A stretch of 63,977 nucleotides of DNA, the filler included, from Circinaria calcarea (lineage: Eukaryota): the NCBI GenBank assembly GCA_051942165.1. It is 7 parts of 7 records of this genome, joined end to end, with 100 filler letters (N's around TTAATTAATTAA, not from the genome) between each part and the next. Parts side by side here need not be neighbours in the genome. Positions count along the whole stretch, not along the records: positions 1 to 9,144 come from JAVECS010000976.1; 6 more parts are not named here. One strand, given 5' to 3'. The position numbers were made by a program, and so were the translations under genes. The notes below the pieces were generated by a model. It was not told the DNA's origin, did not search any database, and saw only the letters and a list, made by a program, of their open reading frames with translations. Positions within the stretch are counted from its first letter, which is position 1; every line of letters begins with the position of its first letter. Shown here one piece after another: positions 1-63,977 of the stretch.

Positions 1-450
1 ATATATAGGTTTTATATTAAAATTATTAATAAATAGTAAAAATAAGCTGAAAGAGGGTAAAAATCGGGGGAAAAAAAACTAAATCAGAACGGCGGCGTTT
101 CTAGGGCCTTAAAATAAATATAATAAAAAAATCTATTCTAATAAATTATTCGAAAGAATATTTAAAGCGAGTATTATAAATTATATTAAATTTTATTAAT
201 TAATTATTAATAAATTCAAAAAAATCATCGTTTATATAAAAATATTATTCCCCTCACCAAAAAGGCTGGATGAAAATTTTAGATTGCGTTTCGCGCGCAC
301 GCTATTTTTAGCATTTATTAACTATATACAGCCATTCCGAAAAATACGCGGCAGCGAAGCAAAAACAGTCTGAGTTTCTGAGATAAGGCCGCTATTAATT
401 TTATGCTTCGCTAGCGGTTCGCATTAATGAATTTACGCCCGAAGCCGAAG
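1..450. other. AT-rich, TpA-rich tract, probably RIP-degraded repeat/transposon relic
   Basis: Very low GC, abundant TA dinucleotides, no ORFs; abrupt transition to ordinary GC at ~450. Confidence 0.55.
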
Positions 451-937
451 GATTTATTTACAGACAATGCAGTTATTAGGCAAATCATGCGCTGGTCAGC
501 ATAGCCCTTTCAACAATCAGCCTAGATCACCCAATGGTTCTTCTACAGTAATAGACCCTTTGCATGGTGGCATTGCCTTCTGTGTCCAACAGACGAGTGA
601 GTAATATCCAGATAGCTTATTACTCGTGTCCTACTTGCATCAAAATGTTCTTGAGAATTCTTTGCTTTATATCGGGCATGACTTGCTCTCATGCAGACTT
701 TTAGATTTAATCACCTCGCTCTTACCGTTTCGTAAACAATATGTTCTTTTACAAAGCAAAACAGTATTTGTCTCAGTTTAAAGCTCAAAACAGCTCTGCT
801 GTACATCAAAGTTGCTTGTGTCACTCCATTATCTGAACTAGAGACCCGTACTTATTTGCTCCAGGGTAATTCGATACTGGTGTTACACACTTCATAATAC
901 GACACTACTGATAAAAGCATGTTGAAGTGGTTCTGTT

Positions 938-3900
938 CAGCAGCCCGGAGGCCATGATTTAGATCCGGATAATAATCACTCTCAACAACAGGCTAGATCA
1001 CATATCACCGCCTGTCCTCTGCAGTCTCTCCTTGAAGTCGCTGAAAATGAAAGAAACCATTCAAAGTCAAACAGAGGGGCTAAGCTTAACAACATTCTTG
1101 GTGGGATAGCCAAATTCGCGAAAAATATAGACAAGTTTTCTCAGGCTATCGATATCTACGTCCAGGGCAGCGCAGGTATAGCCACAATTATTTGGGGCAG
1201 TCTCAGGCTTCTTATAAAGGTCTAGTGTCATCACAAGTTCTTTTTTTTTTTTTAGATAGAGTTCAAGACTACTTATTAGTTCCAGGCAACTCTAAATTAT
1301 ACCCATATTCTCGAAAAGCTATCGGTAACTTTCATGGTCATTTCTGAGAATCTGGAGAGATTTGAGCGGTACAAGATCATATTCACTTCGTCGAAGCCCT
1401 TACAAGAAAGCATTGCAAAGCTTTACCACGACATTGCGGAATTCGCAATCCAAGCTGCTCAATTCTATGCAAAAAGCTCTACGAGTAAGTCACATCATGG
1501 TCCTCTAATCTGGTGCTAATCTACAGCAAAGGAACTTTCTTACTAAGCATTTGGAATGACTACGATTCCAAATTTGCAGACATCGTGACAAGTTTCCACC
1601 GGCACAGCGACTTAGTTCGTGACCAAGCCTGGCTGGCCTATTTCGATATTGATCTGCAGCGGAAAAACGGTATGCAACACTTGAATGTCATCGGTCAAAT
1701 GATGTCTCTAACCTTGAAGCTCGGATAGACGATGAGCTACGAAGCTATGAGAAAGATGTTGAGGATCTTGAACATTGGCTTTGCGCTAATAACAATGACG
1801 AAGTAAGGCATATCATGCCAGCACAGAGGCAGCCTTTTAAACAAGTACATCCTGGAACATGCACTTGGATTCTACCTGCACTGTCAGCTTGGATGAGCTC
1901 TCCGAGCCCTACACTGCTTTGGATTCGGGGATCCCTCGGAAGCGGCAAATCGGTTCTCGCATCTTTTATTATTAATCACTTATCACAGGCGGCGACTAGG
2001 GAAGATAGAGAAGTCCTTTTTTATTTCTGTAAGGATTCTCTTAGTGGTTATTATCTATCCGGTAATAATAAGTGCTCGATATAGGTGCTAAGAAGGGAAA
2101 TGCTCTGCATGTTGTAAAGAGTCTTCTCCTTAACCTATTAATAATACTCAGGTCACATCCAAGCCAAAAACTTCTCGTGAAACTACTCCGAGAGTTACGC
2201 ACCACTTGCGGTAATCCAAGACACACTCAAGACATCAGCGACTTACTTTGGAAGGCATTTCATTCTTCAATTCGAATGCTACCTTTGAAAGAATTATATT
2301 TCATCATTGATGGGATAGACGAGTTGTACCACGAGGATCAGTTAAATTTTATTGACAATCTGCTCTTACTTCAAAATGGTCCTTCAGATCTAGCCCTTAA
2401 AGTGAAGGTGATTGTGACTAGTCGACTAGAGTACAAATTCAGGTCGCATCAGACTAATTCACTTATTAAGTTCCTCGATATCGACTCTTGTCACACAGAG
2501 TCTGATATTAAAATGTTTGTTCATGCTACTTTCAGAGATTCAATCCGACTAAGGAGCATTGATCCTCCTCTGAGAAATGAAGTTGCTTCTGAACTTATAG
2601 CTAGATCTGAAGGGATGTTTCTGTGGGTGAACCTAGTGCTTCGAGAGTTAGAAAAGCAAGCTCCAAGTGTCCAACTACAACGGGCGATGGGAAAGGCATT
2701 AATCACTTTAAACGAGACCTTCAAAGATTATATCAATCACATCGTTCCCGGGAGCGGCATCTACTTTGTCTATCAAGTTCTAGTAGCTGCAGCCCGGCCC
2801 ATCAGCTTGAAGGATCTCCAGTCATTGCTGGAGGTTGAGCTCGAGAGCTCTGATACAGGGCGGCATGGAAGGATCCAAATATCACTTGAGGACTGCATCT
2901 ACGAACTCTACGGTTCAGTTATTGTATCGAAGGATGGCCATGTCCAGTTTTTCCATCATATATTCAAGGAATACCTTCTATCTTCTCAAGTATTAAATCT
3001 TCCCAGCTGTCATTCCATGATGGCTGCACTCTGCCTGACTTATGCGTCCTCCGACAAGTTCAACTTCGAGAATGGTACTCAGACTTTAACTCCAGACAAT
3101 TATTTCCAAAGTCTTGTCCAAAACTATCCGTTGCTTGACTATGCAATCAACTTCTGGTCGTTCCATTTTTCCGAAGCTAAATATACCAACGGTCTGAGCT
3201 GCTCAAACCCTGCAGCGAAAGCTTTGCGAAAAGCCCGCAACGTAGCTTGGATGGAACGTGTATGTTATAACTCAAACTTCTTGAGCAAAGCTGCTCAAGA
3301 CTACCAAGTGAGAAATATGGAGGCTCGCACGGTTTGCAAGGGACCTAATGATCTAGAGACTATTTCATCCACCATTGAAGTCGCCATCGTCCTACAAAGA
3401 CAGGGCAACGTCAGAGGATCGCAAATTATCTTTGAGAAGATACTTACACTTCAAAACTCAAAGAATTTAACTACTCTTCAACAGCACCAGGCTCTCGCTG
3501 GTCTTTCTAGATCCTACGAACGCCAAGGTCGCTGGAAAGATGCTGGCATTCAGTATCAACGTTGGCTGAGGTTTTGCAGAGACATGGGAAGGAAAGGAGG
3601 AAGACATACTATAGAAGCGCAAAACGGTCTGGCTTGGGTACTCAAGGCTCAAGGGTGTCTTTCAGGGGCCATTTCGTTGTACGAAGAATCGTACGCTACC
3701 GCGAAAAATCTCTTTGGGGCCACGCACGTGGAGACGAGGATGGCTGCTAACGAGCTTACTTTTATGTACGAGCAAGATGGACGCGGAGATAGGGCAAGGG
3801 CTATCTTGCTCTTTCAGATGAATGAATGTAGGCAAGCTCTTGGACCTACGCATTCGACTACGACCGAAAGCATAAGCTTGCTTACGTCTTTCCTCGAACG

Positions 3901-4654
3901 GAGAGGGGAATCTAAGGAAGCCGAAATTCTTTGCCAAGAGCTTTATGACGAATGTCAAGGCCAAAGTTTATCTAATATTGATATCGGGCAAAGACTGGCA
4001 GGTATGCTAGAAGAGCGTGGTGGTATTGATGAAGCGGAAGCTGTTCTTCGGTCGTTGTCAAAAGCCAGTGCAAAGCACCGGGACAGCAACTACACTAACA
4101 AAGTCCGAGCTTCTATTGCACTTGCAGAATTTTATCTTCGCCATAGGAGATGGGAGGAAGCTCTGACTAATCTCGAGCTCTATAAAAGCGGCTTAAATGA
4201 AAGATCTTGCTCGGAAGACCTTTTCAGGATCACTTTATCAATGGCGATATGCATGGAGAAACAAGGCCTATTAATGGAAGCAAAAAAAAAGTTTGAGGAT
4301 TTACTAGCTATCCGGGAATCAAGTTCCGGGTGGCTAAGCCGAAGGACTATGGACGCTGGAAATGAACTTGCTGCATATCTAGAACGGCAACAACAATGGG
4401 ATAGCGCCTCAAAAACCTATCAACATATCCACAGTAGCTACCGAAAAACCCTAGGAGCCGAGCATCGCTATACAATTGCTGCTTCGAAATCTTTGGCAGC
4501 TTACCACGAGCGTAGAAGAGAGTGGCACGAAGCCGAGAAACTTTATGACAGTATCTACGAATTGACGATTTCTACCAGGGGCCGCGATCACCATGATGTG
4601 AAAGAGATCTGGAAGAGGCAGCAGATTACAAAGCTACATCAGCTCGAGGTTTAA
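938..4654 (+). CDS. NLR-like STAND protein: helical N-terminal domain (DUF7708/Goodbye-like) + NACHT NTPase + C-terminal TPR repeats; multi-exon, true start uncertain
   Basis: Spliced exons give ...FSQAIDIYVQGSAGIATIIWGSLRLLIK (N-domain), HPGTCTW..LLWIRGSLGSGKS (Walker A), LYFIIDGIDE (Walker B), IVTSR, SEGMFLWV, FFHHIFKEYL, and kinesin-light-chain-type TPRs (e.g. LGPTHSTT, LGAEHRYT). GT-AG introns near 1220-1285, 1485-1530, 1670-1728, 2030-2085. Confidence 0.88.
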
Positions 4655-4825
4655 AAACCGAGAAGAACAAGGCTCAAATGACTTAAAAGATATATGGCAT
4701 TCTGCTTCTGCAACCTCGGTCCATATTGCATCGCCATCTCCTTCCTGTGCAAGGGCAGCAAACAACTAAGCTGGATCCACCTCTCCGAATCAGTAAGACA
4801 CTCTTTCCGAAAAATAGGCCTCAAT

Positions 4826-5029
4826 CTAGTGAGAACCACTACAATTAGGCTGACATTTGCTTAAAGTATCCGTGCTATCCATTTCCACTCTAGCATCTGA
4901 ACAGACGTGTTGTGCATTTGGAGCCTGGTTCCCAGCAAGTGTTTTGGCTTTGTCACAAAATCTATAGCTTGTGATGATTCTTCGTTCGCCGCAGGAAAAG
5001 TGCTTGTTGGTGCGATATATGATACACAT
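4826..5029 (-). CDS. Small cysteine-rich protein (67 aa, 6 Cys), no signal peptide
   Basis: ATG start; MC-x10-C-x11-C-x17-C-x15-CxxxC pattern; fills the gap between the NLR 3' end and the pseudokinase promoter. Confidence 0.5.
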   Translation of the reverse strand: MCIIYRTNKHFSCGERRIITSYRFCDKAKTLAGNQAPNAQHVCSDARVEMDSTDTLSKCQPNCSGSH

Positions 5030-5525
5030 CTCTTAAGCTCGTTGGAGGAGTTGTTCCTGATATTGATACGGCGTTTTGTAACGAATAGATATAGATATCA
5101 GAAGACACCAGAAAGAGAAACGGCAGTTATGAATAAAAGCCTTAGGAACTTAAACTAGTCCTGATTTTTGTTTGTTGTTCTTGTCGAAGTTTATTATTGA
5201 TCGAGCTGGAGTCGGTTTGTGATGGAGGGAAACTATTGTTACTTTATCTACATGTAGTAGGCATGTTTGGCGGAGTAACTGGCGCTAGGCAATTCAATTT
5301 TAGTGCAACCTCATGTAGGGCTACCCAAGGTTACACAGAATCATTCCCACATGCAGGGCTACCCAAATGTTTTCAGCTCGTTAGACTTGACAATCTATTG
5401 GCGCGATTTCAAACCATCTGAGCCTCGGTGTTCACTACTGCAGAGCAGCCGTCGGGGCCTCAATCTAACATGACTCACATTCTTTTGCGAACTTCACTTC
5501 GAGCAGAACATTACAATATCCAGTG

Positions 5526-7157
5526 ATGGCGAATCCGGAATCTGTGTTGACCAGTCCCTCGGCGACAGCAGAAAGTCTAAAATCCATCACAACATATTGT
5601 GTCCAGCATAGCCAACAAATCAACACCTATCTTGAAGAGATAGAAACGACGAAGAGCAAAGACATTGCGACCCTTAAACTTGAGTTCGCCGAATCCTTTG
5701 AACAAGTCGAGAGCGAGATTCGATTTGTCGCAGAGGTAGCCGATCATCTGGAAGTGGCTATGATAAAACATCTCGTACGGCCTTTGCACACCTTAGAAGG
5801 GATCCTTAATTCAACAAGTAGTGTTATCGCAGTTTACGCAGGGAACTCAGGTATCTTTGGCTCATGGCTCAGCGGAGATCATATCGAATCTTCCATTCAT
5901 CTGGTGGAGGACGTTAAAGGCGCCATCCAGAAGATCGAAGGCTGGCAAAACTCATTTCTACAACGCTTGTTCATGGTTCTGCTCCTCTGGAAGCCTGTCT
6001 CCCGTTATCATGCCAATAATCTGTGTAGCAATAACCGAAGCAAGGCCTTACAAGACTTCTTTAATATTCATAAGGCTATTAGCGATACCAGCGGACCGCA
6101 GAGTCATCGGTCTTTGGAATTAATCGGTACTCCAGGTCGACGAGTACGGCTCCCAGATTCCCAGATTTGGTTGTCGCAGGATCTTTTGTATGATCGCTGT
6201 GTAATGGAGTATAGGGAAGTGGACGAGGCCGTTAGCTTCAGCATGCTCAAAGAGTGCGTTAGGGAGTTGATCTGGGTGCTAGCCCAGACGGATCCATTGC
6301 GAATGGGAATACTACGAGGTTTGGGATTCTCCCGTACTAAATCTAGCTCCGAGGACCGCTTTGAGCTTGTATACGAATTTCCAGTGGGATTTACAAATCC
6401 ACGAACATTGAGGAATCTCCTCCTAGATCCAAACAACGCCAGGAGAGGCTCAGTACACTCAATCAGTGACCGATTTGAGTTGTCAAAGCAGCTAGCAAGA
6501 GCTCTGTTTTTTGTGCATGTCACTAGGAATGTCCACAAAAGCGTAAGGCCGGAGACAGTCTTGATTTTTGAGCCGGAAGGTGCTGTGGATAGGGAACGGT
6601 ACCCATATTCCATCGGCCGTGCATACCTAGTCGGTTTCGAGAAATTGCGTAAAGATGGGCCATATTCGAGGCGTGACGGTGATGGGGAATGGTACAAGGA
6701 CATCTACAGACATCCCGACCGACAAGGCCTTGATCCAGCCAAAGTCTATGACATGCGTCACGATATATATAGTTTAGGGGTCATGCTTCTTGAGATTGCA
6801 ATATGGAAGTCGTTTGTCGTCTGGGATACAACTTACGGGTATTTGAGTAACGAAAGTGCTATTCAGCTTCTCCAGAAGACGAATTCGAACGCAAAAACAG
6901 GTATGCAGACTGGTCATAATAAACAAGGTTTGAAACCACCGAAAGAAATACATGCTGTTTTCGTCAAAGCCGCGAAGCAGCAGATCCCTGTTTCTATGGG
7001 CACTAAGTTCGCTCACATAGTTGTGCAGTGCTTAAACTGCATGGGCTTGGACGGTAGCTCTGCTACTTGTTGGGACGGGAATAACAGTGATGAGGTAGAC
7101 ATTGGACTCATGTACATTGAGACTGTACTTGAGAAGCTAGAAGCGCTATCCATCTAA
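5526..7157 (+). CDS. Helical N-terminal (HeLo-like candidate) domain + protein-kinase-like pseudokinase domain
   Basis: Intronless 543 aa; HKSVRPETVLIF in place of HRDxKxxN, LVGFEKLR in place of DFG, YRHPDRQG, HDIYSLGVMLLEIAIW; amphipathic helical first ~190 aa. Matches the fungal HeLo/prion-inhibition + kinase-like architecture. Confidence 0.8.
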   Translation: MANPESVLTSPSATAESLKSITTYCVQHSQQINTYLEEIETTKSKDIATLKLEFAESFEQVESEIRFVAEVADHLEVAMIKHLVRPLHTLEGILNSTSSVIAVYAGNSGIFGSWLSGDHIESSIHLVEDVKGAIQKIEGWQNSFLQRLFMVLLLWKPVSRYHANNLCSNNRSKALQDFFNIHKAISDTSGPQSHRSLELIGTPGRRVRLPDSQIWLSQDLLYDRCVMEYREVDEAVSFSMLKECVRELIWVLAQTDPLRMGILRGLGFSRTKSSSEDRFELVYEFPVGFTNPRTLRNLLLDPNNARRGSVHSISDRFELSKQLARALFFVHVTRNVHKSVRPETVLIFEPEGAVDRERYPYSIGRAYLVGFEKLRKDGPYSRRDGDGEWYKDIYRHPDRQGLDPAKVYDMRHDIYSLGVMLLEIAIWKSFVVWDTTYGYLSNESAIQLLQKTNSNAKTGMQTGHNKQGLKPPKEIHAVFVKAAKQQIPVSMGTKFAHIVVQCLNCMGLDGSSATCWDGNNSDEVDIGLMYIETVLEKLEALSI

Positions 7158-7340
7158 CTAGAACCATCTACCTATATAGCACCATATATCTGAGGAGCAC
7201 TCTATACCTAGGAAGAAATGCTGTGGAGGAAGGTCAGCTGCTATTTGAATTTGGAAGGCTTGAAAGCTGAAATGAGGAGGTCTGAGCGAGCCAGTGGTAA
7301 TGCTATACTGCCTGCGTCGGTGGGTAGCTTGGACGAGTGT

Positions 7341-8726
7341 CTAAAAGAAGAGATCCTTCAACCTCGCGCACACCATCTGTGAAGTAGGTCTTTCAATGGG
7401 ATTGATATGGAGCATTTCTTTCACAGTTTGTATAGCCTGTTTCCTCGTGCTAGATTCCAAATTGCGGATCAGGTCATTCAACCAGGCTTCTACCTCATTA
7501 GCGTTGTTATGAAACGAATGGTCAGGTCCAGAAGACGGGTATCGGTGTTGTTTAGGACCATTCTGTCTGTAAATCTTGAACTTGGTGACGCCACTGGCGC
7601 TCCAACCATATACTGCAAGAGTCGCAATCTCGCTGAAGACGCATCCTAAGCCCCATATATCAACAGATCTTCCAAATTGTCCATTTGAAAGTGACTTGTC
7701 GAAGTACTCTGGAGGACTATAGGTATATGTTCCTCCGTGCCAGTCTGTTTTCGTGTCTTCTTGTGATTTGAGCCCGGACAACCCAAAATCCGCTAGCTGG
7801 AAGGTACATCCCTTGATAAGGATGTTGGCTGGCTTGATATCGTGGTGATTTATGACTTGGCCGGTACCGTTGTGTAGGTAGTCAAGAGCCGATGCTAGAC
7901 AGTGAAGAGACCCCCAAAGTGTAGCCTCTTGCTCCTGCATAGATTCACCAAAGAGACTGGGCGGCTTGGACATTTCGAAAATCTGCTGAAGGTTGTAATC
8001 GCCGCATGATAGCAGTATGTAATGGTCGAGATCCATAGTATAGATCCCATACAGCTCGACGATATGGCGATGCTTTGCCCTCGTAGCTAGCAGACTTCTT
8101 AAGACCGCCGCCTCCCTTTGAAAGGCATCTCTTGAACTCAAAATATTGTCTTCTGGGATTCCATGTATCTTGATCCTCTTCCGCGCCAGCACGTGGTCCT
8201 GGAATGAATTGTGTGTATTATCTCCCACTAGCCGCATATGCGAAGGGTAGACTGAAACTCTTTCTACATCCTTTCCCAAGTAATCTTCGTCAACAAAAGG
8301 TAGGACACTTTCTGTGGAGAAGCTGTAGTCGCGACCTTGCACAAAAACAGGTGCCAAGACTTGCCACTGAGCAGTCAGGATATCGTTTGCGCGGCCAAGA
8401 TTCTGAGGCAGAGTGGAAGATGTATCAAGTGGCAAGGAGTTATCGTCAAGGCCGCGTTGTATAAACTCGAATATAAAGTGTTCTTTCTCGCATAAGACGA
8501 GAATGGCAAAGAGCCTTATCGTCGACGAGGTGATGATATCAAGGTAAGTTCTCCTATCTGCATTGTCGACTGTATCCCGTAATCTGGTCTCAAGGCTCTC
8601 GAGACGGCCACTCATATGGTTCAAGATATTTTGACTCGTGATAAGGGTGTGAAGCCTATCGAGAGGGATGAATAATTGACCGGATGTGTTCTTGACACTA
8701 GCTATATGCAAGAACTTCTTGAGCAT
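7341..8726 (-). CDS. Ser/Thr protein kinase with fungal-specific N-terminal domain
   Basis: Intronless 461 aa; LARKRI (beta3 Lys), FQREAAVL (alphaC Glu), HHDIKPANILI, LADFGLS, GTYTYSPPE, DIWGLGCVFSE. Confidence 0.9.
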   Translation of the reverse strand: MLKKFLHIASVKNTSGQLFIPLDRLHTLITSQNILNHMSGRLESLETRLRDTVDNADRRTYLDIITSSTIRLFAILVLCEKEHFIFEFIQRGLDDNSLPLDTSSTLPQNLGRANDILTAQWQVLAPVFVQGRDYSFSTESVLPFVDEDYLGKDVERVSVYPSHMRLVGDNTHNSFQDHVLARKRIKIHGIPEDNILSSRDAFQREAAVLRSLLATRAKHRHIVELYGIYTMDLDHYILLSCGDYNLQQIFEMSKPPSLFGESMQEQEATLWGSLHCLASALDYLHNGTGQVINHHDIKPANILIKGCTFQLADFGLSGLKSQEDTKTDWHGGTYTYSPPEYFDKSLSNGQFGRSVDIWGLGCVFSEIATLAVYGWSASGVTKFKIYRQNGPKQHRYPSSGPDHSFHNNANEVEAWLNDLIRNLESSTRKQAIQTVKEMLHINPIERPTSQMVCARLKDLFF

Positions 8727-8914
8727 GGCAATGTACTAGGTAGTAGCTTCTCGAGATAGCAAATACATTTCACGCAAAGGCGCGGCGAAAATGCCCTGAA
8801 ACGAGGTACGAGAGAAAGGGTTTAAATCTGGGCACGACCCGGTCCGATCCAATTACCCCAGTTCTCAAACGTAGAAAGCTAAGCCCCTTCGGGTTAGCGG
8901 CCAGCCGAGATGAA

Positions 8915-9144
8915 TTAATTAATTTCGACTTAATACGTTTAAAAACAAAATTATATAACTTTTTTTATTTATTTTATTTTAATATAAACGCTATATAAAT
9001 TTTATTAAATAAGAAGTTAATATACGGGTATATAAAAATTCTATATTACGCGTGTTAATATTAACGCGTTTCTATAAAATTTTCTTTTTAGCTTCGTATT
9101 AAATGAATTATATATTTTATATATATTATATTTAATATATAAAT
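8915..9144. other. AT-rich, TpA-rich tract at contig end, probably RIP-degraded repeat
   Basis: Abrupt switch to very AT-rich sequence without ORFs. Confidence 0.55.
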
Positions 9145-9244
9145 NNNNNNNNNNNNNNNNNNNNNNNNNNNNNNNNNNNNNNNNNNNNTTAATTAATTAA
9201 NNNNNNNNNNNNNNNNNNNNNNNNNNNNNNNNNNNNNNNNNNNN
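9145..9244. other. Artificial contig linker (N44-TTAATTAATTAA-N44)
   Basis: 100-nt spacer with stops in all six frames; identical to five others. Confidence 0.98.
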
Positions 9245-9764
9245 GTTACGGACGGGGTCTTGCATCCATTGGTGGTAGGTGGGGACGTGGTGCTTGCAGT
9301 AGGGTACAAGGAGGATTTGGGGAGTGGAGATGGCTGGTGAGCAGTAAAGGGGTGTTAGAAGGATGGGAAAGGTTTGGGGGGACCGTTTTGGGCAGAGGTA
9401 TTATGGGTGCGGGTTTGGGGATTTGAGAGTTAATGAGATGAGTAAATAAAACGGCTCACCGATTTTTTCGTTGATAAGCATTATTGGCGTTATATGTTGT
9501 ATGAGTGAAGGTCAGTTCTCGGCCGGGAAAAATCTAAGATTGGTTCTACACCAAAACGGAAAAAATATTCTTATTTCATGATTAACTCTGCATCATCATG
9601 AAACCTTACAATGTAAAATGGCAAGTGCACTAAATTATCAAAACAGTTATCACTTTTCTCGATCGTTTCCGTTCTCACTGGTTGCCATAATCATAGTAGC
9701 GCCAAATGTGGTTATTTAAGCGAACAAGTGAGTGAGTCAGGGGGGGCCGCCAAAAATCCAAAAA

Positions 9765-9884
9765 GCATACAACAGGTGGTATTCGCTGGTGGTCACCCAC
9801 CCCAACTATTAATCAGCCGATCTTAAGCTTGTGTATGACAGAGCAGACGGGATGCCCACTAATCCTAATCTTAATTTCATATGC
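9765..9884 (-). rRNA. 5S rRNA gene copy, degenerate (probable pseudogene)
   Basis: Reverse complement reads ...GGGCATCCCGTCTGCTCTGTCATACACAAGC...GATTAATAGTTGGGGTGGGTGACCACCAGCGAATACCACCTGTTGTATGC followed by TTTTT. Recognisable ascomycete 5S with transitions and a divergent 5' part. Confidence 0.85.
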
Positions 9885-9941
9885 GTGATATTTTTCCAAG
9901 AAGGCGGGTGCGATGGTTCAAAAATGGAATCGAAAGCACGC

Positions 9942-9968
9942 CCAATTAGCGTCGTTTCCCAGCCTCCT
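9942..9968 (+). promoter_or_regulatory. 27-bp motif CCAATTAGCGTCGTTTCCCnGCCTCCT, copy 1, upstream of P450
   Basis: Identical except one position to copies at 15290-15316(-) and 15497-15523(+). Confidence 0.6.
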
Positions 9969-10151
9969 CTCTGCATCATGTATTCATGACAGACAGCTGG
10001 TTTTTAATTTATCATTACAGAGTACTGCAGTAATCTCGAGAGTATACCATTAACGAGCATGATTGTTAAAATCTTGGCAATTGAGTTTTATTTTCTTTGC
10101 GATATTTCTCTACTTGAAGTCTTACTGTCTCCTTTACGTGCTTATTGATTC

Positions 10152-11957
10152 ATGTTATACACTATGTTGGTCGACTTTGTGATAGCTTATGTCACGAGAT
10201 TTGTACCTCTGGGTGCCTTACTTGTTAGCATCGGGCTGGGTGTGTTGTTGCTTGTATGGCGACTGTGGACATTCACTATTGTCCCAATGTGGTGGCGGAA
10301 TGAGCCTAAGGTGTTGCCATATTGGATACCGGTCATAGGTGAACTCTGACTGGACTAATATCGACTTCCTAGGCCATTCTTGTTTAGCTAACTCGAATCC
10401 CTTTCGCTGTCTTAGGTCACACGTGGGCATTCATGCGCAATCCCGAGAAGCTTATCAACAATGGATAGTAAGACTGTTCTCCTTCGGAACGATTCTGTCC
10501 AAGGCGATCACTGAGAGATATACAGCATTTACTTTGGAAATAATCGGCCATTTGCCCTTACCGTAGCCGGTCGCAGAACCGTGGTCATTAGAGATGTCCA
10601 AGACGTGACCGCCGTCTGGCGGAACACCATGGCATTATCTTTTGACCCTTTCGTGGGAGCCGTGCTGAAGGCCTTTGGTATTGCTCCAGTCTCCGTCGAA
10701 AAGGTATTTGCAAACCCGCAAGGTCTGATACACGGCAAGGCGAGGTCCAAGTCGCTTTTAATCAATGACAACCCTTCTAATAAATGCTACATGAACCTGG
10801 AGCGCGATTGGTTTAAGGTGCAGCTGCTTGCGCCGAAGCTGCTCCAGGAATTGCAAGACAGATACCACCGCTTCCTCTGTGAGTCATTGGAGTGGGATCA
10901 GCTTTCGTCTACCTATGTTCTGTCTTCTAAATCCTGGACCGACTCAAAGACAATATCATTGAAGGGATTCAGCAGACACACGATTTCACATTGTAGCACG
11001 AGCACATTCTTTGGCACAAAACTGCTGCAAGTGGCTCCTTCGTTTGCGCAAGACTACCAGGAATTCGAAGAGGAGAGCTGGAAGATCTTCTATCGTCTTC
11101 CTCCTTTCCTAGTCAAGAAGTCGCATATAGCTAAAGCAAAGGCCATCGACGGGCTGATGCAATATCTGTCACTGCCGGAGGAGGAACGATCTGAGCTCGC
11201 GTGGATCTTCAAGACCATGAACATCGAGCTCCGATACCTCTCCCTTCCGCCCCGCGACGTCGCCGGCATTATCATGGTTATTATCTGGGCGTCAGTCTGC
11301 CTCCGAATACACTACTTCATACACTCCAAGGGCCCGCTAACTATCCCCAGCATCAACAACAACGCCCACAAAATCGCCTTCTGGATCTTCGCGCACCTCC
11401 TGCACGATCCCTCCTTCCTCGCCGCCCTCCGCACCGAAACCGACGTCGCCTGCTCCACCTCCGGTGCGGTCGACATGGATGTTCTTCTAACCGCCTGCCC
11501 CCACCTCGACGCCATCTGGCATGAGGCTCTCCGCTTCTACAACGCCGCCTCCGCCGTCCGCGAGGCCCTCGCTCCCTGCGTCGTCGGCACTAAGAACATC
11601 CACCCGGGCGACACGGTGCTTGCGCCCTTCCGGCAGTTCCACCTCAATGGGAGCATCTTCGGCGCGGATGCTCCGATCTTCAGCCCGCGCCGATTTCTGG
11701 AGAATAAGGCGCTGCCGCGGACGAAGGGGTATGCGCCGTTTGGGGGGGGCCATACGTATTGCCCGGGAAGGCTGTTCGCGCAGAGGGAGATTTACCTATT
11801 TGTGGCAGTGACGCTATGGAGGTTGGAGCTGGGGTTGGTGCCGCGGGAAGGGGGTCAGAGGGTGCCGGAGGTGGATATAAATGTGCCGTCTGCGGCGGCG
11901 ATGGGACCGGCGGAGGATGTGCTGGTGCAGATTCGGCCTCGGGTGCACAAGCATTGA
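10152..11957 (+). CDS. Cytochrome P450 (CYP7/CYP8-like fungal type), multi-exon
   Basis: N-terminal TM + EPKVLPYWIPVIG, WHEALRFY (ExxR), FSPRRF, FGGGHTYCPGR heme motif; introns ~10339-10414, ~10468-10525, 11291-11350. Confidence 0.93.
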
Positions 11958-13346
11958 GGTTTGCATTGTATGGACTTCGTGGCAAGGTGACGTTTGACGG
12001 AGAGCGAAGTCGATAGGGAAGGGTATTTTCAATTGGCCTCAACTACAACGCTGACACGTCTTTTCATCCATGAATTATACGGCCTATTGGATTTTTTCTG
12101 GGTAAAGATGGAAGCATCGGAGATGCTTTTGACTATGGGACTAAAGGTGATATTAAGAACCAGCATATCTATGTTTTGCAATCCGTTTTTTGTTTTTCTA
12201 CCATAGAACATATAGATATGTTGTAATAATGTTGATGGCGGAAAAATAAGCAACTGTTAGTAAAGGAGCGAGCGAGGCAAAGCTTGGGAAATTGGAAATG
12301 AAGATTACGACAGCATTCCGTATTAGTACCGAATAATAAATAATATGACATGAGTCATTATGGTAATAAGGTGGCTAAAACAAAGTTACCAGCCGTTCTG
12401 GATTGTTGGCTACGCCCGCAGCTAAGATTGGCCCGGCCCGGCCTGTTTATCATGGTTGGTTATATCTCCGAGCACAGCGCCCACGTGGACCGCAGCATGC
12501 ACCCGTGGGCTTATCGGTCTCGCACGGGCTTCGGTGTTAGGCTGTGGTCAGGTGGAAAACAGCTGTTAGTTCGATCTGCAAAATATACCGGGGAGTTGAA
12601 TGGTTCCTACATATTAAATCTACTCTGTTTTGCAGATCACCCTAATACTTGTGGTCGCAGGGAAAACAGCTGTTAGTACGATTTGCAAATACGGGGGAAT
12701 TAATTGGTCATTACTCCGGATGTACCCTGTATTGCAGCTCGTATTGTCAACTGTTTCCCTTGCGGCCACAGTACAGGACATAGGCGAACATATCTGGCTA
12801 GATAGGCAGGCACAGAGTACTAGGGGCAGGGACCTGAAGCTGTTGTATGGCACAGCCAGTCCATTCGCATTCCAACGGAGTCGTATTTGGGATGGTGCTC
12901 CTTACTGGCAGTTGAATCTCAGGGTTAAACGCACGCCCACTTCTTTCTTGTCTCAAGGACGCAAACATTTAGAGGATTGTAAACGCCAGTGCCCTACGGA
13001 GCGAGTACTCCGTAACCACCTTAAGCGTCTTATTAACTGCCGGGCCACGTGATTTTGTGCTTAGAATACCATGGTACAGTGTACCTCTAATACTGCCAAG
13101 ATGATTCTGCCCTGTCCTGTAGCGCTCCGCTCCAATAATTGCGGTCCAAGGTTGAAAAAAGGGGAATCATGTCAAATTCATAGTACATCTCGTCAAATCG
13201 TGTATTTAAGTTACTTCTTGCTTGTGGTCAACAGGTCCATTGAGTTTTTACAATGTATAAATAATGAATCGGATCTGAGCCAATTCTCCAAGTGTGTGTC
13301 CTCAAGCAGTAATCTTCCTAGCCAGAAGGTCCACCTTTACTTGGTC

Positions 13347-15032
13347 TTACTTGAATTCCTGTGCAGCCTCGACTGTGGCTGGCTTCTCCTGCTTTTCCTG
13401 CTCGAGGCCAAACTCAGTGTTCAATGTCACTCGCATCTCCACGTGCTTCTCCACAAATACGAATAGGAACCCAACAAGCGAAAACGCCAAGCCAACGAGC
13501 CATACCATGCGGAGTGCACTTGCATATACGTCCAACGTTTGCTCCAGCGTCTGACCGCTAAGTGCTTTGACATTGTTAATATAGCCGTAGGCTCCGCCAT
13601 CGGCAAGAGCATTTCGCACATGAGAATCATCGATTCTGTCGAGGACCGCATTGATGCGGCTGTTGAACACAATCGAGGGAATGGTAGCACCCCAGACAAA
13701 GCCAAATGAGCGGATAAAAGAATAGGTGCTTGTCGAAACCGCTGTGTCGCTCTCGGATAGTACAGCTTGTATTGCAGGTAGCTGAGTAGTCAACGGGAAT
13801 CCGATTCCAATCGCTGCAAGAATCTCGAAACAGACCCAGGCGGCCTGACTAGAAGTAGTAGTCAAGGTAGAGAAAAGGCCACAAGCAATGGCAAGAATGG
13901 CAAACCCCATCCAGTGGAAAGGCTTGTATTTGCCCAGTTTGGTCAACAGAGCTCCAGCAAGAGCGGCGCTTGGGATCATAAAAGCATTGATGGGCAGAAT
14001 GTTTATCCCCGAGATCAGAGGTGATGCGGCGAGTTGCGATTGGAAATAAATTGGCAGAACGTACACACACCACTGTAGAAGAATTGAGATTATAAAGTCT
14101 AAAAAATATACCGTTGCCGAAGTTCGATGGGCATAAAGGCGTAGTGGCATTGTGGGCTCTTTGCAGGATGCTTGCTGGACGAAAAATAATATCCATCCCA
14201 AAAAGCCAAGGATGATAGGTAGTATTGTACGCCAGGAACTCCATGGATAAATAATGCCTCCCTGTATCAGGCCTAACAAAATTGATGTTATAGAGGCGAT
14301 GAAAATGGTATTACCCACATAATCGATGCGCGCTAACGAAAGCTTCCAGGTAGGAGATCTGTTCCAGGAGACGCGCAGAAAAGGTATCATGACCGCCAAA
14401 GTCAAGGCACAGATTGGCAGATTTATCCAGAAAGCCCATTTCCATGTTGTTTTGCTGACAATAGCACCTCCTATGACGGGCCCTATAAGGGTTCCAAGAG
14501 CACATGCTCCGAGAACACTACTTAAATATGTACTGCGCTCTCTTAGAGGGACAAGATCGCAGACGATTAAGTCAATCAGCATGATCATGCCGCCAGCACC
14601 AAGTCCCTGTATCAGGCGTCCAGCAATAAACATAGCTGCGGTACTGGCTCCTCCCGCAATTCCACTTCCAAGGGCAAAAAGAGCAACCGAAATGATCATA
14701 GGATAACGCCGACCAAAAATATTGGAGAGTTGGCCATACAAGGGTTGAATGGCCGTCGAAGCAAGCACATAGGCGTTTCCTAACCAAATGTATTCTCCCT
14801 GGCCATTGAGGTCACGAGCAATTGTGGGCAGGGCAGTGAAGATAATTGTACTGTCCGTTGCGCTGACGAAACCGGCGAGGCAAAGACCAACAAAGATCAG
14901 CCAGAAGCGTACACCTTTGGGGGCAGGAGGCTCTTCTTCGTTGCGCACAACATCCTCGTTGGCCGCGACCTTTTGTTCCAGCGAGGGTGGCGACTTTGGC
15001 ATTGAAGCGGAAGACTCGTTTTCCTCGGCCAT
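13347..15032 (-). CDS. MFS drug:H+ antiporter (DHA2, 14-TM)
   Basis: DSTIIFTALPTIA, PLYGQLSNIFGRR, GRLIQGLGAGG, WKWAFWINLP motifs; intronless. Confidence 0.95.
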   Translation of the reverse strand: MAEENESSASMPKSPPSLEQKVAANEDVVRNEEEPPAPKGVRFWLIFVGLCLAGFVSATDSTIIFTALPTIARDLNGQGEYIWLGNAYVLASTAIQPLYGQLSNIFGRRYPMIISVALFALGSGIAGGASTAAMFIAGRLIQGLGAGGMIMLIDLIVCDLVPLRERSTYLSSVLGACALGTLIGPVIGGAIVSKTTWKWAFWINLPICALTLAVMIPFLRVSWNRSPTWKLSLARIDYVGNTIFIASITSILLGLIQGGIIYPWSSWRTILPIILGFLGWILFFVQQASCKEPTMPLRLYAHRTSATVYFLDFIISILLQWCVYVLPIYFQSQLAASPLISGINILPINAFMIPSAALAGALLTKLGKYKPFHWMGFAILAIACGLFSTLTTTSSQAAWVCFEILAAIGIGFPLTTQLPAIQAVLSESDTAVSTSTYSFIRSFGFVWGATIPSIVFNSRINAVLDRIDDSHVRNALADGGAYGYINNVKALSGQTLEQTLDVYASALRMVWLVGLAFSLVGFLFVFVEKHVEMRVTLNTEFGLEQEKQEKPATVEAAQEFK

Positions 15033-15289
15033 GAAAATCGGTTTGAGCAATGATGACTTCTGGCTTGGAAGGGAGCGCTAGCTTGGAAGCAGTCGGACAA
15101 AAACTGCTCCTTCACCAATGGAACCGTTGCAGGTATCGGTCTATAGAGGCTTCCTGAAGGCCTGAAGGATAAAAGCTTTTGGATTGTGTATGGGAAATGG
15201 TTCGAGGACTGAGCAATAAAGCCGGGGGGGGTCTTTGCGCTCTACCCTGGAACAGGATCATGCAACACTAGGGCAGGCACCTATTTGAA

Positions 15290-15316
15290 AGGAGGCCGGG
15301 AAACGACGCTAATTGG
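15290..15316 (-). promoter_or_regulatory. 27-bp motif, copy 2, upstream of MFS gene
   Basis: AGGAGGCCGGGAAACGACGCTAATTGG is the reverse complement of the motif. Confidence 0.6.
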
Positions 15317-15496
15317 GCGCACTATCTGCTCTATATATCGGGCATCCCCACAGAAAATAGGAAGTATTACAGGTAAGGCACTACGTTTTTGGGATGTGGG
15401 TACGAGGGAGGCAGAATATGTGTATGTGTATGCTATGAAATCCCCTATATGTCAAATAGGCTCGGGGAATACCCGAGATATCGAACAGAAGGCGCG

Positions 15497-15523
15497 CCAA
15501 TTAGCGTCGTTTCCCCGCCTCCT
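15497..15523 (+). promoter_or_regulatory. 27-bp motif, copy 3 (inverted relative to copy 2)
   Basis: CCAATTAGCGTCGTTTCCCCGCCTCCT. Confidence 0.55.
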
Positions 15524-15689
15524 TCTCCGAGTGATGTACGAAGTAACCACAATAGATCGCGTATTTTCGCCTACTTCAGCGCAGGCGGGTTTCACAATCT
15601 ATGAAAACAATTATCGCCTTTTTGACATAAGATATATATAGAAGTGTCGTGGTTGAATTAAATCGATGAAGATTTTCATCTTACGCCAG

Positions 15690-17137
15690 CTAAACGAGGG
15701 TGCCATCCACGCCCCGAGCGTAAAGCATAACATTGGCTTCCTGCAGCTCCATATAGCCGCTCTCTGGTAGTGGAGTTCTGGAACCCATCGAGCGCTCGCT
15801 TTTATCCACTTCAACAGGGTATGAAGAGTCGTACGAAGACTTCGATTTTTTGGGATTGCTTTTAATCCTCAAAGAGAGGATGTACTGGTCAAAGAGAGAG
15901 CGAAATGAGCTGAGAAAGCTGGAATTCTCCATGACGTGCTTGGCGAAAGAAGAACAGGCAGGCATCGAACTGCAAATAATAGCGATATTAATTTCCACAG
16001 AACTAAGTCTTGGGTTAGTAAATACTTTTTAACGTGTAGGGAGAGACTTTTTACGCTGTGATAATGAAAGCGCCCTCATTCCAATTAATATCAGGACCGT
16101 AAGAAAGTTGGTAACGATAATAAAGACTAATGCCACTGGCAATTACCGCACTAAAACAAAATGTAATATTAGTATTATAATTGTAAAAAAACTTGCGGAA
16201 AATAAAATAAACTTACAAAAACCCGGTTCCGAAAATGGTAAGAACACCCAATTTTCTTTTCAAAGGTAAATGTAAACCGAATATTATCGGCAAAGGTAAT
16301 ATAAAGATAAAAAAATCCAAAGCTATATTGCAGCTGCCTTGAATAACAGCATATATAACTAGCTTTTTACACTTGGCAAAAACATCCAATGAACCCCATG
16401 ATTGCCCGTGTGCAGGCGTGCAAAAATAAGAAAGCAAAGGTATCATAGATAAATAAACAGCAAAAGTGGCAGCCAGACCAAAATATACAGTAAATCGAAA
16501 TATTTTATTTCGGCCGAAAAGGCGTAGGTAGAGTAAAAAGATTGGTAACCGCGAGGTGAAAAATGCCAAGGCCTGAATCAAGTTTTGCGCAAATCTAATC
16601 TGAGAAGTGCGGTCTTATTAGCGGATGACTTCGAGTGTCCGTATTGAGGTATCAAACCTTCCAGTAATTTTCCGTAAACCATACTACCGGAACATCCCAC
16701 ATATGCCTCGCCACATAGCTCACTAACCAGATGGTTAGCTTTCGATAACCGAGTGGATTGATATTTTATGCTATTACAATCCAAGACAAAGCCAATGTAG
16801 ACGAATGAGAAAATCTACAGTACTATTACTTAGTACGAGGAGCGGCTTTATAAGGGAATGATCTCGGTTTACCATTGCCACCAGACAAAGATCTGCGCCC
16901 AATTAATATATCGTGGGGCTGGATGGAGAAATACTTACAGTCTTCAACTCCTGGTGATCGGGTGACACGAAAGCTCGAGTACAGGCGCAAGGAAACGAAC
17001 AGCAGCGTAAAGACCATCATCACAGTGCAAACGGCAATAATTGCAGCTTGTTGTGATGGAGGATCCACAAAATTGGTAACTTGGCCAGGCGGCGGAGGAA
17101 CCGCCGGCGTTGAAGCAAGAGCAGTAGGATCTATCAT
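15690..17137 (-). CDS. Pth11-like (fungal rhodopsin-domain) integral membrane protein, multi-exon
   Basis: PPPPGQVTNFVDP start, RHMWDVP, NIALDFFIFILPLPIIFGLHLPLKRKLGV, EINIAIICSSMP. Confidence 0.88.
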
Positions 17138-18032
17138 GGTGCTTAAGGACTATTCGATCAATAATAAATTTCAGGAATAATTGGTTGGACACAGATGCTA
17201 CCACGAGGCAATCAGGAACACGCAGGAGACTGGAGACTGGACTTGACTGGCAAGCGGCAAGTGACAGAGCATGCACGGTATATACTTATGTAAACCTGAT
17301 AATGACTGCGTCTTCAAAGCCAACCACCAAGCTGCCTGTACATGCATATATCTGACACATTGCAACATTATCCATCCATGTACCTTGATCACTGCACACC
17401 CTCCCCTTCCTTCGGGCAAGCCCATCGAACCTGCTAGCTTGAGGCAGAGCTGGATTGAAAGGACAACAGAGGAATACGATGGACGTGCCGTAGCTATAAT
17501 ACGATTCCGACTTTGGGCCCACTTTACCTGAGATAACGAGTGAACTAAAAGAGGGTGGCAATGGGAGATCGGTAGATAACTCGATTGGGATAATACCGCC
17601 GATCTGTCACCTGCATGAATTCGGGACAAGATAACATGCATGCCATCGGATAAAATCTCCTATTTACTGCTTCCGTCCACGCCGGCTTCCTGTGGAACGG
17701 CAAAGCACAAATCTCCGACGCAACCCCACCCGCTATTTTAATCTAGGCGTCCGGAGGCTTAAACCGAAACCCCTTGTTTACAAGCGCGGCGGAGCGAGCC
17801 CTAAGTTTCAACAAATGTCGATTGGGTACCTGACCTGATGTGTTCGTTTTTTTAGCGTATTCCGCAGTGTCGACTTACACACCATGTCCTGCCTAGTAAC
17901 CGCCCAATCCACATGACCAGCTGAGTACAATAGGACGACTTACAGCCCGAGTTCGTAAACCAACGTTGATGGAACGCTCGCTCCATCCTTTCCATCTTAC
18001 TATATCTCCACTTGTTGTTGGGTCTAGAAATC

Positions 18033-18369
18033 ATGTCAGCACATGCTCAGCCGCCGGCACAGCTCGAGATTATGGGCGCACCCCCACTGTACAGCGACAC
18101 TCCGCTGGCCGTTATTCCCACACCAAAGTTTGACACAGGGAATGTAAGTCTCCTCGAGCTCACACAGTCGGCTGTCTTTACTGAACTTGACCAGTCGGAC
18201 CCGTTCACTATTGAGGCCTCTCACATGGCCTTGAGCCACAATTCCTTTATCCGTGGCTTCAACAGTATCTATCAGCAAGCTCCACGGATACAACGGGCCG
18301 ACAGTATCGATTTCGTAGGCTATTGCCTCGCCTGGCATGACTGTGTCGCGGAGCATCACCACTACGAGG
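18033..18369 (+). CDS. Hemerythrin/HHE cation-binding domain protein, 3' truncated by contig end
   Basis: ASHMALSHNSFIRGFNSIYQQAP...FVGYCLAWHDCVAEHHHYE. Confidence 0.85.
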
Positions 18370-18469
18370 NNNNNNNNNNNNNNNNNNNNNNNNNNNNNNN
18401 NNNNNNNNNNNNNTTAATTAATTAANNNNNNNNNNNNNNNNNNNNNNNNNNNNNNNNNNNNNNNNNNNN
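18370..18469. other. Artificial contig linker
   Basis: N44-TTAATTAATTAA-N44. Confidence 0.98.
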
Positions 18470-19471
18470 GTTATGGGGATGGTGGGATGCTGATGCGGGG
18501 TCTTGACGCCAGGCGCCTTGGGGCCGGGAGGGGGAGAGAGAGAATTGGGGATCGAGGACGGGACCGTCGGGACCTTGGGTCCAGATGGATGATCGGCGGC
18601 TTTGCGAGGCGAATAGGGTGGAACTGGTTTCGTCCTGCATGGAAAAGGGGCTGATAAGTCCGGATGGCATGCGCGAATGTCTGCCGTGTCTCGATCCACC
18701 GTTTTCAAATCCGGAGGCTGACTCGGACATGTGTCTCGGGACGGAGAGTGTGGTAAACTGCTCATTTTGGGAAGCCTTGGTTGACGGAGGAGGCGAGATG
18801 GGTATGTTGGTGGGCGGAATCTGAAGACTAAATTGCTGGAATCGCTCTGTCCATTCATACGTAGCAGGTGACTCGAGTCCGTTGTAATATGATGGACGCA
18901 CCATGCTCGGCGAGTCTGTCGAGAAATCGCTGGGAATCTTGCTAGCTCGATGTTTGTGATCTGGAGTAAACGGCGTTGAAGCTGCTCTATCCGTCCTTCG
19001 CCTTGATGGTGTTACCGGAGGAGTCTCCGGCGCACGGGATGAACTCGCATAACCAAGACCTTGCGGCTGTGCTTTGCCTTCAAGATTAAGAAGCTCGCTG
19101 CCACTAATAGCTAATCCTTCTGGTCTCATTCGGTGAACAAGCTTTTGGCTCGTTGGGGGAGCCGCAACCACTTTATGGGGACGCCACGAGTCGGCTCGCC
19201 ATGTGTGGATTGGGGTGGGCTGATTGTTCGAGGATTTTGAAGATGACGAACCGACGCCGGAACTGCTGCCTGATTGTGCCATGTCAAAGGCGAAATCGTT
19301 GTCAAAGAGGCACGATCCGTTTGAGTTATCACTCGAGTCGAAAGGATCCGAATCATGGTAGACAAATTGATCAAAGAGATCATTGGAAATAGGATCAAGT
19401 GTTGGGGTAAAGGTGTCAAAGTCTTTGTCCTCGAATGGCGAAAACTCGGCGGGAATAATTGGCGACACCAT
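18470..19471 (-). CDS. wetA: Developmental regulator WetA, N-terminal part (3' truncated)
   Basis: NDLFDQFV, TPPVTP, SPSMVRPS, EWTERFQQFSLQ, PISPPPS blocks match Pezizomycotina WetA as I recall it. Confidence 0.8.
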
Positions 19472-20228
19472 TGTGCTACTCCGGATAGGGCAGCTGAAAG
19501 AAAGTGAACGAAAGTTTCGAGTACAAGCTCAAGGGAAAAGAAGCTTGCCAGATAACCGAGTAGATGTGACGGTGAGGTTCCTTGCAGTAGGATGCACAAG
19601 CTAATGCAGAACTATCCTGAAAAAGCAAATTGAACAAAACAGGAGGCGAATATTTATCATGATCTTCAGCACCAGCCCCGCAATTGAGGAATAACGAGTT
19701 GAAGAATGTAGGGCACGAGCCTCATCAACCTTGCCCGCGACCTGGTTTTGCCTGATCTGTCTGTTCGTAAGGAGAGGTAGCGCCTAGCGAGGTGGCTAAA
19801 CATTCCAATGGAGGCGCCGTTTGCGGCTGGGCAGGGCTGGTAAGCGCCAGCTCCTGGAATGCGCACATCAACCGGGAAACCAAAGCTTCGGAAAGTCGGG
19901 CTTTGGAACAGATACGAGCTTTTTTAGATGGAATACAGAACACCAGAAGATGTATGCAAATGAAGCAAACAGAGAATCTGCTAAGAGTTGTGTTGCAATC
20001 CTTGTTTGTGCTCGATCAAGAATAGTAACAGGCAAGAACGAGGTGATATGCCACGCAAAGGAACGTAAAAGACAATAGAGAAGGATCATCCGACGAGACT
20101 TTTCATGGCATAGTAGACAGCTCAGCTCAACAAAGGCCACACACAATAATTAGAAAAGTTATTATCGAGCCAATGATCTAGAGGTCAACATAGGTTCTGA
20201 AATTGGAACAATGGTGCATTGAGACTCT

Positions 20229-21248
20229 TTAGACATCAAAGTTTTGTACCTCGGGCATTCTCCCAAGCCCACCTCCTCCGACTCCCCTAACACCCTGACT
20301 GAGCTCCTTCCCACCCACCTTCGCCATCGGTTCTTCATGAACCCCACCAGCACTTCTGTCAATGACATGCTTCCTTAGAAGTGATAGGATCTCACTATTC
20401 TTCCACCTTGCCGGCACAGGTCTATACGCAGGCTTGAATGTCCCTACTGTTTGGGCCCATTCGCCGCTCCTCGGTGCTCCATTCCTCCACTCATCAGTCT
20501 CTGACTTATCCATTGGCTTGCCCTGCGCAACTGGTGTGGAAATATCAGAGTTGCCGCCTTCGGCAGTCTCGTGTGAAGTAGGGGTCGGTTCCTGTGTAAC
20601 CCAGTAATAGATATCCCAGTCGTTCTCGTCAAGAAAAAGGTCATATTGTTCAAGTTGCTTGGTGGTCATTTTAGGAAGATTCACGTCGGCGAAGGTGGAG
20701 AGAAGGAGGTCACTTTCGAGGGTTCCCCTCTTCCGGCTTTGGTCTGGAGATAGAAATGGAGATCAGCTACTTGAAACTGGCCGGGATCAAGATACAACAC
20801 GATATGACGGACATAACAACCTAGCTCGCATGGTGTTGATATCTTCTCCCGTCCGCCGCAATGGCTCAACCTTGAACTTTGCTCCCTCCATTTCCCCGAC
20901 TCCAAGCTCAGCGTTGGGGCCTTCTTCAGGTGCTCCTTTCTGAGTATTCCCTGTCATTCGATCTGTATTTTCGGGAACGGAGTCTTTGGGCACAAAGTCC
21001 GGATCGACAGAGCTCAGAAGCTCAGGTGGCGGTTTATCGGCGCCGACACTGGGCATTTCGTTTGCAATTGTGGAGTTGGTGTTGGTCATATGAGGTCCCA
21101 AGGGTTTTGACTTCTGAATTTCCCGCCATTCTGGCGTATTCACGTGCTGCCGCTCATTCGCAAAGTAACGAGGGGTTGTAGTGGAGATGAGGCGGGAGGT
21201 GCTTGGAGTCGCTCGAGAAAGGCGAAGGGCGAGCCTTTGTACTGACAT
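20229..21248 (-). CDS. SDH5: Succinate dehydrogenase assembly factor 2 (Sdh5/SDHAF2), mitochondrial
   Basis: Spliced [24 protein letters not shown]...[15 protein letters not shown]; Arg/Ser-rich presequence. Confidence 0.93.
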
Positions 21249-21971
21249 AATCACGACTGATGATTATCAATTGAGTTCCTGAGAGGATTTAGAAGGGGAG
21301 TATGTAATGAGTGTTGGTAGTGGTGAAGGTAGTTGTTGATGAGAATGGCTGACATCATGGAAGGAGCCAATTCGCCTTGGCGCAGACTCGACCACGAGCC
21401 AAGGTCCGAGGATTCTGACATGGAGAAGCTCCTCATTTAGTAACATGATAAATGGAAGGCTCTTAATTCAAGACAGATATGCATCATTAAGGACTACAGA
21501 AACTCGATATCTGGATTATGCTCTAAGCACCTGATCTACTCACACTTGCAGATGGGCTTACTGCCGATACCTGATCCCGATTCACAGCCAGCAGCTCCTG
21601 CTCTAAACCTCAATCACCAAGAGTAGGTTATCCCTGTACACACAGATCACTATCCCACCCGTGTACATTATCGGGTTCTGTCCCCAAGGGCTCACCAAGG
21701 GTGCTTGATGTATAACTTGAGATTGATATTAAGCAGCCAGTCCTAGTCACCCAGGCCACTGGACGCTGAGCCATTCCATGAGTGGTCCCCCCTACGGGTT
21801 CCGATTCACACCCTGACTTCTGATGCGTAAACTACTGCGGAGGCCAAATGCTCTACTGTAACGAGCAATTCAGTTCGCGGAATAATACCCTCAAAGAGGG
21901 ACGTTTGCTATTTGACCTGTCATGGGTGGAGAAACCCTGTGAACTCCCAATAGCCAACTTGGCCTCTTTGC

Positions 21972-24310
21972 TCAGAATTCCACATCGCCTATTTCAGGCA
22001 CATCGGCCATCATGCCACTCCAGAACTCGTGGTCGTCAGGGATTTCAGTGTTCATATCCGCGCTAAATTCGAAAAGGTTGGTGAAATCGCTTGTCCCTCT
22101 GAAAGCATCCCTTCTCATATATGGAAACGCCGGACATGGGCCACGCTGAAGCTTCGAAGTATGCTTATCGGGTGTTGAGAATGACACATGAGGCTGGATC
22201 TCCTCTAGGTTGCCGAGTGACTCGTCTTTCAGATGCAAGTATGTGGATCTCACATTTTCGAATATCATCCTGTACATGGAAAAGAGATCGCTCTCCTGTG
22301 GGTTAATTATCTTTGAGGGGGTAAGACATTGCAAACGATAGCAAAGGGATTCTAGGTATATCTCCAATTTGGCAGTGTTGCGTGCTACTTGTACGTCCCA
22401 TTCAGGTATTACCGAAGGTCCTATAGAGAGCTTGTAGAGAACGAAGGTGGCAAATATCAGCCTTCCCCATTCAACAAAAGAGAAGTTGCGATATTCCGCG
22501 GCTGGTAACGAGAGCAAACATTCGAAATAAGACCTAGACGCTTCAAGACAACTGAATAGAACGTTGAGGCGGATAGATGCCGTGAACGAAGGTTGGGTCG
22601 CAACTGGGTGGCTTTCGCGCCCAGACATGCAATATAAAAGGCCCATTTCATGAACACTAACATTCATGAGGTGGTATCCCATGTCAATGAGTGCTGTGGA
22701 CTATGTTAGAATAGCAAAGATGCATTTATTAGAGCATATTCAAACCTACGAGATTGCTGAACATCCGGTGGCAGGGACACCTTCCATTCCTGAAGCTGAG
22801 ATTTGTAAGTTTTGACGTACGCCTGCAGACGTAGCTGCTCCATCTCAAGATGGCTTCCTAACTTATCCAGGTGAAATGTGCCATAGACTTCCTCGGCTAT
22901 TCGTTGTAGCCGGATCAAATACAGTAACGACATGTCGGATGGGTATTCCATCTCTTCTTGCAGCGACACACAGCACTGAATCATGTATTCAGTATACTTG
23001 ATATTGTTAGGCTTCTTGAAGCCGATCGTTATACTTCAACAAGCAAACAGAAATGCATTAGCTAGGATATGGCAGGCTTTAGGAGTTCCAGCTCTTAGCG
23101 AAACAAGTTAAATATCAGACTTACGCTGTGGACAGGTAGTAACAGCCCAAGTAGCAACGTCGTGCCTCCCTGCCATAAAAGTCGTGATTCGGGTGACCGC
23201 CAGAGTCCTCTGGGGTGTTCTGGTCATAGTGTGACAGATCGATCCCAACCTTATGTGCTCTAGCTTTCCACGGCTTCTGGTCAAGGCCAAGGTCAATTGT
23301 CATCCCAATGGCAATCTGTAGAAACTGATAGGACTGTTGATTGCGCGGAATGTAGTAGAAATGATACCTAGGATATGTATATTCAGCACCGGGGTTTTGC
23401 ATTAAGGATTATAGCGTAGATTGAGACTAACGGACCAGGCGAGATGAACTAAAAGCCCTTGAAGTAGATCTATACTCTTTTCTCCTTCGATTACGACCTT
23501 TGCACATAGTGTACTGCGAAACTCACGGTCCAGAGCTTTCTGCAGCGACTTCTCTGACGACAAGGCAGTTGCCAGGACCGCAAGAAGAAGGAAAGGTCTC
23601 TCCTGAGACATGCTGTATGCAGTAGCATTTAGAGGAAGTACGACAAAAGGGAAATACTGGGCCATATTGCGGAATGAAGAAAGGAGCTTCTCGGCTTTTT
23701 CGTAAGTGAGTAAGCCTTGTGCAAAGAGCTTTTGCGCGATATTCACAGTAGCTTCGGGTTCGCTCATTGCAGGTATTGCTTCCTGGGCTTCAAGATACGG
23801 TAGACTAGATGCTCCATGCCCAATTTGCGGTGGTACTTGGCCATCATAAGGGTTTTCAGAGATACTCTGTATGTCTACCTCTTGATCATGCTGATATGGT
23901 GATGGATTGGTAGATTCCGGCAGTTTCTGTGCTTGACCAAGGAGAGCAATGAGTCCGTCAAGCTTCGTCTCCATCTTTGCCACACGTCTGTGCCTTATGA
24001 ATCAGCCCAGAGCAGCTACAGCTCTAATTCTCCAAGCCCTTCTTACGTCTTCGACTCGCGGCCACGCCTCCGACGAGGCTGTTGGCTGACGATTACACAT
24101 TCTTTGTGTCCCCTCAGACATCTAAGTGAAGTAGCTCATTAGGCTGTGAGGAATAATTATGGAAGGCATCATGCTGAGTCTTTGGTATACTGACTTCTGA
24201 CAAAGGCCGACTTGATCACTCGGCAGACATCGGACCTTCAGGCTGCGACATCTTTCACATGCGTGCAACACCTTCGCCTTGGATTGGGAATCTTGCGATG
24301 GTGAATCCAT
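21972..24310 (-). CDS. Zn(II)2Cys6 transcription factor, multi-exon
   Basis: HACERCRSLKVRC...CQK|CLRGHKEC binuclear cluster; YFPFVVLP, KSIDLLQGLLVHLAW, REARRCYLGCYYLS middle homology region. Confidence 0.88.
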
Positions 24311-24755
24311 TTAGAGATACTCCGTGACTCGTTCACGGAGCGGCCGTGAAGAAAACCAAGGAAAGTGAACATGTTGTGTGAAATTGGCTGATACCCACGG
24401 AGAGACGGCGATTAAAAGCCATCCGGCCGGGGGTAAGCCCTACCAGCCAAGGTGCGTTCATCTCGTCTAAGTTACTTTAACAGGAAAAGTCCAATTTAAC
24501 TACACGGATCGTTTTAATGCCCGTGGGTTCGGCGTCGGACGTCAAAAGTAGTTGAGTACAGCGCCGAGTTGAGCAGGTTTGTGGTACTTTGTACGAGTAC
24601 TTGAGACTCGAATCCCAGATATAAAGCCCGTGAACATGTCCAGCAATCTGAAAAAAAAGCCAAATAGTAGTTCTACAAGCTACAAGTTCCCTTTTCCCAT
24701 TCAGTATCATTGAAAAGCTCTCCCTGACCATCACCTCCCCTAAACCTCCTCAGTC

Positions 24756-25430
24756 ATGGTTCCCCTCCATTTCGGCTTCCTCATGGTCCCCTACCAGACC
24801 CTTGACGTTGTCGGCCCCTTGGACGTCCTATCCTCCTCCAGTGCCGGCTACCTCAAAGCCGGCGAAAGCTTCGGGTTCCCCAAGGGTCTCTCCGAGAAAG
24901 CCCCGGACTTCATCTTCCACCACATCGGCCTCACCATGGAACCCGTCCAGATGACCGGTAATTACCATGTCCAACCGACAACCACGTACGACAAGTGCCC
25001 TCCGCTGGATTACCTCCTCGTCGGCGGTCCGTCGCCGACGTATCAGCTTCCGCCGGAGTTTGCCGAGTTCCTGCAGACGAGAGTGAAAGAGGTCACCACT
25101 CTGTTTACAACCTGTACGGGAGGGATGGTCCTTGCGGCGACTGGACTGTTGGATGGGAAGAATGCTACGACGACTAACTGGGTGGTGCCGTTCGCGAGGG
25201 AGATCTTTCCAAAGGTCAAATGGACGACGGAAAAGCAGTGGGTCATCGACGGTAATTTGTGGACCTCGGGCGGGGCTTGCGCTGGAATGGATATGCTGGC
25301 TTTTTTTATCATGTCGAAATATGGCATGGACGTTGCAGAGGCTGGCTTTTCCGCTTTAGATTACGAACCAAGAGATGTTGAGGGAAAGCGAGTGCCACTA
25401 AAGAAATCCCCAGGGGTTAAGGCAGAATAA
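24756..25430 (+). CDS. DJ-1/PfpI family protein (isocyanide-hydratase-like subgroup)
   Basis: QTLDVVGPLDVL, DYLLVGGP, FTTCTGG nucleophile elbow, WTSGGACAGMDM; intronless. Confidence 0.9.
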   Translation: MVPLHFGFLMVPYQTLDVVGPLDVLSSSSAGYLKAGESFGFPKGLSEKAPDFIFHHIGLTMEPVQMTGNYHVQPTTTYDKCPPLDYLLVGGPSPTYQLPPEFAEFLQTRVKEVTTLFTTCTGGMVLAATGLLDGKNATTTNWVVPFAREIFPKVKWTTEKQWVIDGNLWTSGGACAGMDMLAFFIMSKYGMDVAEAGFSALDYEPRDVEGKRVPLKKSPGVKAE

Positions 25431-25797
25431 AAAGTAGAACCCTAGTATAGTCAAGGGAAACAGGAATGTGGAAGTTGACATAGTGTGAATGAATGATAGA
25501 ACAACGAAGCCAGATTGATTCTAGCCAACTACCTATCTAGTACGAGGTTATTGAGGACAGCTCAGACATCTAAGTCGGGTGGTCCCACCATGCCAGCCAT
25601 GCCACCAATAATCAGCAGCCCATGGGCACGAATACACAATCCCGTCATATCACCATTTAGCCATCAATATGAGCCGCCATAGGGCAAACCTTTTCCAGAT
25701 GCAGATCAATGCACCAAGACGCCTCAAGCCTTAAATGCCGGCATATAGTCTATCCATACCGAGATGACACATTGTACAGATCTCCCCCTTGCTTTTC

Positions 25798-27594
25798 TCA
25801 TGCTCCTCCTCCTGCCAGGTGAATGACGAGCTTGTTGGTCAAGTCAAGGAAGGGCTGAGGAGAAGTGACGTCCTTGGCGGATACACGATATCCGGACCCT
25901 ATCAAAGCCTTTTCTGTCTCGTTGACAGTAGTCCCCACAAGCGATTCGTAACCAGCACACTTGAAGTCTACCAAGAATGTCCCGAAATGCTTGTCAGAGC
26001 CTGGTTCCAAGGTGTACAGCTGCACATCCATGTAGACATAACAAGCCCCTTCTGCACTGGTTGCGGGAGCTATGCCTCCCGTTGCTCCTGTCCCTCCAGT
26101 TCCGCCCGTCCCAACACTTGTGGTTGAAGCTGCCGCAGAGCTCAAGCTACTAATCACGCTATTGCGGCGACGGTTTTCGTCACCGGTCAAGTCCAACCGA
26201 CTGCTATGGGCAGAGTTGGAATGAACGGTACCAGGAGCGTACATGCCATCTTTTCTCCAACGCACTTTGATGCACCATGGGTCTTTGGGAATGTAACCTT
26301 CCGGAATCACATGGGGGTCGACGTCGTCGTCATCCACTTCACCATGGGGAGTTGTGATCTTGGCTGCGGCGTCTGGCGTCGCATCTTTGGCACCATCAAA
26401 GTCAGAACTGTACATATGCTCGTCCATGCGATGGCTAACGTCATTGGAGAGTGTTTTGGAGGCATCATCTGGGCTCCCGTGACCACGAGACAAGCTGTCG
26501 GTCAAATGTGTAGCGCCTGCAACATGGATGGGGTAGGTGCTCGGTGCGTGCTTCGGCTGGTTCATCGATGGCATCGGAACTTCCCAGTTTGCATGCTGGG
26601 CAGCTAATGCTTTGTAGACGCAATGCATAGCCTCGTGGGGCAGATTTCGACTCCGTATACCGAACTGCCATCTAGTCCGATTCTTCTTGGAAGGAGTACG
26701 AGTCAGCTCTTCCGGCTTCTCCCTTGCTTGAGAAGTTATGTACTGAAGCTGAATGGTAGAGCGAGAATGTGGTTTGAGACGTCTCGCTGTTGCAGCTTGG
26801 TCTTCGGACGATTGCACCCCAGGATTGGTGTTGAGGATAAGCTTGGAGAAGTAGGCAGCCTCATCAGGTGTCATCTCCTCTCCCTCTTGTTCAGTGGTAC
26901 GCGCGCGCTTTTCGCGCTCTTCTTTCTTTTTGTGCTCCATGTACTGATTGTGGTAGTATGGAATGCTACTAGCCAGAATAGCTATTTTGCTGACGTAATT
27001 GTCTTCTCTTGGTGGTGAAGACGATAATGGTTCTTGTTTCGGGGCTGGAAGTACTGGTCTGTGATGAACACGGCCAATGGATGATATATCTTCAACCTGC
27101 GCCTGCATAGCTTGGCCCACGGTTGACATGTGCTGTAATGAAGTAGGCATGTTCTCGTTCCACGCAGGCGGAGATTGGGCCAGAAATGGTTGAAGATTTG
27201 AAGCAGTGGTGAGGGAAGCTGGACAGTGTATCAGTAAGCCACTGAGCATAGATTCAGCTTTGAACGAATGGATCATGTGAGGACGCTAGTGTCGCTAAGG
27301 ACGGATATCGGGTTAATATCAACAAAGAAATACAACGCCATCGGCTCGACCCCGTATAGAATGTAGACACAGCGACATACATAACAGACAATAAAAGCAC
27401 TTACGATTCGTGGACATGATCTGGTTCTCTCTCACTATGAGATATGCATCCTTGATGGCATTCGGCTCATCTTTACCGAGTGCCTCCTGAACATCATGCT
27501 TGGCATAACCCATGGTCTTTCCGAGTTTACCGATCACGGATTCGTGGATCTGTTCCTGAACAGCAGGAGGTTTTCCCGGAGCGAGTTTCCGAGG
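25798..27594 (-). CDS. snf1: SNF1/AMPK catalytic subunit, C-terminal half (5' truncated)
   Basis: UBA-like KLGKTMGYAKHDVQEAL..IKDAYLIVREN; RWQFGIRSRN, DVQLYTLE, FLVDFKCAGYE, SPQPFLDLTNKLVIHLA. Confidence 0.93.
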
Positions 27595-27694
27595 NNNNNN
27601 NNNNNNNNNNNNNNNNNNNNNNNNNNNNNNNNNNNNNNTTAATTAATTAANNNNNNNNNNNNNNNNNNNNNNNNNNNNNNNNNNNNNNNNNNNN
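27595..27694. other. Artificial contig linker
   Basis: N44-TTAATTAATTAA-N44. Confidence 0.98.
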
Positions 27695-28204
27695 AAGAAG
27701 AAGAACTCGTCTACAATTTCACGTCTGATAGGATCAGCTTATGACGAGCGTCCTATCCCATGTCTGCAAACAGGTTGCAACTTTCGCTTCATCCGCGAAT
27801 ACGACCTCGACATCCATCTTCAGAGTAAGCACGGCTTCGCCGACTTTGAAATCCAGCTCCTCCGTGGCGCGCGCGATGGAACCGAGCCCAGCACTTACGG
27901 GCACAAACTCGCCACCGATCGAAGCAATGCCATGGAGATGGAAGCGGATAACGCTTTGGATGCTCAATTCGCCAACTTTATAACCGAGCGAGATATGATG
28001 GATAATGCACACAGGGATTTGGTTGAGGATATTGAAGAGGCTGCAGCCCGGGGAGGACAATTCTGGGTTGGTGGCGGCGGCGGAGGGTATGACATGGACA
28101 TGGGAGACGAATGGGACAAGGATGAAATGGAGATGCAGCGGCTCATCACCGGTGACCGTGGAGCAGATGGGGATGAGATGATGATTGACCCTGTCTTGAG
28201 GTAA
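27695..28204 (+). CDS. 3' end of C2H2 zinc-finger protein, probably transcription factor IIIA
   Basis: Frame open from contig start: SRLIGSAYDERPIPCLQTGCNFRFIREYDLDIHLQSKH (isolated last finger) + acidic tail ending IDPVLR. Confidence 0.65.
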   Translation, partial: KKKNSSTISRLIGSAYDERPIPCLQTGCNFRFIREYDLDIHLQSKHGFADFEIQLLRGARDGTEPSTYGHKLATDRSNAMEMEADNALDAQFANFITERDMMDNAHRDLVEDIEEAAARGGQFWVGGGGGGYDMDMGDEWDKDEMEMQRLITGDRGADGDEMMIDPVLR

Positions 28205-28412
28205 AATCGGGAAAAGTTGACAGAGAGCTGTTGTATGGCATTGGGGAAATGGTCATGTAAGTTTTACCATGATAAGGTGATAGCTTGCCGGTGGCTTGAT
28301 TAAATAGATTCACGCAACGATACTCCTATTGCTCCCCATCATAATCCTAGTATGCATGTACCTATCTGGCATCTCCCATCGCCTCAGGGGTAAGAGCTCG
28401 GGTCACAAGTAC

Positions 28413-28446
28413 GAGAATCGAGAATCGAGAATCGAGAATCAAGAAT
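28413..28446 (+). repeat. 7-bp tandem repeat (GAGAATC)n, ~5 units
   Basis: gagaatc gagaatc gagaatc gagaatc aagaat. Confidence 0.85.
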
Positions 28447-28698
28447 TATAGCGGCCAACGGAACAGAGAAAAGTCCCCCCTTCGCCGCAAAACCCTTCCA
28501 TACTCCATAATAAGATTTTCATTCCTCTTGCTAGAGTACAAACTCCGTCCTGTAGCGAAGGAGAGAGAGAAAGTAGCTTTACCCGCCGTGACAATAACTG
28601 GTCCACACGTCAACTTGGCTGTACCAGGAGGAAATACCGCCAGCTGGCTGAATCCTCATGCATGATCCACATGCGTGTAAGCGCAAGACCCACCGCAA

Positions 28699-29010
28699 TC
28701 AGACCGTTCCCGTCTTCCTTTTCCAGGTCATCAGCGACGCCACAATGACAGCAGCGCTGAGGCCGATCATGACTCTCATTTGCTCGGCGTAGGCACTCGC
28801 GTACATCGACTTGACGCTGTCCTGAAGGTGGGGAGGGAGTGCCTTGATGGTTTGGGTCGATTGCAGGAGGTTCGTCAGCTGTTCGGAGGAGAGAGTCGTT
28901 GCCAGCCCGGATTTGATCCGGCTAATCAGGACGGTGGAGTAGGTCGACAAGCCGATGATGGCGCCGAGGACGCGGGTTTGGGTGATAGCCCCGTTGGCCA
29001 CCGCTGCTGG
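28699..29010 (-). pseudogene. C-terminal fragment of an MFS (DHA2-type) transporter
   Basis: AVANGAITQTRVLGAIIGLS...YASAYAEQMRVMIGLSAAVIVASLMTW; no recognisable upstream TM exons. Confidence 0.6.
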
Positions 29011-30019
29011 ATAGTCAAAGTTTCGGTATCCTTCCGGAGTAAAGCTCAAGGGGCCGACGGCATGATAAAGACATGCCTTAATAATGCAGGCCCTACAGTA
29101 GCTGACATATCTACGAGAGATGCGTGTCGGATGCCTTGACGCAGTTCACGCAGGTTGGTGGTTGGGTAGTTGGTCAGCGGGAGATACTGCTCCAATTGGG
29201 CTGGAAATAAGAAAGAGGGTATGTATGACCCAACGACTCCACCCTGCGACATTCATGGAGAAGCTTCTACTAAGGATATCCGTCCATCTAGAGAAAGAGC
29301 ATTATCAGCAGCTGTCGCACCCTACCGGATATTCGACTATGCCTAGCTGAGATATATTCTAGCCTTTCACTCTGCACATATGCATGAGCAAGGGGTGATC
29401 CAGCTTCCAGCATCATCGGTAAATGTGCACGAGTAAAATAAAAAAGGCAGAAAGGCGAAGCTCTCTTCTGCATCACCTCTATAACCATAGTCGAGGCAAT
29501 TATATGCATTGCTTTTTTACCTCATGTCTTATGATATAATGCGGCTCAAGGATAAGCATCCAGCCCCAAAGCTTCTTGTGCGGCAATGTGATCGATATGC
29601 GAGACCCAGACCTCGAGAACTGGGTAGGTAGTTCTGCATGTGGTTGGGTATTAAAATCTACTAATCGAAATTGCAGGGTTTCCGGGATCGCCGGTATATC
29701 TAGTTTCGCGGCACGGACTAGCAAGTAAGTATTGAAGATTAGGGAACAAGAGTGCATACGGAGTAAAGCTACCGCTGCTGTGCCATCATTAGGGATACTA
29801 ACTATGACAGTACACCCCAGGTAAGGTTAGAGCTTAAGCTGCACTTTATGCTGAGCAATGTATATAGTGGCATGCATTGTTGTGTGAGTGTGTGTCTATC
29901 TAAGCGAGCACACGAGGAAAAAACGCTTTTTGAGGTGTGTGGAGAGTGTGGAGTATGGGCTACGCATTACCCGTAGGCAACACGTGACTCGGTAAGCCCT
30001 ATGACTTCCAACCCTTTAC

Positions 30020-31114
30020 TCAAAATACAATAGCCTCGTGGTTCTTGCCGTCTACACACTTTCTTCCCACGACAACCTGGAGAACCATCGAAACGGCAGC
30101 CCCTTGCTGCACTTCTGCGTAAGCAGTTTGGTTCAGCTGGCGGAGGCTATCACCGCTACCCGGGGGTCCAGATCTGTCCAAGTGATTGGAGGCGTACTCG
30201 TCACTGAGTACACAGGCCAGCTCCATGAATGTTTTCCTAAATTCAGGACGCTCACGGTGTACGTCTACTGTCACTCCATCTAACCCAAAATGTTCGAAGG
30301 TGCTCGGAAGATTGGCAACCCATCTATACGTCACGAAATATCAGCGTATATCGCCTCGGCTGGGATAGAAGAAAAAATTGCGGTCTAAATAGTAAACGTA
30401 CTGGAATGGTTTAGTATTGCGCAGGTCACACAATTTTTGGACACTTGCTGTTGGGGAAGATTTACGGGAGGTGACGACTTCGTTTTGATGAACATCAATT
30501 TCATCCCACTGAAGGAACCCACCTGGTTCTGAAAAGGGTTGTTAAGTTAGCAAAGTAGGCTTAGGAGATTCAACCATGGACAATATTAACTCAGCAACTT
30601 GAGACAATGTTTTAACACAGCCGTTGGATCATCGTTATCGACTACGAGCAGAAAAAATCGAAGGTGGACAATGTCGTATTTCCCTAACAAATGCTCTGGA
30701 GGATCTTCCATAGCATCTAGTACTTGTAAGGTAACGTTGCTCGGTAGCCATTCCTTCGGAGAGAACTGATCTGCTGAGATATCGAAGCCATCTAGTTGGG
30801 AAGAAGAAGGGAGCCGTTTGGCTAGATCAAAGAGCCAGACTCTGCTAAGGTGAGCTTTTGTAACAATAATATAATGTGTAAATATGTACCCTGTACCAGT
30901 TCCTACATCCGCGATCCTCAGATTATCCCGAGTCGCTGGGATTTCTGGATGCAGGCTATAATCAAGACATTCCCTCCAGAGGAAATGCTGAAGGTTCAAC
31001 CTAAAACCGAATCATATATTAGCTCTGCACAGGTATAGTTAAAGGATCATTAGGCTAGTGATACCTTATTGCAGAGATGTAACCCCTCCCGAGAGCGTAA
31101 GTGTCACCAGCCAT
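30020..31114 (-). CDS. Class I SAM-dependent methyltransferase (LaeA-like), multi-exon
   Basis: RLNLQHFLW, RIADVGTGTG, LDGFDIS, YDIVHLR, PGGFLQWDE. Confidence 0.88.
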
Positions 31115-32535
31115 CTAAGGAACTTGAAGCAGACTCCTGCTGTCAGTGAATAGAAGATAGAGTGAAAAGAGAGCAGAAAGGCAAGATCAAGGAACCGAAC
31201 TTTCGGAATTATAACGGCTGCCTGTTTGCCTGTTCCCCGCGTGATTCTATAGGAACTTCGGAACGCAGATAGGACGTAAAGCAGAGAAACCAGAGCGATA
31301 GACACAAACAAATCTTAAAGGAAAGCTCGTTATCCTCGGTCTCTCATCCTTCCCGCTCCCGAGGAACCAGAGTGTGCTAACTGCTTGATGATCCGTTGAT
31401 CCTCCGAACTTTGTCTCAGTACTATATTGACTTTGATGGCCTGTTAATCAGATCCTTCGGGATCGGCGTAGCTAACTTACGTACGTGGCCGTCTCGGAAG
31501 GGGTCTGCAACTAGAACAAGGGGCAGATCGGATATTCCGTGGTCGGGTAAGTGAAATAGGCAAGAACTCCGCAGATGAATATTCTATGGCTGCAAAATAT
31601 CCGATCTGCATAGCACCAGCAGCTAAGAGCTTTACCACAACCATTGAACTAATCGATGCATTTCGGGGGTGCACCCTGCTTTCGAGAAACGTTTGATCAA
31701 CATTTTGTATTAGTTTTGCATTCAATGCGTACATTATTCTTGGCTAGCTATGTGCGTTCATCTATGCACTTTCACCGCTACGTTCGTAGACTAGTGAGTG
31801 ATCAAGTATCGATATTTGAACAAAATGGAGGCCCCCGGGAGGGTTCTGATGGGGTTCGGCCTGTATGCAGAAGGGATTTCTTACTAAGCGGCCATTACGT
31901 ACACGTTTAAGTGACTATATGTAGGGAGTGGAGGGTAGGTGAAGCAATTTGACAGCGGCGACCATATGCGAAGAATAACAAGCAATGCAGAAAGCAGATA
32001 GAATTGGGGGCCCTCCGTCTGCTATTCATTCTTCTTACCCCGCTTTGGCGAAGCGGGGGGTGAGTTCACCGCTCCGTTTGCATAAAACCATTCCATATAT
32101 TCTGAAATTCTTACATTCGTGCCATACATCGAGCCTATATTGAAAGAGTGTTTGCCCGGTCGAGGTATTTTTCATCTGTTAGCTAGCCAATGATACTTGC
32201 TTATGTTATTTACTCCTATTTGGTTTTCACTTCGAATAATTATTGTTGGTACAGTACTATCTGTGTGGAAGGAGTGGTGGCAGCATGGCTGATACAATGC
32301 ACCTTTCGGTAATCTCGCCGCTATTTACCGCATTTTTGTATTTGTTCTTGGCTTATAGTCCAAAGTGCTGGTGTAGCCTGCTAAAATAAATGGAAAGGGA
32401 TTAATTGTACCCGCAATTTTTCTTATATAACCTATTTTTCCCCTCCTACAGTGAATTGCTTCCTCACCGTTTATCCACACAAATAACGATTATCTCTTGC
32501 CGTTCTTTCCACATATATAACGAAGGAGCTTCGTC

Positions 32536-34123
32536 ATGAAACCCGTTTTTACGACTGGTCAGAAGTCACATTACTCTCCACCTAAACACGGCATTCTCTC
32601 TCATCTGCCAACTATACTGGTTCGTACGGCGAACTCACACGTATCGACAAGCCGGCAGGTTACCTTTACGCATATCTTCCATGCCTTTTCGGCAGTATTC
32701 TTGCCGCCTCAATTGCTACACCAAAAATCCCCGTCTCTCACTTCGCATTTATCAACCTAATATTACTCACCGACTCGATGATCCTACGAGGTGCAGGTTG
32801 TGCTTGGAATGATCTGCTCGATCAGAAAGTAAATGCTCAAGTTCTTCGGACACGGTATCGCCCTATGGCTCGTGGTGCCGTGACTGTGTTTGGTGCAACT
32901 TTGTGTATTGTAATACATCTTCTGATTGACCTTGGCATTATACTCTTGTTACCAGCAGACTTCTTTTATTACCGCATTGTGTGCATTTTTGGCATTGGAG
33001 CCTATTCTTTGGCAAAACGTGTGACATACTATCCACAACTCGTTATCGGCTTTGTGATGACTTCTGGGAGTGCGACAGCTTTTCCGGCACTTGACCAGCA
33101 TGTATCGTCGTCGTTTACCTCTGTAGCCGCTGCTGTATTCTTGCATTGTTTCACTGCTGCATGGCTGATACTCTTTGACTGGATTTATGCACATCAGGGT
33201 ATCAAAGATGATGTGAAATGCGGTGTTAAGTCGATGGTAGTATGGTATAGGGGTAACGGCGAATATCTGCCACGCACCCCACCTTTACCATTCATTGCTT
33301 CCACGCACCCTACCGTATCTGCCACACACCCTCCCTTTTTTCTTTCGCCCACACACCCCTCTAATATATCACCGACGCACCCCTCGAGTTTTTCCGCCGT
33401 CGGAGGTTTCGGAGACTTCGGACTCGTTTCGTATTGTAACCTATAATTACCTTATAATAATTAGTAAATAACTTGTAAATGAGGAAATATTAACGCTTTA
33501 CCTGCTATATTTAATAGTGAGATGACAATCTCGCCTTTTTCTTTAGTTTTCACACAATCATATATCTTCTTTTTTAGTCTAGCTATAGTAATTAACAAGA
33601 AATGGGGCACGAATTCCAGCATTTTCATAGCCCTATATTACTTTCGATATATAAAGTTGAATTTCATGCGAATAGTGCGGCTAGCGCTTATTAACGCCGG
33701 ATTATCTATTTTCCGATTAATTTAAATTTATTGCCGAGGGTGCGTGGGCGAAAGAAAAAGGGGAGGGTGCGTGGCAGATACGGTAGGGTGCGTGGAAGCA
33801 ATGAATGGTAAAGATGGGGTGCGTGGTAGATATTCGCCGTAGGGGTAACGTAAGGCCTTTTATATTCGCTAGCCTTGGTGCATATTGTTTTCCTTCTAGC
33901 TTTTAGTATAGTGATACAGGCTAGACCGGTTGAATATGTCGGCGCTTACCTTACCCTGTCAGTGCTGGGTGTTATGATCAGTAAAGTGGATTTAGAAAGT
34001 CCTGGGAATTACTGGTGGTGGTTTAGAAATGGGTGTTTATTTACGGGTGGAATGGTGGCTTCACTGGGGGATATTTCACAAGGCAACAAGGATCAGTGCG
34101 TGATGAATAGCAAGGAGGAATAA
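32536..34123 (+). pseudogene. UbiA-family aromatic polyprenyltransferase pseudogene
   Basis: YGELTRIDKPAG, RGAGCAWNDLLD..RTRYRPMARG, IYAHQGIKDDVKCGVKS; frameshifts near 32620 and 33860, and a 583-bp insertion. Confidence 0.85.
33257..33839. mobile_element. Non-autonomous TIR element (MITE), Mutator-like, 583 bp
   Basis: ~104-bp TIRs (33257-33361 / 33736-33839) starting CGGCGAATATCT; perfect 9-bp TSD TAGGGGTAA at 33248-33256 and 33840-33848; AT-rich interior. Confidence 0.92.
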
Positions 34124-35214
34124 ACAGAGATGCCATTGCTAGTAGCACTGGCTGCATTCGCGTCTGATCCACTGTGCAAATGCTGTTATAAGGAAGTATT
34201 GATCTTGCAGAACTTTACATAATTAGAATGCTACAATTGCCAAGCTACCGCTTTTTCGTGCGTGGTCCAATATCAGCATAAAAACTTAACGACTTGGACC
34301 ATATCTGGTGGTTTTGATTATGTGCGATCGAGGCTGGTGGCCGAAAGCTGTTGCCGGCTTACCATAAAGCTAGGGGCCGCCTACAGGCGAGTAGGTGTGA
34401 CAAGCCCAAGCCTGCAGATATTCAACACGCTGGAAATCAAGGTGTGGCACCACGATGTATGCGGTATTTAAATGTATTTGTATCCTTGTGTCTACACTTT
34501 GCCCTAGTTAGAGCTTGTCATATCTCCGTACATTGATAGCCTAAGGCGCCTTATCCTCAAGAGTTCTCAGCACTTCTGTTGCACGATAAGTCCTCTTATC
34601 ATAATGCCATGGAGGAGCCGTGCATCTTGGACGGCAAGAAAGACTTGGCTTATCTTACGCTACGTATGGCGGGCTGTCATTGTGGATGGAAGTTGTATGA
34701 AAAGAAGCAGCTATCCTGATAGCCGCAATGATCGTCGATGAACCCTCGAGAAGTATCAACTAATGTAACAGCTTTGCGCTAATGCACAATGACGCTACGG
34801 TTACTTAGTTCCTGCCCAATGTTACCTGCCTACATAGGTACCTTGACGTCGAACCGTGGCATAAGGTTTGCAGCTTCCACTTGGCGCGGAGCTGTCAAGG
34901 TACAGTACAGAGGGGTGACAGCTCGGGTTAGAATACACAGGGGCCGTATTATGATAAACACTGATCCAGCTCCCTGTTATCCCACACAAAAACAGTCCGT
35001 GCACTTCACACGGCATAGTATGCCTGCCTCATGCAAGGCAGTGGTTCTCACGTAACTGGGCGATGGCACCTTAAATTCGAAAGGTGTTTAATGTACTAGA
35101 TTAGTTTCTTTTTTCTTATCTCGACTCGCCATCATCGTCTTCGACTCATTACTTTAGAAAAGGTAAAGTCTTCAGCACTCGTATTTCATTCCTAGTCAAA
35201 ACAGCCAGAAAAGC

Positions 35215-36600
35215 ATGACAGACCTGGCTCCTCCTTTGAACGGGAATATGGACCGCGGCCCAATACTGATAGCTGTTCAGGCAGTTATGCTCGGCATTGT
35301 CGTATCTCTTGTGTGCTTGAGAATGTTTGTTAGGATAAAGATTGTCAAGGCCTTGGGTTGGGACGATCTTTTCATCGTGCTCGGAGTAGTAAGTGGAATA
35401 TCCGGTCCGTGATAACTGCAGAGACGAATCGGATGATTAAAAGATCCTAGTTATGCTTTTGTGTTATGCTGTCGTTCCATATAAAAGCAGTTCAACACGG
35501 CTTCGGCAGACAATTCTATTATCTATCCGAAGAGCAACAAATCAAAAGCCTGAAATGGATCCGCCTTATAGGACCTGGATTTATTATTTCGACCACCTTC
35601 ACGAGAATATCAATTTGCTGCTTTATATTTCATCTATTCGCCATCAACCGAACACGGAAGTGGATTTTATATTCTTTTGTTATTTTTATAATCGTATCTA
35701 ACTTGACTGCAATCATCGCTATACTAAGCTACTGCCGCCCAATCCAAAAGTTTATACATCCACTTGTTCCCGGAAAGTGTGTTGGACCGCGAACTCGGAT
35801 TGCAGTTAGTATTTATCAAGGCAGTAAGAAAAACCATTTACTGCTATATCGCACTAGTGTTGACTTATATCGAAGCCGTGGCTCTCATCGCAGATTTATT
35901 TCTCAGTACTTTACCAATTATTTTCCTATGGAACAGCCATATAAGTATTAGGAGCAAAGTAGGCATTTGCTGTCTTATGGGATTAGGTGTATTGTAAGCC
36001 TGCTTGATTCGATTGATGTAATAGTACCTAAGATTCGAAAACGCAGTACTTCAGCCTCTGTCGTTGTTAGAATGGTGATTTACAGTCACTCGGCAAAAAC
36101 AGAAACTGTTACCTGTAAGTCTATCTCCCCCTAACCGAAGTCTACTCTCGAGACTCGAACCGGACTTTGCCAATCCTTTCAGATGACGGGGTGAATGAAG
36201 ATATCTGGATTGGGTGGGGTATCCACTTCTCTGAAAAGAAGAATTTTCTACTGACCTTTACAACGTCAGACTTGAGCCCACCATAGGGATTATCGCCGGA
36301 ACAATCCCAACCTTGCTTCCTCTGTTCCGAAGCTGCGTTAGCAAGCGAAAGAACGGTGGCCACCTTATTGACGACTCCCCCACGCAGCGCCCCAATCACC
36401 CCACAGCGACCAAAGCATTCTTGTTCACGGATTCCTCCCACACAACTCAGGTGCTAAGGGAATCATTTTCCGATTCGCGAACCCTGGACTTTCCAACCAG
36501 TGGCAGCGAGCAAAGCATGACGGTTCCTCTGCACGACCCGGATGGAATTCGGAAGACCACGGAGATCCGTCTGTCCACGTTCCAGGAGCCCCGGCCCTAG
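35215..36600 (+). CDS. Pth11-like (fungal rhodopsin-domain) integral membrane protein, multi-exon
   Basis: DRGPILIAV..LRMFVRIKIVKALGWDD, HGFGRQFYYL, CRPIQK..PGKC, ADLFLSTLP, KVGICCLMGLG, GIIAGTIPTLLPLF. Confidence 0.88.
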
Positions 36601-36817
36601 AAAAACTTGACAGTGTGGGCGGGAACGCAAGCGAAGCTGGGGTGCCCCGGGAAATTACTGGGAACTAGAAAACTAGAACTCTTGAATCTTGAATCTCCCC
36701 TCTCGACTCGACCCGAGGAAAGGCGAGAAGTGCAAACCGTGAACGAAGGCTGAGTGTGTGCGGCGGAAAAAAGGAAAAATCCAGCAGCGACTAAATTGAA
36801 GTTCATAACCCCCTCTC

Positions 36818-36917
36818 NNNNNNNNNNNNNNNNNNNNNNNNNNNNNNNNNNNNNNNNNNNNTTAATTAATTAANNNNNNNNNNNNNNNNNNNNNNNNNNN
36901 NNNNNNNNNNNNNNNNN
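36818..36917. other. Artificial contig linker
   Basis: N44-TTAATTAATTAA-N44. Confidence 0.98.
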
Positions 36918-37369
36918 ACTGCCCTTGCGCTACCATCGAAAAGACCCACGCCGCTTTCAATTGGTTTCGTGATGCCCCACTTTCAGCCTGTGTCTTCATA
37001 GCATAACAGCGCCAGTCTAGGAGGCATTCAACTCGTGGAAATACACCGAAGTCAGTCAACATGAGGCTCCCCTTCATCCTACGCCTCCATCGTCACTTCA
37101 AAATCGCCTTTCTTCTTTCGTAGTAGCTCAACCAGTGGACATGACCAAATCTAGTCATACACCAGACCTTGCCGGGAGAGCGATGAGTTGCGATGCGGTG
37201 GAAGGTATTGCGGGCATCTTGTTATATAAATCTGCAAAGGTAACTTTACAAAGGTCACTTTGGCTGGCAGCGACAACTTTATCGTAGATAGTCGCAGGGA
37301 ATCGTTTACCGAGGAGTAGGCTAATGATTTCACCCTTCAGGTCAATCGGAGTTGGAATCTTATTTGCTT

Positions 37370-40300
37370 CTAATTCAATTTCGAACAATGACGATTACCT
37401 CGTGCATTCCATCCTACCATACTTCGTCGAACGCCGAGAGTTCTCCGTGGGACATTTTCCTTGCTTTGTAGTTGTAAGATGCTGGTGGTGTGAAATGTAG
37501 AAGACGGGCGGATATCACTGTTGACGGTTGCGATACATGGTCCGAGGTTCTCATTTACCTTAATTGGCTTCTGATAAGGTATCGGGGGTGGATGTACCTC
37601 AGCCTCTTTGAGTAGTTCTTGTCCATTTGGCGGTGAGCTAGAAAGGAAGACGTATGGCCTGCTTGTCTGTTCGCTGATGGCCGAGTGTGTTCGTAGGTGA
37701 TTGGTATTTAAGAGTGGTCGGAGGGTATGGCCGGCTAATGACTCTGGAATGATGGATTTCGATCCCAATCGTTTGCGAGGTAGGGTGGTTGATGACACTG
37801 TCGTTAAAGTCTCTGTATCGACTCTGGATTCTCGGTCTTGGGATTTTGTGATTGATCTCGCCGATCTCGATGTTTCTGTCGAGATCGTCGTCTCGCCATT
37901 GCCCTTCTTCGATTCCCATAGTTCTAGAAGGCTCCCTTGATCCCGGGCTATCCTCTTAAATCTTACATCTTCTCCCCGTTTCTGTCTTACTCCGTCGTCT
38001 TTAGGTCTCTTCCGACCCCTTGCTTCCTCTTGCTTGACGTGTTGTAGGTGTGAGTTCGCTGTGACGAAGCCTATTGAGGTCATGGCTGTAGGGTGTGTAT
38101 GTCGAGTGCTCGGTTCATCCGCAATCTTCGTGATACCACTATACCTCCCGGTGTGCGTGGAATATAGAATTGAGGTTGTTCTATCATGCTTGCTCCATTT
38201 GGTTTCTACCGCCTTCGGATCTTGTTCACCATCAAGGGGCCACAGACTATCTTCCATGTTTTCGACATCCCTGGCTTTATACTCGATGGCCTGCTGTGAC
38301 GGATACTTACGACGTAGGATATATGAGATATCTTGGATGACGCTTGATCCTATCGAGGGGCCTTTGTTGGTCAAATAAAAAGCGACTTTTTTGGAGGACA
38401 GGAACGGTGATATGGTTGTTTCTTCTCCCATTGAATTCCTCACTGGGCAGCTCATATACAGCAAAGCCTGAGCTCGTGTCATGGCTACATACAGTAACCT
38501 TCTCTCCTCATCCGTGTCTTCCGCTCTTGAATGGGGTATTGAGCCTTCGTAGGCAGATGGGATGAAAACACAAGGCCATTCTAAACCTTTGGCTGCGTGG
38601 ATGGTTGATATCGTGATCTTTTCATGTCGACCGCTTCTCCGATTAACCTCATCATCACGTTGTATTTCTGAGGATAAGGCAATGTTAGCGAGGAATTTCG
38701 AAAGGGCTTCTTCGGCTTCGTTGCCAACTTCCTGCACTAGCCCATCAATGTATGGAAGTACTTCTTCATCTGCATCTTCCTCAGAAGAGTTGGGATCTTG
38801 GGCGAGTTGGGGTAAGTCAGATGCTTGTGCGAGTAGTTCTTCAACGTTTGCCCAGCGAGCTTCATGGTCTTCGGAGTAAGACTTCTCAAGATATTCTTGG
38901 AAGTCAATTCTCTTCATGACATATTCAAGAATTAGGCGTGGTGGATGAGGGTTCTCGATGTCCAGAGTTTTCTTCCTGGCTGTAAGTATAATGTTTATGA
39001 GAGAGTTAAGACCTTGCTCTGCTGATTTAGAGATTTTTGTTTTGGGTGTGATATGTCCCTGTACTGCATCTCTTGCCAGGCTCCAAAGGGTCATTGCTTT
39101 TGCGTCTGCCTCTTCTAGCAGCGATTTGATAGTTACATCTCCGATTCGTCGAGAGGGCACGTTGACAATGCGTGCAAGTGCGTTACTATTATCGGGTTGA
39201 CTGATAACTCGAAGATAGTCCAAAAGTATCTTTATTTCGATACGATCAAAGAATCTTTGGCCCCCAACCATGCAATAAGGTATCCCAGCTTTGCCCATTG
39301 CTGATTCGATATGACGTGAAAGGGAAGCGGATCGAAGGAGGATGGCAAAGTCGGAGAGGGAAAGAAGATCCCCGGTTAATCCAATCGTCCTTTGTATCTC
39401 AGATACTATCCATGCTGCTTCTATGGCCGCGGATGGTAGTCGGCGAAGAACGGGCGTTGTACCCGGGCAATGCGTTGGTAGAAGCGGTTTTGGTGGCCGG
39501 GAATCATCTTGCTGAATGAGTTCAAGCGCTGCAAGTAGAATCCCTCCAGAAGATCGATAATTGTCCTCAAGGTGGATGACAAGGGTATCAGGGTACTGCC
39601 TCTGCATTCTCTTGAGATTCTCTATTTCTGCAGAACGCCATCCATAGATGCTTTGATCTGGATCACCCACGGTTGTAATGCGCTTGTTCTTCGCTGCAAA
39701 CAGCCTCATTAAATCGAATTGTATCAAGTTCGTGTCCTGGAATTCGTCAATGAGGACTACTTCAACGTTGGAGACGCAGGTTGGATGCTGTCGGAGGAGG
39801 TCAACGCAACGTAACAACAAGTCGTCGTAGTCGAGGAGGTTCGAGGTGGCGAGATGGTCTTGGTAGGCTTCGAAGACTGTGATGAACTGTTGCTGGTCCA
39901 CATTACTCTTCTTAGCGGCGCCGAGGCGTAATTCTGCACATCCGATGCTTCGGGCCTTCGAGCAAGATATGCGTGTACGAGCAGCCTTGGGATCGATGCT
40001 GAGTTTCAATCGTTTGACGATTCGGTTGATGATAGAAATGCTATCGGCGCTATCAGCGATACCAAAGCCTTTGCGAATCCCGATCAGGTGGCCATAGGTA
40101 ACAAGGTATCGTCGACACACGGAGTGAAAAGTTCCTAGGACGATCTTTGCTTCTAGCCCGTTGCCAATAAGCTTTGCAATTCTTTCCTTCATTTCCTTTG
40201 CACTTTTGATGGTGAATGTGAGACAGATTACGTTCCATGGCTGATAGTTTTGGTGGGATAATAAGTAGGCGACACGCGAAGTCAATGTCTTTGTCTTTCC

Positions 40301-40393
40301 GGATCCCGGGGGGGCGAGGATCTGAAGAACAGATGCAGGAGACGTGACTGCGCTTTTCTGGGCGGCATTGAGACCATCCAAGATCGAATCCAT
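37370..40393 (-). CDS. srs2: UvrD/Rep-family DNA helicase Srs2
   Basis: LNAAQ, APPGSGKT, IDEFQDTN, VGDPDQSIYGWR, NYRSS, STIHAAKGLEW, EERRLLYVAMTRA. Confidence 0.93.
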   Translation of the reverse strand: MDSILDGLNAAQKSAVTSPASVLQILAPPGSGKTKTLTSRVAYLLSHQNYQPWNVICLTFTIKSAKEMKERIAKLIGNGLEAKIVLGTFHSVCRRYLVTYGHLIGIRKGFGIADSADSISIINRIVKRLKLSIDPKAARTRISCSKARSIGCAELRLGAAKKSNVDQQQFITVFEAYQDHLATSNLLDYDDLLLRCVDLLRQHPTCVSNVEVVLIDEFQDTNLIQFDLMRLFAAKNKRITTVGDPDQSIYGWRSAEIENLKRMQRQYPDTLVIHLEDNYRSSGGILLAALELIQQDDSRPPKPLLPTHCPGTTPVLRRLPSAAIEAAWIVSEIQRTIGLTGDLLSLSDFAILLRSASLSRHIESAMGKAGIPYCMVGGQRFFDRIEIKILLDYLRVISQPDNSNALARIVNVPSRRIGDVTIKSLLEEADAKAMTLWSLARDAVQGHITPKTKISKSAEQGLNSLINIILTARKKTLDIENPHPPRLILEYVMKRIDFQEYLEKSYSEDHEARWANVEELLAQASDLPQLAQDPNSSEEDADEEVLPYIDGLVQEVGNEAEEALSKFLANIALSSEIQRDDEVNRRSGRHEKITISTIHAAKGLEWPCVFIPSAYEGSIPHSRAEDTDEERRLLYVAMTRAQALLYMSCPVRNSMGEETTISPFLSSKKVAFYLTNKGPSIGSSVIQDISYILRRKYPSQQAIEYKARDVENMEDSLWPLDGEQDPKAVETKWSKHDRTTSILYSTHTGRYSGITKIADEPSTRHTHPTAMTSIGFVTANSHLQHVKQEEARGRKRPKDDGVRQKRGEDVRFKRIARDQGSLLELWESKKGNGETTISTETSRSARSITKSQDRESRVDTETLTTVSSTTLPRKRLGSKSIIPESLAGHTLRPLLNTNHLRTHSAISEQTSRPYVFLSSSPPNGQELLKEAEVHPPPIPYQKPIKVNENLGPCIATVNSDIRPSSTFHTTSILQLQSKENVPRRTLGVRRSMVGWNARGNRHCSKLN

Positions 40394-40594
40394 GGGAATG
40401 ACAAGATGCCGTTGGATTCAATCTTAACGAGTTCCTCGAGGGGATTGTGAAGAGGGGTGGAAGGCGGGAGACGCGATTAGCTGCGGTTCGTGTTAGCGTC
40501 ACTCGCGAAATCATGTGATGACGGAGTTCATCTCCACCGACCACACACTGATCACTTTATTCCTGTTCTCACTTACCGGCTGAACGTCGCATTG

Positions 40595-42824
40595 TTAGGA
40601 GCGCCTGAAGAAGAGCAGATATGGCTGTTCTTCATCGCCTTCGTCGACCTCATCCATTGTTACCTTCTTCACCTCGTGGTCGTTAAACCGCCACCATTGC
40701 TTCCCGTGCTTGACATATGCGAGGTAGTGTCCTGTCTTCAAACTACAGATTATCAGTCTTACAGGTTTGGGCTCTTCTGAGGAATATTCAACTTACAGCT
40801 TTCCTCTATGCTTGATAGCCGCATATAGCTCATACGACGACTCTGCCACATCACCCGATATGCCTCCCTCTCCACAAACGCTTAGATCAACCTTATCTTT
40901 GGGCAGATCCACTTTGCTGAAGAGCTTCTCAACTCTATTCTCGACAACGTGAGCCCGCTGAAGGCGCATTATCAAACGTTTGGGGGCTTTCTCCAGCCAT
41001 TCGGTGTTCGACTGACTGCAAATCTTCCCGCAATTCCCGCAGAGGACATCATCATCGTCCCATTTCTGCATCCGCCCTTTCACGCAGTTGGCTACTGTCG
41101 TAGCTTCATCCTGCTGTGTCAGGCCAATCTGGAGAATCCAGAAATTTTCTCGCCGTTCTTTGGTGTTCCCGCATCCTCGGCATTCAAGCTGTAGGGATTA
41201 GAATTCCTGTTTTATCACTGCTGGTGAAAACGTACCTTGATTCCTGTTGAACCCTGGTACAAGCTTTCAACGACGCTCTCCTGTTGGGATGTGGCCTCTG
41301 ACCCTTCACCTATGCTTGCTGCTAGTGCAGTAGTGGTATGGTGCTCTTCACGAAGTTGGTCAAACAGCTCGGTAAGGAACTGTTCAGGGTCTTGTTCCTC
41401 CGACCCTCCGAAGCCGGGCTTCAGATACCCATATGCTTGGCACAACATGAAAGGCGACACATAACCTTCAGTCACAACATCACCCCTGAGGTTCTCAAGA
41501 AGCTCCCCCAGATAAGCCCCAATAAAACTTTGTTCTTGTTAGCACGTGCGTAAACTTGCAAGATCGCATACTTACACGTCGTCTTTTGGGATCTTCATGA
41601 ATGCAGCCTTTACTCGCTCCTTGGTGGCAGCTGTTTGTCTTGTCTTTTTACCTTTAGAGGCCGCCATCACAGCTGCATCTTTCGAGTCCAGCGCCGAAGT
41701 ACCATCCATGACCTTCCCTCTTAGCAGGCGGTACTCATCGGCGAGATCAGTTGCAAGGCACTGGACTGCAGCACTCAAGAAACAGTTTGCCCCGTCATTC
41801 AAGAGGCCCTTCGGGGCCTGCGGCACCAACGTATCTTGTACACAGATCGTGCTCTTCTCCTGCTCCCGGGCTAGGGTCTCCATAGGCTCTCTAGAAAGTG
41901 ATTCCTTTGATAGACCCTCTGAAAAACCCTCTGGACCTGTGAGAGTTAACTCCACCTTCGAATTGTCAGCATGTCTTCTTCAGTGGCCACTCTCCCGACG
42001 GATGACTTGGGATGTGCCCCCGCGTCTAATTCACTGACCTTTACTGGCAACTTGCTCTCATATATATTCACCTCTTCTCGGATGGTTGTAGGCTACGTGA
42101 AGTCAGCTTAGGTATCAAATGTTAAGTTTGTTGGAAAGCTTACTGCTCGAGATGTGCTTTGTGCCGCTCCTGAGAGGAATAGTTTGAGCCGGTATCCAGG
42201 TATCTTTAGGACTAGTGGCTTTGAGCGGCCGTTCTGTACAGGTTCTACCTGCGACTTGACATTAGCAGCTTGTATACTGATTCTATCCTGGGTACTTACC
42301 TTTGACTTTTTCGTTGGCTTTGCTCTTGTCGCTTCTTCCTCCGCTTTCCTCTTCCTTGCATTGGTTTTGCCATTGGCCTTAGCCAGCTCCTCCGGTCCCT
42401 TCTTCGGAGCTCGATTCTCTTCTATGAATGTGTGTCCCGATGAAGCCGCGCCCTTTGTCTTCTTCGCACTGGTCGTGGGACATTTGGCACCGGCCTTAGC
42501 CTGCTCCTCTGGTACTTTCTTCTGAGTCATGTTTTCTCTTATATACTTATCTCCCGACGAAGGTGATGCCTTTCTCTTCTTCCTAGGTCTCTCTACGTCG
42601 TCCTCAATCTCTAATTTTCTTTTCGCTTTTAGAGCTAGATTGTGCTCATAGTCCTCCTTAACCACCCAATCCCGACGCTTGATCAAGTCAAAAATTGAAA
42701 AAGATATAGGGGTTAGACGTCTTACTTTGGTCTCCTTCTCTCTCTGCAACTTCTTGGCCTCCTTAGCATGTTTCTCATTCACAAGCTTTAGTAGTCGAGC
42801 ACGTCGTTCCTCGCTAGTAGCCAT
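40595..42824 (-). CDS. Ubiquitin-specific protease (peptidase C19) with Lys-rich N-terminus, multi-exon
   Basis: Cys box GLLNDGANCFLSAAVQCL, EQDPEQFL, CGNCG, LIMRLQR, YELYAAIKHRG, His box GHYLAYVK..WWRFNDHEV..PYLLFFRR. Confidence 0.85.
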
Positions 42825-42912
42825 TTTGTTGTATGGTTGCTCTATGTGCTTCGGACTTGTCTTATGTTGTAGAGAGTTATCGTTTGGGTTGACGTTTGAT
42901 CGTGGAAATTGC

Positions 42913-43001
42913 AAGGTGGTTGGGTATGAAAGATGTTAGAGTGCGTTGAAGAAAAAGGTGGTTCAGTATGAAAGATGTTAAAGTGCGTTGAAGAAAAAGG
43001 T
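42913..43001 (+). repeat. 42-bp tandem duplication in USP upstream region
   Basis: aaggtggttgggtatgaaagatgttagagtgcgttgaagaaa / aaggtggttcagtatgaaagatgttaaagtgcgttgaagaaa. Confidence 0.85.
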
Positions 43002-43983
43002 CGAGGAAGTGTTTAAAAGAGCATTGGTGTAAACCTCCACGCTAGTATACAGCTTATTGTCCGCCATCCTATTTAATGCTTATTTCTAACACAATGGGAT
43101 TCACTACTGAGGTGACTGTGGTTCCCCTGTGTTGAGAAGCCATGACGCATTACTAATAGACAACAGTCCATGTTTACATTATTGAGTATCTATTGTACCC
43201 TTGGGAACACTATTCTGTGGGTGTTGTGCTGTTTTTTGGTCATGCATTCACACTGTCACTTCCATTATGCTGTTAGGACAATCATATTTTACTATCTAAG
43301 TAAGTTATTGGCAATGCTGATGGACCTTGACATGACCCAGTGCTCGCCCACCATAATTTTGTCAACAGAGTCCAGAACCTAATACAATGCCATGGCAACT
43401 TGACTAAAAGAGTCTCGCAAAGCCATTGCAACAGTAGAGTATTCTGTATCATTTAAAAGTGATCGCTCCATACCCCAATGGTCCGATTTCAGTTCTTTCC
43501 ACCATCTCGACCTGACGCATAACAGAATTTCAGTAGATCCAGCAAAAACCTAAATCTGCCATTTGTATAGATTCTCCCGTAAGTGACTTGACCAACTATT
43601 GCTCTTGAGATTTGTATACGCGTCGTACTCGCAGCTCTACCACATCAGCCCTATCATATCTGTCGAATTCATGCTCTATAGTCTTGGAATTCAAGTATTT
43701 AGTCCCATTATGCAGGCAGCCTGCCGTCCAATCGCGAATCCATTGTCCAATCATGTCTATCTCGGGCGCTTATGCGGCTCTTCCCGTCCGCTATAAACGC
43801 CTCCAAATGCCACCTCCACGATTTCCTTTCCCCACCCACAGGACCTTCAAAAGGCAAACCCCTCGATCTTGAACCGACGGATAACCTTCTTTATTACCTA
43901 CTTTGTGTCCTCTACCAGTCCACACCTCCACCGACCTTTCCACTAACCGAGTCCCACTTCTTGCAATCACCATCTCTTTTACA

Positions 43984-44560
43984 ATGCGCCTCCTCTCCCT
44001 CGCCACCGTCCTGCCCCTCCTCCTCACCCTCGCGGCCGCCTCCCCCCAAGTCGAAACCGAGTACATCACCACAAACACCTGCACGCGCAAAAGCAAAGCC
44101 GGCGACAAGATCGACGTGCATTACCGCGGTACTTTGGCCAGTGACGGGACCGAGTTCGACGCGAGTTATGAACGCGGGCAGCCGTTGAGTTTTACAGTGG
44201 GTAAGGGAATGGTTATTAGGGGGTAAGTCTTGCTGGAAATTGGGAGGGAGAATGTAGGCGAAAGAAGGAGAGGGGGGGTAAAAGGAAAGGGGAAGGAAAA
44301 ACGGGAGCTAATGGGATTACAGATGGGATGAGGGATTGTTGGATATGTGCATTGGGGATAAGCGCAAGTTGACCATTCCGCCGGAGTTTGGCTATGGAGA
44401 GAGGGCTATGGGGCCGATACCGGCGGGGGCGACGTTGAGTACGCGACGCTCTTATTGTTTGAGATGCGAAGGGACTGAAGGGCTAATGCGATTTTTGCGT
44501 GTTGCAGTATTCGAAACCGAGTTAGTGGGGATTGAAGGTGTAGAGAAGGATGAGTTGTAA
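43984..44560 (+). CDS. fpr2: ER FKBP-type peptidyl-prolyl isomerase (FKBP13/Fpr2), 3 exons
   Basis: Signal peptide, [43 protein letters not shown]-terminal KDEL. Confidence 0.94.
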
Positions 44561-45789
44561 GGATACTTGAGAGGGGGGGTTGGGGTTGGACAAGGAAGGA
44601 AATACTGTTCAGTATGGTAGCAAGTCGGAGATTGAAGATATAGAAACCTGTTAGATAAAGCGAAGGAGATAGCATGATCAAAGTTCGCCCCTTTACTGCC
44701 AAGTCTCCCATTTCTCTGCCAAACGCCAGACTATGGAGCAAAATCCACTGAACAGCTCCAAGCGCCTAAGGCGGGAATGTGTCCAGCAACTTTTACTCCG
44801 CACTCATACTTCTGTAGAGGGTCTGTCTAGCTAGATCTTTGCCTTGATGAGGGCCTAACCTCACAAATTCCGAAACAATAAAACCTCCCTCCCGCATACC
44901 ATACTCCTAAATACTTAACGGTGCTCCATCCATCAGATCCCCCCCCCCCAACGGCAACAAACCTTGCAATACCCACTACTCATTCTCACAACCAGCTAAC
45001 TCTCCACTCTCGGGCACTGGGACGAAGACCCCATTTCCCGATTTAAAAAATTTCCCAAGGGATGGAAGCAATGAACGTATTTCCCAGCACCGGCACCGGC
45101 ACTACTATCTAAATCTGCATGGTAAAAGTTTTATTTGAAGTTAAGGAGGTAGGCAGGGGCTTGGGTCTTGGGTCTTGGGATACGCCGGAAGGGGAAAAGG
45201 GAAAAGATGCCGGGAAAAGGGGGGTGGGTGTGTTAGGTGCAGACCGAACCTAGGGTTTGAACGAGGCTCCTTCCTTCCCCATGAATCGCTCTCCTATCTT
45301 GTAACTTCTCCCCCCACTTTTCCACATCTTCCGTGAGTTAGCTGTGTTTGTCTTTTTGTTTTGTTTTGTTTTTTGCCTATTTTCCCCTCATTCGCTAGAA
45401 GATGATTTGCTAGAAGCTGTCCCGGTGCGAAAGGTGAGCGACGTTGCGAGGGAAGGCTTTTTCGCCTTCGCGGAGTAGTAGTGGAGGGGGCTATGTCAGG
45501 ATAAGTCGAAGGCATGTTGGAAGATGCCGATTAGGGGAAAGGCGGATGCAAGTTTTGGAATTTTATGTCTGGAGCTTGCAAATGGCACTCTTAGTAGAAG
45601 TGCACGGTTGACTTGTATAGTCAATGCCAGGCCGATCGAGGAAGTACGAGTATGCATTCGGGTATCATTTCTATCGTCTATCATGCTCTTGCTAAGTCTT
45701 TCTTGGTAAGGCTCCTCTAATCCCGTCTCTTTAAAACTCGATGTGATCTCGCTTCCCCAATATGACGGCTTCGTTCGGCGTATGTCGCA

Positions 45790-46038
45790 TCAATCCATCT
45801 CCTCCAACTGCCCTCCTCTCACCTCCTCCTCCTCCCCGACCATGATACCCACCAAACACTCCCCCAACATACCCTCCCAATTTACCCACGGATGAATCTC
45901 CAAAAACAGCTTCTCTGCCTCCCCAACCTTCCCGGCGCCCCTCATCAACTGATCTTCACCTCCTGGGTGGAATTTCAGATAAGGTGTGAGATTGTAGACT
46001 TTTCCTTGCCAGGTGCTCCATGCATCTCTTCCTTTGCG
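45790..46038 (-). CDS. Cytochrome b5-like heme/steroid-binding protein (Irc21-like), 3' end only
   Basis: Own translation: DAWSTWQGKVYNLTPYLKFHPGGEDQLMRGAGK..LFLEIHPWVNWEGMLGECLVG. Confidence 0.85.
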   Translation of the reverse strand, partial: RKGRDAWSTWQGKVYNLTPYLKFHPGGEDQLMRGAGKVGEAEKLFLEIHPWVNWEGMLGECLVGIMVGEEEEVRGGQLEEMD

Positions 46039-46138
46039 NNNNNNNNNNNNNNNNNNNNNNNNNNNNNNNNNNNNNNNNNNNNTTAATTAATTAANNNNNN
46101 NNNNNNNNNNNNNNNNNNNNNNNNNNNNNNNNNNNNNN
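46039..46138. other. Artificial contig linker
   Basis: N44-TTAATTAATTAA-N44. Confidence 0.98.
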
Positions 46139-46602
46139 GCCTTCAGCTTGAGAGCTAGTAAAGCAGCATCTATCTCGTCGAGGTTGGACAAGTTGGCATC
46201 TATTGCTGGGGTTCCAGATTGGCCCTGGGATTCTCTGCTTTCGGCCTGTTTCTTTTTCTTTTGGTTCTTCTTCCTTGACCGTCCTACGGTAAGAGGACTA
46301 GCGTTACTAAGTGATGTGTTGGGGTCTTTCTGCTTGTCTGATTCTATCGTAGTATTGTCCTCCGCGTCAGTGGATCTTGCTGTTTGTGAGTCTTCAACAG
46401 TATCTCCTTCATCCGCTCCGGTCAAGTTGAGCACATCAAACGCATTGAATTTCTTTGTCAGTGAGCTCTCCAGCTCTGCGCCCTCGTTTCTGTCATCGTC
46501 CGATCCCTCCAGTTCTCTGTCTTCTTGGGGACTTGCGAGTCGCTGTTGCTGTTGCTGTTCCTCTTGCTCCCGCTGAAGCTTTCTTAAGGCTCTGGAGGAC
46601 AT
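46139..46602 (-). CDS. rqc1: Ribosome quality control subunit Rqc1/TCF25, N-terminus (3' truncated)
   Basis: MSSRALRKLQRE, FNAFDVLN, poly-Lys stretch, LDEIDAALLAL. Confidence 0.7.
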
Positions 46603-48032
46603 GCTGGCTATTGATTTGACTGGATTTCTCAAATGACCAGACCTGAGCGTGAAGTGTTGGCTAAGCTGTAAACTGAGGGATGAACGTCTGGACGCGTCCA
46701 CTAAATGTGACGCATAGTTATGACAATCTTCATCGATTTGGAATTACGCTAAGATAAGGACCTGTAATCGATTGTGGAAGCGAGGAATAAGCTGAAGGGA
46801 CAGCCGGGGTCTCACAAATCTAGAGGCGAAAAAGTTAGCGAGCCATCACGGTCAGGCTGGCAAACACTTTTGATCAAATGTGAATGGTAAGGTTACCGGC
46901 TAGTTACTAGTAAGCTACTAGCAGCCAGCCTGAGCACAATAGAGCGGCGTCAAGGGGATAGCGAAAATATTGTTTCTCACCGCCATTTAGTCTTGACGTT
47001 CGCGAACTCCGCAGACTCCAAGCATTTTACTGCCTCGACATAATCACTTAATAAATCTAATTAATTGCTATGAAATTAATTATTAATAATCCGCCTAATA
47101 GTCATCTGTTTACCGCCGGGCTTAAATGGGCCTTTTTTTATTTATCCCGACCTAGGCATCTCATGAACTTTTTTATTTACTGTGTTTTATATTATTAAAC
47201 TGGCCTGCTCAGCCATCCTCACTTCTATAACTTCCGGTTTATTGTATGTGTTTGCATCATTCCGCCTCTATTGAACCCTTCCCAACCATCTTTCAGCCAG
47301 TCTTGGGAGCTGTGATATACTGAATGCCTCACCGGAAGCCTTCATTGACATACAGAAACATCCACTGGAAAAACAAGCACAGGGACTGCAGCGAGGTAAG
47401 ACCTTTCTGTCGAAGCCAAATGGCCTAAAACCGCGTGGCGCGACTTTGTCGCCCAGTCTTCCAGCTTTCGGGTAGGGGTTAAACCTGATGGACGGGAGGA
47501 CAACCTCTGTTCAAGTGACGAGTACTTGAGCTTCCTCTACGCAACTTGAAATAGCATGTACCGTATCCCGGTCTGGTCAAATACAAAGTGAGCATCTCTC
47601 GCAAGCTAAACTAAGCAGATTCGCATTGAGGGACTTATGGCGGGGCAACTCTTCCCGAGAGCTAGTATGCCTTGGCAAGGCCGACGAATTCGAGATCTGC
47701 TGGACATCCCCTCTTCTTTGTTCTTCTCTGAGTGGTGTGCTGTTAACTTCCCAGTGTATATATACGTTTCCCCGTACGAGAACCTGATGGCAAGATGCCA
47801 AGTCAATACAAGTTTTTTGGCAATTTCTAGCTGCCGACGCCAGGGCACCTCAATACAGAGGGGCTGAGGAGTCTGCGGGAAGTCCAATTGGTTAGTCTAC
47901 ATCCCAGCCGATAGTGTCCTATGTCCCACCTGAGATGCCCTTATTCTTCGGTGGTTCTCTGGGGTTTGCTGGTGGAGCCTTTTTCTTCCTCTGATAGCCT
48001 CCAGGCAATGCTAACTTCACTGTCTTTTTTAG

Positions 48033-49874
48033 AAGCTTGATTACTTTGAGAAGAAGCCGTTCAAGCAACCTGACGTGGATGTCTCTGACATCTTTACCGA
48101 AGTATTCAGCCCGCTGGAATCTAACCTGCATGAACCACCTCGACCTATTTCAGAACTCGTTCGTCCTTCGGGACACCTTTCCTCCAAACTGCTATTCCAC
48201 CTACATTATCCATCATTTACGACCAAGCATGCACATCACGGAGAGGTAGCGGACGTATCGAACCCTTGCTTACGCCTTTTATTACCGACATTTCCAAAAG
48301 ACGTTGTATTGTATATCGACACATTCTGCAGAAGAGAGAGGCGTATGAAAGGACACTGTTTTGATGCCAAAAAAGCTTATTCCAAGGATCTGTTCGATGT
48401 CCACCTTGAGTGGTCGAACATGCTGCGAAATGGTTCCGCCGCAAAAGTTGAAGTCGTTTTCGGGAAGGCGAATAGATTACATATGGAACAGGTGTTGCAT
48501 GATAGGTGTGATGTACTAGAGCTATGGGGTACGCCGCCAGTGAAAGTCACTATTGTGTATGAGGAGTCGAGCAAAGCACGAGTTGAGCGGCTGATAATCT
48601 TTGTGCACCACCCTGAGTATTTTTTTTACAATTGGACACAAAGGGCCGCTCAGCAAATAGACGCACAGTTGACAGCAGCGTCACTCCTTGCAGGCCTAGA
48701 TATCCAGTGTAGTTTTTTTCAACGGCGGTTGGGCTATTTCACGCAGCCTTTACTATTTCTTCAGCCCACAGCATCTGACGCCAACTCACTTGATGTGTTT
48801 GACGTAGACGACGCCCTGGACACATTCGATTATCTCGGTCACAGCGAGCCAGTCCCATCGAAAACACCCTATCGTCTGATTAAAGACATGGTCAGACTGG
48901 AGAAGAGCGGAACAAAGTTCATGTTGGAGGATATACCGGCCTGTATAAGAGAATGGGCCAGAGTCTCATTCGAGTCAGACACACAAGAAGAGCTTGCCGC
49001 GAAGTTTAGAGATACGTATTGGGATGATAAGACTGGAGGTAAAAGAGATAGTCTCCACGCCATCCGGGACAGATGGTCTGCGCCTGGGCAAAACCAGCGA
49101 GCTACGGCTCCCCGCTCGCGGAGAGGGATTCCCTTACAGCAAATCGACGTCTCGTCACTTCCAAACTCCAGCGAATTTACTGTTGGTACAGCAAGGATGT
49201 TGGACATGTTGGGACGGAGACTCATCGGTACATGTCCTAAGGGTTACGAAAAGCAAAGGGAATACGCGTATGAGAAGTACAACATCCGTAAACCAGGAGT
49301 CACGATGGATGTGAAATGCAATGTGTGCGGGAGGATCTCTGTGGACAATATTGTAAGATACTGGAAAATAGACCCTCGGTATTACGTCGCACACCGAGCG
49401 GAGAGATGCTGTACGCCGGGCTGCACGGGTTTCGGACGGTACCTAATTCCAGTTGATGAAGGTATTCTTTGGCGGAAAGGAATGACGGAAGCATTGAATG
49501 TCAAAGCAATTAGAGGGGAGACCAATATCGAGAAATATTTCAGACCACCCACCGGCAAACAGCCAAAAAGCGTACCGGTACATTGTCTGGTTTGCAAAGG
49601 CACTAATGTTGTGGATCCTATACCGCTGTTTTCGAACCATTTGAAGCCGAAGTATCTATGTCGGAGGTGGAAATGCGACGGATGCACCAAAACCACGCAA
49701 TTTGTTCCAATCGATAAAAACATCCCGTATCTAAGCAGTGCCAATGCGGCAAGATTGGTTAACAGTGGGAAAATGCCTTTGCCGCAGGAAGAAGTACCGA
49801 GCGGAGAAATTAAAAATATGGCAAAATGGCTGGAAAAAGAAAATAACGATCAAACTGCTAAAAAAGAAAATTAA
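48033..49874 (+). CDS. Uncharacterised protein, long terminal exon: putative UDG-like alpha/beta domain + two Cys4 zinc-ribbon repeats; upstream exons likely from ~47300
   Basis: ~610-codon open frame after acceptor CTAAC..TTTTTTAG at 48032; motifs HLHYPSF, VEVVFGK, IFVHHPEYF; repeats CNVC..CCTPGC..LIPVD and CLVC..CDGC..FVPID. Confidence 0.7.
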   Translation, partial: KLDYFEKKPFKQPDVDVSDIFTEVFSPLESNLHEPPRPISELVRPSGHLSSKLLFHLHYPSFTTKHAHHGEVADVSNPCLRLLLPTFPKDVVLYIDTFCRRERRMKGHCFDAKKAYSKDLFDVHLEWSNMLRNGSAAKVEVVFGKANRLHMEQVLHDRCDVLELWGTPPVKVTIVYEESSKARVERLIIFVHHPEYFFYNWTQRAAQQIDAQLTAASLLAGLDIQCSFFQRRLGYFTQPLLFLQPTASDANSLDVFDVDDALDTFDYLGHSEPVPSKTPYRLIKDMVRLEKSGTKFMLEDIPACIREWARVSFESDTQEELAAKFRDTYWDDKTGGKRDSLHAIRDRWSAPGQNQRATAPRSRRGIPLQQIDVSSLPNSSEFTVGTARMLDMLGRRLIGTCPKGYEKQREYAYEKYNIRKPGVTMDVKCNVCGRISVDNIVRYWKIDPRYYVAHRAERCCTPGCTGFGRYLIPVDEGILWRKGMTEALNVKAIRGETNIEKYFRPPTGKQPKSVPVHCLVCKGTNVVDPIPLFSNHLKPKYLCRRWKCDGCTKTTQFVPIDKNIPYLSSANAARLVNSGKMPLPQEEVPSGEIKNMAKWLEKENNDQTAKKEN

Positions 49875-50450
49875 TTATCCTTAGCCAAAATCGTAAATAG
49901 CTTTAATAAATAACTTTGCCCAATTCTATTACGGCAAAACGAGCCAAAGTTCAAAAGAGTGAAAGGTTGTTGAATTCTCCTATGGGAAAGTCTAGGGATA
50001 TACTACGGCTTAGTGCGTTAATTCCCGGCTATTCCCATAGCGGAAGTAGCGATTATTGGCTAAATTATATGCTTATGGCATGTTCAATATCCGTAACAAT
50101 ATGCCTATAAAATAAAAAAATGAACAACGTCCGCGTCGTATGTACTCTGATGGCTCCTGGTGAGGAGCCATCTGTGAGGGCTCTACCCGAGAACCCCTAC
50201 GAACCTTACGGGTGAACTATATACCGAGGTCACGAGGTATTGGCTTAGCGAGAAAGGTTTTCCTCGCGAAGCGTTACACTAGAATTCTTTAGCAATAATT
50301 CATACGCTATGCGAACCGATCCTTATTCGTAAGATCATCATACTGTTCGTAGAAGATCCTTATAATTAGTTTAGGTAGGCTGGTTGAGATTTATTTTTAA
50401 AAGAAAGAATATATGATATATTTACTTTCATAAAGTGAGTAATCTCAATT

Positions 50451-50543
50451 GGTTCTGTGGTGTAGTGGTTATCACGTTTCGCTCACATTATGATTGATGT
50501 ATATCAACCGAAAAGGTCCCGTGTTCGAAACACGGCAGAATCA
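50451..50543 (+). tRNA. tRNA-Val(CAC) with ~20-nt intron
   Basis: Acceptor GGTTCTG/CAGAATC, D arm GTGTAGTGGTTATCAC, anticodon stem TTTCG/CGAAA with CTCACA loop, T arm CCGTG-TTCGAAA-CACGG, downstream poly-T. Confidence 0.92.
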
Positions 50544-50559
50544 TTAAAACAATATTCTT

Positions 50560-50696
50560 TTTTTAAAACAATACTTTGTGCGGAGTATCTGGGAATACAT
50601 TCCTGTTATTGGCTAGGCAGAATTATATATATATATATTTTTTAAAATAAATGCTTTTGGTGGAGTATCTGGGAATATATTCCTGCCATTGGTTAT
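50560..50696 (+). repeat. ~55-bp imperfect direct repeat separated by (AT)n
   Basis: ggagtatctgggaata(c/t)attcctg core twice. Confidence 0.75.
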
Positions 50697-51041
50697 TAAA
50701 ATTGCTGATTTGGTGGAATGGCATTAACGACTTCCAATAATCCGCATTGCCTTTCTTTTAAGCGTCCCCCGTTCTCTCATTATCTTGAAGCATGGGAACG
50801 GCGTAAGAACGCCAGACTTCAAGGCGAACGTCCTACAAGTACATTACTCAATCCTTACAACATCAAGGCGGACCGTTGCGAAAGCTATAGAATTTATATA
50901 TAATGGGGAAAATCCCCCAAATGGGGTTGAGAGGTTTTCCAACCATCCGAGAACAGCCTTTGAGGTATGACCATGCGGCGATCGCCACGGTCATATTATG
51001 ATTTCTTCGGTGAATCGAAGTTTGACAGTAAGGTAATTGGT

Positions 51042-51099
51042 AGAGACGGGGACGTTAGCAAATGGGAGAGACGAGGACGTTAGCAAATGGGAAAGACGA
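51042..51099 (+). repeat. 25-bp tandem repeat, ~2.3 units
   Basis: agagacg(g/a)ggacgttagcaaatggg x2. Confidence 0.85.
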
Positions 51100-51244
51100 T
51101 CTCGAAAAGGAAGGATACGACAGGCCGAGAGATCTACTCATCTTCTACGGCGAATCCGGCCCTGCAGCTTTTATGAGTTCGGGAGAGGTAGATTAAGACC
51201 AGGTAGTCAAATGGCTAAAATATCCGTTTTAAGCATCCAAGGAT

Positions 51245-52514
51245 TTACTCCTTCACTTTGAACCTATACTGGTCCTTCCGATCCAGATACACGACCTTAT
51301 CACCCAATCCTGCTTCCTCCATCACCTTTTTAAAGTCGGAAAGCGGACTGAGAAACACATCATAGTCACTATAATCTGCATCAGCTAATCAATGTTAGAC
51401 ACGAGATAGAAGGTTACTAACTCATAGTGTATCGGTATCGTCAGATCTGGATTGATCAGCCGCACCAGCTCCAGCCCTTGCTTATGATCCATCGTCACCA
51501 TCAATAACGGTATCGAAGGCGACGGAATAGTGGTCCCGCCCAGGTGAATCAGCATCAAATCGATATTCTGGCCCTTGTAATGCTCCGGGATCTTCTTCAA
51601 CTCGTTGACCATTAGAGTATCCCCTGAGATATATATCCTGCTTAACTCCGTTAGCCGCTTATCTTCGCATAACTTAGGTCAAAACATACCGATATCCACA
51701 ATCCCACTCCTCTTCACCACCCCCCTTCCTCCCCTTCCCCAACTCCACCATCCACCCATTCGTCGGCGGCACTGCCTTCAAAAACTCATTGGCCGCCCCA
51801 AGAATCCCATCGCCCACGTGTTTCCCCGGCATCCCCGTCACCTTCATCCCGGCGACCTTGCCATCACCCTCCCCCTTCCCAATATCCACCACCATGCTCT
51901 CAAAGAAATCCAAGGCGTGCACGGCGCTAAAGGCCTCGCCTTCCCCCTTCGACGCAAGATGCGATTTCGCATGGGGAGTCGTGATGATGGGGAGGTCTCG
52001 ACGCAGGGAAGCTTCGACTTCCTGGTCAAAGTGGTCGGCGTGGTAGTGCGACAGGAGGATACAATCGATAGAGGGCACTTGGTGGAGATCGAGCGCCGGG
52101 TTCGTCTGGCGCGTCGCAGTCACGCCGGGACCAAGATGGACATGATCACCCGCGTGGAGAAAGTTGGGCTGGTCGCGACGTTAGGCGATCCTACCCGAAA
52201 TGGGTAGAATATTTGTTTTAGGGTTTTTTGGGAAAGGAGGCGAACATCGGTCATTATGCGCATGCCCTGCCATTCTCTAGAACCAAAAAGGTTCCCTTAG
52301 TTCTCCAATCATACCCAGAGCTTGTATAAGGGGCCACTTACATGATCGTCGTCGCCGTCCCGACAAAATAGATACTGGCGTTTTCGTCTCCGCCTTTGGA
52401 CGGATGCACTTTAACCTCCTTCGCTTCGGGTAGGGCTTCGGGCGTATCCCCTTTGCGAACAGCATCCCGTAACGGCGATCCGGAAGCGCCGGGGGTAATC
52501 TGTAGATGCTTCAT
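51245..52514 (-). CDS. Metallo-beta-lactamase-fold hydrolase, multi-exon
   Basis: FVGTATT, TDPNFLHAG, LLSHYHADHFD, PGKHV, YISGDT, TIPIHY. Confidence 0.9.
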
Positions 52515-53049
52515 CTTTGAAATCGGAGGATAATATCGCATTCGCAAAGCAGACAATGGGTGAAAATGTTCGGAGCGCAAGCGGGGCAGTTTATGTGGAT
52601 TATTCAATCATTACGACACCCGAGCTACGGGCAATTCGACCCCTCCATACGGGCCCAGGAAGGGATTGTTTAATTAAGTCCTCCGCCGTTGAGAAAGTAG
52701 CGCACTCGTCCGGAGGAGTCGGCTTTCCTTGGAAATTATTGATACCAAATCACTCTTGATAAAGGCATAAAACTCTGAAATGACTTCATTTATTCTGTAT
52801 TGCACGTCAAGTGAAGTATACAGAGGAGATTCGGCGTCAACTGATGCGCCCTCATTGGAATCCTAGAGCAGCAAAACAAGGCGTAGGAGCTCGAAAGCCC
52901 TACCTGCCGTGAACTTTTCCAAGTGGCCTAATTCCAGGAGAGAGACGCAAGAGACCGCCTGCCGCAAAACGTACCCTTATATCCAGAAACCTCCAGGTGA
53001 GACCTTCCAATGCCAGACCGTTCATGCCATAACTGGACAATGACCCTCT

Positions 53050-55254
53050 TCAACCTTTCATGCCTGCCAACTCCCTCTCCAGCTCCTTGATTCTCTCATC
53101 TTTGTCACGATCTCTTCGCTCACCTATACTAGTCTTTAAGGTATCTACTTCGGCAGTCAGCTGCGTAATCTTCTCGCTTTGAGCGGCCATCGTTTGGTTC
53201 TGCTGTTGTAAGAGAGATTTGATTTCTTGGAGATAGCCTTGAATAGGTTCGCCGCCGAGAGCGGGAGTTGAGGGCATATTCAGGGAGGTTGAGCTGCTTG
53301 ATGTATGTAGGAGAGGACCGGGCTGGGACGATAATGAGTTTTAGCCTGATGTCCAACAATAAAAAATCATGGAGCCGCATACCTTGGCGGGCTCTGCTAC
53401 TGGAGACGGAGACTTAATAGCTAACTCGGATTGGTGTTGCAGTCCTTTCGAAATAGCGATAGATTCGGTATGCTCCACTGGCTTCGGTTCTACGTGTGTT
53501 TGCCTTTCGGATCTGTCCACTGGCTTAGGAATTTCCTCGAAGCTTGAAGTGTCGTCGTCATCTTCCGGAGACGCAGCGTCATCTTTATCGGCGAATTTCG
53601 ATGCCATATTAGCTATCGACGCCGTTTGCTGCTTCATAGAAGGTGTCGGGCTACGGAAAGCCGGCGAAGCCTGAGCAGGCTCCTTAATCGGCTCCCCTTC
53701 CTTCTTGGTTGGTAATGGTGCGTGGGGCGTTAGTGGAGCTTGAGATACGGGCTTATGGTCTGCGGGAACCTCTGCAGGCTCCTCACCAGCGTATACGCTT
53801 TCTAGGTCAATTTTTGGGGGTAAGCCATCCTTACCACCGAACCACTCTCTAGCTGACATGGCCGGCTTCGTTCCAGGGACCGGAGGATAAATGTCTCCTT
53901 GGAAAACCTCGGCTCTTCTTGGAACGATAAAGGAGATTGGCTCAATGTAGCCGTCATTCACGGTCTTGAAAGCTCTCATCACTTCGTTATCGTGAATATT
54001 GAGGCCACGCTTGGGAAGGAATGCAAGACCCCGCTGAGGGTCTGCCGACTTGTATTCAGACAGATATTCGAATTTATCCTGCGTGTATTCGTAATATCGG
54101 ATATTACCGTCACTATTCATGTCAGTTCCACGGCTTTTGTTACAAGTCAGACCGTCATACCCCTTTCCTGCCAGATAAAGACATTGGGTGCTATCATCCC
54201 AGAACGGCATGCACACTCCAGAGATCGAATCAAGCATCTGGAATCCACCGACTGGTTCTTTGGGATTTTTGATGTCCCATAAGCCTAGTTGACGATCACT
54301 CATCTTCGAGAATCCCGTTGTCGCTATCCTATCATGTTCGCCCATCCATACGGCGCGACTGCTTTTTGCCCCTGAATGACCTGCGACCACATGGGCTGGC
54401 TGCTCTTGACGGACGTCCCATACCCGGAGCTTCTTGTCACGCGATGTGGTCACCAACAACGATCCGTTTGCGCTCCATGACAATGACTGGACGATGTCGG
54501 TGTGCTTGAGAGTGAGACGAGGTGAACCGACTTCAACATCCCATATCTTGATCGTATAGTCCCCTGAGGAGGTGGCTAGTACATTTTCTGCTGCAGGATT
54601 GAAGAGCACGTGCCCCACTTTCCTAGTACCAATCAGCACAGGTTCCGCAAGGGGAGGATTGTAGGAAATTACCTTGAATGACCGGAGAGCTTGCTCACGG
54701 GTGCAACGTCAGTTGGCTGATCTGCATCAGAGTACAATGAGAAACCTTCGGGGACTTTCCAAAGAAATGCCTGTACATTGTTAGCGACGAGTACCGTTAT
54801 TACCAGGCAGTATACCGACTTTGCCATCGTCCGACCCCGAGGCAATCAACGAGTCATTAAAGGGATTCCTGTAGCGAAGATCAATACCATTCACAATCTC
54901 TTGGGTCCGAAACCAACCAATCCGTGTCCAAGACGACGGCTGTATGTCCCCTGAACAAAGGTATCAACTCAGGTAATCTGCCCTTCTCATTTATGGGTAT
55001 GACTGCAAATGCGCCTCCACCACTAGATTCCCAATTGACGGAGAGATACTGAGGATTTGCCTGGTTTCCGTATCAGAGCATGCCCACAGTAGCGATTGAT
55101 GGAAGTTGATGTACCTTCACAAGGTTGGTGTCCCAAGCGTTCCTCGAAATGTGTAGGTTATCGTAGCATTGCTCCTAGAACTATATCGGCAGGTGCATCA
55201 TGAAGCTTCCAGTTGTACTAGATTCGTACCTTTCTCGTGGGTCGGCCGAAGACA
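53050..55254 (-). CDS. crn1: Coronin (5' truncated), multi-exon
   Basis: VFGRPTR, NAWDTNLVK, GGGAFAVIP, GHTAVVLD, ASGSDDGK, TTGFSKMSDRQ, GKGDGNIRYYE, VPRRAEVFQ, C-terminal coiled coil. Confidence 0.95.
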
Positions 55255-55354
55255 NNNNNNNNNNNNNNNNNNNNNNNNNNNNNNNNNNNNNNNNNNNNTT
55301 AATTAATTAANNNNNNNNNNNNNNNNNNNNNNNNNNNNNNNNNNNNNNNNNNNN
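55255..55354. other. Artificial contig linker
   Basis: N44-TTAATTAATTAA-N44. Confidence 0.98.
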
Positions 55355-56494
55355 GGAATGCCAAGGACAATTTGTCGCGTGTGCATCGTTACCGAGTTGA
55401 CGGATCTTATCCCAAGGAGCTAGGCAGTCCCAGCAATATTGATGGTGGCATGTCGTACCTAAGATGAAGAGTCGGTAAGTTTGATGGATTACCAACGATA
55501 GAAAGGCAGTGTCAGAAGAGGCAATGCACCAAGTAGAAGTAGACTCTTTGAAGTAAAGGACAGCTTACAAGTCATGTGCTGACAACCACCATTCTTTTCA
55601 ATCGGTCGACCACACTTCGGATTAGGACAGCTCTTGGTATTTGCAGCCAAGTATGCAGCGTTGGCCTCTGTCTCCAGCCTTTGAGTCTCTGCTTGTCGTT
55701 CATCGATCTCAGCGCAAGTGAATCCCTCATGCCATACCATCTCATGTATGATGCAGGTCTTCCCGTGACAATCCCGGCAGATCATATAAGAATCCGCGGC
55801 TCTTTGATCCATAAGCTGGCCGGACCCACAACCTATGACTTGGCATGGGCAGTACTCAGGATCAGAAGACAATGCCTCCATAGTTGTAAGGTTATTGTAA
55901 CTGGAAAAGAACTTATATCAGAAAATGAGGATTCCCATAGTTCGTAGAAAGTACATACCGTTGGAAGACCGTGCTCGGGGCGAAAGCTTGGATATCTTGA
56001 TAGTTAAGCCTCGCGTGGCAGATAGGACAGTCTATATGATTCCAAACCTTGCTTTCGGATTGCGAAGCGATAGCCTGTGCGAGGCATCCAAGGCATACGA
56101 GTGGCTCGTGATTACAAGCGTTAGTGATTCTGCGCCCCGGCCTGGATTGTGATGTCAAGGTTTCGAAGCAAACTACACAATTCTCATCCACAGAGGACGC
56201 GGAGAGAGTTTGCTGGACCGTCGAGCCTGGTCTATCTGGGGTACATCTACGCCTCAGACGTCCCGTATATTGTTGACCTTTGATGATTCCAAAACGGTCC
56301 TTAATCGAGAGATTTCTTGTTTGTATTAACGCATCCAACAAAGAGAGTAGCCTCAGCTTTGAGAATCCAGGAGCATGTTGAACGTTATAATGACTCAAGA
56401 CCTTACGAATGTCGGCCCTAGTCCAACTGGCACATCCGAGTCCTAGCATTGAGGATGGAAGGCCGGCAGCCTCCAAAGCCTCACGTCTGACCAT
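55355..56494 (-). CDS. RBR (RING-IBR-RING) E3 ubiquitin ligase, 3 exons, extreme 3' end cut
   Basis: RING1 CVVC..CNHEPLVCLGC..CPIC; IBR CQVIGCGSGQ..CRDC..CIIH..WHEGFTC; RING2 CPNPKC..KNGGCQHMTC..CWDC. Confidence 0.9.
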
Positions 56495-59400
56495 TTCGAT
56501 TATCTGTCCGTGTCGATCAAAAAGCTTGATGGACTCGACTCTTCAAATGCTGACGGCGGTGGAAATTTCGGAATTTCACTGTCTACTAGTCAAAGTAACG
56601 AAACACCAGCAAATTGTGAATCGTTAGCGTGCAAGGAATTGCAAAAGTGTGAATGAAAGAGTGAATCAGATACCTACTGGTAATCGTCGTGAAAAAGGAT
56701 TAGTCGAACCCAACACTGTTGTCAAGGTTCACTCGTTCAGGCAAATTCTTGTGGAATCTGAATTCTTGTAAGAACATGGTAGAAGGTTCATGCAAGGTAA
56801 AACATAGGCTACTATCAACCATACGCAGTTGCTTTAACAATTCTGAGCGAACAAGGCGAGATGATGAGAGAGCTTGAATAACGAGATCATACCACGGCGA
56901 GTAACCAGACTCCAGGCGCCAGTATGAACACTCATGAACTTTGCATGAATAGGAAGACAATTCGGGATAGACGAACCGTCCTTGATGTCAATAGGAAGCT
57001 GCCGGCTTCCTCACACAATGATTCCTGAACTAACAGTCTTACCTAAGATGTTAACCGCTATTGGTAAACTGGCTCGCTGTGGAAAATAAGATAGGGGCAA
57101 TTTTGTAAACGGGCAAAATAATATCTCATTGAGAGCCGCTCTAACGTTGAGGGACGGCAAAACGAAAAGACGTATACACTCTGTGAGAGGTCCACCAGGC
57201 TGTCAGTTGGCTATTCTGCTTGGAGGAACACCATAAACACAGCTGTCAGACTGTGCCCAATGAAGGATGGCGAACCTATCTCCTATACTTAGAATGCAAC
57301 ATTGAGTAATAAAGTTGGAAACACAAAGCCTCTAATGTTCCATATATCAATGGTTCAGACATCTTCACACTCTCGCAACCAAATTTCACAGGCTTTTAAA
57401 AAGAATCGAGATTTTGATGCATAGCCTCGGCTTAGAATGAACTTGAATCCCGGTATTGCGGAGAGAAGAGTATCGAAGAGACAGCCTGACAAGACGAAGA
57501 CCACTCCTTCGCTGCTGCAAATTACAATGCTCTAAACGATAGCATGACTCGTAGTCAAATGGATGACACCCTCGGGGGCTGCTGGAAGAAAACCAGCATG
57601 AGTTATTTGTCATTAAACAGCCCTTTGTCGGAGGACTTCGCTGATCCTCGCATATGAGTGAATTCACACCCTGAAACGGAGCTAATTTCCACATCGGCGT
57701 TAGTAGACCTCCTGTTCTCGCATGATTTCCTTGGAGCTCGGTTTGGCGTCCCGGTCCTTGCGCAGACGGATGTATCTGAAAATCCCAAGGTACTGCTCGA
57801 AAAGGATAAGGAATACCATAGATCTGGAGCTGGTTGACCTGGTTGTTGACATCGAAAACATAACGCAGCCGACTCCCGGGCTTGAAGCCAGTTTTAAACC
57901 CCTGTTTTGCAGACTATCGATCGTGGCGGTATGAGATGATAGCGTCAATCGGTGGAGTTGTCAGAGATGCCTTTGTCGATATTGGAATCGCAGACGTTAA
58001 GGTTATCGTTTCATGTGGGGTATCGAAGAGACACGAGGCCAGAAGCCTGAGGATATTGGCGATATGCGACTTCAAATGGCGAATCGGAGTATTTGAGAGG
58101 GATTGCCCATGGCACTTGGCCCACACCGCCATGTCGTCCAGTGACGAAAGGCGCGAAACTGCGTGGGGTGCCTTCGGGCCGTTGGTGATGTGCTATTTTG
58201 GATCATACGCCCGAGACGTACCGCGGCCACTCCGTTTTGCCGCGTGCATTGATCGTGTTCAGGCCTTGCGCACAGTGATTGCTTCGGGTTATCGCGCAGC
58301 ATGCACCAAACTCTGGTTAGACCCATCCGCCATGCCTGCCACCATCATGCAGGCGCGGAGAATTTCAGCAAGAATGCGGAGTAATGTGTTGCGGCCGGAA
58401 AGCATTGTTTTTCTTTAGCTTTCGTAGGAGGATGAAGACGGACGAGCCGTGTGTTTGCGGAAAATTTAAGCGTGCGAGTTAGAGCATGAGAGCCGGAAGA
58501 GAGCACTCTTAGCATACGACCGTCATGGAAACCAAGATTGAAGAGGCATGCCACACAACAGACCTCGCAACAAAAGCAGTACGTGAAACAGACAAGTCAC
58601 CTTACCAGAGTTGGAGCTGCTGCTATTTGTAATTGAGGAGCGGTTGATCGGAGTGTACGACTGTATGCTTGCAGAGGGATGTCGTCGCCTGCTGGAAAGT
58701 GCAAGGTGCAGTTATTTCGCTTAGTCATCAACTACTGTGTGCATACCACTCGAACGCGTCTCCACGGCTTTTCTGGGTGCCGCTACCGTCGTGCTGCCTC
58801 ATGGCCAACAGGGTGGATGAGTCGATTGGCCCGACTGATTTGTATTGGATTCCCTCTCTGCTACTTATTGCGGCCCCCGGGAGCTCCCTGCCCGTTCGGC
58901 TTGGTATCCATTGAGGCACAGCTGGCACCCAATCCACGAAAGGGTCTATGGTGGCTGCTTTGGTTTCTGGAGTCTCCCCTACCAACTCGACGGTAAACGG
59001 TGTCAAAGGGCACAGCTATCGTGGCCCTTAGACTGCGGCTGCACATGAGCTTTCCCACCCCTCGCCACCGATCTACACCGTTAAAACTCCCTTTACCGAC
59101 AGCGGATATGACACGAAGCCACTGGCGAGTCATACAGAAGGGCTCTCCTCATCCGAAGCAGGGCAATCCAAAACGATTGGAGGTTGTCCGGCCTCGCCCT
59201 TCTTGGGATGAGTCCTAGTTGAAGTTGTACTGCCCTAAAGGAACGTGGCATGATCTACTTGTGCTACACCACTCGAATGGTCTGTCACGACGTGGCGACA
59301 CGGCCTAGCTCAGGGTTTTAATGGTAGGAACAGCGTCGATCTCACAATATTTGCCAGGGCAGCTCATGGCATCCAGGATGTGGTGTGAGATGGAGTATGA

Positions 59401-60720
59401 CGGGGTCTTGATTATCTCAATTAGGGCCGAAGACCCTGAATGCGGAGACGACGTCGCTATAACCTCTTCGTGATTGGTTCACGGGTTGGAGAGAGCTATT
59501 GAATCCACCAGTGACGGAGCAAAGCGAGAATGGGGTGCCTTCGAAGATCTCCCAAGGCATCTGCCCAGGCTCGAGGACGTAGATTCGCAAGCGCTAGAAT
59601 AGCCAAGCCAAGCGTTCAACGTTAGAAGTCATATGGGCACTGCCACTTGCTCTCTTTCAATTTAACCACTGTGGCGCTCGATGCTCGACGAAGGAAAGAG
59701 GGTACTGAATCGAAAACCAGAGCATCCGTTCAACTCGCGCAAGTCATGGGAACACACTGGCTTCGCCCGTAAAACAGCGAGAGACCATACCCATAAACCT
59801 CCTAGTGGATCTCCGCAACTAATAATAAGAAGTGTGTCTAGCATCAGAGGGAGGTCTTCGTTTCGAGCAACTCTGGCGCACCAATGAGGGTCGTGAGCAT
59901 TCAGTCCCGGCGTATGGCAAAGTGAGCTCTGGACAACGCTGAGAAACGCCTTCGCCCTGAAGGAGTATAGGATCATGTAGAAACGTTATCAACACTTGCC
60001 TTTGTGGCTCCGCTATCATCCATCTGCCCAGTCCTCGTTGCGCGCTAGGCCGGGGGCATGGGCACGATGCCTTGAATCGTCGCAGCACTTTCTGCATGGG
60101 TTTTCTTCGCTTGCGCACTTTTATCGGCGTGCGCCGACATCACAAGAGATGCTCGATGTGAATGGCTTCAAGAAACCGCTTCCATGCGATCAGACGGACT
60201 TGGGCCGAGAGGAGCATTATGGGCAGTATTATCATGGCGCGTGGTGTCGCCGTTACCCAAGAATGGATAAGGTTGTCCCACTGTAGAGGTACCTCGACAG
60301 GTATCATCTACCATGGACCTGGGATTTGCCACATGGACAGCAGTTGCGCGAAGGGAAAGACCGCGTGTCAAGTCGAATTTCCCGACGTTTAATTGTTTGC
60401 CATTGGCCAATCAGAGCGAATATCGAGACGATCATTTTTATTTAGATTGGTGTTAGTCCCCACACGGCAGTGGTGATTGAGAGCTTGAGCATGCGGCCAC
60501 GAGCACATGAGTTTGGCGGTAACAAATTAGAGCAGACACCGACAGCGAATTAGCGGAGGATAGCGCTGGCCGTAGCGCCTGTGATGGGCATGGCAACATG
60601 GCGATCTCCGACCTTACCCTGATAAACTGCATGCTACTGTAAAGACTTTGCTCGTCTCTCCGTTCAGACAGAGAATGGAATCCTCGCAGCGGAGCTAGAT
60701 CTCCGACGGAGGCCGGTTGT

Positions 60721-60768
60721 TGGCATCTGGTATCTGGCATCTGGCATCTGGCATCTGGCGTCTGGCGT
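60721..60768 (+). repeat. 7-bp tandem repeat (TGGCATC)n, ~7 units
   Basis: tggcatc tggtatc tggcatc tggcatc tggcatc tggcgtc tggcgt. Confidence 0.9.
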
Positions 60769-62491
60769 TCGCCGGCGGGATCAAGTCTGTGGACTGCTTT
60801 GCTGCTAAGCAGCACTAGTCCGATGGGATGACATATGCACTCGACACTTTTAATGTCCTACCCTCCGTCGGAGAAGCGTTAGGGATTTTTCATTCGGACG
60901 CCTATTGCGAACGCAAACCCTTGGCTTCTGAGGCCCGAGGGGTTGCTTGATCACCATCTCATAGGGAAGCAAGCGGTGCTAGGATAGGATGGGCACCCAT
61001 ATGGCCCCCAATCACAGGTCGCGACCTTTAGGGACTTCTTTGCTGCCAGCTACTGCCTACAGCCTACTGCTTGCTCTCGACGCAGGTACCGGCTTTATTA
61101 ATCCGATCAACTGTGCTAGACGATCGGACGCCAAGGAAGCATTCGGGTCGGATGATAGCCATCGGTCCACGGCCAGGTCATTGTCTATTGTATGAATCTG
61201 AGCTCCATGGACAATGAATGGCCTACTTGGAGCAGCGTAGTCGACAATGTCAAGCCCCGACCTTCCGGGCCGTGGGAAAGGCCCAGCGGCTTTGGGAGGT
61301 TAGGGAAAGCATGACATTAGCAGGGATGAGCCAGGCCCCCCTCGTACATGCAGGCCAGCCCTTCGCCGACTGTCGGTGGTGTCACTTCTGTCTAATTAAT
61401 TGATCTTCGTCGATCACCCAAACCAAAGGCCAGCCCCAGGGCCGTCGTAGTGAGCGGTCTAGTCTGGCTACAGAAAGATCAGGGGTTTCATCCTTCGCTC
61501 GACGCACGAACCAATCCGCGGCGGGAGATGGCAAGCTCCGCCGTTGGTTCTCTTGCACTGGGCCACCAGATTGAGAGAATCATACCTTGCCGCCACATCG
61601 AACCAGCCTACCACTCACACGCCAGCTCCAGCTCCCCCCTCCCCCTCCACCTGCCATGAGTCCCGACCAGGAAACCCAGCACCATGAACCCAGAGAGGGA
61701 AACCCACCCCCTCCTCCGTCCGCCGCCCTTCGGCCCTTCAACCTACGGCAGCCTCGTCTACCTTCAACTCACTCCAACAGCTATTTTTTTCTCCTTCTTT
61801 TTCCCGATGGCCAGGAAAGAGGTTTGAATTGTTTCAAGACGGACCAGGGCGGGACCACGTCGGGGCTTGGGCTTCGTCCTCCAATGATTCGTGTTGTTCC
61901 TTTACCCTTCTGAAAGGGATGTAGATCTTCTCTCTCTTGCCCGTTTCAACCCTTTTATTGGGACTCAAAACTGGCATCCTTGACTTCACACCGTTTTTTA
62001 CTGTTTCTCGTGGTCTCGGCATTTTACGAAGCGACTACGAGTCTTGGGTACCTACGTAGAGGACGAGCGATACCAGAGAGTCAGAGAGCCAAAGCCGGTA
62101 GATTATCGTGACACGGAGCGTGGCTCCCCCGCCGCTCACCTACATCTGTTAGTACCGATCTAACGCTTTTGCTGCCAACCACCTTTGACTCTGGCTATCT
62201 GGTCTTCAGGAGCCTGCTCCCTCTAAATGTCTGGCAGCTACCTCCAAAGTCTCCAAAGTTGCGTTGTCCCTGCCGGCACGTGTTATTAATACCCAACCCT
62301 GCCACACTGGCCGACACTCGGCCTTTCCGAGCTAAGGGCAAGAAACGTGAAACCAATTCTGCAGATGATTTGAGGCGCATGCTTTTAGGACCTCCTCCTT
62401 CTATATGGCTGCCGGGAAAAGGCTCACACTGAAACTCAAGTACAGCACCCGATCTTCACCTTCGGCTTCGTTTAAAACGAGATCACATACA

Positions 62492-63931
62492 ATGGTAGAA
62501 GCCAAAATGGATATGGCCGCCGATACCATGCTGCACTCACCCATCTACAACACCTCCGAACAAACCTCTTCACCCCTTCCGCTCGATCCTATAAGGTTGC
62601 TCTCATCATCTCAAAGCAATATGCCGTTGGTAGCAGCTCCTCTCGGCACGAGTCGACGGAGAAGACTATCCAAAGGAACGACAGGCGCAGTGATCAAAAG
62701 GTCGGCATCGACACCCAACGTTCGCGGCCTTGCAGCAAGCGAGGCAGCCATGTCGTTGGCAGACAAAAGGCGAAGCAAATTAGGATATCACCGTACTTCG
62801 GTGGCTTGCGGTAGGTAACCTCGAGAAGATGCTGCTTTTGACGGTAGCTGGCCCTCGGCTGACAACAATACTCCTAGTCCACTGCAGGAGACGGAAGATA
62901 CGGTGTTTGTTGGCGCCGGATGACCACCAGAACCGATGTCTGAACTGTATACGCCTGAAGAAAGAATGTAACTTCTATCCAGTCGATCAACAGCCCCCGG
63001 TTGAACGACGGCCTCGGACAGGGTCAAAGGCCGAGGGTAGGTCAGGGGATACGTCTGCCTCGTCCTCTTCGTCACCCGGGCTCGTCGGAGGTCAAATCAT
63101 TGAGCAGGTCGAGCATTTCAACCCTTATCATTCTCTAGCCATAGAGCATCAAGATTTTTCTGGCTCCTTGGCTCCCTTGAGCGCAGGTATTCTTTCACCA
63201 CCTGCAAGTGCTGGTCCGTGTCACGTCGTCTGTTCTGCTGGTCTCGTTTCACTGACTTCCTGCTAGTTCCGAGAGGATTCGGATTCTCGCAGCATCCCGA
63301 TCGATCGCATTGGGAATCGACCTTCTTCGAAAGTGGTCCCTTCTCCGGAAACCAGCATGCACCAGGCGATCATTCTAATAATTACTGGAAAGCAGCGGAA
63401 ACCCCGATGACGCCAGCATTCTCTCCCTATTCTGCCGGGGCCCCAAATCCGATTTCCCAGCATACGCCCGACGTCGTCGGGACCGGCTTTGGCCCCTATG
63501 GAGGGTCACGGCAGGACCAGAATTGGCCGTTGCCAGGCAGATCCTTTTCTTTTGGCCATGTTGAGAACCATTCTCACGCGTACCCTAATCAGCCCGCCTA
63601 CCACCGTCAGCCCTATGAGCTTGATATCCAACGGCGGGCTTCCGAAATGCGACCGCCGTCCGTAGACACAAGCGGGAATTCTTCGAATACGTCAATGTCA
63701 GAGGCTCCAAGTGCACCTTTATCGGCACCTGTAACCACCCAGCCTATGCATCATTTCGGGCTAACTCCGGCTTGGCAAGCAATGCCGGGGCATTCGCCAG
63801 TCAACAAAGCGGTCGAATTTGCTGGTTGGTACTCGGAACCGGGCCAACTAGCAAAAGTGCAGGAGGAGGAATCAGGACCACATTTTGGCGGAGAAACTGC
63901 CATCTTATATTCAAATGCTAGACACCGGTGA
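62492..63931 (+). CDS. Zn(II)2Cys6 transcription factor, 3 exons
   Basis: KRRSKLGYHRTSVAC|(V)HCRRRKIRCLLAPDDHQNRCLNCIRLKKECNFYPVD; Pro/Ser-rich C-terminus. Confidence 0.9.
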
Positions 63932-63977
63932 CTCTGATTACAGGTCATTGCGAAAGATTTGATGTTTTGGTGCATGG

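What the first reader, a model, noticed from the sequence alone, without database searches (positions are those of the whole stretch)
5526..7157. MLKL-like architecture: amphipathic helical N-domain fused to a pseudokinase
Seen: the catalytic loop reads HKSVRPETV (no catalytic Asp, Asn replaced by Thr), DFG is replaced by GFE and there is no Gly loop, yet the C-lobe (YRHP, DIYSLGVMLLEI) is intact. The first ~190 aa are helical with a hydrophobic patch (FLQRLFMVLLLW). Inference: a conformational switch restraining a membrane-targeting domain. Thr/Ser/Tyr in the activation segment (GPYSRRD..WYKDIYRHP) are candidate phospho-sites.
Basis: partly seen in the sequence, partly recalled or inferred. 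Interest (0 to 1): 0.7.

Follow-up and report, generated by a model that had tools for sequence, protein, structure and literature searches.

The report
Fungal MLKL-like pseudokinase beside partner kinase
This fungal gene is built like MLKL, the protein that kills animal cells in necroptosis, and it keeps turning up next to an active kinase gene (here also an immune receptor), which suggests fungi may use a kinase-triggered cell-suicide switch that can now be tested.

Summary
The intron-free 543-aa ORF folds as four-helix bundle, brace and kinase fold. Mouse MLKL is the best fold match and the best family-profile match (E 6e-11, one stretch spanning both domains). All catalytic residues are lost family-wide, and one activation-loop Ser/Thr (S381) is kept in 177 of 179 relatives. 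The architecture is already noted in print, and the family is large.

The gene lies 183 bp tail-to-tail from an intact Ser/Thr kinase and downstream of a NACHT-TPR NLR. The kinase orthologue is linked in 5 of 10 close-relative clusters. Wider relatives flank kinase-ankyrin or kinase-WD40 genes, and six paralogues are kinase-pseudokinase fusions. I did not find this pairing in 8 literature searches.

Best reading (about 0.5): an NLR-kinase-pseudokinase death switch working like RIPK3-MLKL.

Caveats: this subclade has lost the family's hydrophobic N-terminal helix and its bundle is acidic. A non-killing adaptor or inhibitor role is therefore a serious rival. Binding, phosphorylation and toxicity are untested. 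Verdict: new variant of a known kind.

The parts
5526..7157 (+). MLKL-like gene, 543 aa, single exon: four-helix bundle + brace + pseudokinase
5556..5987 (+). Four-helix bundle (aa 11-154; helices 11-40, 45-74, 77-107, 117-154); acidic, lacks the family's hydrophobic N-terminal stretch
   Evidence: family profile aligns to the MLKL 4HB
5955..5990 (+). FLQRLFMVLLLW (aa 144-155): end of helix 4, subclade form of the family FDPSW(Y/F)LI motif
5991..6092 (+). Brace-like helices (about aa 156-189) linking bundle and pseudokinase
6093..7154 (+). Pseudokinase domain (aa 190-543): E228 for the beta-3 Lys, HKSVRPET catalytic loop, GFE for DFG, YRHP, alpha-F
   Evidence: (kinase folds, Z 17-20)
6666..6668 (+). 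S381, the only conserved activation-loop Ser/Thr (177 of 179); candidate phospho-switch site
7341..8726 (-). Convergent Ser/Thr kinase gene, 461 aa, catalytic motifs intact (beta-3 Lys183, Glu205, HHDIKPAN, DFG); candidate cognate activator
   Evidence: (Pkinase E 9e-28)
971..4654 (+). Multi-exon NLR: DUF7708 helical N-terminal domain, NACHT-type NTPase (Walker A GSLGSGKS), winged helix, TPR repeats; start codon not established, exon joins read by eye
   Evidence: DUF7708 E 1.5e-8 at 1283-1483; NPHP3_N E 6.5e-14 at 1722-2027
1..470 (.). AT-rich left end of the contig (GC 0.29)
8906..9144 (.). AT-rich right end of the contig (GC 0.15, CpA/TpG depleted); window 1-9144 is one whole contig, G000:C976

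Best explanation
The gene encodes the switch-and-effector unit of a small fungal immune or non-self cell-death cluster that works like RIPK3-MLKL. SHOWN by sequence and models: four-helix bundle, brace and catalytically dead kinase fold, homologous to MLKL; an intact kinase and an NLR beside it; the kinase linkage is conserved. INFERRED: (1) the pseudokinase keeps the bundle latched; (2) the TPR NLR senses a non-self cue and clusters or activates the repeat-less kinase, whereas in relatives without an NLR the kinase carries its own ankyrin or WD40 sensor; (3) the kinase docks on the pseudokinase and phosphorylates S381, possibly read by K338 (HRD-Arg position, K/R in 176 of 178) and R375 (176 of 178); (4) the released bundle oligomerises and damages membranes or recruits a downstream killer. 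Rough odds by step: MLKL-type architecture and pseudokinase 0.95; neighbour kinase is the functional partner 0.75; NLR belongs to the same pathway 0.55; this protein's own bundle is the killer 0.45.
For: Foldseek on the full model ranks mouse MLKL (4btf, E 2e-8), its pseudokinase domain (4m68) and Arabidopsis MLKL3 (6ka4) first to third of at least 500 matches. A 76-sequence family profile finds full-length mouse MLKL first among 177,635 PDB sequences (E 6.3e-11; next hit 2e-8), in one stretch (profile 14-411, chain 9-398) covering bundle and pseudokinase, with GFE aligned to GFE. In that alignment S381 falls two residues after mouse S345, the RIPK3 site named in PMC7305131 (passages). ESM Atlas nearest named clusters for aa 1-190 are HeLo (0.89, 0.87, 0.85), PF17111 and SesA, all under 0.9, so a lead only. 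Linkage to the kinase orthologue holds in 5 of 10 close pseudokinase clusters and 5 of 7 close kinase clusters: the window; Coleophoma cylindrospora BP6252_14155/14156 (consecutive accessions, 13,141-bp contig); an ENA pair sharing 5 of 6 contig lengths (one only 8,747 bp); a JGI pair sharing 3 of 4; a second JGI pair on a 16,461-bp contig. In the wider family a kinase gene lies within about 2 kb at 3 of 3 distinct assessable metagenome loci (L009; L010-L012, which share one sequence; L013) and at 3 of 5 assessable unfused loci of G000 (C976, C1771, C569). Six more G000 matches are kinase-pseudokinase fusions whose kinase halves are among the closest paralogues of the window's kinase. Background: at most 283 kinase candidates in 31.5 Mb, by my arithmetic about 5% or less for a kinase within 3 kb.
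Against: The subclade lacks the hydrophobic N-terminal helix: best 11-residue hydropathy 0.25 here and at most 1.07 in 9 of 9, against at least 1.8 in 44 of 60 others. Nine of the 60 are as low, several probably from wrong start calls. Residues 1-155 are net acidic, whereas MLKL's bundle uses basic patches for phosphoinositides (recalled). No Pfam HeLo hit in 76 members; PF17111 in 2 of 76 at best E 0.029. hhalign against an own-genome HeLo domain gave probability 0.5%. The bundle alone matches generic helical bundles best (top Z 11.2; Rx-CC Z 9.6, AtMLKL3 Z 8.8), below the level that discriminates helical bundles. The structure-only wide search of the full model did not rank MLKL above other kinases (rat MLKL rank 28), and the 10-sequence subclade profile hits MLKL only at E 0.011. 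The beta-3 Lys that MLKL keeps is absent. Most linkage rests on equal contig lengths, not on read gene order. 5 of 10 pseudokinase clusters and 2 of 7 kinase clusters showed no partner. NLR linkage rests on one 13.5-Mb contig. C42 (nearest kinase about 6.4 kb away) and C506 have no adjacent kinase.
Confidence: 0.5

Rival explanations
1. Guard or decoy triad like plant ZAR1-RKS1-PBL2 (recalled). In this subclade the bundle is disarmed and serves as a protein-interaction surface. The kinase (or the kinase-pseudokinase pair) is the bait that a microbial effector or a non-self allele perturbs, the pseudokinase is the adaptor, and the NLR with its own helical DUF7708 N-terminus is the killer.
For: Loss of the hydrophobic N-terminal helix in the whole subclade. 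The subclade is one side of a branch with support 100 and length 1.02, and its sister P0182 keeps the helix (midpoint root only). Acidic bundle. The NLR has its own helical N-terminal domain, and its one close homologue shares a contig length with a subclade member.
Against: The NLR homologue was found for only 1 of 10 subclade clusters (word-limited search), while the kinase is linked in 5. The bundle is kept at full length and well folded. Mouse MLKL's first helix in the alignment has no long hydrophobic leader either.
Confidence: 0.25
2. Pseudokinase as brake. The active kinase is the signalling or toxic unit and the pseudokinase binds and restrains it (JAK JH2-like, recalled), as a split version of the kinase-pseudokinase fusions; the bundle is a scaffold.
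For: Six G000 proteins fuse this kinase type to this pseudokinase type. The same pseudokinase module also occurs behind other N-terminal domains (L013, L017), so it does not always serve a pore-forming bundle.
Against: Separate, repeat-bearing kinases also sit near most of the fusions (5 of 6 within the 8-10 kb fetched), which fits the pseudokinase as an input module. The near-invariant S/T381 fits a substrate. Profile similarity to MLKL extends through the bundle.
Confidence: 0.15
3. The three genes are unrelated passengers of a gene-sparse, fast-evolving island, or the protein is an atypical active enzyme.
For: The contig is bounded by AT-rich DNA, where immune-type genes accumulate (recalled), so neighbours could be enriched without a pathway. 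Invariant H337, K338, R375 and D413 could in principle bind nucleotide.
Against: Orthologous pairs persist at about 40% identity in five lineages, with similar divergence of both genes (Spearman 0.66 over 10 non-independent pairs, weak). All four canonical catalytic elements are lost family-wide.
Confidence: 0.1

Closest known systems
Vertebrate MLKL with RIPK3 (PDB 4btf, 4m68, 4m69)
   Same: Four-helix bundle, brace and pseudokinase in the same order; GFE for DFG; no catalytic Asp; activation-loop Ser in the region of the RIPK3 site.
   Different: Beta-3 Lys replaced by Asp/Glu; longer, acidic bundle; conserved site at GFE+11 rather than S345 (GFE+9); the partner kinase is a fungal family, not shown to be related to RIPK3, and is encoded next door; 15% structural identity.
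Plant MLKLs (AtMLKL3, PDB 6ka4)
   Same: Third Foldseek hit for the full model; the N-domain aligns over 148 residues (Z 8.8, rmsd 5.2) including the brace.
   Different: Z is within the noise for helical bundles. No clustered kinase or NLR gene is known to me for the plant proteins (recalled; only the abstract listing of 10.1101/681015 was seen).
Fungal HeLo/HELL-(pseudo)kinase proteins (one relative, P0027, is named 'HET-s/LopB domain protein')
   Same: PMC12881547 (figure-legend passage) states that some HELL domains are part of kinase/pseudokinase proteins recalling MLKL. This family (1,188 representatives at E up to 1e-30) is very probably among them. An own-genome paralogue, C569, has a Pfam HeLo domain on the same pseudokinase type.
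   Different: The window's bundle does not match Pfam HeLo or PF17111 and lacks the hydrophobic first helix. A linked activating kinase is not described in the passages or listings I saw.
Fungal NLR-effector gene clusters (NWD2/HET-S, PNT1/HELLP; gasdermin-protease pairs; het-V)
   Same: Two- or three-gene cluster of an NLR or repeat-bearing sensor next to a helical-bundle effector (PMC12881547, PMC10197012, PMC9262711; passages).
   Different: Those signal by amyloid templating, proteolysis or a proposed methyl mark. Here there is no room for a C-terminal amyloid tail, and the inferred signal is phosphorylation.
Plant ZAR1-RKS1/ZED1-PBL2 (recalled, not tested)
   Same: NLR, pseudokinase and kinase acting together.
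   Different: RKS1 has no four-helix bundle; different NLR class; the genes are not one cluster.

Membership tests
MLKL | N-terminal four-helix bundle homologous to the MLKL 4HB | tested here: met
   Four long helices in both models; the family profile aligns to chain residues 9-398 of 4btf in one stretch, E 6.3e-11. The bundle alone is not discriminating by fold.
MLKL | Brace helices between bundle and pseudokinase | tested here: met
   Short helices at about 156-169 and helix 173-189 in the models; model-level evidence only.
MLKL | Kinase fold lacking the HRD Asp and DFG Asp (GFE) | tested here: met
   Kinase folds at Z 17-20; Asp in 3 of 178 and 0 of 177; GFE aligns with GFE.
MLKL | Retained beta-3 (VAIK) lysine, K219 in mouse | tested here: not met
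   0 of 177 have Lys, 162 of 177 have Asp/Glu; the profile's Asp aligns with mouse K219.
MLKL | Activation-loop Ser/Thr phosphorylated by a cognate kinase | not testable with these tools
   Candidate S381 conserved in 177 of 179 and a linked kinase exist; phosphorylation needs an experiment.
MLKL | Released bundle permeabilises membranes and kills | not testable with these tools
   Sequence hints are unfavourable in this subclade.
MLKL | Upstream kinase is RIPK3-type with a RHIM | not tested
   No tree against RIPK3 and no RHIM scan were run; the kinase's close hits are fungal.
HeLo (PF14479) / HeLo-like (PF17111) domain proteins | Match to the Pfam profile | tested here: not met
   None for the window protein; HeLo 0 of 76 and PF17111 2 of 76 (best E 0.029) among relatives. 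Atlas neighbours are HeLo clusters at 0.85-0.89, a lead only.
HeLo (PF14479) / HeLo-like (PF17111) domain proteins | Hydrophobic N-terminal helix with membrane propensity | tested here: not met
   Absent in 9 of 9 scored subclade members, present in 44 of 60 other scored family members; no in-frame upstream ATG in the 19 open codons before M1.
Amyloid-signalling NLR/effector pair (NWD2/HET-S type) | C-terminal prion-forming tail on the effector | tested here: not met
   The kinase C-lobe helix runs to residue 540 of 543.
Amyloid-signalling NLR/effector pair (NWD2/HET-S type) | Short N-terminal amyloid motif on the NLR | tested here: inconclusive
   The NLR has DUF7708 before the NTPase, but its first exon and start were not established and no motif grammar was run.
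Active Ser/Thr protein kinase (neighbour, 7341-8726) | Beta-3 Lys, alpha-C Glu, HxD-K-N loop, DFG | tested here: met
   K183, E205, H294, D296, K298, N301, D313-F-G315 invariant in 26 aligned kinases; no clear GxGxxG loop in the close orthologues; activity itself untested.

The most novel reading that the evidence does not exclude
Ascomycetes carry a widespread, gene-clustered kinase-to-pseudokinase cell-death switch, the functional counterpart of RIPK3-MLKL. Sensor kinases (kinase-ankyrin, kinase-WD40, or a bare kinase served by an NLR, as here) phosphorylate a near-invariant activation-loop Ser/Thr of a neighbouring MLKL-homologous pseudokinase and release its N-terminal effector. This would add phosphorylation to amyloid templating and proteolysis as a trigger of fungal regulated cell death. 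It would also imply that the pseudokinase switch of necroptosis is not limited to animals and plants.
Probability: 0.45. Interest if true: 0.85.

Novelty: new variant of a known kind. Interest (0 to 1): 0.62.

Why it matters
Fungal proteins with MLKL's architecture have been remarked on, but I found no activator named for them. The 2025 review (PMC12881547, section 18) calls for work on how far necroptosis is conserved in fungi. A conserved neighbouring kinase and a single conserved phospho-acceptor turn that question into a three-gene experiment. The family has over a thousand 50%-identity clusters, so a positive result would define a large class of fungal immune modules. If instead the subclade's bundle is disarmed, it would be a fungal NLR-pseudokinase-kinase guard system, which is also notable.

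Tried and rejected
Pfam HeLo/HELL/SesA assignment: no hit for the protein, its 33-member or its 76-member alignment beyond 2 weak PF17111 hits. The weak DUF3932 and ADPrib_exo_Tox hits (below cut-off, single member) were rejected as helical noise.

hhalign of the N-domain alignment against the C569 HeLo domain: no match, probability 0.5% (single-sequence template). An N-domain-only HMM also did not recognise that HeLo ORF (E 5.8).

Fold searches of aa 1-190 alone: no Foldseek match at E up to 0.001; mammalian MLKL 4HB was not among the rows shown. This does not exclude homology.

The FLQRLF patch as a transmembrane or insertion helix was rejected. A missed hydrophobic upstream exon is unlikely, since database relatives of the subclade start at the same place without it, but it is not excluded without RNA.

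No complex model of kinase with pseudokinase was obtained, so binding is open: no verdict. Sequencing runs: none was listed, no RNA holder listed. Earlier scan findings: nothing by sequence or words.

RIP as the cause of the AT-rich ends: only the right end shows CpA/TpG depletion; the genes show none. Identity correlation of linked pairs was not counted as co-evolution. The careful tree did not finish; the quick tree was used (57 of the 180 available family rows).

Literature: eight searches returned no listing or passage on kinase genes clustered with fungal MLKL-like pseudokinases. Daskalov et al. 2016 PNAS (PMC4790977) is not held and may bear on this, as may supplements and subscription papers that I did not see.

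Full report
THE LOCUS. Window 1-9144 is one whole contig, G000:C976, of a fungal assembly. One search lists a record identical to the window's NLR under the lichen fungus Circinaria calcarea (MAG). The contig has AT-rich ends (GC 0.29 and 0.15) and three genes: a multi-exon NLR (about 971-4654, +) with DUF7708, a NACHT-type NTPase and TPR repeats; the target ORF (5526-7157, +, 543 aa); and, 183 bp beyond its stop on the opposite strand, a 461-aa Ser/Thr kinase with intact catalytic motifs.

THE OBSERVATION. A word-limited search gave 33 homologues: nine close (41-54% identity) and 23 more distant, mostly from Aspergillus, Penicillium and lichen fungi where named. A profile of these found 6,265 representatives at E up to 0.001 and 1,188 at E up to 1e-30. 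I aligned 179 sequences, the 33 plus the 146 new ones among the best 150. The catalytic losses are family-wide: no beta-3 Lys (0 of 177; Asp/Glu in 162), HRD Asp in 3 of 178, DFG Asp in 0 of 177. H337, K338, P342, G370, R375, YRHP, R399-Q-G and the alpha-F segment are nearly invariant. This is a conserved pseudokinase, not a decayed kinase.

IS IT MLKL-LIKE? AlphaFold2 gives four long helices (11-154), short brace helices and a kinase fold (pLDDT 80.3, pTM 0.83). Foldseek ranks mouse MLKL, its pseudokinase domain and AtMLKL3 first to third. The 76-sequence profile finds full-length mouse MLKL as best PDB sequence (E 6.3e-11) in one stretch from chain residue 9 to 398, with GFE on GFE and the family's beta-3 Asp on MLKL K219 (numbering offset of 5 inferred from Q343, K219 and S345 in PMC7305131 passages). 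Against this: the wide structure-only search ranks many kinases above MLKL; the subclade-only profile reaches MLKL at E 0.011; the bundle alone matches unrelated bundles as well as Rx-CC, AtMLKL3, MLA13 and NRG1.1 (Z 7-11); and Pfam HeLo is not matched. The Atlas places aa 1-190 nearest HeLo clusters, below its 0.9 threshold. I conclude that it is homologous in architecture and probably in descent, but not a formal MLKL (beta-3 Lys test failed) nor a Pfam HeLo protein.

THE SWITCH SITE. It aligns with mouse S347, two residues after the RIPK3 site S345 (that S347 is also phosphorylated is recalled, not seen). K338, at the HRD-Arg position that binds activation-loop phosphate in RD kinases (established knowledge), is K/R in 176 of 178. 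That S381 is phosphorylated is inference.

THE PARTNER KINASE. The neighbouring kinase has six close orthologue clusters (40-50% identity), then a drop to generic kinases. I looked up all nine close pseudokinase clusters and all six close kinase clusters. Four further pairs emerged: Coleophoma cylindrospora BP6252_14155 and BP6252_14156 (RDW56453, RDW56454; one 13,141-bp contig); P0003/P0035 clusters sharing contig lengths 8,747, 21,639, 30,295, 49,811 and 1,627,377 (5 of 6 members); P0009/P0037 clusters sharing 63,304, 70,392 and 144,519 (3 of 4); and P0344/P0039 on 16,461 bp. With the window that is 5 of 10 pseudokinase and 5 of 7 kinase clusters. P0002, P0004, P0005, P0006, P0008, P0038 and P0040 showed no partner; P0005 and P0008 lie on contigs of at most 4.1 kb, and both searches scored only 8,000 candidates. 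Equal contig length is indirect evidence and gives no gene order.

THE WIDER PATTERN. Six metagenome loci were fetched. L009 has a kinase about 2 kb downstream. L010-L012 (one sequence) have a kinase 0.45 kb downstream, followed in L011 by near-identical WD40 repeats, probably one gene. L013 (same pseudokinase type, different N-terminus) has a head-to-head kinase-ankyrin gene. L014 is too short. In G000, 13 matches comprise the window; C1771 and C3140 (probably halves of one full bundle-pseudokinase gene, head-to-head with a kinase-ankyrin gene); C569 (Pfam HeLo plus pseudokinase, head-to-head with a kinase-ankyrin gene); C42 and C506 (no adjacent kinase); C4073 (1.9-kb contig); and six kinase-pseudokinase fusions (C518, C1064, C763, C416, C167, C527), whose kinase halves are among the nine best paralogues of the window's kinase. 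Kinase density is at most 283 candidates in 31.5 Mb, so adjacency by chance is about 5% or less per locus (my arithmetic; clustering of immune-type genes could raise it). The window differs in that its kinase has no repeat domain while an NLR lies alongside, which suggests the NLR supplies the sensor (inference).

THE CAVEAT. Most family members begin with a hydrophobic helix (44 of 60 scored at 1.8 or more; 110 of the 179 rows lacked a usable N-terminus and were not scored). The window's subclade does not (9 of 9 at most 1.07; 0.25 here). The subclade is one side of a long, fully supported branch whose sister keeps the helix (quick tree, 57 rows, midpoint root). Residues 1-155 carry 10 K/R and 20 D/E. 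HeLo/HELL killing relies on an N-terminal helix with membrane propensity (PMC10197012 passages; PMC12881547 section 18).

MECHANISM AND RIVALS. Best (0.5): NLR senses, kinase phosphorylates S381, pseudokinase releases the bundle, the cell dies. Rivals: guard triad in which the NLR kills and the pseudokinase is an adaptor (0.25); pseudokinase as a brake on the kinase (0.15); chance neighbours or atypical catalysis (0.1). Binding, phosphorylation, expression and toxicity are all untested.

WHAT IS KNOWN. Papers seen: PMC12881547 (passages and section 18), PMC10197012, PMC9262711, 10.1101/2022.03.16.484565, PMC9119436, PMC5485727, PMC7305131, PMC13449251 and PMC7889193 (passages only); all others as search listings only. 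PMC12881547 states that some HELL domains sit on kinase/pseudokinase proteins recalling MLKL, so the architecture is known. Eight searches showed no description of a clustered activating kinase. The 2016 PNAS paper that first linked HELL to MLKL was not available, and no supplements were read.

VERDICT. A real feature and a new variant of a known kind. The interest lies in the conserved kinase partner, the single conserved phospho-acceptor and the subclade's altered bundle. Interest 0.62.

Noticed in passing
window 1815-2084 and P0322: The database gene model identical to the window's NLR skips the stretch bearing the Walker A motif; by eye a 56-nt intron near 2029-2084 keeps the NTPase in frame, so the NLR looks intact.
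   Followed up: partly
window 5470-5526: An 18-codon upstream ORF whose stop overlaps the target's ATG (TGATG); may be chance or a translational control.
   Followed up: no
   Followed up: no
L019, L020, L023, L024, L025, L026 (G000 C518, C1064, C763, C416, C167, C527): Six tandem kinase-pseudokinase proteins in one fungal genome, five with a second, separate kinase gene within the fetched 8-10 kb; reminiscent of plant tandem kinase proteins (recalled).
   Followed up: partly
L013:3379-5238 and L017:1670-3583: The same pseudokinase type behind an N-terminal region with a LLLLDCC-like motif suggestive of a caspase-like fold (recalled; no Pfam hit for L017, L013's ORF not scanned): the pseudokinase may switch effectors other than helical bundles.
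   Followed up: no
L021:4474-6123 and L018:3625-7101: Own-genome proteins with Pfam HeLo fused to this pseudokinase type (E 8.6e-18 and 3.9e-5); the L018 protein has a long C-terminal extension.
   Followed up: partly
L011:12547-13380: Near-identical WD40 repeats directly behind the kinase that flanks a family member, like the high-internal-conservation repeats of fungal NLR sensors (recalled).
   Followed up: no
kinase 7341-8726, aa 1-140: A conserved N-terminal domain (LFxILVL...DDxxLP) without a Pfam name precedes the kinase and recurs in the fusions; a candidate NLR- or pseudokinase-binding module.
   Followed up: no
window 10200-15100: On the next contig, a cytochrome P450-like gene and an MFS transporter-like gene (named from recalled motifs); unrelated to the finding.
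   Followed up: no
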